Shown one piece after another: positions 1 to 49,422 of a DNA stretch of 49,422 nucleotides. This stretch comes from Lama guanicoe (lineage: Eukaryota): contig MU053156.1 in assembly GCA_013239625.1 (NCBI GenBank), forward strand, positions 498,467 through 547,888. The letters are read 5' to 3'. Both the position numbers and the translations under genes were made by a program. How positions within the stretch are numbered: the stretch's first letter is position 1; each line of letters starts with the position of its first letter. The notes beneath the pieces were generated by a model. The model saw only the letters and a program-made list of their open reading frames with translations, had not been told where the DNA came from and ran no database searches.

Positions 1-11
1 TGCCCTCCAAG

Positions 12-66
12 ATACATAGAAAATGCCAGGAGACACCTGAGAGACGAAGGAAGTTATCTAGCCGAG
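12..66 (+). CDS. Possible upstream exon of the MIA3-like gene (…RRHLRDEGSYLAE)
   Basis: ccctccaag acceptor and gag|gtgcac donor; only weak resemblance to the TANGO1 exon ending ...SEFSE. Confidence 0.3.
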
Positions 67-319
67 GTGCACAGCCCTTAGCCCTGTTTATGTTAAAGAG
101 AGAATTTTCCGTGTGAATTTGGGAAAACTTTATATTCCACTAGGAACACTCATTTGTGAGCTCTTTGACATGAGCAGTTTCCCACCCTTGCTTTCCGCTT
201 GTCGTCCAGCCATGTCTTCCGTTGTCCAGTGAGGAGGAAATCTGGAGGCTAGGGAATATCTGTGCCTGAATGTCTTTGTTCTACATGTCTTCGTGGGCTT
301 GACATTTGTCCTGGGCCCA

Positions 320-819
320 GCCTGGATCAGCCGCCATCACAGGAAACTTAGGGGTGGCTGTGGGTCCTGGCTGAGAAGGGGCAGGATTCCACATGGGTTG
401 AAGAGAAGCAACTGCCCATCAGAACAAACCAAGACTTGCTGGAAGAGATTGACAGGCTGGCAGTGGAAGAGGACCAGCTGAAGAAGGAAATGCAAAGCAC
501 GAAGGGTCAGAACGAGCTGCTGGGACTCCAGTGCTAGAACTTGAAGAGACCCTGTCTGCTGTGAACTCTCAAATGGAGCAGACACTGTCTTTGACCCCAC
601 ACTGAGATTCATGCGAAGTCCCAGATGCTTTGAAGCATGTGTAACGGGACGTATGACACTTGCTTTCTGTTCTTTTTAAAATGTGTGTGTTCAGAATCAT
701 TTCACTGCCTTCTAGAGAGACTGCTCACCAAAGTCTTGGGACGTGTACCAGAGCTAATATATTTATTTTCTATGGTTTGTTTTGCACTTAACACAATAAT
801 TTGTTTTTGAAAAAAAAAA
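320..819 (+). pseudogene. JAKMIP1: Processed pseudogene fragment of JAKMIP1 (short C-terminal isoform), with 3' UTR and A-tail
   Basis: 367-613 reads [52 protein letters not shown], then after frameshifts VLELE and DPVCCELSNGADTVFDPTLRFM. This matches the recalled JAKMIP1 end ([75 protein letters not shown]). No introns; A10 at 810-819. Confidence 0.8.
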
Positions 820-1110
820 GTTACACCTTTAAGCAGATCACCCTGAGTTTTCATTGAAATCTAAGTTCATGCTTTCTTTGTGTCCTGTGTGAAGATACTG
901 GAAAAAGGAACGTCTCCAGAGACCTTGAAAGACGCTATTTCAATAAACACTTCAGGAATTTCAGAGGGAAATGCCTCCAGTTGCAGCAGGATTTCCACTG
1001 TACACATGAGCTTTCACAAGGAACAACAATCTCATGTCTTAGAAGATTAAATGTTGATGTCTATTCAAGTTACTTTTCTTGGGATTTAGTCATCAATGGG
1101 AATGTTCTCT

Positions 1111-1209
1111 TTTGAAATTGCTCTTAATAAAGCTTGTGTCCACAAAGCCACAGTGATACCTGAAGAAGTGTGTGTGCAGGAGAATGTCCAGCTCAGCAGC
1201 AAGAAGAGG
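1111..1209 (+). CDS. Degenerate MIA3-like exon (FEIALNKA…QENVQLSSKKR), ancestral acceptor missing
   Basis: Resembles the TANGO1 exon VQIALNEAK...VQEENARLKKKKEQ. Donor agg|gtaaga at 1210; no AG before 1111; an in-frame alternative AG at 1178-1179. Confidence 0.5.
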
Positions 1210-1406
1210 GTAAGAAACATTCCTCACCCCAGAGATGCTTACATCAGAGAGTTGAGCGTCACTGTGTTTGTGTCTGTGCTGTAACACATATAAAGCAGAT
1301 GACCCGTCTTAGCCGTTTCCAAGTGTACGATCCTCTCGTGTTACGTACATTCACGTTGCTGGGCATCAGTGCTTCCTGAACGTCTTTTCTCACATCTGTC
1401 TTGCAG

Positions 1407-1479
1407 GCAGGCACTTTGAAGACCAGATCTGAGGGTTCTATGCAGAGAGCCATGATGACTGAAGAATGCAACCTGGAAG
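1407..1479 (+). CDS. MIA3-like exon AGTLKTRSEGSMQRAMMTEECNLE
   Basis: ttgcag acceptor, gaag|gtatg donor; ends in CNLE as the TANGO1 exon does; in-frame ATG at 1440. Confidence 0.7.
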
Positions 1480-1512
1480 GTATGTTGCTTGTTGGGAAGA
1501 AAACCTCATATG

Positions 1513-3356
1513 CAGGCTTCCTGGGAGATGTTGTGGCTTCAGTCCTAGACCCCTAGAATAAAATAAATATCATAGTAAAGAGAGTGAAATGATTTTTAAT
1601 TTGGCTTTCCAGTGCATGTAACAGTTATGTTTACGCTACATTGCAGTCTATTAAGTGAGCAATAACCACTGTGTCTACAAACCCCAATGGTCATAATTTA
1701 ATGAAAATATACTTTCTTACTAAAAACTACTATCCACCACCGGAGCCTTCAGTGAGGTGTTGTCTTTTCATTGGTGGATGGTCTGGAATTGATGTTGGTG
1801 GCTGCTGACCCATCATTGTGGCAGTTGCTGAAGATTGATGTGGCTTTTGCAACTTAACGTAAGACCACAGTGAAGTTTGTCACAGGGCAACTCTCCCTTT
1901 CAGGAAGAAGTCCTCTGTAGTAGGCAATGCTGTTTGATAGATTTTACACACAGGAGAACATCTTTCCAAATTGGAGTCAGTCCTCTCAAACCCTGCGGTG
2001 GTTTATCAGCTAAGTTCACGCACTCTTCTAAGTCCTTTGTTATTTCAACCTTATTCACAGCACCTTCACCAATAGATTCCATCTCAAGAAACCAGTTTCT
2101 TTGCTCGTCCATAAGAAGCAGCTCCTCATTCATGCACATTTTTGTCATGAGGTTGCAGCCAGTCAGTCATGTCTTCAGGCTCCACTTCTAGCTCTAGTTC
2201 TCTTGCTGTTTTCAGCACGTCTGCAGTTCCTTCCAGCACTGAGGTCTTGAGCCCCTCAAAGTCATGCATCAGGATTGGAATCAGTTCCTTCCAAAGCCTG
2301 GTTCATGTTGATATTTTCACTTTCCACGAATCATGAATGTTCTTACTGGCATCTAAAATGGTGAATGCTTTTCAGGAAGTTTTCCATTTATTTGCCCAGA
2401 CCCATTGGTGGTATCACTATCTGTGGCAGCTAAAGTCTTCCAAAATGTATTTCTTAAATAATGAGACTTAAAAGTCATAATTACTCCTGATCCGCGGGCT
2501 GCAGAATGGATGTTGTGTTAAGCATGGAAACAGCATTCATCTCATGCATCTCCATCAGAGCTCCTGGGTGACCGGTGCATTGTCCATGAGCAGTAATATT
2601 TTGAAAGAAAGGTTTTTTTGGTTTATTTTGTTTTTTCCGCTGAGCAGTAGGTCTCAACGGTGGACTAAAATACTCATGTAAATATATGTTCTGTGATCCA
2701 GGCTTTGTTCCATTTATAGAGCACAGAGTAGATTTCCCACGATTCTCACAGGACAGAGGATTTTCAGAACGTTAAATGAGCATTGGCTGTGTTAGCCCCT
2801 CACGGGAAAGTGAGCCTATCCATTGAAGCCTTGATGCCAGGTGCTGACTCCTCCTCTCCAGCTGCGACGGCACTGGGTGGCCTCCCCTTGCAGGTCTCTG
2901 CACTGAAACCCTGTTGTTCAGTGCAGCCGCCTTCATGAGCTGTCTCAGCTTCACCTCCTGGAGCACTTGCAGCAGCCTCTGGGTCAGCTCTTCCTGCCTT
3001 ACCTTGCACAGGTATGCAGTGGAGATGGAATCTTGCCTTAAACTTCATGGGCCAGCCCCTGCTGTCTTCACACTTTTCTTTTGTAGTCTCTTTCTCTCAG
3101 GGTTCATAGAATTGCTGAGAATTAGGGACTTCCGCTGGATTAGGTGCCTTAAAGTAATGTCATGCCTGTTTTATTAAAGTGATAAGGAACGAACTATTTC
3201 AGGAACTACCAAAATGTGACACAGAGATAAGAAATGAGCAAATGCTGTCAGGAAAAAATGTCACCAGTGGAATTGCTGGACTCAAGATTGTTACAAATCT
3301 TCAATATTTTTAAAAATGTGCATTACTGGGGAGGGCAATAAAATGAAACATGCCTG
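1513..3356 (-). mobile_element. Tigger1 (TcMar-Tigger) DNA transposon fossil, internally deleted
   Basis: Both ends resemble Tigger1 termini (CAGGC...; TA at 3357). Degenerate transposase peptides on - (MNEELLLMDEQRNWFLEMES...; IPVQGKAGRADPEAAAS). Confidence 0.9.
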
Positions 3357-3494
3357 TAATAGCAATGAGTTTGCACTGGGAAGGTAAAAAGTGGATTCCT
3401 GCCTTCAGGATTCTCTCCTTTCTCCACTCCCCAGCACAGCCAAGCTCTTGAGTGCACATGTGCACACACAAAGACAGTTGTTTTATGTTTATAG

Positions 3495-3630
3495 AGGGTA
3501 AGAAGAAAATGCAAGACCACCGTGCTGCATCAGGATCTCTGAAAGGAGAGGACTCCAATTTCCAAAGGAAGGTGAAGAAAGTACGCTTCCTTGATGAAAT
3601 CGGTGGACAGAGAACTATGGACACTGAAGA
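3495..3630 (+). CDS. MIA3-like exon EGKKKMQDH…GQRTMDTE
   Basis: tttatag acceptor, ga|gtaaga donor, phase 1 to 2, open frame. Confidence 0.75.
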
Positions 3631-4993
3631 GTAAGACGTTCCTGTGTTAATTGCGACAGTGTGTGAATGAGCGTGTGGAGTTACGTGGCTATTGTAACAT
3701 GTTTCAGAATGCTTACCACCATATTTCTTTACCATATTCGATCAGTACAGATTGGTGTTTGCTTTTCTGCCTTGATTTCTGTAATCTGCTGCTTCTGTTC
3801 ATTCTAACTGGTTACCAGAGTCTTGTTTGTATTTAGTTTGAGATCTTAGCAGGTTCTTGGACCAGATTTAGTCACTTCATTATCCGGATCCCCCTAGGTC
3901 CGTTTTTATCGTCCTTAGGTTTCAACCACATCAAAGTGTCATGACCTGCCATGTGTCTATCATTTTATTAAACTCTAGACATTGGGTCGAAAATAGAGAA
4001 AATTCAAGGCCTAGTGTGAGGTTAACTTGCTGCAGAGAAGGTGGGCGTTACGGCTGGCAGATGGTCAGGGCGCCAGCAGCACTGCATCCTGTTAACCCAG
4101 TTAGCAGCTGAGATCAGTCAGTGCAGCCAGCCCTCGTGAGGCCCGTGTGTCTCCTGTCCGCCGTTGTTCCTGGCACGTAGCTCTCGTGGATCCCAGCTAA
4201 GGCCTGTAGGTCTCTCTAGGGGTCGCCTTCACTGACGGGCCAGGAGCTCCAGCTGTCTGACTGCGGTGCCCGTGCGTAGGGGGCACCGGCTGCCGGGCTG
4301 CTTTGCATCTCAGTGGTTTCCTCTGCAGTTACCGGGTGACCCCCGGGGAAGGTGGACCCAGTCCTGGGCTTCCTTCTTCTCCATCTTGGCCTCATGTCCC
4401 TTCCTGGCTTGTTAGCAATTTGGTACATTCGATCATGGATTTCATAATTTGCCCAGAGTTTCCTGTCATTCTCAGGGGGAGGTCATGGACGTCACACCCA
4501 TTAACCTGCTTTCAAAAACAAACGTTTCCTTATATTTCCTAGAGATCAGGCTTTGCTCCAGGCTTTGACTGAAATCAGGGCTCTCTGTGGGAGAAATCAA
4601 ACAAGTCATGAACGCTTGCTTCACCCTAACGTATTTGGTTGTGATGACTTGGTCAGACCCTGATTCCCACGTTGAAACACAGTGAGCTCGCGCTGCCCCA
4701 GGCACAGGAGCCTGAGCGGCACAGAGCGCACCTCACGTGGGCTTTTCCTGTGCGTTTACTTTGTGCACAGATGAGTAGGGGTGGGGACGCTGAAGGGAAG
4801 CCCAGATACCAAACACTTGCCAGAGGCCCGAGTGTAATGTTTTCATATCTACTAGTGGGGGCCTTTAATTCTTTCCTCTGTATCTGCCAGTCTGAGCATT
4901 TATGGGGAAGGGCGAAAGGGGCATTGAATTCTTCCCTTCCAATTTCTGGGAGGGAAACTGGCAGAATTTCACAGAGTTTCTTTCCCCTCTCAG

Positions 4994-5092
4994 GAAGGTG
5001 GACGTGAACGGATGTGAGCTGGTGGGAAAGCAGCAGCTGTTGGCAGCAGAGGAGAAGGCAAAACTGGCTGAAGAGGAGATACGACAGTACAA
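4994..5092 (+). CDS. MIA3-like exon KVDVNG…AEEEIRQYK
   Basis: cccctctcag acceptor, aa|gtgagt donor; resembles TANGO1 ...LSAADEKAVSAAEEVKTYK. Confidence 0.85.
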
Positions 5093-5778
5093 GTGAGTTC
5101 AGCTCCTCCATACCCACGGCTCTGAAAACCCCTGTTGGATCTTTTGGAAACTTCTCTAAAATGTTTATAGACACAATATCATACACAGACCCAAACAAAA
5201 GACATTTGTATACATGCTTCACACAGAAGAAAAAGTGTTAAGTTTTACACATGTTAAGTTAAAGGTTTAACTTTAAAAAGTATTAAGTTACTAAGAATTT
5301 CCTGGTCCCCAGTGCTGGCCAGACTGAGTGGAAGGAAGGTTCACAGAGATGTTTCTGAAGGTGCTATAAACAGTTCTCACCCTGAGGACAGCAGTTTGGT
5401 GTAGCATCAGTTGCACCAATAAACATGCCCGTGCTGCTGGGGAGACCCACTTGTAAGAAGTAGGGTCAGGATGTAAGGAAAGGAGGAATCACGCTTTGTG
5501 AGAAAGATGCTCAGCACAGGACACGTGAGGGAAACGCTGAGAACAGGAGTGGGAATTGTGTCCGCGCAGGACCCGGCAGCCGTTCAGTAGCAGTGACGGG
5601 AGGAGTGGCTGCAGCGACAGCTTTGCACCCGCTGTGCTTCTGCAGCCGTGTGCAGTGTGTCTTGAGCGGTGAGATGATGAGTGTGAGTGTGCAGTGCAGA
5701 TAACGTGGACTGGGGCAGGTTACTTAACAGCATACCCAGAATTGTGTCTTCTCTGATGGAACAATTTGTAACTCATAG

Positions 5779-5839
5779 GATGAGACTTGAAGAATGTCAC
5801 GGGCAAATGCGGGAAGCAGAGATCACTTGGAGACACCAG
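5779..5839 (+). CDS. MIA3-like exon MRLEECHGQMREAEITWRHQ
   Basis: catag acceptor, cag|gtaaac donor; resembles [20 protein letters not shown]. Confidence 0.8.
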
Positions 5840-5951
5840 GTAAACTGCCTTCCTCCTGACACACCCAGTCCTTAGCACCTGATGCAGACGGTCACTGTGG
5901 CCCTGAGAACCCCTCGCCATGAGGTGTTTCTTGATGTGTTGACTTTTTCAG

Positions 5952-5987
5952 CTCGCTCTTGCTGAGAAGAAGGCCCAAGACAGCTCG
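5952..5987 (+). CDS. MIA3-like 36-nt exon LALAEKKAQDSS
   Basis: tttttcag acceptor, |gtaaga donor; resembles IATHEKKAHENW. Confidence 0.85.
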
Positions 5988-6062
5988 GTAAGAATTTGTT
6001 TCCTTCCTTCCCTTTGTGCACAGTCGGCCACAACTGAACATGGATGTGTTTTTCTCCCACAG

Positions 6063-6151
6063 CTCAGGGCTCAGGAGCTGGAGAGGGAAAACTCTGAGAT
6101 GAGAAGGGAAAGCTCTGAGCTGAAAAGGGAAGTCGCCCACCTGAAACAGAG
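6063..6151 (+). CDS. MIA3-like exon LRAQELERENSEMRRESSELKREVAHLKQR
   Basis: ctcccacag acceptor, ag|gtacag donor; resembles [23 protein letters not shown] with 7 extra residues. Confidence 0.8.
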
Positions 6152-6267
6152 GTACAGAACTTTGACACATTTTTAGGGTGTTTTGAGATTTTTAAGGACT
6201 GGTGGTTTTGTGCCTAGTAGAGGAATTGGTGGTGTAATTCGTATTGAAGCCATTCTTTATCTTTAAG

Positions 6268-6362
6268 ATTGGATGCAGTCTGCAGATGGAGGCAGGCAGA
6301 GAAATACATGAGGCAGGAGCCCACCCCAGGAGGACCACACAGGCTGTATCCTCCCCTGAGAG
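6268..6362 (+). CDS. MIA3-like exon LDAVCRW…EPTPGGPHRLYPPLR
   Basis: tctttaag acceptor, ag|gtaagg donor; resembles KPMPGKPNTQNPPRR. Confidence 0.8.
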
Positions 6363-6528
6363 GTAAGGAGCGCACGGTGAAGTGCAGCAGCTCCGTTTCT
6401 GCAGCAGGAGCCGCCCAGTGGGCTGCTTGTCCCTGTGGGTAGTTGTCGGGGTTCTTGGACACCACACCACACACTCTCACTGCAGGGAACAGGTTCACAG
6501 CTGGGTGACAAGATGCTGTTTTCTTCAC

Positions 6529-6651
6529 GTGCCACCAGCCAGCAGGGCTCTGTCCCCTGTGAGCGGTGGAGCTCACGCCCCTCCAGGGACTGCGGGCTGC
6601 CCCCCAGGCTCTTGGTTGGCTGGCATGGCTGGTTTCTGTGCGCTAGAAGAT
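6529..6651 (+). pseudogene. Decayed MIA3-like exon (ATSQQGS / SPVSGG), acceptor CAG>CAC, internal frameshift
   Basis: Resembles [22 protein letters not shown] but split across two frames; ttttcttcac where an acceptor is expected; donor-like gtgagc at 6652. Confidence 0.65.
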
Positions 6652-7352
6652 GTGAGCGTCAGCCCCCTCTTTCCCGCCTGGACACAGTGTTGAAGGCTGA
6701 ATTCTCTTCTCATTTCAGGAAAATAACATGGAAGACGTTTTAGAATGAAGGCAGTATGTCATAACGAGAAAAACATTTTTCTTTATTTGCCTTGGTGGAT
6801 AAATATTCTATTCAAGATCTGCTTTAAGGCAGCAGGCATTTCTTCACTAATTTTGCAGGTCCCTTCGTTCTTATAAAAAAGCTTGCACAGTGACCTAGAG
6901 TAGCCAGCTAGTGAGTGACATGACTGCGCAGCCTCCCTCTCCCAGAGTTAACGCGTGACTCTGAAGTGTCCCACCAGCTTCTCCGTGTAACTCACTGTTC
7001 CTTTGCTGATGATTACAACATGAGTCATTCTAAGGCCACTTCTTTCACAAATACTTACATGACATGTGGTCACTTGTACAAGACATGTCCTGTCAGACAG
7101 AAGGCTTTTAACAGTTTACCAACAGGCTGAGGAGGAAGAGGTGGAGCTCACGGCCGGGGGTTGTTGATCCTCCTCCTATGAAAGACTCTTTTTACTTTAA
7201 CGTGTAACCTGTGTACAGACTGGTTTGCCCTGAAGTGCGCTGTGAGTCCCCTGTGTCAGTGCCGGTTGCCAGGGATCTGAGCCCTGAGCCCCCATCCACG
7301 GTGATTAGCTGTGAAAACACCTGAATCAGGGCTCTGTGATGTCCTCGTCACT

Positions 7353-7396
7353 GGTCAGGGGTCCAGCCTCCCCTTGTCCTCGGGGTCACCTGAGGC
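7353..7396 (+). pseudogene. Decayed MIA3-like exon remnant (counterpart of GSVDGPLPHPRWSAEA)
   Basis: ggtcaggggtccagcctccccttgtcctcggggtcacctgaggc resembles the recalled MIA3 exon at nucleotide level; no AG at the expected position. Confidence 0.4.
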
Positions 7397-7538
7397 GTGA
7401 GGAGGCCCGCGGCCTCTGGGAAGAGCCTGGGGCGCGGGCGGGAGTGAGAGCTCTTGGGGGAGGGCACGGACGGCTCGTGCTTCCCTGCACGGCCTCTGTC
7501 AGAGAGAATCAGCCTTCAGCACTGCTCTCCCTTCACAG

Positions 7539-7609
7539 CTTCAGGGCTGGGTGGCGCCCCCATGAGGAATGGCACCTCCTTCCCGGCTCAGGAGGCAGAG
7601 GAAACCCAG
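7539..7609 (+). CDS. MIA3-like exon ASGLGGAPMRNGTSFPAQEAEETQ
   Basis: cttcacag acceptor, cag|gtaaat donor, phase 1 to 0. Confidence 0.7.
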
Positions 7610-7965
7610 GTAAATGCTTTTTTCCAGTTCTGTTCCAGTGGTCGTTTTGTGTTGAAATTATCTCTGAAACTACCATTTTCCTATCGAACAATCCTTTCCT
7701 GGCCTTGCCGACTGTTTGCATGTTGCGGGACACGTATGCCCTGTGATCACAGTGACGTGTGGCGACAGAGTCTTGTCCCCAAGGCCTCCTGCGCAGCCCG
7801 GGCCGCAGGCAGGCCCCGGGGCGGGTGGAGTGCGTGGCGCCGTGCTGCCGCCTGGGCATCCGGTGCAGGGGAGGGTGCCTGGGGCTGACCGCGGCTGCGT
7901 TGGTGTTTTGTCGGTGTTGGTCCTTTGGTCTGTCATCCAACACGCCTCTCCCTTCTGCTGCACAG

Positions 7966-8128
7966 GTCACTGTGGATGTCGGAGGGCCCTGTCCTTTTGC
8001 AGGACCAGCTCGCGTGGCTAGCCCCATGAGCCGCCCAGTGCCACCCTTCCGGGGCTGTTGGCCACCTCCACCCGGACCAGCCCCGTGGCCTGTGGGGCCT
8101 TGGCCACAGCCACCAATGTCTCCACTTG
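7966..8128 (+). CDS. MIA3-like proline-rich-domain exon VTVDVGGPCPFAGP…WPPPPGP…PPMSPL
   Basis: ctgcacag acceptor, g|gtaaga donor; resembles [35 protein letters not shown]. Confidence 0.85.
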
Positions 8129-9166
8129 GTAAGATGAGAGCATGTGCTTCTGTTCCCTTGTTGAGTCCCTGCAGAAGAAGGGGAGGTGTCACTCCGGGGC
8201 TTTGCAGTGCCCGGGGAAGCCTGGGTGGGGACATGGAGACGTTCGTCTGCTTTCTTAGCACGCACGTTTGATGGACCGTGTCGCTTCCCCACCCTGACCT
8301 GGGAAGCAGGTATCTCCTGTATAGAACGAAGGAGACGTCTAACTTTTAGTCACACCAGTTTGACAGGTGTGCCTCATGCATGGACCATGTGTCGTGTTCC
8401 GTGGGGGGTGACGCACTCCCCTCACCTCAGGGCTTTACCGTGTTCCCTCAGGGTGGGGGAGAGAGGGAGGGGGAGAGACATTCACAGCAGCCAGCTTGCC
8501 ATCAGCACACAGACGTGCCAGTGCAGGGCCCCAGGGTGCAAGAGGGTCACGTGAGCCGCAAAGGCGTGAACAGGGGAGTGTGGAGGGGAAGGAAGATACT
8601 GAGGCGTGCCCAGTGAGGATTTGTTGGGTTCACTCAGGTCGAGCTGGAAGGTCACTCCCGGCAGGGCGGGCAGTGCAGGCGGGCCATGTGAATGCAGCGT
8701 GAGGTCCGCTCAGAGCCACGTGTGTGTGCAGGGGACTCAGTGCGGCCGTGCACGTATCCCCCTCAGAACCCACTGCCTCCAGAAAACACTCAGTTCACAA
8801 CCTCATATGAAGTTCATTGTTCTCTTGGGTTTCTGAAAGCTCTGGATGTGTGTGAAAGAAAGCTCTGGATATCAGAGAAACTGAAATGTAGCTTGGCTTG
8901 TTGCAGATATTTTGTGTGGCTTTAATTTTCTTTTGCCCCAGTGATTTGAAAAGTGCAGGCAGGATTTAGATCAGCTGAGCAAGGGGCCTTACCCTTCAGC
9001 ATGAGGCAGGTCCTTTTGGGGAAGTCAGGGGTAATCAAGGGACCCCCTGCAGGACTCCTGTCCCCTTACTCCTGCTCCCTCTAGTCACCATGCCCACTGT
9101 CAGCTTGGTATCTCCTCATTTATGTCACAAGATCCAATTTCTGATTCTTTGCTTGAATTCCTGCAG

Positions 9167-9237
9167 TCCAGCCCCCAACACCAAGACTCAGCGGGGCCCC
9201 CACAGGGTCTCAGCTGTGTGTCTGTGAGCCGGGGTGA
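9167..9237 (+). CDS. Candidate terminal coding exon (VQPPTPRLSGAPTGSQLCVCEPG*)
   Basis: ttcctgcag acceptor, phase-1 compatible, TGA at 9235-9237, AATAAA downstream. Other acceptors (exon starts near 8841 and 8942) are equally possible. Confidence 0.3.
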
Positions 9238-12200
9238 CACTGGCTCCTGACGTGACTGTGAGGAGGGTCGGGTCAAGCACACGAATTACTTTCAAAATGA
9301 CTGGGACATATTTCTCACTCACCATTGTCATAGCTTAAAAGAAAGTGCGCACAGAATCGTCAGAAGATACCCTGAGAAGTACATTAAATTAAACTGAAGA
9401 TGTAAGAGCCCAGGTCCAGAGCTTACCATTCTCTGCTTTAAAGATAAGGCGAAGGGTCCCTTTCTTCTATTAAATCTCAGGTCCTACTAGTTAAAGAAGG
9501 AAATAGAATAATGAGAATGTGCACATTTTCAGATCTGTGTCTGAGATGTGAAAATTATTTTCATTATACATAGATGCGGAGATTCACATGCAGACTACAG
9601 TGTCCATCAGAGGCCATACACACATTAGAGAAGACAAAATAGGAAAAAAAATAAGATCCTATTATAATGAATAAAACTTTTTGCCTTACTTCAAACAGTT
9701 TGAAGTTTGAAGAGGACCCCGAGCTGTGGCAATGATACATTTAGAGAAGATGTCAGAGGTGCATTATTGCCTGAATGATTCCCTGCTCCACCCTGCCCCC
9801 TCTGCTGTTGTCTCTTCTATTGTCACCCTTAATAAATCTGTCACAGTTCTATGTCAGTGTCTGCGTCCTGGAGGATGAGTGGTCACACCCTCTCGAGGGC
9901 ACACAGAGTGATTCACAGACATGCAGTTCACAAGCCAGCAGAAACTAGGATGACAGGGCAGACACAAGGTCCCCCTTTGGGGCAGCAGTGACTGCACGGG
10001 GCCCAGGAGCTCCTCCTGGGGCGGTGGGCGCAGCCTATGTCTAGATCCAGTGATGGCTGTGTTTCTTCAAGTCTATAAGCACTCACTGGGCACGTGGGGC
10101 CTGTCTGTCACACGGGCGTCCGGTCATGAGCTAGATGACCAGAATGGAGTGGCCATGTCTCATGGTCAGGAACAGATGAGGTGCAGGAGGGGCCGCGGGC
10201 ATCCAGCGAGAGGGTCCCTCACTAACCAGGCCTGTACCCCCCGCCCCGTGTGGCAGCTGCCCCGGCAGCCCCAGTTCCAGGCAGACTCTGAGGGCGGCTG
10301 CGGGCAGCAGTGTTCTCAGTAAGTCCCGTGAGCGCCCTTCGTCCTCCCACAGTTCCCTTACTGTGAGCTGGGCGGGCAGGGTCAGCGGGTGGGGCACCAC
10401 TGCTGCCGAGGGGATGGTGTTGGGTATAAAAAGGGCTCCCTTCAGGCCCCCCAGTCCACTCCACGCTGCCCCTGGAGCTCGTGGGGCCCTCGCTCCTTCC
10501 AGGGGGGGGCGGCGGCCAGCCCTGCAGCAGCTCTGGGGTCCAGGCTGGGCCACCAACAGGTCAAGGTGAGACTGCGCTGCCCGGGAAGCGGGGGGAACAG
10601 CGGTGCAGCAGTATGTACCAGCAGGAGCAGCTCGGCGACCGGCTCCTCCACTGTGAGCAGGGCCGGGGCACTACTTGGCCGTGAGGGTGGGAGGGCTGGG
10701 AGAGCTGGGCCCTGTGGTCCTGGACGGGGCTAGACCAGAGCCCAGGGCCCAAGGACCTGGGGGGGAAGAGAGAAAGACATGCAGGGGGAGAGACAGTGCA
10801 TGAGTGAGAGAGAGAGGTGGGGGTCAAGTCCTAAAGAGCGACAGGAGGTGACGGGGGCACACCGGGTAGGGGGAGGCAGAGACAAGAGGAGGCAGGAAGG
10901 AGGGAGCCAGCCCAGGGTGCGTTGGGGAGGACCTAGGGCCAGGGTGACTGGGAAGGGGAGTTGGCCCATCCTTCACCAAGCCCTGCAACTGCCACTGTCA
11001 GGGCCCCAGGGACCGGCAGCCCGCCCAGCTCGACAGGCACCATCGGCCCTCAGGACGGGGCTCAGAGCTGCACCCAGGGCCCTCCAGCCACTTCCCAGGT
11101 AAGGGGGACCAGGAGGGCTCCCCCCAGCACCACAGACGTGCCAACTCTAGCTTCAGAGGCCCTGTGAGCAGGCATTGTCCCGTTCCCCATCCCACAGAAG
11201 GGAAACAGGCTCCGCCAGCCAGTGAACTTGGCTCTGTCTGCAGGGTTATTCCCTTTCCCAATGCTGCTTTCCCAGGCAGGCCTGTGCTCCTGTCCTAAGA
11301 ATGGGGCCTGTGATGAGCCCGGGGGCCTGGGTCCCACCCGACTGCCCTCTGGTGCTGGGTGACCTGGGCAAGTAATCTCCCCTCCTTGGGCCTCAACTGT
11401 ATGACCAATGGCCCTTCTCCCCACCTTTCTGGGAAGTGGGACCCCAGCAGGGCCATCGCTCCAGGCCTCCCAGGCCCCAGGGTGGGTGTGCGGTGAGCTC
11501 TGGCACTCGGGGGAGTTCCTTTACGGGTGGGGCGATGGCCCATGTGCACTTACTGTTTTTTATGGGGTCACGTCCTGCTATTTCCATCTGGAATGGGACT
11601 TACCTACCATGGAGCCTGAAACTTGGTTTTCCAGATTTTTCTAAATTGGCCCTTGTACAAAAGAGTGGCTCCCCTGGCTGGGATCGCAAACCCAGTCCTG
11701 GTGAGGAGGCCCTTCCTACTCCCCTCACCTCGCTGCTCCTGGTCACCCCCAAACTCCAGAGCCATGCCCAGCGCCTGGCATTCCCTGCTCTCCCTCCCCA
11801 TGCCAAGCCCAGCTTCTCTCCCCGCCCCAGAGGCCCCTCCTCCTGAGGGAAGTTGTGGGGCTCTTAGGGTCAGGACTTCAAGCCCTGTGTCTTGGCAGGG
11901 GATGCACCAGCTGAGTGGTGACAGGCCTGGAGGCAAGGGTGGGGCCCTGAGCCCCAAAACGGGCTGTGTAGCCTTGGTCAGGTCACAGCCTCAGCCCAGC
12001 ATCACAGCCTCACACACCCCTCCAGACCACGTGCCCGGGATGTCACTCAGCCGCACACTCAGGCTCCAGCCCTGCTCCCCACCCCCATGCAGGCACATGG
12101 AGGGCACACGTGGGACGTGTAAACACATACAGGAACACACACATGCACAGGGACACACAGGCTCACCCCTCAGCCGCCAGGATGCCAGTTTTTCATTATC

Positions 12201-12252
12201 TTACATGTCGCTGCTGCAATAGAATCCTTTAATTAAAACATGAATACTCAAA

Positions 12253-12984
12253 TGGTAAATCCTGGAGAGGGTGTGGAGAAAAGGGGACCCTTGTACACTG
12301 TTGGTGAGAATGTAGTTAGGTGCACCAATTACGAAAAATGGTATGGAGATTCCTCAAAAACAAAAAATACACTTACCATATGATAAAAGAAACCCACTCC
12401 TGGACATATATCCAAAGGGAACCTTAATTCAAGAAGATACATGCACCCCAATGTTCACAGCAGCACTATGTACAATAGCCAAGACATGGAAACAGGCTAG
12501 CCTAAATGTCCATCGAGAGATGGCTGGATAAAGAAGCTGTGGTATGTGTATACAAAGGAATACTACTCAGCCATAAAAAATGAAACAATGCTATTTGCAG
12601 CAACATGGATGTCCCTGGAGAATGTCATTCTAAGTGAAGTAATCCAGAAAGAGAAAGAAAAACACCACATGACAACACTCAGATGTGGAATCTAAAAAAA
12701 AAAAAAGATACAGAAAACAAACTTACATTATCGAGGGGAACGGGGTGGGAAGGGATACACTGGGAGTTCGAGATTTGCAGATACTGACTGGTAAATATAA
12801 AATAGAGCAACAAGCTTATACTGTAGAGCACAGGGAACCACAGTCGGTATTTTGTAGTAGCTCATGGTGAAAAAGGACATGAAAATGAATATATGTATAT
12901 TCATGTACGACTGAAGCGTTGTGCTGTATACCAGAAATTGACACGACATGGTAAACTGACTATACTTCAAGAAAATAAAAATTT
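12253..12984 (+). mobile_element. 5'-truncated L1 (ORF2 end plus 3' UTR)
   Basis: ORF2 C-terminal motif [21 protein letters not shown]-rich end, degenerate TSD taaaacatgaatactcaaa (12234) / taaaacttgagtatttaaa (12985). Confidence 0.9.
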
Positions 12985-13472
12985 TAAAACTTGAGTATTT
13001 AAAATAACCCTTGAGAGAAACGGCCCCATCTCACCAAAGGCAGGAAAACGCAGAGACTACAGGGAGAGGGAGGGGAGATGGTGCTGAGAGGCAGGGGAAG
13101 CCAGAGGGCAGCTTCAGAGGGGCTGCCAGGCAGGGGCAAACATAGAAGAGAGGCGACAGTTGCTCTGGCCCGAGGAACACCTGCCACCCAGATGCGTGAC
13201 ATGGCCTGTGGCATTTGGACAGGCCAGGGTGGGGCAGGGCTGAAAATGGGCCACGGGCTGACCTGGGCCTCCTGCTGCCTTGCAGCTGGGCTGGGGATGG
13301 AGGGACACGCGTGACCCAGCCTCCCCGAGGCAGTGTGAGGGGCGGGGCTCCCTGGGCACAGGCTCAGCTGGGAAGGTCTGGAGCTTGGCACCTGCCTGGC
13401 TCAGCTGTGTGCCTTCTGAGTGACTGCTGGGCCTCTGTGGTCTACGTGTCACCCCACCCTGACACACATGCA

Positions 13473-13499
13473 TACACACACACACACACACACACACAC
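13473..13499. repeat. (CA)n microsatellite
   Basis: Seen directly. Confidence 0.9.
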
Positions 13500-14099
13500 C
13501 CTCCCAGTAGAGTGCCTTGTAGGAGATGCTCCATGTGGGGCCACCAGGTGACATAAGCCGGCAATTGGAAAGAGGTTCACACAATGTGTGTTCCATTTGT
13601 ACTTTTTGCTTCTTTGGTTAGGTGGGATATGTTATCATTTGTTATGCTACTCTTCATTTTTACATGCTGAAATTTATTTATTTATTGAATAGAAAATACG
13701 ACAATTAGGTAAGTTAAATGGCTAAGAGGTGACACACACACACCAGGATGTGTCATGAAACTTCTGGGTCTTGGCTAACGACGTTAGTGGACAAATGAAG
13801 GAGTCCCTGGTGTGACAAGTGAATGTGAGCATCTGGAAACCCAGTCAATATGATGTTTCTACCTTACTGTTCTTTAAAATAAATGATTGCCTCCCTATGT
13901 TCCTGCTTTACTGAATTACCCACCGCGCTGGTGAGTCAGCTTCAGATACCAAAACCTGCAAAGTAGTATACAGCATCATATGCTTTCACTCATGAAAAAT
14001 AAATGCATTAGCTTCCTTTTCTTTGAAGTAAATCACTTTTAATTTTCATCTTATATTTGGTTATCAAGAAGCACACAGAACCCTCCGGTTTTAATGTGA

Positions 14100-15120
<1,021 letters not shown>

Positions 15121-15981
15121 TTATCAAGGGTAACTGATCCATTACATCCAGAAAGAACACTCGACTCCTGATTTCATATAGATTGAGAGGAACGTGCTGG
15201 TTGCCAGCAGTGTGTGATGATTGATCTGGTTAACTCTGAGAGGAGGAAAAGATGGATTTGTCAGTCTGGGGCTCTAGCTGGGAGAACGGGCCCTTGAAAC
15301 AGACTCACCTGGAAAATAAAACTGATGCAAAATGAATGTCAATTACCCAGTTCCAGATGGCCTGTGCACCTTCACTTTCTTGCTCTATCATTTGCTCTGT
15401 TACACTTACATAAAGTGCCCATGACAGTAATATCTGAGTGCCCTTTAGACTCTTAAGAAATGCACAATTCATTTAACTGTCCAGTGAAATAACAATCCTT
15501 GTTTCTCTTCACAAAGAGGCAGAATGGCAGCGCAACGTGGGCAGAACCTAAGTTAGAAAATCACAAACACTGTACCACATCCCAATATAATTTGTGTGAC
15601 CAGTTTTTACAAAAGGTTGAGTCTCTCACTATCACCTGGGGTAGGTCTAAATATCATAAATAAATAAATTAGCATTTTGCTCTGAAGATAAGCCTTTTGT
15701 GTAAGGTCACTGTCCAAGACTTTCAGAGTCAAGCAGAAAACCCTTTCTGCATCTAGGATTTAGCATCCACCCCCTGCTTTCACTCTACTCTGTTTATCAG
15801 GGTATCCGTTCAATCAGATGGTTTGCATTCACTGTCATCAAGGGAAAGAAGCTATTATCTGCCCGAGCTAGAACTCTTGTCTAGTTGGAGGCTCCAGCCC
15901 TAAGCTCACATTCTACCTCCACCCCTTACCCCTACTCCCCACTCCCACCTGAGGGTGTTTGGATAACTTGATAATATTAGG

Positions 15982-16074
15982 GCGTTTTGTTTTTTTAATG
16001 GAGGGACTGGGGATTGAACCCAGGATCTCCTGGATACTAAGTGTGTGCTCTACTACTGAGCTATACCCTCCCCC
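15982..16074 (-). mobile_element. tRNA-derived SINE (vic-1-like, camelid type)
   Basis: A box and B box (gggttcaatcccc on -), T-tail on +, 13-bp TSD tgataatattagg at 15969 and 16075. Confidence 0.9.
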
Positions 16075-18479
16075 TGATAATATTAGGTTTTTAAATCAAA
16101 AAGACTGTGAGGTGAGTTTCCTTGGCTGGTAACATCTGAAACCCACAGCTGGCCTTGTCTATTTCCTACAGCAACACAATGGGATTCTACTGGAAAACAA
16201 ATTGTATAGCAAGACCAGTTAATCTGGCTACACTAAAGTCCCATCAAACTGCTGAGTGGAGTCAGAACTCTTCAAACAGTGCCAAAGATAGCTTTGTGGC
16301 AAGCCACTGAATCACACAGCAGCAAAATAAAAATAAAGGATGACTGACGAACACTTTTGGGTCTCTGTCATGTACTCTGCCAAAGAGCAAAAAACTAGAA
16401 ATATTCCTCAACATATTCCATTAGGAATAGTTCAGAAATAGTTCCCACACTGGATGGGTAAATATTGCTTCAGAGGCTGGGGACTGCTGCTCCCACAAAG
16501 AGGTACCTGAAAATCTTCCTGTTTCCAAGTCTTTAAGATCCAATCATCTGATACGCTGTGCCTTTTGAGAACAAACCAAAGCATTAAGCTTGAGGAACTT
16601 AAATTATTAGAACAAAAAGTATTTTTCAATGTATTTGCTAGTGCTGAATTGGATTATTTTAAATAAATGGAAAATGTTGATGTTTCTCTATTGCACTTGC
16701 TTTGTTCTTTTTGAAGAATGTCTGTAGTAAAGACAAATAACAACAAAACAGAATATGAATGTCTTTTGCAGGTGGACTCCTAGAATTACTCAGAATCGCT
16801 CTGAAGCTGTCTTGTGTTAGCATTCTTCAAGCCAAGAGCACTCAAAGGTAATGAGTCTCTGTACATCTATTACCTAATCAATAAGAAATAGAGCCCCCCG
16901 CACTAATGAGTTGCCATCTCAGCAGAAAGACCTTTATTTTGCTTGGATTGGATTTCCTCATTAGTAAAGTAAATGCAAGAAAGTCTGATTTATCTGGATT
17001 TTTCCCCCACTGAACAAAAAGTTTATTTGGTGAACCTAGAGTTTTATTTTTCATTGTACTGTGTTTTTTAATTAAAACTGGCCAGTGGAACCTCTCTAGC
17101 CCCAAATCACTGTATGTATTAAATTTCAAGGAATCCTAAAGCAACTGGAGAGAATTTCATTTTTAGCAAACTGCAAGGCATTAAAATCAATAAATGGGCT
17201 GAAGATGCAATTAATATGCTAGAAGCCTTTAATGGAAAAAAAGGGAAATTTCATATTAACAACCATTGCTTCTCTCAGTTAAAGAAATTTCTAAGCCTGT
17301 GTTTTACTAAGTAAACCATGTAATCAGGACAATTGAACAGTAGCTGTGTTTTCATTATAGTTAACATTAATTAGTCGGTTTATTTTGGGTGTGGTTATCA
17401 TTAACTTAGAGACTTGGATGCTGTTCCCTGTCCAGCTTCTGTGTATAATTCGTAACCGAGAATGCATTCCCGGGAAGGCTTTTAATCCACCATGTTGCTC
17501 AGTAGCTAATACGAGACAAGGTTATTCCGGGTCTTGCCAGAGACCAGATTCTCCTGTAGTCACCCCCGTCAACTCCTCTTCCATAAAGATGGCAAGAATA
17601 GAGGCATTCAAAAATATTTTGACATTTATTTTGTGCTCTAAAAATACTGATTTGCTTTAGTGATTACAAACCAAGCATAAGAGACTTAAAGTGAAGTGAG
17701 ACGCCGCAAAGCCACAGGGGGCGTGAAGACGGCTTCGCCCCCCCCCACCTCCGGGCCCTGCACAGACAGCAGACTGAAGCGCAGCCCCAGGCTTTCTGAG
17801 AAGGAGACCTGTTTTCGTGTTCAGGAAGTTTGGCCTGAGGGCAGCTTCCTGGTCTAGCACACTTCTGGAGGCTTCTGGAGGAGCCCCCATGGAATGCAGG
17901 CCTGTGGACACCATCTGTGTGTCCCCCCCACTGCCTGGCTCCAGCTCACCAGCACCTCCCAGAAAAGAGCTTATATCTTTGTCTAACACCCCGATTTCTG
18001 CAGCTGCTGCCAGCGGACACCTCTGCATCACTTGCTCTGCAGGCCAGTAGGGCTTCTGCTTGTGTGTCCCCCAAGACTGTAACCAAGGAAGAAAAAGTTG
18101 TTAAACACCTACCACCCCCAAGATGCAGCAAGAAGCAACAGGCCCAGGTGCTCAGGCTCCCCATGAAAGAGGCGCGGTCATCAAAGCGCAGCCTGAGGGG
18201 CAGGCTTCCAACGAGACGCACATCTAAGTGCTGACCGGAAGCCTTTCCAGAGACCTTGGAAGGTGGGCGCCATCTCTCTACCGCACCCACAAAGCCAGTA
18301 TCTTTTGGAAGGGGGCTCTCACGTGTGTCTGGCGCCCCATTTTTTGTGTCTAGCACCACGGTTGTTGTGACTGCTGCACAGGGGGTGCTCCTCGATCTCC
18401 TGGTTCTGGAGGCCAGGGGCTTGGGTCCCACAGGACTGTAACAATCAGAGAGACAGTCTTGCCAGGACACCACCCCCAG

Positions 18480-18631
18480 TGTTACGGAAACGACAGGCCC
18501 GCCAAGAAACAAACACCACTCGAAGGGTTGGAGTACTCAGATTTATTACGCTGGCGGGCTCAGAGGGGCTTCTGCTCCGAAGCTCTGAGCACCTCCAAGA
18601 TGTGTGCATGAGGTTTTATAGGGTAAAGTAC
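18480..18631 (-). mobile_element. ERV LTR fragment (3' part)
   Basis: On -: TATAAAA near 18614-18619, AATAAA at 18542-18547, terminal ...GTAACA at 18480. Confidence 0.6.
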
Positions 18632-19297
18632 AATAGACTTACCCTATAATCCAGCAACCCCACTCCTGGGCATGTATCTGGCGGAAACTCTAATTCAAAA
18701 AGATACATACACTCCAATATTCACAGCAGCACTATTTATGATAGCTAAGACATGGAAAGATAAAGAAATTGTGGTGTGTGTGTGTATGTGTGTGTGTATA
18801 TATATATATAACAGGATACTACTCAGCCATAAAAAAATAAAATAATACCATTTGCAGCAACATGAATGGACCTGCAGATTGTCATATGAAGTGAAGTAAG
18901 CCAGAAAGAGAAAGAAAAATATCATATGATACCACTTACATATGGAACCTAAAGATAAGAGAGAGAAAAATGAACTTATTTACAAAACAGAGACAGATTC
19001 ACAGACATAGAAAACAAACTTATGGTAACTAGGAGGGAAAGGGGGTAGGGAGGAATAAACTGGGAGTTCAAGATTTATAGATACTAACTACTACATACAA
19101 AATAGATAAACAACAAGGTCCTGTTGAATAGCACAGGGAACTATATTCAATACCTTATAATAGCCTATGATAAAAAAATATGAAAAGGAATATATATATA
19201 TTCCTTTTCATATTTTTATATATATATATGAATCACTGTGCTATACACCAGAAATTAACACATTATAAATTGACTATACTTCAATAAATAAATAAAT
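18632..19297 (+). mobile_element. Younger L1 3' end nested in the old L1
   Basis: Same 3' UTR type as 12253-12984 (…tgactatacttcaataaa) with an (AAAT)n tail. Confidence 0.9.
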
Positions 19298-19702
19298 CAG
19301 ACTGCTTGAACAATCATCAAGTTCAAGAGACAGCCAAGAGCTAGGGCAAGGTTGAAGGACAAGGTTCAACTCTTGAAAGAGGCCACTTCTCCAAGACTGA
19401 GAAGGGTAACCATTTTGCCTAATACCTGGCAACAAACACAGAGAATCAAGCAAAATTATGAAACAGAGGAATATGTTCCAAACAAAAGAACAAGATAAAG
19501 CTCTGAAAAACAAAAAAGGAGACAAATATTTACCTGATTAAGAGTTTTAAATAATGATCATAAAGTTGCTCTCTGAAATTGGGAGAATAAACTTAGACAT
19601 TCAACAAAGAGAAAACATAAGACAGTACCAAAAAGAAATCACAGAGATAAAAAATACAATAACTGAATCAAAAAAACGCTACTAGAAGTGTTCAACAACA
19701 GA

Positions 19703-19971
19703 ACTTGTGGAACTAGAGGTAGCACGGCAGGTCCTTCTCAATTACCAGGGGCTCCTCCATGGGACCATACCGCTTCACCACACAGCCGTTCTTGTCAATG
19801 AGAAACTTGGTGAAGTTCCATTTGATGGCATTTCCCAGGACGCCCTTCCCCTTGGGCTGAACTTTCATCCACTTCCACAGTGGGTGGGCATCGTCCCCAT
19901 TGACACAGATCTTGCTGAACAAATCGAATCTGACGTTATAGCCAGCGGCGGACTCTGATTTCAGCACTACT
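19703..19971 (-). pseudogene. GPX4: GPX4 processed fragment (C-terminal ~85 codons plus ~10 nt of 3' UTR)
   Basis: [78 protein letters not shown]; intronless; no Sec codon region, SECIS or poly-A. Confidence 0.95.
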
Positions 19972-19982
19972 GATCAATTTTA

Positions 19983-21756
19983 CAGGAGGGCGGGGCTCAC
20001 GGCTGAGCGAGGCTCAGGGTGCAGGGGTGCGGCTGAGGCGCTCTGGGCCCTCGCGGAGCCCGCGGAGGCCGAGGGGGACCCCGAAGTGCGCGACAGCAGC
20101 TGCGTCATGAAACAGGCCCAGTCCTACTTCGGTTCGGTGAACGCCTCCTACAACGCCATCGTCGACTGCGGAAACTGCTCCAGGCTCTTCCACGCGCAGA
20201 GACTGACCAACACTAACCTCTTCGTGGTGGCCGAGAAGCCACTGTGCAGCCAGTGGGAGGCTGGCCGGCTGCTGCAGAAAGAGACTCCCTCGGACGGCCC
20301 GGAGCAATGTGAACTGGTGCAGAGACCGCGATACCGCAGAGGCCCGCACATCTGCTTCGACTACAACGCCACGGGAGATGCCCCAGACTGCGGCCGCGGG
20401 GCCTCCTTCCCGCCGTCATTGGGCGTCCTGGTGTCCCTGCAGCTGCTGCTCCTACTGGGCCTGCCTCCCCGGCCGGCCGCAGCCTCAAGTCCACGCCCAC
20501 GCCTCTCGCCGCCTCTGAGTGCTCCCTCCCTGCCCAGGCCTCCCTGCCCGTCCCCTGCTCCCCCGCCCCACACTCCCCGCCTTAGAGCTTCACCCCCTCC
20601 CTCACTGAAGGACCTGAGCACGCAGGGCCCCCAAGAGTCTGCACCTGGTGGGCAGGGAGGTGGATTCCCAAAGGAGAGCGTTTCAAGTCTTTGGCCCCCA
20701 AGCCACATCTAGCGCCTGAACTGTCGAAAGTGTCCCAAGACCCCTCATTCCCACTTGACTTACTCGCCTCTCCCCCCAGGACTGGGCCAGGGAAGACACA
20801 GTACTGGTGCCAAACCAGGCCTCCACTGCCCACCCTGCCCTGAGGCTCCGTTTGTGTGGGAGGCCTAGGTCTTGCCCCAGCTGAACTCCTCTAACCTGGT
20901 TCTTCTGCCCTACCCAGGACCAAATCTGGATTCCCTGGGAATCATGGAGGAAGTTGAGATGGGCAGTTTGAGGCCTGTGCATCCCAGCTTAAGTCCTAGC
21001 AGAAGAGAGGTCCTTGGGCAGCCCTCCTGCCTCTCTCACGCCTACAGCCACCTCTCCCTCACCAAGCTCTGCAGGTTGCAGGACAGTGACTGGCTCAGAC
21101 ACAACCCCATACACATCTGGAGCCCTGAGGGCAGAAACTGGACTCACATTAAACACATCCAGGAGGACACACACAAACACAGACGTGCACACACACACAC
21201 ACACAAACACACACATACCGTGGGGTGGGGTGGGAGCTGGGGCTCACAAAGCCTTACACAGGATGAAGTGTTGGTGGGAGGGTTGGCACATGCACACTCC
21301 ATCTCCTGCTCACCATCCGCCTCTAATCTGACCTGCAGCCCAGCTGGTCCTCCGTCTCTAAAGCTGAATGTCAAACAGTGCCAAATGCTGGGGCAAGGGG
21401 TGAAGACCCCTCTGTCCCACCCTACCAGTGTCCCCTAAATGCCCTCAGTCCACCAGGTGCTCATTGTAACCATTTCTCACTACTGTCAGGCCTTCAGTGG
21501 GACCACATGCCACTGCCTGCACCCCTCGGCAGAGGAACTCTCACCGGACATTGCCCCTTGCCTTAGCGGGGTGACTTGATCACTCCTAGCTGGGTCATCC
21601 CACCCCCAGTCTGGCCCACACTCAGGCCTGTGCCCACTTCCACACACACTCCCTTGCCAAACTGCTCCTCCCTGCTGAACACAACACTTGCACACACATA
21701 AACACATATACACACTCTGCACACACACAGGCTGGGCCTGGGCTCATAAAAAAAAA
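19983..21756 (+). pseudogene. CACNA2D2: CACNA2D2 retrocopy (delta-2 C-terminus, 3' UTR, A-tail), 5'-truncated
   Basis: [54 protein letters not shown]...[18 protein letters not shown], a frameshift, then [12 protein letters not shown] (stop 20516-20518); intronless coding part; A-run at 21748-21756. Confidence 0.93.
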
Positions 21757-24700
21757 TTAATTAAGCAAAGGGAAAGGATCAGAGATACTGAAGACAGGGC
21801 AGTGGAACTCACACAGAGTAGCAGAAACAAACAAAAAAATTAAGTGAAGATAGCTTAAGGGCTATGGGAACAATCAAGCAAACTGACATTCACATGATAG
21901 GGACCCAGAAGGATGAGAGTGAAATAAAAGGGCAGAAAATATATTTGAAGAAATGATGGCCTAAAACATCCTTAATCTGGGGAAGGAAACAAACATTCAG
22001 ATCCAGGAAGCCCAGGGAGATCCAAACAAAATGAACCCCAAAAATTTTACACCAAGAAACACTATAATTAAATTGTCAGAATTTAAAGATAGGCAATCTT
22101 AAATGAGCAAGACAAAAACAACTTTTTATGTACAAGAGAACTCCTATAAGACTATCATCAAATTTTTCAGACCAGAAGGGAGTGGCAGAATTTATTCAAA
22201 GTGCTGAAAGGAAAAAAATTCCAACCAAGAATACGCTACACAGCAAAGTTATCATTCAGAATTGAAGGAACGATAAAGAGCTTTGCAGACAAGCAAAACT
22301 AAAGAGTCATCTCCAGTAAACCACCCTTATAAGAAACTTTAAAGGGTCTTCTTCAAGCTGAAAAGAAAGGTTGATAATTTGTAATAAAAAAAATACAAAA
22401 GTATAACTCTCACTGGTAATGACAAATACATGGTAGAGATAGTGGATTAATCACATATGAAGCTGGTGTGAAGAGTAAAAGGAAGAAGTGAAAATAACGA
22501 TAAGTACACTAATTAGTTAAGTGACACACAAAATGAAAAGATATAAAATGTGATACAAAAAATGTAGCAGAGGATGTAAAAATACTGAGTTTTAGAATGT
22601 TTAAAGTTGTTATTATCAACATGAAATAGACTGTTACAAATATAGGTTGTTATATGTAGGCCTCACAGCAACCACAAAGCAAAAAATCTACAGGAGACAC
22701 ACAAAAGATAATCAAAAAGGAATCTAAGTGTCACACTAAGTAAAGTCACCAAACCACGAAGAAGAGAGCAAGAGAAAAAGAAACAGAGAAACTACAAAAC
22801 AGCCAGAAAAAAATGAACAAAATGGTAGTAAGTACATACTTCTCAGTAATTACTTTAAATGAAAATGGACAAAATTCTCCAATCAAAAGACATAAAGTGG
22901 CTGCATGGATAAAAAACGAGACCCACCTATACGCCGTCTACAAGACACTCACTTCAGATATAAGGACAAACACAGACTGAAAGCAAAGGGATGGAATAAG
23001 ATGTTCCATGCAAATGGAAACCAAAGAAAGTTGTATAGCTATACTTACAACAGACAAAATAGACTTTAAAACAAATGCTATAACAAAAGACAAAGAGGGG
23101 AATTCAATAATGATGAAGGGGTCAATCCAACAAGAAGACATAACATTTATAAATAATTATGCATCCAATATGGGAGCACCTAAATATATATAGCAAATAT
23201 TAACAGACCTAAAGGGAGAGATAGAGAGCAATATAGTAACTCTTGGGAAATTCAATATCACACTTACATTAATGGATAGATCACCCAGGCAAAAAAAATC
23301 AGTAAGGAACATCAGCCTTACGTGACACATTAGATCAGATTCACTTTAATAGCAGAACACTCCATCCAAAAGCAACAGAATACACATTCTTCTCAAGTTT
23401 TCATGGAATATTGTCCAGGACAGATCATATATCAGACCACAAAAAAGGTCTTAATATATTTTAAAAGACTAAATCATATCAAGCATCTTTTCCAACCACA
23501 ATGATATGAAACCAAAAGAAAACTGGAAAAATCACAAATATTTGGAAATTAAACAACAGGTACTGAACAATCAATGGGTCAATAAAGAAATATTAAAAAT
23601 ACCTGAGACAAATGGAAACACAACATACCAACATTTATGGGATGCATCAAAAACAGCTCGAAGAAGGAAGTTCATAGTGACACAGGCCCATCTCAAGAAA
23701 CAAGAAAAATCTCAATTCACCTAGCTAACCTTACGCCTCGAGAAAATAGGAAAAGAAGAACCAACGAAACCTAAAGTTAGTAAAAGGAAGGAAAAACAGA
23801 AATCAGTGTGGAAATAAGTGAAATGGAGACTAAAAAGATCAATGAAATTTAGAGCTGGGTCTTTGAAAAGCTAAACCAAACTGATAAACTTTACCTAGAC
23901 TCACCACAAAAAAAAAAAAAAGATAGAGACAGAATCAAATAAAATCAGAAATGAACGAAGAGATTACAACTGACACCACAGAAATACAAATGACCATATG
24001 AGACACTGTGGATAATTACATACCAATAAATTGGATAACCTAGGAGAAATGGATAAATTCTTAAAAACATACAATCTTCCCAGACTGAACCATGAAGAAA
24101 TAGAAATTATGAATAAACTAGTAAGGAGATTGAATCACTATTCCAAAACACCCCCCCAAAATAGAAGTCCAGGACAAGATGACCTCACTGGTGAAGCCAA
24201 ACATTTAAAAGAATTAATAACTATCCTTCTCAAACTCTTCCATAACACTGAGGAGGAGAGAATGATTCCAAACTCACTTTACAAGGCAGGATGACCCTGA
24301 TACCAAAACCAGACAAAGATATCACACAAAAAAAGAAAATTACATGCCAATATTGACGATAACATAGATGCAAAATCCTCGACAAAACATTAGCAAACCA
24401 AATTCAACAATATATTACAAAATTGTGCACCACGACCCAGTGGAATTTATTCCAGGGTCGCATTGATGGTTCGACATGAGCAAATCAATCAGTGTGATCC
24501 AGGACATTGACAAAATGAAGGCCAAAAATTGTATGATCATCTCTACAGATGCAGAAAAAAGCATTTGACAAAATTTAACATCCATTTAAGATAAAAACAC
24601 TCAACAAAGTGAATGAAGCTAAACTATACTATACACAAAAATCAACTCAAAATGGATTTAAGACTTGAAAGTAAGATGTGAAACCATAAAACTCCTAGAA

Positions 24701-24958
24701 GAAAACATACATGGTGAGATTTTTTACATTGATCTTGGCAATGAATTCTTGGATCTGACCCAAAAATAAGTGAAACAAATGCAAAAATAAACAAATGGGG
24801 CTACACCAAACTAAAAGCTTCTGTACAGCAAAGGAAACATCAACAAAATGAAAAGACAGGGAGAAATAAATGGGAGAAAATATTTGCAAATCATATATAC
24901 AATACAGGGCTAATATCCAAAATACATAAAGAAGTCATACAACTCAATAGCAAAAAAA

Positions 24959-25112
24959 GGAGGGGAAGGTACAGCTCAATGATAGAGCATATGCTTAATA
25001 TGCACAAAGTCCTGGGTTCAATCCCCAGTACCTGCATTTAAGTAAATAAATAAAATAAACAAAAACTTAATTATCTCCCCCCACAAAAAAGAGTGATTAA
25101 GTAAATAAAATT
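24959..25112 (+). mobile_element. vic-1-like tRNA-derived SINE inside L1 ORF2
   Basis: ggaaggtacagctcaatgatagag...cctgggttcaatccccagtacc followed by an A-rich tail. Confidence 0.85.
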
Positions 25113-25554
25113 AAAAATGTTTTAAAGTGTGCAGAGGATCTGAACATTTTTCCAAAGAAGACATACAGATGGCCAACAGGCACATGAAAAGATGTTCAAC
25201 ATCACTAATCAAGGAGATGCAAATGAAAACCACAATGAGATACCACCTCATATCAGTTATAATGACTGTAATTAAAAAAAAAATGTTGATGTGGAGAAAA
25301 AGGAACCCTTGTGCACTGTTAGTGAGAATGTACATTAGTGCAGCCACTGTGAAAAACAACATGGACGTCTCTCAAAAAATGTAAAATAGAGCTACCATAT
25401 AGTCCATTAATTCTACTTCTGGGTATTTATCCAAAGAAAATGAAAACACTGATTTGAAAAGATATTCACACCCATGTTTACTGTAGCACTGTTTACATTA
25501 GCCAAGATATGGAAACAACCTAAGTATCCATTGATGGATGAATGGATACAGAAG

Positions 25555-25637
25555 TATATGACTGAGATATTATGTTCTATGCCAGAAACTGACACAACAC
25601 TGTAAACTGACTATACTTCAATAACAAATTTAAAAAC
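25555..25637 (+). mobile_element. Very short young L1 3' tip nested in the old L1
   Basis: ccagaaactgacacaacactgtaaactgactatacttcaataa is the same terminus as at 12.93-12.97 kb. Confidence 0.75.
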
Positions 25638-26489
25638 AAGATATATATGTAAATGTATATATGTAAGGTATGTATGTAAATATATTATATGTATATAATG
25701 GAATACTACTCAGCTATGAAAAGAATAGAGTCTTGCCATTTGCAACTACATGGATGCACTTTGAAGGCATTATACCAAGTAAACTATATTAGACAAAGAA
25801 GGACAAATATTGTGTGATTTCATTGATATGTGGAATCTAAAACAGCAAAACAAACAAATCAAAACCAGAAAAAACAAAAACCAAGTTCATAGATAGAAAA
25901 AACAAACCACTGGTTGCCAGGGATGGGGGCATTGGGTGAAATGGGGGAAAGGGATGAAAAGGTGCAAATTTCTGGGGACAAAAATAAATAAGCAATAGGG
26001 ACGTAATGTACAGCATGGTGATTATAATTTATAATACTGTATTGAATATTTGAAGGTTGCTAAAAGATTAAATCTTAACAGTTCTCCCCAAAAACAAATT
26101 AAAATTAAAAAATAAAATCATTATTCTGAGAAGAGGCTCTTAGGTTATACCAGATTTTACGAAAGGGCCCATGGTGGAAAACAGTGAACACCTGCCTTGG
26201 CCTGGAGGGAGCCAACATCTAGGCTCTGCTAAGAACTCTATGGTGGCAGAGACCAAAGTAAAGAAGCCACAGTGTGAGTAACTGGGAAACAGCCCTTAAA
26301 TAAGGATAGGAACAGATATACCAAATGATTATAAAATCTTGAGACAGATTTGAAAGGCAGGACCAAGAGGACAGAGCCTCAAACGCTGTCAGCATTTTTG
26401 GATGGGTTTCAGGTGGTACTCCTTGTAAGCAGCAACTCCATTTTTCCAGGGGTGAAGGCAAAAAATTAGTATCTTTGTGATTGCCCCTT

Positions 26490-26650
26490 CTTTTGACATC
26501 ACACAGTCAATCTACTATCAAATCCTGGCTGTTCTATTTTCAAAATACATCTAGATCCTGTTCATCTCACCCAATTCCACCACTGCTACCTGGATCCACC
26601 CCACCATCATTTCTCATTCGGATAATTAAATAGACACTTAACTTCTCTTG
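26490..26650. mobile_element. L2 fragment
   Basis: aaatcctg..ttct..caaaatacatctagatcc..ccaccactgctacc..ccaccatcatttctc is typical of L2 3' regions. Confidence 0.6.
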
Positions 26651-29324
26651 CTATTTTAGGCAAGACCGGATGCATTCATACAGTTTCAGAAGCACGTGGC
26701 AGAGGCATCGTCTTGCATAAGTCTGCAGAAGTCCTCTTATGACACATCCTTTGGGTTCAAAGGAGAAATGGAGAGATAAGGGCTCTGAACATGATGCATA
26801 AAAAGTATGTACCTCAAAATAAGTCTGCCTGGGGCTGCCAGCGTTGCAAACGTTTTAAATTGTAGTAAGTCACCACGTCTCAAATGCCACTCGTGGTGAG
26901 AGGCGACAATATGAAAAGGTAAATTTTTATCGCCCGGATATGATGAGTGTCTCAGGCTGGAAGAGGTCTCCCGGGAGTTTGCTGGCCAGATGTCAGCCTC
27001 AGACAACTGGCTTAAGCCTGACCGCGCCTAGAGCAGCGGGAATCAGGTTTCCCGTGTCTGCCCTCCTTTCCTTCAGATATCGCTGTCCTCTCTGCTTTGC
27101 CAACGTTAAGTAATGGGTTCTGGCAACATGCGTCTGCCCGGGACTACTTCATGAGGCATTGGCAACGTGTGTTTCAGTTTGAAATGTCATGAGTGAGCGT
27201 CACTGTGTGATAATTATGTGAGAGCTGGGAAGCCCTTAACAGTGAGGCACATCAGAGCCCGGAAGGACCTGTACCCGTTCCAGGGAACTTCAGCCTGGGT
27301 GCAGCAACCAAAGCACTCTGGACCCAATTTGGGATGGGAATAGAGGAGGGCGTGAGGTTTCAGTCTTGAATGCAGAGTGGTCTTGGAATCTTTTAAAATC
27401 ACATACTGTTTAGGCATATTTCTGAATCTTCTGATACAGAACATTCACCCGACAGCCTTCCGGGGGCACTCCATAAAGGTGTGGTGTGCTGGAGGTGGCC
27501 TCGGGAAGGCGGGGGCAGGACTTCCCGGCGGGATGCTGATCATCTTTCCAAAGGAGGACAGACATGCCTCTGGGTAACCAAGGGTTTAATGATCAAGTCC
27601 AATGGGTTAAGAAGTGAAAAAGCTAAGCAGTGTTAGTACAGAACTGTTGTGGTTTCATACGGAAGGATTACTGCTAAATACTGCTCATCTCTTGTCTTAT
27701 TCCCTAGCCTTTCCCGCAAAATTGTAATAAATTATCTGACTGTGAGTGTGAGAACAGGATTCAGTATTCAATCCATTTCCTTTCTTCCCGTTCCACATGG
27801 CAGAGCAGAGTGGAGTCTCTCTATAGACCATAAATCTTCCTAGAGAAGTACTGGCAGTGACAAGGTGGGTAAGGAAAGCTGGAAGGCATGTTTTTGCTTT
27901 ATCCATAATTAAAGGGGCATTTGATTCCTGCTCGCTAGACTCATTTTTCATTTGGTTCAAAACTCAGGTAGAAAAAGCTAGCTGTTATATACTGGACGCT
28001 CGCAAACTCTGTACATTAGCTGTTTGATAAACAACTCCTTTAAACAATCCAAGAAAGAAAGTAGTATGTGTCCAAGAAATGTTGGCATGAATAAAGAGCT
28101 GTGATGGCTGAGAGTGAAGCAGATCCTCTTGGTTGCTTCATGGACAGAAAATGTTACTGAGGGAGTAAAACACGAAGTAGTCCTTGAAGAGAGGAAGAAT
28201 TTACACATGAGGAACGAGGGGAAGAAACAACCACATACAAGCAGTAGCATCCAAGCACCTGAACAAAAGCTTGAAGACATGAGCTTACGGGGAATACCTC
28301 ACTATGGAGCAAAATACAGTTAAGTTTGATTAACACACAGCAGGGTCTGGAAAACCAGCTCAGCCTAAGGACACTGAAGTTTGCTCAATGAAAAATAAGG
28401 AACCACTAAGGACACATCAACTGTCTCAAATGTAGTCAGAGTTTATCTTTGGATATCTGTGAAATGTTAAAGGAAGTCCTTATGAGAATGTATTTACTGG
28501 ACATGCATAGTGAAGCTGGAATAATATAAACAAAAATAACATGGCTCATGTTTAAAGGTACTGAAATTCATAAAACTGTGTTGTTTTAATATAGAATGAT
28601 CAATTTCATACAACTGAATATTATGTAGCCATTAAGATGGTGGCAGAAGAAAATGCTGAAGATATGATAAATATTAAAAGCTGATTAAAATATTAATTAG
28701 AGTAGAATCTCAGTTTTTTGAAAGAAAAGAGAAGAAAGAAAATACATGTATATGTGTATATAAATGCAACAATTGAATATGGAAAAATATAAGATGATTT
28801 TTTCTGGGGTTAATCTTATGATCAGTTTCTTCTGTTGTTTTCAAATTCCCCATGAGTTCATAACGCTGGAACAGCTTGTGCAACACTCTTCAAGGCACAA
28901 AGAACTACTAGTTTAAGAGCCATTTTTATATCTGATTTTGGATGCCAGTTGATGCCTTTCTTACTACTATATATTTCTAGCAACTCCTGTAGGTATATAT
29001 TAGTGATCGTAGTAGAAAAATGATGGCTTACATGCATTTATGCAGTGCTTTATAACTGATACACATTTTCAGGTGGCACACAATGACTCCTAGGCCACTG
29101 TGTATATTTGGCTCCATGCCAATAACCAACCATGTGCTTGAAGAAATTGTATTCCAGAGAAAAATTCACATCTCATACAAATACTTCCTTTCATGTACCT
29201 GTGAAACGTGGGCTTTCCCAGAGATCATGGCCCAATGGATTTTATCCGTGTAAGTTAAGAACCCTGTTAATATCAAATTATTGCTAAGTCCTTGAAAGTA
29301 ACAAGGAATATGGTGCAAAGGGCA

Positions 29325-29535
29325 AGGCTCTGGGGATAGAAATATAGAGATTAAATATGAATCTAGATATTTCTAACTTTTGATAGCTGTATGACTTCGG
29401 GCAACTTCTCTGAGCTTCAGTTTTCTCATCCATAAAAATGTGGGGAATAATTCCTATTTTATAGGATTTGTGTGTAGATTGAATTAAGTGTTATAAGCAA
29501 AATATTTAGCACAACTTAGGAGCTCAAACAAACCA
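29325..29535 (+). mobile_element. MIR
   Basis: Core gctgtatgacttcgggcaac..ctctgagcttcagttttctcatccataaaa. Confidence 0.75.
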
Positions 29536-30089
29536 TTTCTATTCCCTTATTCTGCTGAGAATAGAGACTGATTTAGAAAATCTATACCTGACAGCTCATT
29601 GATTAAAAGAAACACCCCAAATCTGTAAACTGGGCCATTAAAACAACAAGGCAATGATATAAATACAATTATTTTTATTGAAGGAGCCAAACTGGTTATA
29701 ACCTTTGGAATTCCCACATGCCTGTTTTTAACCAATATTGATATACAGTCATACAAAAAGTATTGTGTCATTTTAGGGTCCTGATTAATCTTTCTATCTC
29801 TAATTAAGGGGAAAAGATTTTATTTGTGCCCAAGCACCCTATTGCTTAAGGATGATGAAATGATGCCAAACGTTGAACTGAAAAATGTAAAATTTAAATA
29901 TTCAGATGGTTGCCAATATCCTTAGAAGTCTTGAGTGTTAATTAAACACCTGGAGGCTTAATAGGATTTCTTTTCTTTTCTTCCTATTTGGTCTGAAATT
30001 TTGGTCCACATACCAATAAACTTGAGTTTAACTATGATCTGTTTTGATGAATAGTGTTCTAACATGCTGTTTTCTGGCTTAAAAGAAAA

Positions 30090-30640
30090 TTTAACACCAT
30101 TGATTTTTGAAAATCAGTTATTACGGATAAAGATCCTTGGTTGATAGATGTAGTTTTACCTTTAGCACTTTGACTATGTCACCCGACTTCCTTGTGACCT
30201 TTCTTGTTTCTGATGAGAAAACAGCCACTGAACTTAAAGAGAGACTCTTTATACGAGATGACTTGTTTTTCTCTTACTACTTTCAAGCTTTTCACTGTAT
30301 CCTGGGCTTTTAACACTTTGACTTCACTCTCCCATGGCAGAGCAGCCAGGGGAGAGCGCTCCCGTGAGGTGGGGACAGAGGCAGAAGGACAGGTTGTGGC
30401 TCAAACACCAGACTTCACGATTCTCAGTGATGTGGGAGGTTTTTCTTGGGTGACCGTTTCTTCCTTTGCTACATGTCCTTGTGAGAACCTCCAGGGGTGT
30501 CAAATGCCTGATTTCTTTAATACCTCTATCAAGTGAAATTGTTGTTTTAGGGGGAGGGGGTCTGCCAAGCTCATCGTTCTGCCATTCTGGAAACCCCAGC
30601 TCCCATGATATGGCCTCTTCCTTGTGAAGGAGAAACAGAC
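30090..30640 (-). mobile_element. Old L1 fragments (ORF1 / 5' region)
   Basis: ctttagcactttgactatgtca…gtttctgatgagaaa…ctttcaag resembles antisense L1 ORF1. Confidence 0.55.
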
Positions 30641-30924
30641 CACGAGCCATAGTGTGTCGTGTGACATATCATGTCATTAGTTTTGCATTGAGTTTTTTTC
30701 CTGCTATTGACGTGTGATCGCATTAGGCCTTGCTTTATTTTGGTTCATGTTAATAGCTCACACTCCTGAATTTTTTTTCTCTCTGAGTTATATCTAGAAT
30801 CTATCATTGGCAAGACTTCTCACTTTCTTCTGCCAAGACTGTAATTGCTATGCCTTCCTCGCTAGCTTCCGCCCCCCTAAGAGAGCGGTGAGTCCTGCTC
30901 ACACTCCCCGTCTGCACAACTCAG

Positions 30925-31095
30925 CTTCGCTGTGTAGACACAGTGTGATCTTTGGAAATCTATTAGCTTCTCTAAAAATAGATGTCTTCACCTGCAAAGT
31001 GGAGTTGATATTACTGATAGCTACAAGGATTACTGTGAGGATGAAATGAGGTGAAGTGTTTAGATCATGTCTCGCACACAGAAAGTATCACTAAG
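30925..31095 (+). mobile_element. MIR
   Basis: gtgtgatctttggaaa…cttcacctgcaaagtggag…tgtgaggatgaaatgag. Confidence 0.65.
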
Positions 31096-32549
31096 CATAT
31101 ACGAAGCCCTTAGTCAGGTCTGGATGCTGAGATGGACAAGAATGTGATACATCATCATGGGGGGGGCTATTTCCTATAAAAACAAATGATTTAATCATAG
31201 AAGCACATGTGCTTAAAACATACCCATCTCTACACATAATTATGTACAATGAGAAAAAGGTAAAACTAAAAATCAATGACTGAAATAGTCACTATGGTAG
31301 ATTAAACTGGTTTTAGACTTATTACACAAAACGTGGCTGTTTTTTCATCGTCTTTCAACTTGAAATATCTCGAATGCATACACAACTTTTCCTCCATCTG
31401 TTACCAGCCTATTCTCAAGCCGATGTTAATTAAACAATCTTATCTGTTGTCAGCATATATCAGAAGAAGAAATTACTTCTGATTTTGTCAAGAAAAGTTT
31501 TATCCAGGCTTCCCAGGTCTGAACCCCTACCATGCCCTCTGTATTGCCATCTCCATGATGTAATCAGACATTTTATTTGTTGAATCAACTGGGTACATGA
31601 AGTACTTGGACACGTGTCTAAAGAATGTGCTTATACAACCTGGGTAATCACTTCAAATCAATGTTAGGTTCATATTTCTCTTTATACACTTGAAGTTCTA
31701 ATGCTTACAATATAAGCAGCAGCATACATCTCTTGGCTAGGAATCCATTCAGGTTGGTAAAGTGTGAATTTTGCTCATTATTCTTAAGTATATTTGGTGT
31801 AAAATCTTGGCGCCTCTCTCTAGCAATAAAAGGAATAACATATAATATTTCCTAATTTCTTACAAAAACAATCTGTCTAGAAATTATGCTTCCTTGTTCT
31901 TTTAATGTTTTTATGAAAGAATAGAGAAGAATATGACATAGGTCTATGACTGAGAGGTCTCAATAAATTTCATCCTTTAACTTTTCTCCCAAACTTTGAA
32001 CCAACTATGCAAGAAGAAAAGCCAGGTGAGAAAATTAAACTGTTTCTTTTAGTTTTGATAACACTGATATGGAGAGTGTGAATTATGTCTGTGGACAAGA
32101 CTGATATAAGGCACATTTGAGCCCCCAGATACTAAATGTAAGTGTTGGGCCAAAGTTGGTGGAGCCCTGGAAAACTGAAGGCTTCCTCAGTGAGGGACCT
32201 ACTCAGTGAACCTCAGGGAGGGATGGACCAGGAACAAGGCCTGGCCCCGAGAATGGAACTGGGTCTGCTCCTCTCCCGCTTCCTAAAACTAACCCGGATT
32301 CCTGCAAGTGAGACATCTACGTCCAGATCAATTGAATTTGCCCTGGTGACCAACACAGTTACTGGTTCCTGCCTAGGGCTCTATGTCACAGCCACCTACA
32401 TCCCTCATAATCAAAGGCCTTTTTCCTTATCTTATTCACCTCCTTCCCTTTTGTTAGAACTCTGTTTCTTTTTTGAAGATCTTAGCCTTTTTCAAAATGA
32501 AACTTATGTATCATATTTAAACATATAAAGATAATAAACATTTTTATAG

Positions 32550-32765
32550 ACACTTTTATAAGCATTTTCTTTTTAGGAATACACTTAATCCACAAGAAAA
32601 TAAATGTAGGCAATTGGTACTAATATTAGCCCCCTTTTACAGGTGAGGAAACTGAGGTACAGCATGGATAAGGAACTTGCACTAGGTTACACAGCTAGAA
32701 AGTATGGGGCTCAGATCAAACCATGTGCTTAGAGTTTAAGTTCTTAATCATCATCCTCTACCACC
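32550..32765 (-). mobile_element. MIR
   Basis: ccccttttacaggtgaggaaactgagg…acttgcactaggttacacagctagaaagt. Confidence 0.8.
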
Positions 32766-33595
32766 TCTCCAGAGAGACTGACAGACAGAAATAGATAGCT
32801 AACAGATGTCAGATATAAAAATATCAATTTCTTCAGAGCATCAAATCACAGTACATATTTTTTTTTGTCATTTCATGTGTTGTAGCCAAATCATTGCATT
32901 GATAAGGATTCTGGAGTAAATTGTGAGATGCAAACAGAGATGATCAAAATGGTAGGGAAGGGAATGTCTATTACTTCATTGTAGTGGGTGTGGATTTTTC
33001 CAGGAAAAGGCACTCATCTTTTCTTTGATTTCATTTTCTGACTTAATAGAATATTTCTAATTTGTATGTTACTACAGAACAAAACCATCATTGCCATTTT
33101 ATAATTTCCATAGCTGTTTTCCTATAGGTTTAACAGTAATCAGTTTTTCAAAAAATTCTATCCACAAGAAGGAAGAGTTTGGGGGGGCCTAGAAGAAGTT
33201 TGTGGTGTTAAGTGACTCTTCTGTTTATATATTCCCTCCCTTTCTATGCTTTTGCTTATGAACCTGGAACATCTTGGTACTTATGTATATATTTTAATAG
33301 CATAGTTAGAGAAAAGCTTAACTTTATTTATACAATAGTCTTTACTTCATTGGTTCTTTTCCATGTAGAACTATGATGCACTTCAGCAGAAAAATATGTG
33401 TGTGCAGTCAGGAAGCAATTTCTTGACTATTCAGTGTAAAAAAATGTAAAAAATATTTTATTCTTAATTAAATCCTTTGATTTTGTTCTGTGAGTTTTTA
33501 TGTCAGTCATCAGTAATCTCCAAAAAAAATTATACTTGCTTTCCCAACGGTCATGTTTTTAAGTAGATTAAGCCAGCTTTTATCACTTTCTTTTA

Positions 33596-34141
33596 TTTTT
33601 TTAATTTTTATTTTTTTAACTTTTTTATTGATTTATAATCATTTTACAATGTTGTGTCAAATTTCAGTGTAGAGCACAATTTTTCAGTTATACATGAACA
33701 TATATATAATTCATTGTCACATTTTTTCTCTGTGAGATCCTGTAAGATCTTGTATATATTTCCCTGTGTTATATAGTATAATCATGTTTATCTATTCTAC
33801 AATTTGAAATCCCAGTCTGTCCCCTCCCACCCCCCGCCCCCTTGGCAACCACAAGTTTGTATTCTGTCTATGAATCTGTTTCTGGTTTTTTTTTTTTTAG
33901 ATTCCACATAAGAGCAATCTCATATGGTATTTTTCTTTCTCTTTCTGGCTTACTTCACTTAGAATGACATTCTCCAGGAATATCCATGTTGCTGCAAATG
34001 GCATTATGTTGTCATTTTTCATGGCTGAATAGTATTTCATTGTATAAATATACCACATCTTCTTTATCCAGTCATCTATTGATGGACATTTAGACTGTTT
34101 CCATGTCTTGGCTATTGTAACTAGCGCTGCTATGAACATTG
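33596..34141 (-). mobile_element. Young 5'-truncated L1
   Basis: ORF2 end [15 protein letters not shown]…[14 protein letters not shown]-rich tail on +, 15-bp TSD tatcactt(t/c)ctttta at 33581 and 34142. Confidence 0.93.
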
Positions 34142-35399
34142 TATCACTTCCTTTTAAGTGAATCTTGCAGGATGCAATCATAAACAGCTTTGAGAAGTTG
34201 ATATTGCTTTAGGCCATTTATTAGAAACTAATAGTAAACCTAGATATTAGATTTTTTTGAAAGTTACTAAAGCTAATTAGTCTTAATTTGAGTCTTAGGA
34301 GTTTTTGAACTGTGTGTTGTAAGAATTGATAAATTTAATTGCCTTCTAAAACTCCCACAGGAAGTATATATCTTCCATGAAAAATTAATAAAACCCAGAG
34401 AACTAATAATTTACCATCTGTCTGTTTAGGAAAATGTGAGAATGAAGAGTGTTTTCCCTCCAGTGTATGAAAATTTTGAACAAGAATATCCTGTTACTAG
34501 GAAGCAGTGAGTTTTTAAACTATATCACGTCTACCTCAGTTGTCAGGTTTTCCCCACATGCTGACAACTTAGATCTTTCTTGACAAAAACAGAAATAGTA
34601 CACTTGTGACTAAACAAAATTAGCCTTGAGAAATGATTATATCTTCTTAGCCACTAAATACAAAATTCAGTACTTATCTATCTACTTTGGGGTCAAAAAG
34701 GAAATAAACATTCTGAAGTCACACAAGTTTCAGATAAATGAAGACAGATATAAGATGGCAAGTCACTCTGGCCATTTGTCGAAAAGGTGTTCCTACCCGA
34801 GCTGGAAACAAATAGAAATTCATTCCTAGATAGCTTGAAAAAGACAAGTTACCTAGAATTTATGGGAGAGTAATTTCTTTCCTTGAAGTCATGATAATGA
34901 ATCTCCATTATCCAACATTTTTAGTTTACCCATGGTCCTCAGAAACGGGAACAAGGATTATAGGTGCCAATGAAAAATAGTTCCCATCTTCTTTCTTTGA
35001 TTCTCTTATGTACTAGGAAATGGGACTCTCCTTGTGTTCACATTTGCTGAGTATAAAATTTTAGAGACATTATTTCTAAAAGTCATTCCCTAATCTATCA
35101 TTATTAAGTTCTGGAGTAAGTAATTAAAAAGATAAGCAGTTCTCAACTTAAAAGCACATTATGGCTCCAAACATCCTTTGATTTTGCTTTACTTAAAAAT
35201 TTAAATATACTTTCTTATAGAAATAATATTATAAATGTTACCCACTTCTCAATTAAAATCATAAAGTTTTACTCCATAAGATAGCCAAACAATAAATACA
35301 CAGATTTATAATATCAATAATGTAACTTACATTCATCATCTTATGTTACATTCTTTTTTTTTTCCTACTAGCACAGCCCAGGACTTCTTTTAAATAAAT

Positions 35400-35930
35400 A
35401 CCGACAAGAAATTCCCATCTGTACAAAATAAGGTGTATGTGTGGGTGTTATTGCTGTCATTGTTTGTAATACTAGAAACTTGGAGACCACAGAAGTGTCT
35501 CTCGATAGGTGGGTGGAAGTAGATACAGCTATCTACTAGACATGGGTGAAAGGAACTAGATATGTACATAGTTATAAATTGGAATATTTATACAATGGAA
35601 TATTGTACAAACTTTAAAGTAAATGAAATAAAGCTACATGTATCACCATGGATAAATCTTAAGATGTATCTTTGAGAGGAAAAAAGCAGGTTGCATAATA
35701 ATACATGCAATATAATATAAATACTGTGAAATACATAATTGAAATAATGTTCGGAACCACCTGAAATGGTATATATTTTGATCAGCATGTATGTATGTAG
35801 TAAAAGGATACAAGGACAACATTAAGAATACACATCCACTTGGGGACAGGGGTCAACTCTAGAGAGGATAGGAGGCTAATACGTTTTCGATTGGATGAGA
35901 TGAAGTTCAAAATACACATGCAATATTCTC
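35400..35930 (+). mobile_element. Ancient L1 (L1ME-like) 3' fragment
   Basis: ttgtttgtaata..aaacttgga…tacaatggaatattgtaca…catggataaatctta. Confidence 0.55.
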
Positions 35931-35944
35931 TTTTAAAAATCTCA

Positions 35945-37020
35945 CCCTTTCAGGCAGTCCATGAGGTCAAAATTATTTTCCTAATAATTCTAAAGTGTTA
36001 GTCTTTTTCACTGTGTTAACATTTGCACATAAACAATGGTGAGTAAAGCCGCTGGCACCTTAGTGTGATTCAAGGCAGTGGCACCAAACTGTACCTGTGA
36101 TCACAGATGTGGAATCACTGTAAAAGTGCCAAATTTACTAGAAAATGCCACTTAAGAAGAAAATTTTCATTTTATTACATCTCAAATCTTGAGCAGATGG
36201 ATTTTTCATATTATGTGTGATGAAGTGCCAAGTTCACAAATAGGACTTCTTCTGCATTCTAGAGTATGATGACGGTCTTGACGAAAAGCACTCATGTGAT
36301 TACTTGAGTGACAAGTTGAACTGAGTTTTTTGTGGAACATCATCTTGACTGGTAAGAACCATCAGCAGATACACTGTAGTTAACTCAGACTAGAGCCTTT
36401 GGCAGACATTTTTTGGGAACATAAATAAAGGTGAGCCTCTCATTTTGAGAAAAGCAACAGATCATGTTTGTTACCAATAATAAAATTTTGCTTTCAAGAC
36501 AAAATCCAACTTTTGGAAAACATATCTGCCACCACAAAGCTTTTCAGCTTTTCAATCCTTAACACATTTTCCAGGATACGTAATGATAATATAACAAGTG
36601 TGACTTGTAAAATAGTATAATAAAATGTGACAAAATTTAGAAGACCCATAAAACTCCAATGACCGGTACATGATGTTATAAAATCTTGCATGGGCAAAAT
36701 GTCCACACAAGATACAAAACTGACCAACAGATTTTAACGTATAACAGATTAAGGAAACTTCCTCTGTGTTATGTCAGATAACATATTGCAACTAATGTCT
36801 AAGAAACTACCGACACCAATATTGCTACCATCAGAAAGGCTAGGAAAATATTCCTTTCTTTTCCAAACATATACAATACACTAAAACAAAACAACAGTTA
36901 GCAACAGATTGCATACAGATAGGAGAATCTAGCTGCATTCTATTAAGCCAAACATTAAGGAGATTTGCAAACATATAAAATAATGCCTCTTTTCTATTTT
37001 TTTTCTTGTTTTGGAAACTA
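35945..37020 (+). mobile_element. hAT-Charlie (Charlie1-like) element fragment
   Basis: ccatgaggtcaaaattattttc…gctggcaccttag…tagagccttt ggcagacattttt…ctattaagccaaacattaaggagatttgcaaa resembles Charlie1. Confidence 0.7.
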
Positions 37021-37584
37021 CAAAAAAATACAGTCTACAGAAAAAAGAGACTACAAAAATTTTTTAAAGAGGAAAATAAAATTTAAAAAAATTCATGATT
37101 CCATCACCCATGTATAATCACAGCAGACAGCTCAATACATTTGACTTCAGACACTATGCTTTTAGCTTTGACCCTCAAGAATATGTGTCTTCCTTCCCCC
37201 CCAAAGGTATCTCAAGTATCTGCTATTGGCTGATGGGGGAGGAGGCAAGGGATGGTCTTCTTCAAGCAAGAACACACACAGATACACACATACAGACATA
37301 TGTGTTATAACCCCAGGTCATCGTGAAAGATGCTAACCATACAGAGTTCATGGAAGCATCAAACGTTGAGTACCGCAAACCCCAATTTAACTCCCTTGTC
37401 CTTGAGCCTCTTATATGAGTTTAAACTTTATAAATCTGTCCCATATTCTTACTATGTTTTCTCTCAACTGGTACAGAGTGCCCATGGAGTATTCCATAGG
37501 GAACCTCTTTTGTATTTTCACATATTATGGTTTTTTCCCCAATCTCTATAGAGCCTTGATCCTTTTACTTTCCCTGTCCACCAC

Positions 37585-37607
37585 CACACACACACACACA
37601 CACACAC
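37585..37607. repeat. (CA)n microsatellite
   Basis: Seen directly. Confidence 0.85.
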
Positions 37608-38009
37608 CCCCCACACACTTTCCTTGCAGTTGTGGAAATCTTCACAAACTACTTCTTTCAACCCCAACCTCCTCTTCCAGAGGCTGAGATGGGAGAAGTG
37701 CCTTTTCCCTTTGTTCTCTGTATCCAAAAAGGGAAAGAAGGAAAGGACGGAGGGAGGCAGCTGGAAGGAAAGAAAATCAAAAAGAAAAACATGGAAAAAT
37801 GCTTTCTTGATTTCTGAAGGAGGGTAAGAAGAGGCTTCAGTCCTTCCACGCACTTTGCTGAGCACAATACTTTCCCACTTAGCAGAGGGAAGTGGCAATT
37901 TCCCCCTGTATCTACTGGGTAAGGAGGAACTGGAAACTCCACACAGTGTGAACCTAGCAGGATGTTACCCTCCCCAAATATTTCTGGTCTTTTATTGTTA
38001 CCTAAGATC

Positions 38010-38512
38010 CTAGGGGAGGGAAGATAAGATCAAAGGGTACAAACTTCCAGTTATAAAATAAGTCATAGGGTTGTAGCATACAGCACGGTGCTGATAGTCA
38101 ACAATATTACATCGCATACTATTTTGTTGCATCCCATATTGGAAGTTACTAAGAGAATACATCTTAAAAAGTCCTTATCACAAGAGAAAAATAACTATGT
38201 AGGGTGATGGGTGTTAACAAGATTTATTGTGGTCATTATTTTGCAATATACAGTTGTATCCTCTGGTTCCATATCCCCGATTCAAATTCAACCCCAGGTT
38301 GGTAGAATGTGCAGGCATGAAATCTGAGGATACAGAGGCCTGGCTGTACTACACCATTTTATGTAAAGGACTGCAGATTTTGGTATCCCTGGGCGTCCTG
38401 GAGCCAATCCTTCTCAAACATCAAGGGACAATTGTATAAAAATATTGAATCGTTTTGTTGTACACTTTAAATTAAATAATGTTATATACAATTACACTTT
38501 AATTTTTTTTAA
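38010..38512 (+). mobile_element. L1MA-type 3' end, interrupted by a DNA transposon
   Basis: caaagggtacaaacttccagttataaaataagtc…ttttgcaatata [insert] tataaaaatattgaatc…ttgtacac. Confidence 0.75.
38251..38434. mobile_element. MER2/Tigger-type non-autonomous DNA transposon
   Basis: TA-flanked imperfect TIRs: ta|cagttgtatcct … agggacaattg|ta. Confidence 0.7.
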
Positions 38513-38574
38513 ACAAACACAAGAGCCTAGAGGATGGGAGATACCTCCAGGGGTCTGCAGTGTCTGTCCTACTT

Positions 38575-38649
38575 CTTCTTTTTTTAATGGAGGCACTGGG
38601 AATTGAACCCAGGACTTCATGCTCCACCACTGAACTCCACCCTCCCCCC
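38575..38649 (-). mobile_element. vic-1-like SINE, internally deleted
   Basis: tttttaatggaggcactgggaattgaacccaggac…ccctcccccc, homologous to 15982-16074. Confidence 0.8.
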
Positions 38650-39513
38650 GGTCCTGCTTCTGAGCTGTCCCACCTCCACAGCCTGTCCTCCTTCCTGCTG
38701 TAATGCACCACTCACCAACTTTTTCCTTCTCCTCTGCTCTACCCTTTCTTCTCCACACGTATGCAGCTGTTTTGCCCCTCTTCGGTTTGTTCTCCTCTGT
38801 TTTCCTCAGACCTTACTCACAAAGATGAGATCACTAGGCAACATTTAACCTGACTCCTGATTTTTGCTTTACTGGATATACACAAGGCCTTGCCTAATCT
38901 GTAGATGCCCCTCCTGGACTAGAAGGAGTGAGAATGAAGAATTAAAAGAGATTGGGGTCAAATAATCTACTTAGGCTATACTTCTTACTCAAATACCATT
39001 ATTCAATAATACGTTACCATAGATATATAGAAAATTTATACAGTGCTTTATTTCTAAGTTTTATCAATATTTCTAGATGATCTTTATGTCAGTCATGTGT
39101 TAAAGTTCAATTTCATTGATGAAATTATGTTTATACATCATTTGAAGAAGGCCTATTAAATTCTGACCACTCAGTTCTATAATGACAGTGATGACTACAG
39201 TCATTAACAATACATCTTCCACTAGGATAGCGATTTTACACTAAGTAGGCAAGGAGTGAAAATCACATTTTGTATTCTTCATGTTGTATGTACAACACAA
39301 TAGTAACAAGACAGTTTAAATCAATTTGGTAGGCATCCTAAAACCAAGTTTAAAACACTGACTTGATATTCACTTGTTCAAACACTTTCATTCATTTTAA
39401 AGCCAGTTCTTACAATCACCTAGTTAATTCCATTATACAAAATTTCTCACAAATATAGCTAAATTTTTTATTGTAACCGATGTTAAAATAGTTACAAATA
39501 AGCTGGTTGCCAC

Positions 39514-39978
39514 TGTGGCATCAATTCCTTCTGTTCCCCACCAACAGTACTCTGATTTTCCTCGGCGCATTCACGTCTCCCAGATTCTTAAACACGTGGC
39601 TAGGAAGGGACTGACATTCATGCCTGGCTTTGGAATTAAGCCCCGCATGACATGTGTACAAGCTATGGAAGTTGATCTCCTTTTCAGCGGTCTGCCTTAG
39701 TGGTGAGAAGCTTGCCTTTTTTGTGACTAGAAAGGGAGCCACTGTGTATAGTCTGAGGATAAAGCTGACAGGAGTGGAGGCAGAGCAGCGACACAAAGAG
39801 AAGCTAGATCTTGGTGAAATTGTTTAAACAGCTGGCTGCATCAGTCATGATACAGAGCTAGCTGGACCTCTGGACTTTTAAGATAAAGCCAGTATGTATC
39901 TTTTTGGTTCATTTGTTTGTTTCAGTTGCTTGAGTTTTATTTTTCATTGCTCCTAACTAAAAAAAAAATCTGACTGAC
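39514..39978 (+). mobile_element. Old MaLR LTR (MLT1-like)
   Basis: tgaggataaagctgaca…ctctggactttt…aagccagta…ctgactga has an MLT1-type layout. Confidence 0.55.
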
Positions 39979-40304
39979 CTAGAAACCAACATAGAAATTG
40001 ACTTCAGAATCATATGGAGTTATAACATATATGCGCGGAAGAGGTACCACAGCAGATAAATTCAGTTCTGAATTTAAAAAAAAATTGTATCTATTTATTC
40101 TAGGCAATGTGGTCGTGCTGAGGATCCAGGGCTTAACAAAAGTGCAGGGTCCCTCTCCCAGGAATGGCCTGCTTTCATTTGCAGGCAAGAAAGACATTTA
40201 AAGCTAGTTACACATTAATTCATCCACTTTGATTTTGAACGGGCTTTGAGGAAGAGGGACAGACACATGCAGGCTCATCACAGGGCACTAGACCTAGTCT
40301 GGGG

Positions 40305-40595
40305 GGCATTAGTTCCCTAAGGCTGCCATAAACTAATAACCATAAACTGGGGGGCTTGAAACAACAGGAATCTATTCTCTCACAGTTCCAGAGGCCAGAA
40401 GTACAAAATCAGGCATAGGAAGGGCCCTGCGAAGGCTCCCAGGAAGAATGCTGCGTCTTCCTGGCTGCGGGTGGTTGCCGACAACCTTTAGCATTCCTTG
40501 GCTTGCGGGCCCATCACACCAGTCTTGTGTCCGTTGTCACATAGGCTTCTTCCCTGAGTCTCTGTGTCTCCAAATCTCTCTCTTCTTAAGGAGTC
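40305..40595 (-). mobile_element. MaLR LTR (MLT1) fragment
   Basis: attagttccctaaggctgccata…ggggcttgaaacaacaggaatctattctctcacagttccagaggccagaagt. Confidence 0.8.
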
Positions 40596-40880
40596 GGACT
40601 TCAACAGATCCTGGAAAACACAGTGCAATTTACAGCAGGGGGGCTAGGAAAAACGTCTTCGAGGAGGTCCTCTTGAGCTGACATCTATGGATGCAGAGGG
40701 AACAACAGGGGCTTGTTTTCCTGGCATATGCTGCACTTGCTGCTGGTCCCTTATTTCTGCCATGGCCCGTCGCTGCCCCTGTATTACCCTCCTGCAATAG
40801 GGAAGAACTCTGACTCCACGTTAGACCTCTTCCTTTGCTCCTGTGATGTGCACTGTTTCCTGTGCTGGTTCTGCACCTTT

Positions 40881-41276
40881 TGTAAAAGAATGTTGCCTAT
40901 AGCCTGAAATATACAGGAGAGCCCATTTTCAAGACTCTGACCTATAAAGGTATAATATTTTTCCATCCATATAGAGGTTAAAAGTTGCAGAATGGAGGTT
41001 TATAGGAACATTATGACCTGACCTAGGTGGACAGCTGCCAAGAACAAAGGATTCAAACACCAAGAAGTTTGCAGCAGCCAGCCACACCTCCTCCCCTTTA
41101 TAGTATAAAAGGAGCCTGGATTCTGTCTTGGGGAAGACGGTTCACTGGAACATTAGTTTGCCGTCGTCTCATCTGTTTGCTTTCTGAATAAGGTCATTAT
41201 TCCTTACTCCAACACCTCATCTCCTGATCCATTGGCCTGTTGTGAGGCAAGCAGAATGAGTTTGGACTCCGTAACA
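40881..41276 (+). mobile_element. Solo ERV LTR
   Basis: TGT…AACA ends, TATAAAA near 41105, AATAA-like signal near 41188, about 400 bp. Confidence 0.75.
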
Positions 41277-41551
41277 CAATTAACAAGCAAGGATAGAGAA
41301 GAAAGACCCAGCCTTTAGAAGAGATACTGTCAAGAGCAAAGGAGGCACTTTGGTCTAGAAGGGACTGGATCACTAGGCAGATTGTTAATGCAGGGACATG
41401 AGGACAGAGAGTAAAACCAAGACCCACTCACTGTAATGAGGGATAATGTGAAAATCAGAGTTAAGGAAAGATATAAAGGTCAGTTCAGATTTGGGGCACA
41501 TAATCAAAGGAGAGAGGAAGTTGTGTAGAATAGACTATTTGGTGGTTGAAT

Positions 41552-41780
41552 GGACTGGGAGTTCAAAATTTGTAGATACTGACAGGCATATGCAGAACAG
41601 ATAAACTAAATTATATTGCATAGCACAGGGAAATATATACAAGATCTTGTGGTGGCTCACAGTGAAAAAATGTGCCAATTAATATATGTATGTTCATATG
41701 TAATTGAAAAATTGTGCTCTACACTGGAATTTGACACAACATTGTAAAACCATTATAACTCAATAAAAAATGTTTAAAAA
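41552..41780 (+). mobile_element. Young L1 3' UTR fragment
   Basis: Same terminus as the 33.6 and 47.2 kb elements (…cacaacattgtaaaa..attataa.tcaataaaaaa). Confidence 0.85.
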
Positions 41781-41949
41781 TATATATTCACTTTGGTTAA
41801 AGTGGAAATGGAGACTTAGACTTCTTAGAGGCAGGTCATGCCCACTGGTTAAGTGCCAAGAATTGTTAAAAGAGGAAGAAAACAGAGTATTTGGAATTAG
41901 TTAGGGCCTGATAATAACAGCCCAGAACTAAATAGCTTCGCTTTAATAA

Positions 41950-42155
41950 ACAAGCACTGTATGCCAGGCATGGAGCTACTGTCAGGACCTTTATTATTTT
42001 TAGTACTCATGCAAGCCTTGTAAGGAATTCCTGTTACCTAAGTTTTCTGATGCGGAAACAACAGAAAGATTAATTCACTAATAAACTCTCACATACAGTA
42101 AATGGCAGAGGCTGAATTTGAACAAAGGTCTCTGTGGTTTCAAAACTCAGTCTCA
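41950..42155 (-). mobile_element. MIR
   Basis: gcactgtatgccaggca…tctgatgcggaaac…gtaaatggcagaggctgaatttgaac. Confidence 0.7.
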
Positions 42156-42898
42156 TTCCAGCAATAGATACAGCATGATTTGGTGCTAAAAACACTGAAC
42201 ATTCTACTCTTGAGTATGCAGTGGAACTGGAGATTAAGGAGTGAATCCAAGATGTCTGCCCAAGGAAAACATGACTGGTTAAATATGGAAGAAGATGTAA
42301 GGGGAAAGAGAGAAGAATCATAGATGATGCTAACAGTTTTTGACTTGGTAGATTATAAGATTGGAAAGACAGAAATGAGAAAAAGTAGAGGGAAAATGCT
42401 TTTTGTGGTATGTGTATGGGTTTCTGACAAGAGAAGGACGTGGTTTTGAGTATAACTAATTTAAGTGAAAATATTTTAGAGGCATTTATAAATAACATTT
42501 AAGATGAGATATATATTTGGAAGCACATTTTAACTTGATTCTATTTATTAACACCACAACTTGACTGAAAGAAATTAAAAACACAGGCCTTTGTGTTTTC
42601 TGTGGCCATTTTTATGATTTAGACAATGAGGAAACTGAGATCTGTTTATGTGTGTGCACTGTCTTTAGGTGACATACCTTTAGGAGTGTACTATCAAATT
42701 ATATGTATAACATATTATACTTATGTGTGTGTATGTGTATAATAAGCATTTATAATTACCTACAGAAATTTTGACTTAAACTTTTTACAACCAAAATTGA
42801 GCTTGTCTTCACTTTTCCTTCTCCTACCAGCAACCCACATGCACAAATATATAGGTCTATACTCTGTGATATATAATCAGATTGTATATCCCTGATTT

Positions 42899-43020
42899 TA
42901 TATGTGTGTGTATATATACATATATATATGTATATACACACACACACACACACACACACCACACTCTAGGATATAATTAATATATATGAATATGTATATA
43001 CATGAATATGGCTATATACA
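42899..43020. repeat. Compound (TG)/(TA)/(CA) microsatellite
   Basis: Seen directly. Confidence 0.85.
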
Positions 43021-43479
43021 CTGCATAAATTAAAATATGATCCTTTAAAATATGCTTTTAAGAGAGTATCACATCTATGTAAAACTTCACTAGATTTTAA
43101 TATTTTAAAATTTCAAAAATATGTGCAGAGTTAAGGACATACATATTCAGGTTCAAAGCAATTATAGGAAGAAAGATGTGAGAATTAGGAAGATGTGCTA
43201 AAGCTCCTCGCAGGGAAGTATTTGATTAGAGAAATTCAGTCTTGCTCGATGTATCAGGGATGTGCCATTTACGTACAGAAAGAGGCCTTTTCCAGGTTCT
43301 GTTCTGTAAGGGGTACTGTTTGGTACTCTAAGTATTAGGATAAAATGTCAGATGATCACTTTTTTACTATGAAAACCAAAAATTTTTATGATCATATAGG
43401 AATTTAAGGAATAAGGGCGCATCCTGAGAAATCTAGTAGGGAGTAAGCTTCAGATAATCAAAAGCAATGAAGAGATGAA

Positions 43480-45250
43480 GAGAAGTCAACACGAGGAATG
43501 GTGATGTGAATTTGGAATCATGTAGATATTTTGCATAATTATGAGATTAAATTAAATTTTAACAAAGAAACCAAATATATATATTAAATGAAACAACTGA
43601 ACCCAAATGGGAACACAGCTTGTGGCATAATTAGAAAAAGGCACAACTCCAAGTGACTTCAAAGCGTGATAATATAGCTCAGCTATAATCTAAGACAAAA
43701 TGAACTGCAAAAATAAAAACAATTCAACAGCTTTAAGCAATCATAGTGCTGGTGGAAATGCTGCGATTGGTATTCTGAGATTGTTATATATATATTTTTG
43801 GACCACAAAACAAAATTACATAATGCTCTATTCATATTCCCAGTGAACTTGAGACCTGACATTTTGTACAGGAGGAAAGTAATTCAAACAAAGATCTAAA
43901 TTTGAATTGAAAGTATAGACAAGAACTCATGATGTATTTTATATTTTTTTTTCTGAATTCTGCCACTGGAAAGGCCTAGACACAATGAGTGCACCAATGA
44001 CAACAGATACAACTAGTGCTTAGATTTTTATTTTCAAAAACCATTTTCCAATTAGAAAAAAAAAGAAAAAGAAAGAAACAGGGGTTCTTGAAGATGGAGC
44101 TTATTCCAGATCTGGCACCAGATATGAACAAGATGAATGTGAAATACCAGATAGTAAAAAAATGATCAGACTACTAGCGTCATGTCAACAAGACTTACAG
44201 CCAAATTGAAGAAATTCCCACTGGCCGAAAATGGGACAATTTGATTCTCAATAAGGATAATAATTGATATATATCAATATATTTAAAGTTATGAATTCAA
44301 AATATCAAAATAAACTAACTGTTCACCACTGGAGGATATGGTAAATCAACTTAATATTTTGGAAATAGTGAAGAAATCAAAAGAATTAAGCATTTCTCCT
44401 GCCATCCTAATGTGAATTGTACCACCTGATAACCAAATAGTAGGTGAGGGAAAGTTTTGCTTTGGGACTTTTTTTTAACAGAAAAATTCTGGTCAATCAA
44501 TGAAGAATAAATAACAGATATAAGTATTACTATTTTGCAACTCCAGATGGAAGTAGGCTTTGAGAATCAATGGCTACTATTCAGTATAAGAGAGACAACT
44601 AGAGATTGGATGTTTCTTTCTTTTTTGTTTTTAATAATAAGTGAAAGTTTGCACTTTTTTACCACCTTCACCTGTGAGTGAAGATAAATGTACCTTGATT
44701 TTAGAATACACCACCACCTATGAAATGGTCTTTAAAAATAAAACACAACTAATCTGATTCTGATAAAGCCCGGAACACTTTCCAACTGCTAATTTATAGG
44801 AAACAGAGATTTAGAGAGATACATTATAAAACACAATGGAGATGCAAATAGCAAATTTCACATTGTGGGAAATTCTTCAAACAACTGACTGTGTCCTCAA
44901 GAATGTGCAAGAGAACAAAGAGAAATGAGTGAGGAACTTACAGATTAAAAGAGATTTAAGACATGATAATCAATTGACATGTACAGATCTTCATTCAAAC
45001 TATTAAAAATGTAACATAAGACAATGGGAAATTTGAACACTACATATTTGATGATATTAAGGAAGCATTACCATTTTTTAAAATTTATAACAATGGTAGG
45101 GATGTAGTCAAATACTTGTTTGGAGGAAGTGATATAATGTCTAAGACTTCATCAAAGTAACATGGGAAGAGAGCAAGTGGGTGGAGGTACAGGTGAAATG
45201 AGACTGGCCATGTGTTGATAGTGACTGAAAATAAGTTATGGGTGTATGGG
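43480..45250 (+). mobile_element. Ancient L1 (L1MC-like) 3' region
   Basis: A-rich degenerate sequence with attaaaagagatttaagaca, gaaatttgaacact…atttgatgatattaagg and gagactggccatgtgttgata. Confidence 0.6.
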
Positions 45251-45519
45251 CTGGGGCAAGGGTTTAGCCTGCACAATACAACTGGTAAAATCACTGACCA
45301 TCAGCTTGAACCTCACAGTGTACTCTTGCTAGAAGCAGTCCTAGCTCTGAGGTATGCCAGTGCTGATTGGCATGGATCTACTCCATGTGGAATAAAATAA
45401 GTAGATTAGGTGGAATCTTATTTCCTAGAGAAGAGGATTTGGGCCAAAATCAGGAAAGACATTTTTCTAGCTGCTCTTCGATGACAATGTCATTAGTGCT
45501 CTAATTAAAAGTTGTGCCC

Positions 45520-45960
45520 GGCAGTGTCCTGGCAAGAAATAGATGAGATACTCAAAACTGTTTAGCTGAGGAGATTTTAATAAAGAGACTTTTTGCAGAA
45601 GAATGGGCAGAGGGACAGGGACCACTAAAGAGGCAGGAAACAGCAGAGCAGTGGGAAACGGCGGCAGAGGAGAAACTTGCAGAGCCTGCATCTCCTGAGG
45701 GCTGGCGCACTGCAGGTGGCCTGCCCACCGGGGGCTGGGGCCATGGGGAGCAACCAGTCCACAACCAGAGGGAGACAGCGTGGAGAGAAGGGAAATACTG
45801 AGCATGTGTCTCCTGCTGCCCCTGACCCCCTGCAGGTCCTTTCCACTACAAGCCAATGGGCCAAAGGGGCCAGTGTGATGCAGTCCCCGGAGGTCATTCT
45901 CCCAGGACAGGTCATAGACAGATGATGGTGACTGATGGGGACCAGCTGACAACAACCAGT
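45520..45960. mobile_element. Old ERVL-type LTR-like element
   Basis: GC-rich block starting gtcctggcaagaaatagatg…ttttaataaagagact; family not certain. Confidence 0.45.
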
Positions 45961-46269
45961 GCAGAATGTATTGCTGTATTATGTGTGTGCACACATGCTG
46001 ACTACGTTGTGTCATATTATACATATGTGTGTGTGTTCTATATATTACATACAGGTATAATATACATGTAATATACATAGTGGCATATTATGTGTGTGTG
46101 TTCTACATATTATGCAGAGGTAGTGTGTGTGTGTGATAATATACACGTAATAATATAGAAACACAGGTAAACTCCATAGTGTGTGTGTATATAGAGAGAG
46201 AGATCATTCCAGAGTATGGGTTCATTTTATCTTTCCATCAAATCTTTCAGTTTTGAGATATTAAAAATA

Positions 46270-47165
46270 ATTCACAGAAAAGAAAACACAAATGTCTGAT
46301 AAACTCTAAAGAGATGTTCAACATTATCAGAAATCTGGGATATGCAAATTAAAATAAGATACTATTTTTTTTAACCATCAAATTGTCAAGTAATTAAACG
46401 TTTAAAAATATCAAGTATTGGTGAGGACATTGGTAATGGGAGCTCACACACACTGCTGGGGAGAACACAGATTTGTTTAGGTGCTGGTCCGGTTTGGTGG
46501 TGCCTGCTATAGAGACAGTAGAGCAACAAGGTGAAGAGCTCAGATAGATCTCTGTTGTGCCACTTAGTCTCCATATAATCTTCAGTGAATCACTTACTCT
46601 CTCATACTTCTCATTAAAAATACTTAACCTCTCCATGCCTCAGTTTCTCTATCTGGAAAATGGGGAAATAACATTTATCTCACACATAAGAATGTCAAGC
46701 ACATAAGTGCTCGGTAAATATGAAAAATGCCCATAAATCATGAGTCTGCCATTTCACTCCTCTGTTTGCATAAAGAAGCTGACACAAGAATATTTATTTC
46801 ACCATTATTTGCACTGTTTGTTACAGCAAATAAATGAAAACAAATATTTGTGTTCATTGCTAGCTATGGAAAAATTCCTGACAGAGTGAGTGCATCAAGC
46901 ATCAGAGAAAAATATATACTTTCCATGGAGCTATATTTTTGAACTCTATTATAGCTGCAAACTTCAATAAAATATTTATAGCTATATCTATATAAAAACT
47001 TTAGAAAAATTCTTGGGGAATATATGCAATCTGACAACCATAGTTATTTCCACAAAGGGACTGGGATTAGGGGGAGAGAAGATAGTCAAAGGAGCTCTAT
47101 ATTTATCTATAGTGTTTAAATTCCTATCGGGAAAATTTATTCATGAGACACTTGTGTGATTAAAA
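46270..47165 (+). mobile_element. Ancient L1 (L1ME-like) fragments with a nested MIR (about 46540-46720)
   Basis: aagagatgttcaac…tatgcaaattaaaa…agtattggtgagga; MIR core cttaacctctccatgcctcagtttctctatctggaaaatgggg. Confidence 0.6.
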
Positions 47166-47194
47166 ATAGAGTGGTTTTTTTTTATTGGGTTCGT

Positions 47195-48280
47195 CCTTTT
47201 TTTTTAACATTTTTTATTGATTTATAATCATTTTACAATGTTGTGTCAAATTCCAGTGGTCAGCACAATTTTTCAGTCATTCATGGACATATACACACTC
47301 ATTGTCACATTTTTTTCTCTGTGATTTATCATAACATTTTGTGTATATTTCCCTGTGCTATACAGTGTAATCTTGTTTATCTATTCTACAATTTTGAAAT
47401 CCCAGTCTATCCCATCCCACCCTCTACCCCCCTGGTAACCACAAGTCTGTATTCTCTGTCCGTGAGTCTATTTCTGTCCTGTATTTATGCTTTGTTTTTG
47501 TTTGTTTGTTTGTTTTTGTTTTTGTTTTTTAGATTCCACATATGAGCGATCTCATATGGTATTTTTCTTTCTCTTTCTGGCTTACTTCACTTAGAATGAC
47601 ATTCTCTAGGAGCATCCATGTTGCTGCAAATGGCATTATGTTGTCGGTTTTTATGGCTGAGTAGTATTCCATTGTATAAATATACCACATCTTCTTTATC
47701 CAGTCACCTGTTGATGGACATTTAGGCTGTTTCCATGTTTTGGCTATTGTAAATAGTGCTGCTATGAACATTGGGGTGCAGGTGTCATCCTGAAGTAGAT
47801 TTCCTTCTGGATACAAGCCCAGGAGTGGGATTCCTGGGTCATATGGTAAGTCTATTCCTAGTCTTTTGAGGAATCTCCACACTGTTTTCCATAGTGGCTG
47901 CACCAAACTGCATTCCCACCAGCAGTGTAGGAGGGTTCCCCTTTCTCTACAGCCTCTCCAGCATTTGTCATTTTTGGATTTTTGAATGACGGCCATTCTG
48001 ACTGGTGTGAGTTGATACCTCATTGTAGTTTTGATTTGCATTTCTCTGATAATGTGAAATTGAACATTTTTTCATGTGCTTTTTGATCATTTGTATGTCT
48101 TCCTTGGAGAACTGCTTGTTTAGGTCTTCTGCCCATTTTTGGATTGGGTTGTTTATTTTTTTATTTTTTTCTTATTGAGTCGTATGAGCTGCTTATATAT
48201 TTTGGAGATCAAGCCTTTGTCGGTTTCACTTGCAAAAATTTTCTCCCGTTCCATAGCTTTTCTTCTAGTTTTATTTCTGG
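47195..48280 (-). mobile_element. Young 5'-truncated L1 with an open ORF2 C-terminus
   Basis: ORF 47529-48041 [17 protein letters not shown]…CWRGC…TLLHCWWEC…[11 protein letters not shown]-tail on +. Confidence 0.95.
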
Positions 48281-49039
48281 CTAAATTGTAGGTCTTAAGA
48301 CCCCAGATATCCTCTGTTCTTTTTTGCAGCAGGGAGGCCAAGGTCTGGAGACACTTCTGGGAGGCTTCCTGGAGGAGGAGGCGAGAGCCTGGCAGACAGT
48401 CTGCTCTGTAGCTGGGTTAATCTCAGCCACACCCTGAGGCCCTGCCTCCCCACCCCACCCCCGCTCCTTCCAGTCTGTGCCAAACCCCTACTCCTCTGTA
48501 GTCCTAGGGGGCAAATCTCTGGCTCCACTACCTGCTGGCCCATTATTATTACTAACACACTGTTGCTTGTGCCTCAAGCAGCTCAGCCTTCCGGATTAAA
48601 TACAGCTGTGCCCAGGGACTCCTTCCAAAACACCTGGAATTCTGACACCTCCTTGACTGGGGCTGGGAGCACAGCCAGGGTGGCCTGGGAGGTGGGACCC
48701 CACTCCAGGGTGTGCTGGGACCCAAGGGGCCACCAAGGGCAGAGGATGCCTTGTGCAGGTTGGGCAGCATCAGCCTTCAGGGCCCCAGAAGGCAGCCCCC
48801 TACGAGGGCCAGGTGCCCAGGTTAGGCCAGGAGGTCTTGAGACAGATGGGGAGGGGCCTGGACAAGATGGAGTCTTTAGAAAGAATGAGGGGGCAGCAGC
48901 ACCTCACCTCGCCAGGGCGGGCGGGGACTGGGCAGGTGGGCCACAGTGCCCCCAGTTTTGCTATGTGTCTGTAGGAGATACCTCCCACATCCCCCGTCTC
49001 CCAGTTTTACAGACAAGGAAATGGGCTTGGAGGAGTCAC

Positions 49040-49387
49040 AATCTCAGTCTGTTCTGAGCTACTGTAATAAAATTCCAGGAATGGGGTGGCTTTTCAACCA
49101 CAGGGTGTATTTCTCGAAGTCCTGGGGCTGGGAGCCTGAGGTGAAGGCATAGGCAGATGGGGTATCTGGTGAGCTCCTCCTGGTCCGCAGTGGCACCCCC
49201 TCCCCGGGGCCTGGCAGGCAGGAGGGGAGGGAGCGTCAGGCTCTTTGATCCGTGGTACTCACCCCATTCAGGAGGACTCCACGTTTATAGCCTCATCACC
49301 TCCCAAAGGCCTCACCTCCTAATATGGTCCCCGGGAATAAGGGTGTCAGTAAAGCATGTGGGGAAACTGACATTCAGTCTACACCAC
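49040..49387 (-). mobile_element. MaLR LTR (MLT1A/B-like), preceded by a MIR core (about 48985-49040)
   Basis: gctactgtaataaaattcca…ggggctgggagcctgaggtgaagg…acctcccaaaggcctcacctcctaata…cattcagtc. Confidence 0.75.
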
Positions 49388-49422
49388 CCAGCCCACAGAC
49401 TCACACTCTGGGGACCCCCTGC

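What the first reader, a model, noticed from the sequence alone, without database searches (positions are those of the whole stretch)
1407..8128. Fast-evolving, intron-bearing TANGO1/MIA3 paralog with an intact spliced frame
Seen: nine exons with canonical sites and matching phases give ~274 stop-free codons (263 from ATG 1440), invisible in the ORF track. Similarity to recalled TANGO1 is low but collinear, so this is a DNA-level duplicate, not a retrocopy like primate CTAGE genes and not the conserved MIA3 ortholog. Established: the TANGO1 coiled coils bind cTAGE5 and tethers, and its PPP motifs bind Sec23. Inference: a lineage-specific ER-exit-site modulator, soluble if translated from ATG 1440.
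Basis: partly seen in the sequence, partly recalled or inferred. Interest (0 to 1): 0.75.

Follow-up and report, generated by a model that had tools for sequence, protein, structure and literature searches.

The report
Camelid mini-TANGO1 gene family member
The window holds the last nine coding exons of an intact, fast-evolving camelid gene that arose as an intron-keeping partial copy of the ER-export gene MIA3/TANGO1 and now exists in ten or more copies per genome.

Summary
Nine + strand exons (1407-8128), all AG/GT, splice into 823 nt with 274 stop-free codons. The peptide is 271/274 identical to residues 240-513 of an annotated 514-aa alpaca "uncharacterized protein".

The gene starts about 25 kb upstream of the window. 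Sixteen exons give 512 open codons and include a membrane-anchor exon, so "soluble" is probably wrong.

All 14 comparable exons keep the phase of their counterparts in this genome's true MIA3, which lies on another contig; six keep the exact length. It is therefore a DNA-level partial duplicate of the TANGO1-Short part of MIA3, lacking MIA3 exons E6-E10 and E18-E19.

At least ten paralogous loci exist. Of nine compared, five are open, three are broken and one is rearranged. Amino-acid change runs near the neutral rate (ML/YN00 dN/dS 0.73-1.24), yet stops and frameshifts are missing far more often than neutrality predicts.

Camelid copies form one clade, inside a wider clade of short TANGO1-like proteins of other mammals, nested in mammalian TANGO1.

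Expression could not be tested. An ER-exit-site role is inferred.

The parts
895..966 (+). Vestigial exon, counterpart of MIA3 exon E6 (72 nt). It is open in frame, but GG follows it where a GT donor should be. It is absent from the alpaca protein P0005 and used as an exon in paralog model P0027.
   Evidence: tblastn of P0027 residues against the locus, 79% identity over 24 aa; sequence. MIA3 E6 is 72 nt.
1407..1479 (+). Exon w1, 73 nt, phase 0. Counterpart of MIA3 E11 (91 nt). Contains the ATG at 1440.
3495..3630 (+). Exon w2, 136 nt, phase 1. Counterpart of MIA3 E12 (139 nt).
4994..5092 (+). Exon w3, 99 nt, phase 2. Counterpart of MIA3 E13 (102 nt). It lies at the start of the confidently predicted part of the long helix.
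5779..5839 (+). Exon w4, 61 nt, phase 2. Same length as MIA3 E14.
5952..5987 (+). Exon w5, 36 nt, phase 0. Same length as MIA3 E15.
5988..6062 (+). Intron 5, 75 nt, open in frame. It is the best-conserved segment among the paralogs (84-100% nt identity). Some NCBI models read it through as coding.
6063..6151 (+). Exon w6, 89 nt, phase 0. Equals MIA3 E16 (68 nt) plus one extra 21-nt repeat unit; the repeat number varies among paralogs.
6268..6362 (+). Exon w7, 95 nt, phase 2. Counterpart of MIA3 E17 (101 nt). End of the long helix.
7539..7609 (+). Exon w8, 71 nt, phase 1. Counterpart of MIA3 E20 (80 nt). Start of the disordered tail.
7966..8128 (+). Exon w9, 163 nt, phase 0. Counterpart of MIA3 E21 (151 nt). 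Proline-rich, with the only PPPP run of the protein.
9334..9338 (+). Candidate only: an acceptor followed by letters that would complete Ala-stop, as the alpaca protein ends. The terminal exon is not established.
   Evidence: pattern scan; a second candidate is at 14223-14227

Best explanation
The window carries exons 8-16 of an intact 16-exon gene of about 33 kb (contig C243:473637-506594). The gene belongs to a multi-copy camelid family.

Origin (shown). The family began as a genomic, intron-retaining duplicate of the TANGO1-Short portion of MIA3. It kept the transmembrane exon, a 22-nt micro-exon, the first three exons of coiled coil 1, the whole CC2-equivalent block and two proline-rich exons. 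It lost MIA3 exons E6-E10 and E18-E19, both in-frame losses. It gained new 5' exons, one of which is a collagen-XII-like FN3 fragment.

Product (shown or predicted). The predicted protein is a single-pass membrane protein with a shortened helical rod. A continuous helix spans residues 284-418 and is encoded by window exons w2-w7. A short disordered Pro-rich tail carries one PPPP motif.

Evolution (shown). Copies spread by segmental duplication to ten or more loci. Amino acids are replaced at about the neutral rate, but reading frame, splice sites and freedom from stops are maintained in most copies.

Mechanism (inferred). The protein sits in the ER membrane like TANGO1-Short. It would join TANGO1/cTAGE5 assemblies through the CC2-equivalent helix and touch Sec23 through its PPP motif. 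With only part of CC1 and one PPP motif, it is more likely a modulator or competitor of ER exit sites than a full export receptor. Its expression is possibly tissue-restricted.
For: Gene structure:
- Spliced frame of 274 codons.
- Full gene of 16 exons, all AG/GT, 512 codons, 0 stops.
- 271 of 274 residues identical to alpaca P0005.

Descent from MIA3:
- The true MIA3 lies on C8876.
- Exon table: 14 of 14 paired exons have the same phase. Six have the same length (132, 22, 89, 111, 61, 36 nt). The rest differ by multiples of 3.
- The micro-exon is found in both genes.
- Peptide identity to own MIA3 is 36.8% over 250 aa.

Duplication at DNA level:
- Paralogous loci match across introns at 72-93% identity.
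- Splice sites are kept in most copies.

Selection for an open frame:
- P(no stop | neutral) is 0.075, 0.0097, 0.005, 0.0045 and 0.026 for five copies.
- Intron indels occur at 5.5-11.9 per kb, and only 17 of 117 are multiples of 3.
- All 11 exon-length differences in the five open copies are multiples of 3.

Phylogeny: 26 short proteins form one clade (SH-aLRT 100) attached among mammalian TANGO1 rows; the 11 camelid rows form one clade (100).

Architecture: AlphaFold2 gives helix 109-140 (membrane anchor), helix 150-233, helix 284-418 (pLDDT 92-97 over about 320-410), and a disordered tail. There is one P-run of 3 or more, against 7 in TANGO1-Short P0040.

Domain roles (CC1 recruits tethers, CC2 binds family members, PRD binds Sec23/Sec16) come from passages of the review PMC11034787.
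Against:
- dN/dS is near 1 with methods that model transition bias (YN00 0.78-1.24, ML 0.73-1.02).
- Substitutions are spread evenly over codon positions, for example 44/44/42.
- Exon divergence is about equal to intron divergence (0.090 against 0.067; 0.179 against 0.178).
- Three of nine paralogs compared carry stops or frameshifts and one is rearranged.
- Gene conversion among copies could keep frames open without selection on every copy.
- The open-frame tests all use the window copy as reference, so they are not independent.
- The part of CC1 lost and the single PPP motif may mean that TANGO1-like interactions are gone.
- No named MIA2 sequence was in hand for a direct comparison.
- The terminal exon is not defined.
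Confidence: 0.65

Rival explanations
1. A neutrally decaying duplicate. The copy is a young-looking pseudogene, or a merely transcribed relic, whose frame happens to be still open or is kept open by gene conversion from other copies.
For: - dN/dS is 0.73-1.24 by ML and YN00.
- Substitutions are spread evenly over codon positions.
- Exon divergence is about equal to intron divergence.
- Three of nine paralogs have stops or frameshifts.
- A vestigial exon with a lost donor lies in the window at 895-966.
- No RNA evidence was obtained.
Against: - 512 codons over 16 exons have no stop, and all 32 splice dinucleotides are canonical.
- Five paralogs at 9-24% nucleotide divergence have no stop (per-copy P 0.0045-0.075).
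- The same five have only in-frame length changes, while 100 of 117 intron indels would shift the frame.
- The alpaca counterpart is 98.9% identical over the window part.
Confidence: 0.15
2. A real protein that has left the ER-export role. It would be a fast-evolving membrane or coiled-coil scaffold with a new function, for example in the germ line or in a genetic conflict, comparable to primate NPIP/morpheus.
For: - Near-neutral or diversifying protein evolution with a maintained frame.
- Loss of about 156 codons of CC1 and 69 codons of the linker.
- One PPP motif against seven.
- Mosaic gene with a collagen-XII FN3 fragment and a JAKMIP-like fragment.
- The Pfam NPIP profile hits the same TM-coiled-coil module in relatives.
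- The NPIP preprint notes similarity to MIA3 and testis expression in macaque (passages only).
Against: - The retained parts are those that the review assigns to membrane anchoring, family binding (CC2) and Sec23 binding.
- No data on localisation or partners point either way.
Confidence: 0.2
3. The main product is the soluble 263-residue protein from the ATG at 1440, made from an internal promoter.
For: NCBI models of two paralogs start at the homologous methionine (P0002 of C. bactrianus, P0017 of C. dromedarius).
Against: - The upstream exons, including the membrane anchor, are intact, in frame and canonically spliced in this genome.
- They are part of the alpaca model P0005.
- Such short models are often incomplete predictions.
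Confidence: 0.1
4. The family descends from MIA2/cTAGE5 rather than from MIA3.
For: - NCBI names two members 'melanoma inhibitory activity protein 2-like'.
- The nearest ESM Atlas clusters carry MIA2-type automatic names.
Against: - Exon lengths and phases match MIA3 of the same genome.
- Named best outside hits are TANGO1 homologs of guinea pig and a fish.
- The family attaches among mammalian TANGO1 rows, far from the fish rows.
- No MIA2-like exon reached E 1e-5 when TANGO1-Short was searched against the genome, whereas the family's TM exon did.
Confidence: 0.03

Closest known systems
TANGO1-Short (short isoform of MIA3, 785 aa)
   Same: - Membrane anchor, then cytosolic coiled coils, then a Pro-rich tail, with no lumenal SH3 domain.
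- Same exon phases in 14 of 14 exons.
- 36.8% identity, collinear.
   Different: - About 512 aa.
- Lacks MIA3 exons E6-E10 (468 nt, the later part of CC1) and E18-E19 (207 nt).
- One PPP run against seven.
- New 5' exons.
- Ten or more copies.
- Near-neutral protein evolution.
cTAGE5 (short isoform of MIA2) and TALI
   Same: Same family architecture and the ER-exit-site role described in the review PMC11034787 (passages).
   Different: These are an old paralog of TANGO1. The camelid family attaches inside mammalian TANGO1. No named MIA2 sequence was compared directly.
Primate CTAGE genes (retrocopies of cTAGE5; recalled, and see earlier finding e1-615874)
   Same: A lineage-specific multi-copy offshoot of the TANGO1/MIA family.
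   Different: Those are intronless retrocopies of MIA2. This family keeps its introns (8 within the window part) and comes from MIA3 by segmental duplication.
NPIP / morpheus (Pfam PF06409), primate core-duplicon family
   Same: - Spread by segmental duplication and very fast protein evolution (passages).
- The Pfam NPIP profile matches the TM-coiled-coil module of 17 of 25 short-family rows and 10 of 14 TANGO1 rows at E up to 1.
   Different: - The window's protein counterpart P0005 scores 10.1 bits against a cut-off of 27.5.
- No NPIP sequence was available for a tree, so kinship closer than 'both TANGO1-like' is untested.
Short TANGO1-like proteins of other mammals (370-560 aa; e.g. Ursus arctos LOC113270720, P0166)
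   Same: - One clade with the camelid family (SH-aLRT 100).
- 30-39% identity.
- Same shortened architecture.
   Different: Camelid copies form their own clade and carry their own 5' mosaic exons.

Membership tests
TANGO1/MIA3-derived genes | Collinear sequence similarity to MIA3 | tested here: met
   92 of 250 aligned residues are identical to the MIA3 product of the same genome, in order. The named outside hits are TANGO1 homologs.
TANGO1/MIA3-derived genes | Intron positions and phases shared with MIA3 (a DNA-level copy) | tested here: met
   14 of 14 paired exons have the same phase, 6 have the same length, and the others differ by multiples of 3. The 22-nt micro-exon is present in both genes.
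TANGO1/MIA3-derived genes | Membrane anchor directly before coiled coil 1 | tested here: met
   TM exon at C243:495375-495506, outside the window and in frame. The most hydrophobic 19-residue window starts at residue 114. Helix 109-140 has block-mean pLDDT 80-91 over residues 111-140.
TANGO1/MIA3-derived genes | Two cytosolic coiled coils (CC1 recruits tethers, CC2 binds family members) | tested here: inconclusive
   Helices 150-233 and 284-418 are predicted. The exons for the later part of CC1 are missing. Binding was not testable.
TANGO1/MIA3-derived genes | C-terminal proline-rich domain with PPP motifs that bind Sec23 | tested here: inconclusive
   One PPPP run at residue 492 (exon w9), against 7 runs in P0040. 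The tail is predicted disordered. Binding was not tested.
TANGO1-Long / TALI | Lumenal SH3-like cargo domain | tested here: not met
   P0005 has no Pfam family at E up to 0.01. SH3_2 was found in 6 of 14 TANGO1 rows.
MIA3 ortholog | The conserved single-copy locus | tested here: not met
   MIA3 lies on contig C8876:14694737-14713108, with 69-88% identity per exon to P0040. The window lies on C243.
CTAGE-type retrocopies | Intronless processed copy | tested here: not met
   Eight introns lie between the nine window exons. Paralogs align across the introns.
NPIP (Pfam PF06409) | Score over Pfam's gathering cut-off (27.5 bits) | tested here: not met
   P0005 scores 10.1 bits. 0 of 9 camelid rows match at E up to 1e-4. 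8 of 15 non-camelid short rows and 4 of 11 TANGO1 rows are over the cut-off.
ER-exit-site machinery | Localisation at ER exit sites and binding to cTAGE5, TANGO1 and Sec23A | not testable with these tools
   No experiment was possible.

The most novel reading that the evidence does not exclude
An old placental offshoot of MIA3, a 'mini-TANGO1' with membrane anchor, shortened rod and short Pro-rich tail, may be a recurrent core-duplicon gene. It would expand by segmental duplication and change its protein at or above the neutral rate while keeping its frame. The camelid burst (ten or more mosaic copies carrying collagen-XII and JAKMIP fragments) would then be a parallel to the primate NPIP/morpheus burst, and NPIP may be the primate branch of the same lineage.
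Probability: 0.25. Interest if true: 0.8.

Novelty: new variant of a known kind. Interest (0 to 1): 0.5.

Why it matters
Known offshoots of the TANGO1 family are the old paralog MIA2/cTAGE5 and the primate CTAGE retrocopies. Here a different route is seen: a partial genomic copy of MIA3 itself, cut down to anchor, part of CC1, CC2 and a minimal Pro-rich tail, multiplied in camelids and present in other mammals.

If the proteins are made, they are natural deletion variants. They show which TANGO1 parts can be lost while selection still keeps the frame, and they may tune or compete with ER-exit-site assembly in particular tissues.

The pattern of an open frame with nearly free amino-acid change is the signature of conflict-driven or germ-line gene families. 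The Pfam link to NPIP raises a testable origin for that unexplained primate family.

Six full-text searches found no paper describing the family.

Tried and rejected
- Pfam and PDB sequence searches with single exon translations gave only generic sub-threshold coiled-coil hits.
- RNA evidence. The look-up of sequencing runs listed 24 runs, 4 on record as RNA; two transcriptome runs labelled 'reproductive system metagenome' held a share of 0.10 of the words. These runs were never laid and are no evidence of expression or tissue.
- Complex prediction of the CC2-equivalent (P0005 264-425) with TANGO1-Short CC2 (P0040 368-525) scored 0.52 against 0.45 for a control. Verdict: no answer. It is not evidence either way.
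- The search of earlier findings near the place and by sequence gave nothing.
- The α2δ calcium-channel match at 19942-20712 first looked like a neighbouring gene's last exon. It is an intronless fragment.
- An intronless 428-aa open frame on C55225, similar to TANGO1 coiled coils, was looked at as a possible MIA2 proxy and left unresolved.
- NG86 dN/dS (0.45-0.79) was not taken at face value, because methods that model transition bias give 0.73-1.24.
- The terminal exon could not be fixed. Two pattern candidates are at 9334 and 14223.


Full report
**1. The observation**

I read 1-9000 and spliced the nine proposed exons in a script. After correcting four boundaries by one base, the exons are 1407-1479, 3495-3630, 4994-5092, 5779-5839, 5952-5987, 6063-6151, 6268-6362, 7539-7609 and 7966-8128. 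Every one has an AG acceptor and a GT donor. Their sum is 823 nt and gives 274 codons without a stop, or 263 from the ATG at 1440. The largest stop-to-stop frame around any exon is 171 aa. Exon 6 holds a 21-nt tandem repeat at 6084-6131.

**2. What the peptide is**

Single-exon translations gave nothing specific in Pfam or the PDB. A stretch that reads through the 75-nt intron 5, which is itself open in frame, was searched against longer proteins. It found 19 proteins at E up to 0.01 among 80 candidates, and all 19 are from camelids (Vicugna pacos, Camelus dromedarius, C. bactrianus, C. ferus). [quoted passage not shown]

The spliced window peptide is 271/274 identical to residues 240-513 of the 514-aa alpaca protein P0005, and 66-85% identical to the other 18. 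The window therefore comes from an alpaca-like camelid, and the gene is already a predicted, unnamed RefSeq model.

**3. The whole gene**

The window's own assembly is held (2.05 Gb), and the window is C243:498467-547888. Upstream on the same strand lie seven more exons that match P0005:

| Exon | Position on C243 | Length (nt) | Note |
|---|---|---|---|
| Ea | 473637-473776 | 140 | new 5' exon |
| Eb | 475589-475730 | 142 | new 5' exon |
| TM | 495375-495506 | 132 | membrane anchor |
| micro-exon | 496865-496886 | 22 | |
| Ed | 497430-497518 | 89 | |
| Ee | 497944-498018 | 75 | |
| Ef | 498109-498219 | 111 | |

With the nine window exons they give 512 codons without a stop, and all sites are AG/GT. 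An alternative first exon at C243:491456 also joins the TM exon in frame. It resembles the N-termini of paralog model P0009.

Residues of about 59-103 of P0005 match collagen alpha-1(XII) at 59-62%. A dromedary paralog model carries a Pfam fn3 hit (E 7.2e-6). So the 5' end is a mosaic.

The AlphaFold2 model of P0005, built on 25 aligned sequences (mean pLDDT 62), shows:
- a disordered N-terminus (1-91);
- helix 109-140, the anchor;
- helix 150-233;
- one long helix 284-418, with pLDDT 92-97 over about 320-410, which is window exons w3-w7;
- a disordered tail.

The tail has a single PPPP run (residue 492, exon w9), against seven P-runs of 3 or more in TANGO1-Short P0040.

**4. Descent from MIA3 at DNA level**

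Searching the genome with P0040 located the true MIA3 on C8876:14694737-14713108. P0040 is 785 aa, the length the review PMC11034787 gives for TANGO1-Short (passages). I mapped the MIA3 exons and compared the two genes.

| Gene | Exon lengths in order (nt) |
|---|---|
| MIA3 | TM 132, micro 22, then 89, 78, 111, 72, 105, 123, 112, 56, 91, 139, 102, 61, 36, 68, 101, 138, 69, 80, 151 |
| Window gene | TM 132, micro 22, then 89, 75, 111, then 73, 136, 99, 61, 36, 89, 95, then 71, 163 |

- All 14 paired exons have the same phase.
- Six have the same length, and the others differ by multiples of three.
- Exon nucleotide identity is 61-77%.
- MIA3 exons E6-E10 (468 nt) and E18-E19 (207 nt) have no used counterpart.
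- A 72-nt relic of E6 lies in the window at 895-966, open in frame but followed by GG instead of GT.

The window peptide is 36.8% identical (92/250) and collinear with the genome's MIA3 product.

MIA2 as parent is unlikely, for four reasons:
- The named outside hits are TANGO1 homologs: guinea pig at 8.3e-35 and Labeo rohita at 7.4e-10.
- The ten long or mid-length representatives I fetched, chosen as possible MIA2 candidates, all looked TANGO1-like by eye.
- In a tree of 40 rows the short proteins attach among mammalian TANGO1 rows, far from the fish rows. The rows were picked by hand from the proteins fetched: 11 camelid, 15 other short, 14 TANGO1-like. Method: quick IQ-TREE with SH-aLRT.
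- No MIA2-like exon reached E 1e-5 when TANGO1-Short was searched against the genome.

No named MIA2 sequence was available, so this was not tested directly.

**5. The family**

A DNA search with window 4900-8200 found 46 matches. Loci on C811, C8676, C6062, C1934, C3553, C9102, C7680, C525, C1330, C2302 and C5276, plus small contigs, align across the introns at 72-93%. The protein search gave 80 exon matches, including ten TM-exon matches outside MIA3, none with a stop.

I fetched 20 stretches and mapped the exons in nine loci. C5276 and C2302 showed one exon each and were left out.

| Locus | State of the exons found (unless noted) |
|---|---|
| C811 | no stop or frameshift |
| C8676 | no stop or frameshift in exons 1-8, but the exon-8 donor is not GT |
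| C1934 | no stop or frameshift, exons 1-8 |
| C3553 | no stop or frameshift, exons 2-8 |
| C9102 | no stop or frameshift; exon 3 absent, an in-frame loss also seen in alpaca model P0181 |
| C525 | a deletion joins exons 7 and 8 |
| C6062 | stops, a +7 shift and three lost donors |
| C7680 | shifts of -1 and -20 |
| C1330 | a stop in exon 6 |

A 'near-length' protein search with P0005 residues 97-513 returned 25 proteins at E up to 1e-5, all camelid, from contigs of many different sizes.

In the tree, the 11 camelid rows form one clade (100). Together with 15 short proteins (272-562 aa) of other mammals they form a clade of 26 (100). One of the 15 carries the same stretch as a brown-bear protein named by NCBI. 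So the paralog lineage is older than camelids, and the many copies are a camelid expansion. Both camels and alpaca have members in several sub-clades.

**6. Selection**

Against the window copy, the five open paralogs differ as follows:

| Measure | Range |
|---|---|
| Exon nucleotide difference | 9.0-23.7% |
| Intron nucleotide difference | 6.7-20.7% |
| dN/dS, NG86 | 0.50-0.79 |
| dN/dS, LWL85 | 0.63-0.94 |
| dN/dS, YN00 | 0.78-1.24 |
| dN/dS, ML | 0.73-1.02 |

Substitutions are spread almost evenly over codon positions, for example 40/31/41, 44/44/42 and 31/32/31. Amino-acid replacement therefore runs at about the neutral rate.

The frame, however, is kept:
- Random substitution of the window CDS at the observed distances leaves no stop in only 7.5%, 0.97%, 0.5%, 0.45% and 2.6% of 20000 trials.
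- Introns carry 5.5-11.9 indels per kb, and only 17 of 117 are multiples of three. By my arithmetic, that predicts about three to six frame-shifting indels per copy over about 500-650 nt of exon.
- All 11 exon-length differences in exons 1-8 of the five open copies are multiples of three. Several are shared, and the ±21 changes are repeat-unit changes, so these are fewer than 11 events.

These tests share the window copy as reference and ignore gene conversion. They show selection or conversion for open frames in the family, not for each copy.

**7. Mechanism**

The following domain roles come from passages of the review PMC11034787:
- TANGO1-Short is anchored in the ER membrane.
- CC1 recruits the NRZ tether and ERGIC membranes.
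- CC2 binds cTAGE5, TALI and TANGO1-Short.
- The PRD binds Sec23 and Sec16.

The camelid gene keeps the anchor, the first three CC1 exons, all seven exons of the CC2 block (window w1-w7) and two PRD exons with one PPPP. My placing of CC1 and CC2 on the exons rests partly on recalled residue numbers.

I infer a membrane-anchored mini-TANGO1 that can enter TANGO1/cTAGE5 assemblies and touch Sec23. It would act as a modulator or competitor rather than a full receptor. Nothing here shows localisation, binding or expression.

**8. Literature**

Six full-text searches found no description of this family:
- TANGO1 + camel;
- MIA3 / gene family expansion / alpaca;
- TANGO1 / cTAGE / paralog / duplication / testis;
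- 'transport and Golgi organization' + camelid names;
- MIA3 / TANGO1 / lineage-specific and related terms;
- NPIP + MIA3.

I saw only listings, except for passages of PMC11034787 and of the preprint 10.1101/116087. The preprint reports 16-27% similarity of NPIP to MIA3, testis-biased expression in macaque and very fast evolution.

The Pfam NPIP profile matches the TM-coiled-coil module as follows:
- 17 of 25 short-family rows and 10 of 14 TANGO1 rows at E up to 1;
- 8 of 15 non-camelid short rows, 4 of 11 TANGO1 rows and 0 of 9 camelid rows over its cut-off.

This ties NPIP to the TANGO1 module in general. Whether NPIP belongs to the short lineage is open.

**9. Verdict**

This is a real, intact, already predicted but undescribed gene: a cut-down, intron-bearing MIA3 duplicate of a multi-copy, fast-evolving camelid family. 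Identity and origin are well shown. Coding function is likely. The ER-exit-site role is inferred, and expression is untested.

Noticed in passing
window 5988-6062 (intron 5): This 75-nt intron is better conserved among paralogs (84-100% nt identity in 8 of 8 comparisons) than the exons on either side (72-91%) and, in all 7 comparisons where intron 3 could be aligned, than the long intron 3 (78-94%). It is open in frame in 5 of 9 copies. NCBI models P0001 and P0002, and P0044 of another mammal, read it through as coding. It could be a splicing-control element for the 36-nt exon, or a retained-intron isoform.
   Followed up: partly
window 19942-20712 (+), match at about 20044-20394: An open frame matches the C-terminal end of Pfam VGCC_alpha2 (E 1.9e-41, profile positions 312-431) in one uninterrupted piece. 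In the two intron-bearing α2δ loci that the search found in this genome, those positions are split over three or more exons. It is thus an intronless fragment of a calcium-channel α2δ gene, probably a processed copy.
   Followed up: partly
window 469-619 (+): Within the intron before exon w1 lies a coiled-coil-like stretch with an in-frame stop. It corresponds to a part of dromedary paralog models P0023 and P0177 that hits Pfam JAKMIP_CC3 (E 6e-7, just under the cut-off). It is a fragment of another gene caught in the duplicated unit.
   Followed up: partly
contig C243:473637-475730, upstream of the window (loci L031, L001, L003): Two 5' exons of the gene are not from MIA3. One matches an FN3 repeat of collagen alpha-1(XII) at about 60% identity. 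Exons like them occur at many other loci of the genome, most of them with stops.
   Followed up: partly
L053 (contig C55225:11227500-11236500), minus strand, 1372-2658: An intronless 428-aa open frame is 33-37% identical to TANGO1-Short coiled coils. It may be an old retrocopy of a TANGO1-family gene.
   Followed up: no
Pfam PF06409 (NPIP) against proteins P0032-P0171: The NPIP profile scores over its cut-off on true TANGO1 orthologs that have SH3 domains (for example P0056, 44.1 bits). The primate NPIP domain is thus homologous to the TANGO1 membrane-anchor and CC1 module.
   Followed up: partly
window 6084-6131 and the paralog exon 6: The 21-nt (7-residue) repeat in exon 6 varies among copies, from the single-unit 68-nt form up to a 152-nt exon. 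The helical rod therefore differs in length by whole heptads.
   Followed up: partly

Follow-up and report, generated by a model that had tools for sequence, protein, structure and literature searches.

The window, a stretch of 49,422 nucleotides of Lama guanicoe DNA, contains a decayed L1 whose ORF1 is interrupted by a GC-rich insert of 2054 nt (19703-21756). The GC fraction changes from about 0.3 outside to 0.5-0.73 across 19700-21750. Three parts make up the insert: an antisense piece of GPX4, a stretch of 11 nt, and a sense piece from the 3' part of CACNA2D2 (19983-21747) that is followed by nine A. The two gene pieces lie on opposite strands and are arranged 5'-to-5', each having its RNA 3' end next to a flank; RNA 3' ends that both face outwards represent one of the four orientation combinations possible for two pieces. 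Between the GPX4 and CACNA2D2 pieces there is neither L1 nor other host sequence. Apart from slightly shifted coordinates, the description of the insert given by an earlier sequence-only reading of this DNA was borne out. An origin from two unrelated cellular RNAs is supported by the similarities given below, and both pieces are reverse-transcribed copies, lacking the introns that were inferred from predicted isoforms.

The left part of the host L1 (19300-19702, + strand) was delimited with ORF1p homologs and comprises the last stretch of the 5'UTR followed by the N-terminal coiled-coil region of ORF1, whose final residues are LLEVFNNR. It aligns with homologs P0275, P0341, P0357 and P0358, all named L1 ORF1p by Pfam, has a CpG o/e of 0.08 and ends with caacaacaga at 19702. 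L1 sequence is back at 21757 (ttaattaagcaaaggg), so that the break at ~19702 and the resumption at ~21757 claimed earlier are both found in place. This right part of ORF1 (21757-22375, + strand) starts LIKQRERIRDTEDRAVELTQ and continues with the RRM-like domain; stops and frameshifts show its decay. Its read-through (21758-22375) was recognized by Pfam as Transposase_22 (E=1.1e-6) and found 2009 representative proteins at E<=1e-3 in an exhaustive search; a word-index search started from the decayed ORF1 read-through matched no protein. Another L1 fragment sits just upstream within the host L1. Downstream, none of six + strand ORF fragments gave a significant Pfam family; judged by similarity, the host L1 may run on into ORF2.

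Among the 150 matches listed, four homologs span the insertion site, and in three of them the L1 ORF1 frame crosses the junction without any gap, the fourth having a gap of 6 residues just left of the junction. Given this gapless frame, the target was not duplicated and did not lose 3 nt or more, at a codon-level resolution to which 1-2 nt are invisible. The best local alignment between the 60 nt on each side of the insert, which would reveal a target site duplication (TSD), was no better than those of shuffled sequences (333 of 500 reached it), and when the two L1 flanks were compared with the window by blastn, they matched only themselves. The earlier remark that no TSD was obvious is thus sustained by the flank alignment and by the co-linear ORF1, for any TSD longer than the 1-2 nt that fall below the resolution. 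Automatic local alignments made for each flank on its own were led astray by K/E-rich stretches of low complexity and were discarded. The site itself reads GA/TTAA and not TT/AAAA, the L1 endonuclease (EN) consensus quoted in the available text of PMC13174262 and PMC1920257, and both strands are off-consensus at the break.

The GPX4 piece (19703-19971, - strand), assigned by protein similarity, consists of 10 nt of 3'UTR, the stop codon and the last ~85 codons. Residues 7-86 of the open frame at 19713-19973 (-) match GPX4 chains of PDB (E=7e-51), and 77 of 80 residues are identical to the GPX4 of Camelus dromedarius (P0122). The stop codon is found at 19713-19715, leaving a 3'UTR of only 10 nt (19703-19712) with no A-tail, that is, with no T-run on the + strand beside it. 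At the other end the similarity to GPX4 extends to 19971, and the copy begins 3 codons within the exon starting EPGS and has lost 2 nt between 19955 and 19956. No intron is left after GILG or NFTK, and the borders there, inferred from mis-predicted isoforms, are crossed uninterrupted. The antisense, intronless GPX4 copy that had been reported, ending 10 nt past its stop and devoid of an A-tail, is therefore what the sequence contains. A metagenome scan for GPX4 loci gave 80 loci, all with an identity of 63% or less and none of them mammalian.

The coding part of the CACNA2D2 piece (20053-20518, + strand) covers the last ~155 codons and was assigned by protein matches and Pfam VGCC_alpha2 (1.9e-41). 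The translation of 19984-20478 (+) had 223 matches at E<=1e-10, and in the best-scoring ones the identity to CACNA2D2, which came from many mammals, was 87-89% over 76-81% of the query. The coding part carries 10 substitutions, has lost one codon near 20220 and has a 1-nt frameshift near 20465-20478, past which the residues are identical to the C-terminal tail of Camelus bactrianus CACNA2D2 up to a stop at 20516-20518. Intron positions marked by the 29-residue insert of the camel isoform P0051 and by the block skipped in P0114 are crossed without intron. The 5' end (19983-20052, + strand) is different, resembling the isoforms that read into the intron in donkey (P0001) and goat (P0002, LWALADPAEAEG) and not the canonical protein. 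The first ~45-70 nt of the piece are thus intron sequence, with isoform similarity supporting intron from ~20008, so the template was an incompletely spliced transcript. Parent introns, whose absence is the mark of a processed copy, are therefore lacking in both pieces, with one upstream CACNA2D2 intron partly retained.

Downstream of the stop, the region 20519-21747 (+ strand) was assigned to the CACNA2D2 3'UTR by contiguity only; it has a GC fraction of 0.58 and a CpG o/e of 0.17. The run of nine A, read directly from the sequence, follows at 21748-21756 (+ strand). A search for poly(A)-signal variants found only CATAAA at 21697 and 21745, 51 and 3 nt upstream of the A-run, and none at the usual distance. 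The A-run may be what remains of a poly(A) tail or a stretch of A from within the CACNA2D2 template. Of the sense CACNA2D2 cDNA described earlier, the spliced sense copy and the A-run at its end are confirmed, with the corrections that its 5' end is intronic and that the A-run may not be a tail. At the inner junction the 11 nt gatcaatttta (19972-19982) separate the two pieces as had been noted, and they may be filler or further CACNA2D2 intron sequence, so that an untemplated origin does not follow from their presence. Allowing one mismatch, they were found elsewhere in the window only once, at 28598, and no nearby copy could have served as template. Their interpretation as the start of a GPX4 exon was rejected by comparison with the inferred GPX4 exon borders.

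Compared with the camel proteins, 4 of 85 codons in GPX4 and 10 of ~155 in CACNA2D2 have amino-acid changes (Fisher p=0.78), a comparison that with 14 changes has little power. At the protein level the divergence of the two parts, a comparison that had been proposed with the first description, is thus similar, and nothing in these few changes would point to two different ages. Neither coding part contains an internal stop, and their CpG o/e is 0.51-0.84 versus 0.08-0.10 in the L1 flanks, both features that mark the insert as younger than the host L1. Fourteen sequencing runs under four organism labels held 0.89-0.94 of the words sampled from the stretch, a share in which the missing words could be those of the junctions. 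Six RNA or RNA-like runs contained 0.25-0.31 of the sampled words, a proportion that supports neither expression of the locus nor similarity to the parents.

The best reading of this structure, to which we give about an even chance, is one insertion event, at one break in the old L1 ORF1, that involved two unrelated RNAs and priming by the DNA ends without the L1 endonuclease. Reverse transcription would have been primed from both sides of the break: on the left by the top strand (ACAGA-3'), within the GPX4 mRNA and 10 nt past the stop, and on the right by the bottom strand (TTAATTAA-3'), on the A-run or poly(A) of a CACNA2D2 transcript that was incompletely spliced. These cDNAs would then have grown towards each other and been joined 5'-to-5' with 11-36 nt of unassigned sequence in between. 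The break would most likely have been blunt and not produced by the L1 endonuclease, the reverse transcriptase presumably the L1 ORF2p, and the outcome an endonuclease-independent, repair-type retro-insertion. A single event is favoured because the L1 sequence on the two sides of the insert has stayed co-linear, and priming at a pre-existing break seems more likely than L1 twin priming because the hallmarks of the L1 endonuclease are missing. An intron-bearing CACNA2D2 template fits priming in the nucleus. Against this reading, the nine A at the CACNA2D2 end would also be expected of ordinary target-primed reverse transcription (TPRT) from a poly(A), and insertions that do depend on the endonuclease can be blunt and lie at off-consensus sites.

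The non-classical L1 insertions (NCLI) are a known category close to the preferred reading. According to the available text of PMC1920257, they are recognized by the lack of TSDs, divergence from the EN consensus, 3' truncation and the lack of a poly(A) tail, and they are read there as repair of a pre-existing break. The guanaco insert shares with them the absence of a TSD, the off-consensus site and, at the GPX4 end, the 3' truncation and lack of a tail, but it carries nine A at the CACNA2D2 end. It also differs from the NCLI described there in having cellular mRNAs and not L1 as templates, and in the absence of a target deletion. Internal rearrangement was reported in that text for only two of 21 NCLI loci.

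The sequence-only reading had proposed another route for a single event, TPRT in its classical, endonuclease-dependent form, with a second RNA used in twin priming. In L1 twin priming, reportedly going back to Ostertag and Kazazian in 2001, the inverted 5' segment has its RNA 3' end at the upstream flank and the direct 3' segment ends in A, which is also the arrangement found here. As outlined in part of 10.1101/2024.08.27.596794, the inverted and direct segments result from two DNA ends that both prime. Applied to this locus, the endonuclease would nick the bottom strand, from which the CACNA2D2 poly(A) is primed, and the top strand, cut opposite, would prime inside the GPX4 mRNA. The geometry would be the one observed and the A-run at the CACNA2D2 3' end would be expected. 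Moreover, a published proposal (PMC13174262, Cell Genomics 2026) ascribes antisense segments of tRNA, 5S and mRNA that are attached to LINE-1 to twin priming with a second RNA. In these chimeras, as far as the available text of that paper describes them, an unrelated antisense RNA (a tRNA half, 5S, U5 and some mRNAs) lies 5' of the primary copy as GPX4 does here, and the antisense mRNA segments are likewise without first exons and splicing features. However, the primary copy there is LINE-1, and the examples were chosen for TSDs of at least 7 bp and often have EN motifs; here it is an mRNA with neither mark. The insert departs from classical twin priming in deriving from two different RNAs, neither of them L1, and in lacking a TSD and TT/AAAA. 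The GA/TTAA of the site fits this motif at its last two positions only, the primer would end TTAA-3' and not T, and the poly(A) signal is absent at the normal distance. What holds of the proposal is the presence of two RNAs in a twin-priming geometry on a co-linear target; the missing TSD, the GA/TTAA site and the doubtful A-run do not agree with it, and we consider the classical route unlikely.

Less likely still would be the capture by end joining, at a single break, of two cDNA fragments that already existed, the DNA ends themselves priming nothing. Captures of this kind, with spliced mRNA copies and several cDNA fragments at a single break, are documented for Cas9 breaks in mouse zygotes (PMC4516963). 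In the available text of that study the captured gene copies are without poly(A) tail and the captured retrotransposons without TSDs, except for one TSD of 4 bp. The guanaco insert resembles them in the spliced copies, in the several fragments per break and in the short junction stretches of unassigned origin, like the nucleotides at its inner junction. On the other hand, random ligation would produce outward 3' ends in only one case out of four, and the A-run is placed exactly at the flank. The breaks in that study were made by Cas9 in the laboratory, whereas the present insert is natural and carried by four organism labels.

We assign the same low probability to two separate events, that is, a CACNA2D2 retrocopy followed by capture of GPX4 exactly at its 5' junction, or the same in the reverse order. 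Nested insertions are common, as the further L1 fragment just upstream in the host L1 illustrates, and the age comparison with its 14 amino-acid changes is weak. Nevertheless, the second break would have to hit precisely the junction without costing or adding an L1 codon, neither L1 nor anything else from the host lies between the pieces, an A-tail or TSD belonging to the GPX4 piece alone is missing, and the decay of both genes is similar.

Very improbable is a single RNA, the copy of an intron-retaining CACNA2D2 transcript whose intron upstream of the AEPAEAEG exon already held an antisense GPX4. The CACNA2D2 piece does start in an intron and 19972-20007 is unassigned, but the prior is very low, the odd GPX4 fragment is merely relocated, and the copy would have to stop exactly at the end of this fragment, 10 nt past the stop. 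Template switching or RNA ligation, by which U6/L1-type chimeric retrogenes are formed (PMC13174262 and PMC6789731, available text), resembles the present case in that two RNAs are copied into one insertion; since these mechanisms put both parts in the same orientation and the GPX4 and CACNA2D2 parts are opposite, they were rejected. A chimeric join of separate loci during assembly is very unlikely, for although word shares of 0.89-0.94 leave room for a few junction words among those missing, this share is 0.89 or more in fourteen runs from four organism labels, both pieces bear lesions typical of pseudogenes and the L1 frame picks up again exactly.

The insertion is rare but of a kind already described, and the idea behind it is not new, both twin priming on a second RNA and the capture of several cDNAs at one break having been published. 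A non-exhaustive literature search found no germline case of two mRNAs joined head-to-head. The insert has no evident host function. Its value is that of a clean case from nature in which copies of two unrelated cellular RNAs entered a single break and the intact L1 frame on either side fixes the target to the codon, something rarely possible for old insertions. We put at slightly below even the chance that this is a natural insertion, present under several species labels, in which both ends of a break not made by an endonuclease primed different RNAs, one of which was a nuclear pre-mRNA not yet fully spliced, with no L1 sequence, TSD or EN motif involved. If true, it would be germline evidence for mRNA-mRNA twin-primed break repair, until now seen only with L1 partners, in tumours and at Cas9 cuts. 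If confirmed, it would supply a pattern to search for and count genome-wide, namely two mRNA copies placed head-to-head, with their 3' ends outwards and no TSD. Should the junctions, resolved to the base, confirm priming at both ends without endonuclease marks, the insertion would mean that ordinary, even unspliced, transcripts undergo repair-type reverse transcription in the mammalian germline.

A decayed L1 runs on the forward strand from 19300 to at least 22375, with ORF1 similarity on both flanks of an interrupting block of higher GC content (0.5-0.73 vs ~0.3 around it). The left flank contains the ORF1 start and the coiled-coil region, while the read-through of 21758-22375 matched Pfam Transposase_22 and 2009 representative proteins (E<=1e-3). 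L1 sequence ends at 19702 and restarts at 21757, delimiting an insert of 2054 nt (19703-21756). Directly upstream of the ORF1 start, a 5'-truncated fragment similar to an L1 3' end (18640-19296, +) includes a sequence that we take to be ORF2 C-terminal-like, terminates with (AAAT)n-like repeats and probably inserted into the 5'UTR of the host L1 as a nested element. Inside this fragment a near-perfect palindrome of 52 nt (19170-19221) precedes a (TA)n run; the two 26-nt arms of the palindrome are 96% complementary and abut directly. A GC-rich block farther upstream, ahead of these L1 sequences (17700-18600, 0.55-0.62), may be the host L1 5'UTR or an LTR.

Four of the 150 representative homologs listed were long enough to span the insertion site (P0275, P0341, P0357 and P0358, all L1 ORF1p by Pfam). 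With the flank peptides set end to end, three of them aligned straight over the junction (...FNNR/LIKQRERIRDTEDR... in the window vs ...FNSR/LDEAEECVIVLEDK... in a homolog, and similar) and the fourth had a 6-residue gap placed just left of it. Because the flank peptides are co-linear with these homologs, no duplication or loss of at least 3 nt took place at insertion. A nucleotide search for a target-site duplication (TSD) found none either, the observed flank score being reached by 333 of 500 shuffles, in agreement with the sequence-only reading, to which no TSD was obvious. The pre-insertion site was ...ACAGA/TTAAT..., that is GA/TTAA vs TT/AAAA in the usual notation, and a bottom-strand primer there would terminate in ...TTAA-3'.

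The left part of the insert is an antisense copy of GPX4 with an open frame at 19713-19973 (-). Residues 7-86 match PDB GPX4 chains (E=7e-51), and the top database match is Camelus dromedarius GPX4, with 77/80 residues identical. Beyond a 2-nt deletion (between 19955 and 19956), towards its 5' end, the copy reads SSAEI vs camel SNAEI, and GPX4 similarity reaches 19971. The exon borders, taken from mis-predicted database isoforms, fall before EPGS, after ...GILG and between ...NFTK and FLIDK; the last two are crossed uninterrupted, which identifies the piece as spliced. Because it begins three codons into the EPGS exon, the adjoining 11 nt are not GPX4 exon. At the other end, the stop codon (19713-19715, -) is followed by 10 nt and the L1 flank with no A-tail between them, bearing out the initial description of an antisense, intronless GPX4 ending ~10 nt past its stop. 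The dromedary GPX4 model P0122 is an annotation artefact, one of several models that run into introns or lack the selenocysteine exon.

Downstream, 19984-20478 (+) matched 223 proteins at E<=1e-10. Among the matches listed (best 120 of 223) every protein was CACNA2D2 by name or unnamed, the best-scoring ones having 87-89% identity across 76-81% of the query, and Pfam VGCC_alpha2 was detected at 1.9e-41. By comparison with two Camelus bactrianus proteins (P0051 and P0114), the coding part extends from 20053 to a stop at 20516-20518 (+), with 10 substitutions in ~155 codons, the loss of one codon and a 1-nt frameshift beyond which the tail is identical to the camel protein. The window has no intron at the positions marked by the 29-residue insert of P0051 and the skipped block of P0114. 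Upstream of 20053 it reads ...GAAEALWAL and not the canonical ...YHSWFQ. This matches donkey (P0001) and goat (P0002) isoforms that run into the preceding intron, so the copy starts within an intron and its template was therefore incompletely spliced. The CACNA2D2 isoforms reading into introns (donkey, goat, Bactrian camel X4) are annotation artefacts, useful for intron sequence and exon borders. The similarity supports an intron origin of the 5' end back to about 20008, and 19972-20007, including the 11-nt linker of the sequence-only reading, may be further CACNA2D2 intron. The 3'UTR copy (20519-21747, +) is assigned solely by contiguity and includes (CA)n-rich microsatellite-like stretches at 21160-21220 and 21690-21730; the piece ends in a run of nine A (21748-21756, +). 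The original description as a sense cDNA with an A-tail thus stands for the orientation and the nine A and has to be amended at the 5' end, which is intronic, and at the 3' end, where none of eleven poly(A) signal hexamer variants lies at normal distance from the run; CATAAA, the only one found, is 51 and 3 nt upstream.

There is about an even chance that the insert was formed at an already existing blunt break by twin priming on two RNAs. Each 3'-OH of one break would prime cDNA synthesis, so that extension of the top-strand end yields an antisense copy adjoining the left flank, and extension of the bottom-strand end an A-terminated sense copy adjoining the right one. The observed orientation is that predicted for priming by both 3'-OH of a break. 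Of the four features of non-classical L1 insertions named in the excerpted text of PMC1920257 (3' truncation, no TSD, no poly(A), off-consensus site), the GPX4 end has all four and the CACNA2D2 end at least two (no TSD and off-consensus site), with the nine-A run there either template or tail. Because the hallmarks of endonuclease-made, staggered target-primed reverse transcription are absent and the GPX4 end has all these features, the pre-existing break is favoured over an endonuclease-dependent version of twin priming on two RNAs, which we consider unlikely. The intron-bearing CACNA2D2 template would fit priming in the nucleus.

Two separate events are improbable, requiring a second break exactly at the junction with no L1 codon touched, while the pieces adjoin (only 19972-20007 and no host sequence lie between them) and neither a tail nor a separate TSD marks the GPX4 piece. 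Amino-acid decay relative to camel proteins, akin to the comparison with the parent genes that the sequence-only reading had proposed, is alike (4/85 codons in GPX4 vs 10/~155 in CACNA2D2, Fisher p=0.78), with little power and a faster change expected in the CpG-rich CACNA2D2. Neither coding part contains stop codons. CpG o/e is 0.51 and 0.84 in the two parts vs 0.08-0.10 in L1, and both look younger than the host L1; the 2-3% change per nonsynonymous site suggests, as a rough figure, an age on the order of ten to a few tens of Myr. Capture of ready-made cDNAs is just as improbable, random ligation of free cDNAs giving the observed arrangement in one case of four. A single intron-retaining RNA already carrying the GPX4 fragment is very improbable.

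Fourteen public runs, from several studies and with four organism labels, contain 0.89-0.94 of the 31-mers sampled across 19560-21900; this share may or may not include the junction words, and the run with the highest share could be the source sample itself. An assembly artefact is the least credible explanation of all. The closest proteins are from camel, which points to a probable camelid origin of the window. Six RNA or RNA-like runs (X15-X20), some labelled reproductive-system metatranscriptomes, held 25-31% of the sampled exact 31-mers of the same interval, which may stem from parent mRNAs nearly identical to the copies or from the locus itself being transcribed.

A germline-fixed head-to-head pair of two mRNAs was not found in a non-exhaustive literature search. 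In the excerpted texts of published cases, twin priming on a second RNA was the mechanism proposed for LINE-1 copies joined to antisense tRNA halves, 5S, U5 and some mRNAs (PMC13174262). At Cas9 cuts in mouse zygotes, spliced mRNA copies were captured, several fragments at one break, the gene copies lacking poly(A) tails and the captured retrotransposons lacking TSDs, except for one with a TSD of 4 bp (PMC4516963). In tumours, cDNAs of two synchronous events were joined, including a processed pseudogene with an L1 (10.1101/2024.08.27.596794). The GPX4/CACNA2D2 insert belongs to this already described kind of event.

Follow-up and report, generated by a model that had tools for sequence, protein, structure and literature searches.

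Anatomy of a composite insert in an old L1

The window (the whole 49,422-nucleotide stretch of Lama guanicoe DNA analysed here) contains an insert of 2053 bp at 19704-21756, inside ORF1 of an old plus-strand L1. The insert is composed, in this order, of an antisense spliced 3′ piece of GPX4, an 11-nt filler, a sense 3′ piece of CACNA2D2 and nine A, with the two pieces arranged head to head: their RNA-3′ sides face the target, and their RNA-5′ sides meet at the centre. The left L1 flank terminates in ...CAACAGAA at 19703, and the L1 picks up again with TTAATTAAG at 21757. A preliminary description of this DNA, made from the letters alone, had proposed the same layout (an interrupted L1 ORF1, antisense GPX4, a linker, sense CACNA2D2 and an A-tail), and each element was recovered where it had been placed. 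The features are as follows.

18797..19703, plus strand: left flank, old L1, 5′ part of ORF1; colinear with the paralogous copy in G000:C6062; ends ...TTCAACAACAGAA
19704..19971, minus strand: GPX4 retro-fragment, comprising the last 80 codons, the stop and 9 nt of 3′UTR; parent in G000:C2899 at about 552345-552965; Pfam GSHPx and PDB matches
19704-19745, 19746-19805, 19806-19830 and 19831-19971, minus strand: the four GPX4 exon pieces, joined exactly as in the parent
19972..19982, no strand: AT-rich 11-nt filler GATCAATTTTA at the head-to-head junction; matches neither parent
19983-21747, plus strand: CACNA2D2 fragment, all parts; parent in G000:C4216; Pfam VGCC_alpha2 (E 1.9e-41) and orthologues
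19983..20056, plus strand: CACNA2D2 part 1, 3′ half, about 72 nt, of an unspliced 138-nt intron; parent L006, reverse complement, 798-868, 5′ of the CTCGCAG acceptor
20057..20518, plus strand: CACNA2D2 part 2, coding sequence from the final four exons (20057-20183, 20184-20290, 20291-20373, and 20374 onward); original TGA at 20516-20518
20519..21747, plus strand: CACNA2D2 part 3, first 1229 nt of the 3′UTR; ends ...GGGCTCAT, where the parent runs on with CTTCATTC
21748..21756, plus strand: run of nine A, templated by neither parent gene nor target
21757..22302, plus strand: right flank, L1 ORF1 resumed with TTAATTAAGCAAAGGG...; Pfam domains and paralog alignment

The resumed ORF1 carries two plus-strand domains in Pfam, an RRM at 21965-22102 (E 7.4e-5) and a dsRBD-like domain at 22150-22302 (E 5e-17); another 12 ORFs, at 22744-25817 in the body of the L1, had no Pfam match. 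The GPX4 piece matches GPX4 chains in the PDB over the last 80 residues (E 6.9e-51), and other glutathione peroxidases match it at 1e-18 or weaker. For a 256-aa ORF running across the junction, no near-identical protein entry was found, the best match (88% identity over 51% of the query) corresponding to true CACNA2D2 fragments. An exact 45-nt junction word had 0 matches in metagenome contigs.

Two spliced RNAs at an intact target

Both parent genes are present in the same genome with their introns, on separate contigs (GPX4 on C2899 and CACNA2D2 on C4216), and no copies of either piece were found genome-wide apart from these parents. All three introns spanned by the GPX4 piece (102, 158 and 82 nt in the parent) are missing, and three of the four introns spanned by the CACNA2D2 piece (108, 87 and 118 nt) are likewise gone, the fourth being partly kept. 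Because three introns have been exactly removed in each piece relative to parents in the same genome, both pieces derive from spliced RNA. A route by which a GPX4 retrocopy inside a CACNA2D2 intron would have given rise to a chimeric transcript was considered and rejected, as the 138-nt parent intron has no GPX4 sequence.

The GPX4 piece differs from its parent by 10 substitutions and a 2-nt deletion. It stops 9 nt past the TAG stop codon and has neither a T-run nor a tail, in agreement with the earlier claim of an antisense, intronless GPX4 segment that ends about 10 nt after its stop with no poly-A. The CACNA2D2 piece, whose start is ambiguous between 19983 and 19985, has its frame disrupted near the C-terminus by a 3-nt deletion and a 4-nt insertion. 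It had been described as a sense cDNA with an A-tail; it is indeed sense, spliced and followed by nine A, but it starts in a retained intron, and its A-run lies off the usual 3′ end. In the parent, the 3′UTR runs on for at least 640 nt past the end of the piece, with AATAAA and ATTAAA signals 308 and 640 nt, respectively, downstream of it, and neither motif was found within the 45 nt upstream of that end. The nine-A run is not the normal poly(A) site of CACNA2D2, because the piece ends 308 and 640 nt short of the parental signals. The run adjoins the target where first-strand priming would be expected to place it.

The state of the target can be read from a paralogous copy of the region (G000:C6062), part of a segmental duplication of at least 16 kb, which is 87-92% identical and does not have exactly these 2053 bp. 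Window positions 18797-19707 align to it at 87% identity and 21761-24958 at 92%. The comparison set for the target was made up of this empty site and 29 L1 copies, of which L017 is 87% identical. The paralog reads CAACAGAATTGGTTAAGC, where the window has CAACAGAA, the insert and TTAATTAAGC; at the right junction the paralog has CAGAATTGG, with no A-run. Against the whole set, the target duplication amounts to 0-2 nt (A or AA), zero target bases were lost, and the last one or two A of the run could be this minimal duplication. The preliminary description had seen no obvious target-site duplication (TSD) and had advised aligning the flanks for duplication, deletion and microhomology; the alignment bears out its reading, with no deletion and no microhomology at the left junction. 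Neither the GPX4 nor the CACNA2D2 piece has a TSD of its own. A TSD of 7-20 bp is given for classical L1 insertions in the available text of PMC1920257. The bottom-strand sequence at the insertion site is ...CTTAATTAA/TTCTGTTG, or AATT/CTG when AA is counted as a TSD, and the implied nick (AATT/CT or TTAA/TT) mismatches the L1 endonuclease consensus 5′-TTTT/A-3′. Microhomology was not found at the GPX4 priming site either: the left target end is ...CAGAA, and the mRNA downstream of the start of the copy reads GTGCGCC in the parent.

Non-templated bases are confined to the central junction, and both outer junctions are clean. The anticipated linker of about 11 nt, with no host sequence separating the two cDNAs, corresponds to the filler at 19972-19982, which is all that lies between the pieces; no L1 sequence was found there. 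Searches for a source of the filler returned only an unrelated site at 28598 in the window (at most one mismatch) and nothing beyond one unrelated match in either parent locus (at most two mismatches). Words of 7-9 nt taken from it match here and there (a 9-mer, for instance, at 22043 within the L1 flank), roughly as often as chance would give for AT-rich words. Another idea considered was that some of the filler (AATT..TTA) is the remnant of a TSD of AATTAATTA in the right flank, belonging to CACNA2D2 alone. That reading was rejected because it requires a 2-nt gap, places the duplication on the wrong side of GPX4 for twin-priming geometry and still calls for a second insertion at the same base.

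With a single assembly as the basis, the contig might be a chimera in which transcript-like sequence was wrongly fused to L1. We regard such an artefact as extremely unlikely. Twenty of the 24 public runs listed, from 8 studies and 5 organism labels, contain 0.90-0.96 of 230 words sampled from 19600-21900, retrocopy-specific parts included, although few of these words span junctions, so that a share of at least 0.90 is not proof of contiguity. Moreover, 38 substitutions and several indels relative to the parents argue against contaminating cDNA of the same animal, and to the left and right alike the flanking sequence is exactly colinear with the paralog.

Origin of the insert in one or more events

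With moderate confidence, we propose that the insert arose in one event at one break, at which each DNA end primed reverse transcription on a different RNA and the two cDNAs were joined head to head, in an endonuclease-independent, two-template form of twin priming. On this view, a single insertion would have mended one break in the chromosome, at an old L1 ORF1 that had already been duplicated. To the right of the break, the bottom-strand DNA end would have primed on a CACNA2D2 RNA with a short A-tail, in which three introns had been spliced and one short intron kept and whose 3′ end lay inside the 3′UTR. The left-hand end (top strand) would have primed inside a fully spliced GPX4 mRNA, 9 nt past the stop codon. 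Synthesis would have halted after 1.77 kb on CACNA2D2 and 0.27 kb on GPX4; end joining that inserted 11 filler nucleotides may then have linked the free cDNA 3′ ends head to head, followed by fill-in of the second strands. We infer that the event was single, that both ends acted as primers and that an L1-type reverse transcriptase was the copier.

Twin priming on two mRNAs had been put forward in the preliminary description, and part of that proposal stands: the geometry, the clean outer junctions and an empty paralog with neither piece agree with it. Its classical form does not fare as well. The endonuclease-independent, break-repair form is preferred because there is no TSD of 7-20 bp, the nick is not of the TTTT/A type, the GPX4 side has no microhomology, and the A-run lies off the polyadenylation site.

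Alternatively, ready-made GPX4 and CACNA2D2 cDNAs might have been captured together when a spontaneous double-strand break was closed by non-homologous end joining, in a single event that was not target-primed and would be a class-2 templated-sequence insertion. The missing TSD, endonuclease site and poly(A) signal, the 3′ truncation of both RNAs relative to the mRNA ends and the presence of filler all fit cDNA capture. Class-2 insertions are described in this way, with spliced cDNAs among their templates, in the available text of PMC5110952, and the accessible portion of PMC1920257 reports other cellular RNA fragments at non-classical L1 insertions. However, the target junctions are exact, with no microdeletion, filler is present only where cDNA meets cDNA, and the A-run adjoins the target, while class-2 events are described, in that same text of PMC5110952, as having no A tracts. 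Dual priming allows no orientation but head to head, which random capture would yield as one of four combinations. We consider capture of ready-made cDNAs rather unlikely.

A different single-event route would be one run of reverse transcription, in which CACNA2D2 RNA was copied to its 5′ end, the enzyme switched to a free minus-strand GPX4 cDNA, and the inverted segment was joined to the left break end. The 11-nt filler may be the trace of such a jump, and in the available parts of PMC13174262 and PMC1920257 the accepted explanation for same-orientation chimeras is that L1 reverse transcriptase switches template onto other nucleic acids. Yet a pre-made spliced GPX4 cDNA would be required as a DNA template, the chimeras in PMC13174262 are described there as same-orientation, and the clean left junction would have to come from lossless end joining; the route is highly improbable.

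The divergence of the pieces bears on whether they are of one age. Over the whole pieces, GPX4 has changed at 10 of 268 sites (3.7%) and CACNA2D2 at 28 of 1736 (1.6%; p = 0.028), a difference that, at face value, would argue for different ages and nominally favours two independent insertions, the second exactly at the junction of the first piece with L1. The contrast is sharper against the CACNA2D2 3′UTR part alone (10/1240, p = 0.0009) and vanishes against the adjacent CACNA2D2 5′ part (18/525, Fisher p = 0.84). Divergence within CACNA2D2 is itself uneven (3.4% vs 0.8%, p = 0.0002), and this spread exceeds the difference between the pieces. Changes and small indels are densest beside the central junction, on both sides, and this strong positional effect blurs any comparison of ages from piece-to-parent divergence. 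Two insertions would, in addition, need two non-classical events at the same base pair with the target left unchanged, and the GPX4 piece has no tail or TSD of its own. In the absence of TSDs a single origin is unprovable, but we judge two separate insertions very unlikely.

The CACNA2D2 5′ part also shows an excess of A>G changes, alongside A>C, T>G and T>C changes. Editing by ADAR, an enzyme that disfavours G on the 5′ side, is a poorly supported cause of the A>G changes: of 10 sites, 5 are preceded by G and 4 by C.

Dual priming can be stated in a fuller form, which we offer tentatively and hold to be possible but doubtful. Both ends of a spontaneous break would have primed independently on two cellular RNAs unrelated to each other, and L1 RNA would have played no part; the CACNA2D2 template would have been a nuclear, intron-retaining, internally ended and oligoadenylated RNA; the product would have become fixed in the germline; and error-prone fill-in from the joined cDNA ends would have left the cluster of mutations centred on the junction. 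If this is true, germ-line breaks can be patched by retrotransposon reverse transcriptase using any RNAs at hand, with a recognisable mutational footprint.

Comparison with known systems

L1 twin priming, reportedly introduced by Ostertag and Kazazian in 2001 to account for 5′-inverted L1 insertions, matches the origin proposed here in having two reverse transcriptions, one started at each end of a single break, an inverted segment adjoining a sense A-tailed one, and joined cDNA ends. Here, in contrast, two unrelated cellular RNAs take the place of one L1 RNA, there is no 7-20 bp TSD or TTTT/A site, and the inversion junction carries 11 nt of filler instead of microhomology. The geometry of twin priming is present, and the origin from one RNA, the TSD and microhomology priming are not. 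Chimeric retrogenes of the Buzdin type, said to arise by template switching with the same orientation, one shared poly(A) tail and one TSD pair, likewise fuse two different cellular transcripts in one insertion, but the fusion here is head to head and has no TSD. Among the traits of a classical pseudogene made by target-primed reverse transcription (TPRT), intron removal is seen, and poly(A) at the polyadenylation site, a 7-20 bp TSD and a TTTT/A site are not.

Endonuclease-independent L1 and class-2 insertions, as far as the available text of PMC1920257 and PMC5110952 describes them, resemble this locus in having no TSD, a non-consensus site, 3′-truncated templates, non-templated bases and an RNA-derived patch, and other cellular RNA fragments are sometimes co-inserted. 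The same texts portray these events as usually deleting target, showing microhomology at the target junction and having no A tracts. The present insert shares with this class the missing TSD, site and poly(A) signal and the non-templated junction nucleotides; unlike that class, it leaves the target intact to the base, has no target-junction microhomology and bears nine A on one piece.

Chimeric LINE-1 insertions with antisense tRNA, 5S rRNA, U5 or mRNA segments, the mRNA segments having no first exons, are described in the accessible part of PMC13174262 (Cell Genomics 2026), and twin priming from the other break end is proposed there. These chimeras also hold a second, different RNA copied in opposite orientation beside the primary insert. 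In the portion available, however, the A-tailed primary template is L1 and TPRT marks are mostly present (among 27 5S/L1 insertions, 20 have TSDs of 7-17 bp and 14 lie at the endonuclease motif), whereas the guanaco insert has no new L1 sequence and no TPRT marks. A further likeness is to L1-expressing human cell clones, for which the available text of bioRxiv 10.1101/2024.12.14.628481 (version of 2026-03-04) reports that the reciprocal ends of an L1-induced break were each extended on a different mRNA, one end from inside a 3′UTR with no poly-A, and likens the reaction to twin priming. In those clones, as that text presents them, cultured somatic cells were forced to express L1 and the break ends became ligated to distal DNA, giving translocations; here the ends were joined to each other in a heritable insertion found in many animals.

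Evidence for twin priming on a second, different RNA has until now come by inference from L1 chimeras, and from L1-over-expressing cells, in which it was seen as unresolved intermediates whose ends were ligated elsewhere. A heritable insertion of two cellular RNAs at an intact target would imply that the reaction completes in the germ line and that it works with neither L1 RNA nor an endonuclease-type site. Being a single locus, it counts as a well-documented example and does not establish a new principle, and it supplies a signature for which surveys can search: a head-to-head retrocopy pair with clean outer junctions, a central filler and no TSD. The locus looks like a rare natural example of the mechanism recently seen in cell culture.

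Host L1 and target site

An A-rich, plus-strand L1 is interrupted in the window by a GC-rich block at 19704-21756. The break was originally placed within L1 ORF1, and two Pfam domains just downstream now position it in the part of the ORF1 region that precedes the RRM. The relevant features are as follows.

21965-22102, plus strand: L1 ORF1 RRM (Pfam, E 7.4e-5)
22150-22302, plus strand: L1 ORF1 dsRBD-like domain (Pfam, E 5e-17)
Target sequence without the insert, uninterrupted form: CAACAGAATT...

Genome searches were run in the 2.05-Gb mammalian assembly that contains the window (G000:C243, 498467-547888). The left flank retrieved 29 other L1 copies, ~24 of which, judged by eye, show no interruption at the corresponding position (...CAGCAGA followed by CTAGATGAAGCAG...). 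The closest copy, L017 on contig C6062, shares 87-90% identity with both flanks, compared with ~72% for the rest. It lies in an inverted segmental duplication that takes in the host L1 and extends over at least 16 kb, with window 15118-31511 and C6062:218500-233391 aligning colinearly at 87-92% identity; the insert is the sole large gap in this alignment. At the target, the paralog reads CAACAGAATTGGTTAAGC, whereas in the window CAACAGAA precedes and TTAATTAAGC follows the 2053-bp insert; hence, zero target bases were lost. The same paralogous empty site limits any target duplication to 1-2 A, concealed in the A-run, in keeping with the earlier remark that no TSD is obvious. A bottom-strand nick at this site would read TTAA/TT or AATT/CT, unlike the L1 endonuclease consensus 5'-TTTT/A-3'; both this consensus and a TSD range of 7-20 bp are given in the literature (PMC1920257, PMC5110952).

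For 19600-21900, 24 public runs are listed, and 20 of them contain 0.90-0.96 of 230 sampled words. Because these 20 runs come from 8 studies and carry 5 coded organism labels, the insert sequence is widespread among close relatives. Few of the words span junctions, so the contiguity of the insert rests on one assembly and on exact flank colinearity with the paralog; with that colinearity, misassembly is highly improbable.

Two cDNA pieces and their junction

GPX4 piece: On the minus strand, 19713-19973 encodes the C-terminal 80 residues of GPX4. The piece matches Pfam GSHPx (E 5.6e-8) and, to the last residue, PDB GPX4 chains (E 6.9e-51), with other glutathione peroxidases at 1e-18 or weaker. 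A genome search placed the parent gene on contig G000:C2899; the only four matches to the piece are the window and the parent exons. Compared with the parent, the copy lacks introns of 102, 158 and 82 nt, and its four exon pieces meet exactly at the GT-AG boundaries. Homology spans 19971, which is 9 nt inside an exon, to 19704, which is 9 nt beyond the TAG stop; there the parent goes on GTGCGCC and the window goes on as L1. The left end has no T-run, so the piece has no tail, and no microhomology was seen at the GPX4 start point. The antisense, intronless GPX4 segment of the preliminary description, ending ~10 nt after its stop with no poly-A, is thereby confirmed. GPX4 is abundant in testis.

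CACNA2D2 piece: The plus strand of 19942-20712 matches Pfam VGCC_alpha2 (E 1.9e-41) and named CACNA2D2 orthologues, and the parent was located by genome search on contig G000:C4216. Homology begins at 19983-19985 within a 138-nt intron, of which ~72 nt are kept up to the CTCGCAG acceptor. The copy comprises four exons, from which the three intervening introns (108, 87 and 118 nt) are gone, and includes the original stop (20516-20518) and 1229 nt of 3'UTR, ending at 21747. Beyond this point, the parent reads CTTCATTC, and the window has 9 A (21748-21756), then L1. The parent UTR extends further, with AATAAA at +308 nt and ATTAAA at +640 nt from the copy's end; neither hexamer occurs within 45 nt upstream of that end. 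Since part of an intron is retained, the parent UTR continues and no hexamer lies near the copy's end, the template was an incompletely spliced RNA that ended within the UTR and bore a short A run, not a mature, normally polyadenylated mRNA. The sense CACNA2D2 cDNA with an A-tail described earlier is thus sense, spliced and followed by nine A, but the A-run is not at a poly(A) site and a short intron is partly retained.

Genome matches to this piece number 77, of which 72 are to a (CA)n-rich tract and the others are the window and four parent pieces. The tract, at 21160-21215 in the 3'UTR copy, shows a 4-nt length change relative to the parent. Predicted goat and donkey CACNA2D2 isoforms (P0001 and P0002 in alignment A1 of orthologous proteins) read through the intron retained in the retrocopy (..AEALWALA then DPAEAEG), which hints that the same short intron is also retained in other species, in transcripts or in gene models. 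The parent locus (L006, on G000:C4216) carries a tandem repeat of ~125 nt (reverse-complement 554-680 and 714-840) straddling the boundary between a small exon and the following intron, just upstream of the retained intron.

Central junction: The ~11-nt linker reported between the cDNAs is an 11-nt filler at 19972-19982, GATCAATTTTA, with no match in either parent and no convincing one nearby. A template switch onto GPX4 cDNA would join the pieces at this point and is quite improbable. A 256-codon open frame (19942-20712, plus strand) crosses from antisense GPX4 over the filler to the C-terminal part of CACNA2D2; it has no near-identical counterpart among recorded proteins and is most probably incidental.

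Divergence from the parent genes

Differences between each inserted piece and its parent (substitutions/sites)
GPX4: 10/268; 2-nt deletion; 8/263 by stricter local alignment
CACNA2D2, whole: 28/1736; several indels
CACNA2D2, first 525 nt: 18/525
CACNA2D2, last 1240 nt: 10/1240

Taken whole, the two pieces differ nominally in divergence (p = 0.028; p = 0.12 on stricter local-alignment counts), a difference that bears on the idea of two insertions made one after the other at a single base pair. A larger contrast separates the first 525 nt of CACNA2D2 from its last 1240 nt (p = 0.0002), no difference is seen between GPX4 and the adjoining part of CACNA2D2 (p = 0.84), and 5 of the 10 GPX4 changes, together with the GPX4 deletion, fall at most 42 nt from the central junction. 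Divergence thus tracks junction distance, or GC content, and not the identity of the piece, and is compatible with equal as well as with different ages. Two successive insertions are improbable.

Ten of the 18 changes in the CACNA2D2 5' part (19985-20510) are A>G from parent to copy, against 0/10 for the 3' part (p = 0.004). The 5' part has 15 weak-to-strong changes for 1 strong-to-weak, a cluster with no counterpart in the 1240 nt of 3'UTR. The nonsynonymous changes in the 5' part arose in the copy lineage, because orthologous proteins, among them a Camelus bactrianus record, carry the parent's residue: in 7/7 at nine of the ten sites and in 5/7 at the tenth, where the copy's residue is found in 0/7. 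The exception is an R/H difference at window 20508, where the parent C-terminus reads ...ASHRL and the retrocopy and 5/7 orthologues keep R; this is a CpG change in the parent CACNA2D2 lineage, later than copying. One explanation for the cluster is regional GC-biased conversion, since the whole duplicated region is GC-richer in the window than in the paralog (204 vs 82 and 124 vs 69 weak/strong asymmetric differences). Another is error-prone fill-in starting at the junction. RNA editing is a third possible cause; the neighbour preference of ADAR is a poor fit to the neighbours of the A>G sites.

Mechanism and published cases

The preliminary description of a head-to-head GPX4/CACNA2D2 insert in L1 ORF1 is confirmed and refined. 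Its proposed origin, a single L1 twin-priming event on two mRNAs, is supported in part: the geometry and the exact junctions agree with it, but the expected TSD, endonuclease site, microhomology and poly(A) site are absent. We give slightly better than even chances to an endonuclease-independent (break-repair) form of twin priming that used two templates. The primers would be the two ends of a single break: on the right, the bottom strand would copy the A-ended CACNA2D2 RNA; on the left, the top strand would copy GPX4 mRNA, starting internally; joining of the cDNA ends with filler would follow. Use of both ends as primers is supported by the outward-facing RNA 3' sides, the exact target junctions, and untemplated bases confined to the middle. 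The endonuclease-independent form is preferred because the site lacks the hallmarks of L1-endonuclease cleavage: there is no TSD and no consensus site, GPX4 starts without microhomology, and the A-run does not coincide with a poly(A) site. The main rival, two free cDNAs captured together by end joining, is rather unlikely.

Searches of an open-access library of article texts turned up no account of an insertion that is heritable, head to head and built from two cellular mRNAs alone; the supplementary tables of PMC13174262 could contain similar cases. Break-repair twin priming has partial counterparts. That L1 chimera catalogue explains its antisense segments of tRNA, 5S, U5 and mRNA by twin priming at the opposite end of the break (PMC13174262), and RNA-derived patches without TSD are described in two further reports (PMC5110952, PMC1920257). 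According to a preprint on L1-expressing clones, reciprocal ends of one break were extended on different mRNAs, and an end was extended from within a 3'UTR without poly-A; there the extended ends were ligated to distal DNA (10.1101/2024.12.14.628481). Beside these cases, the value of the present locus is as a clean natural example.
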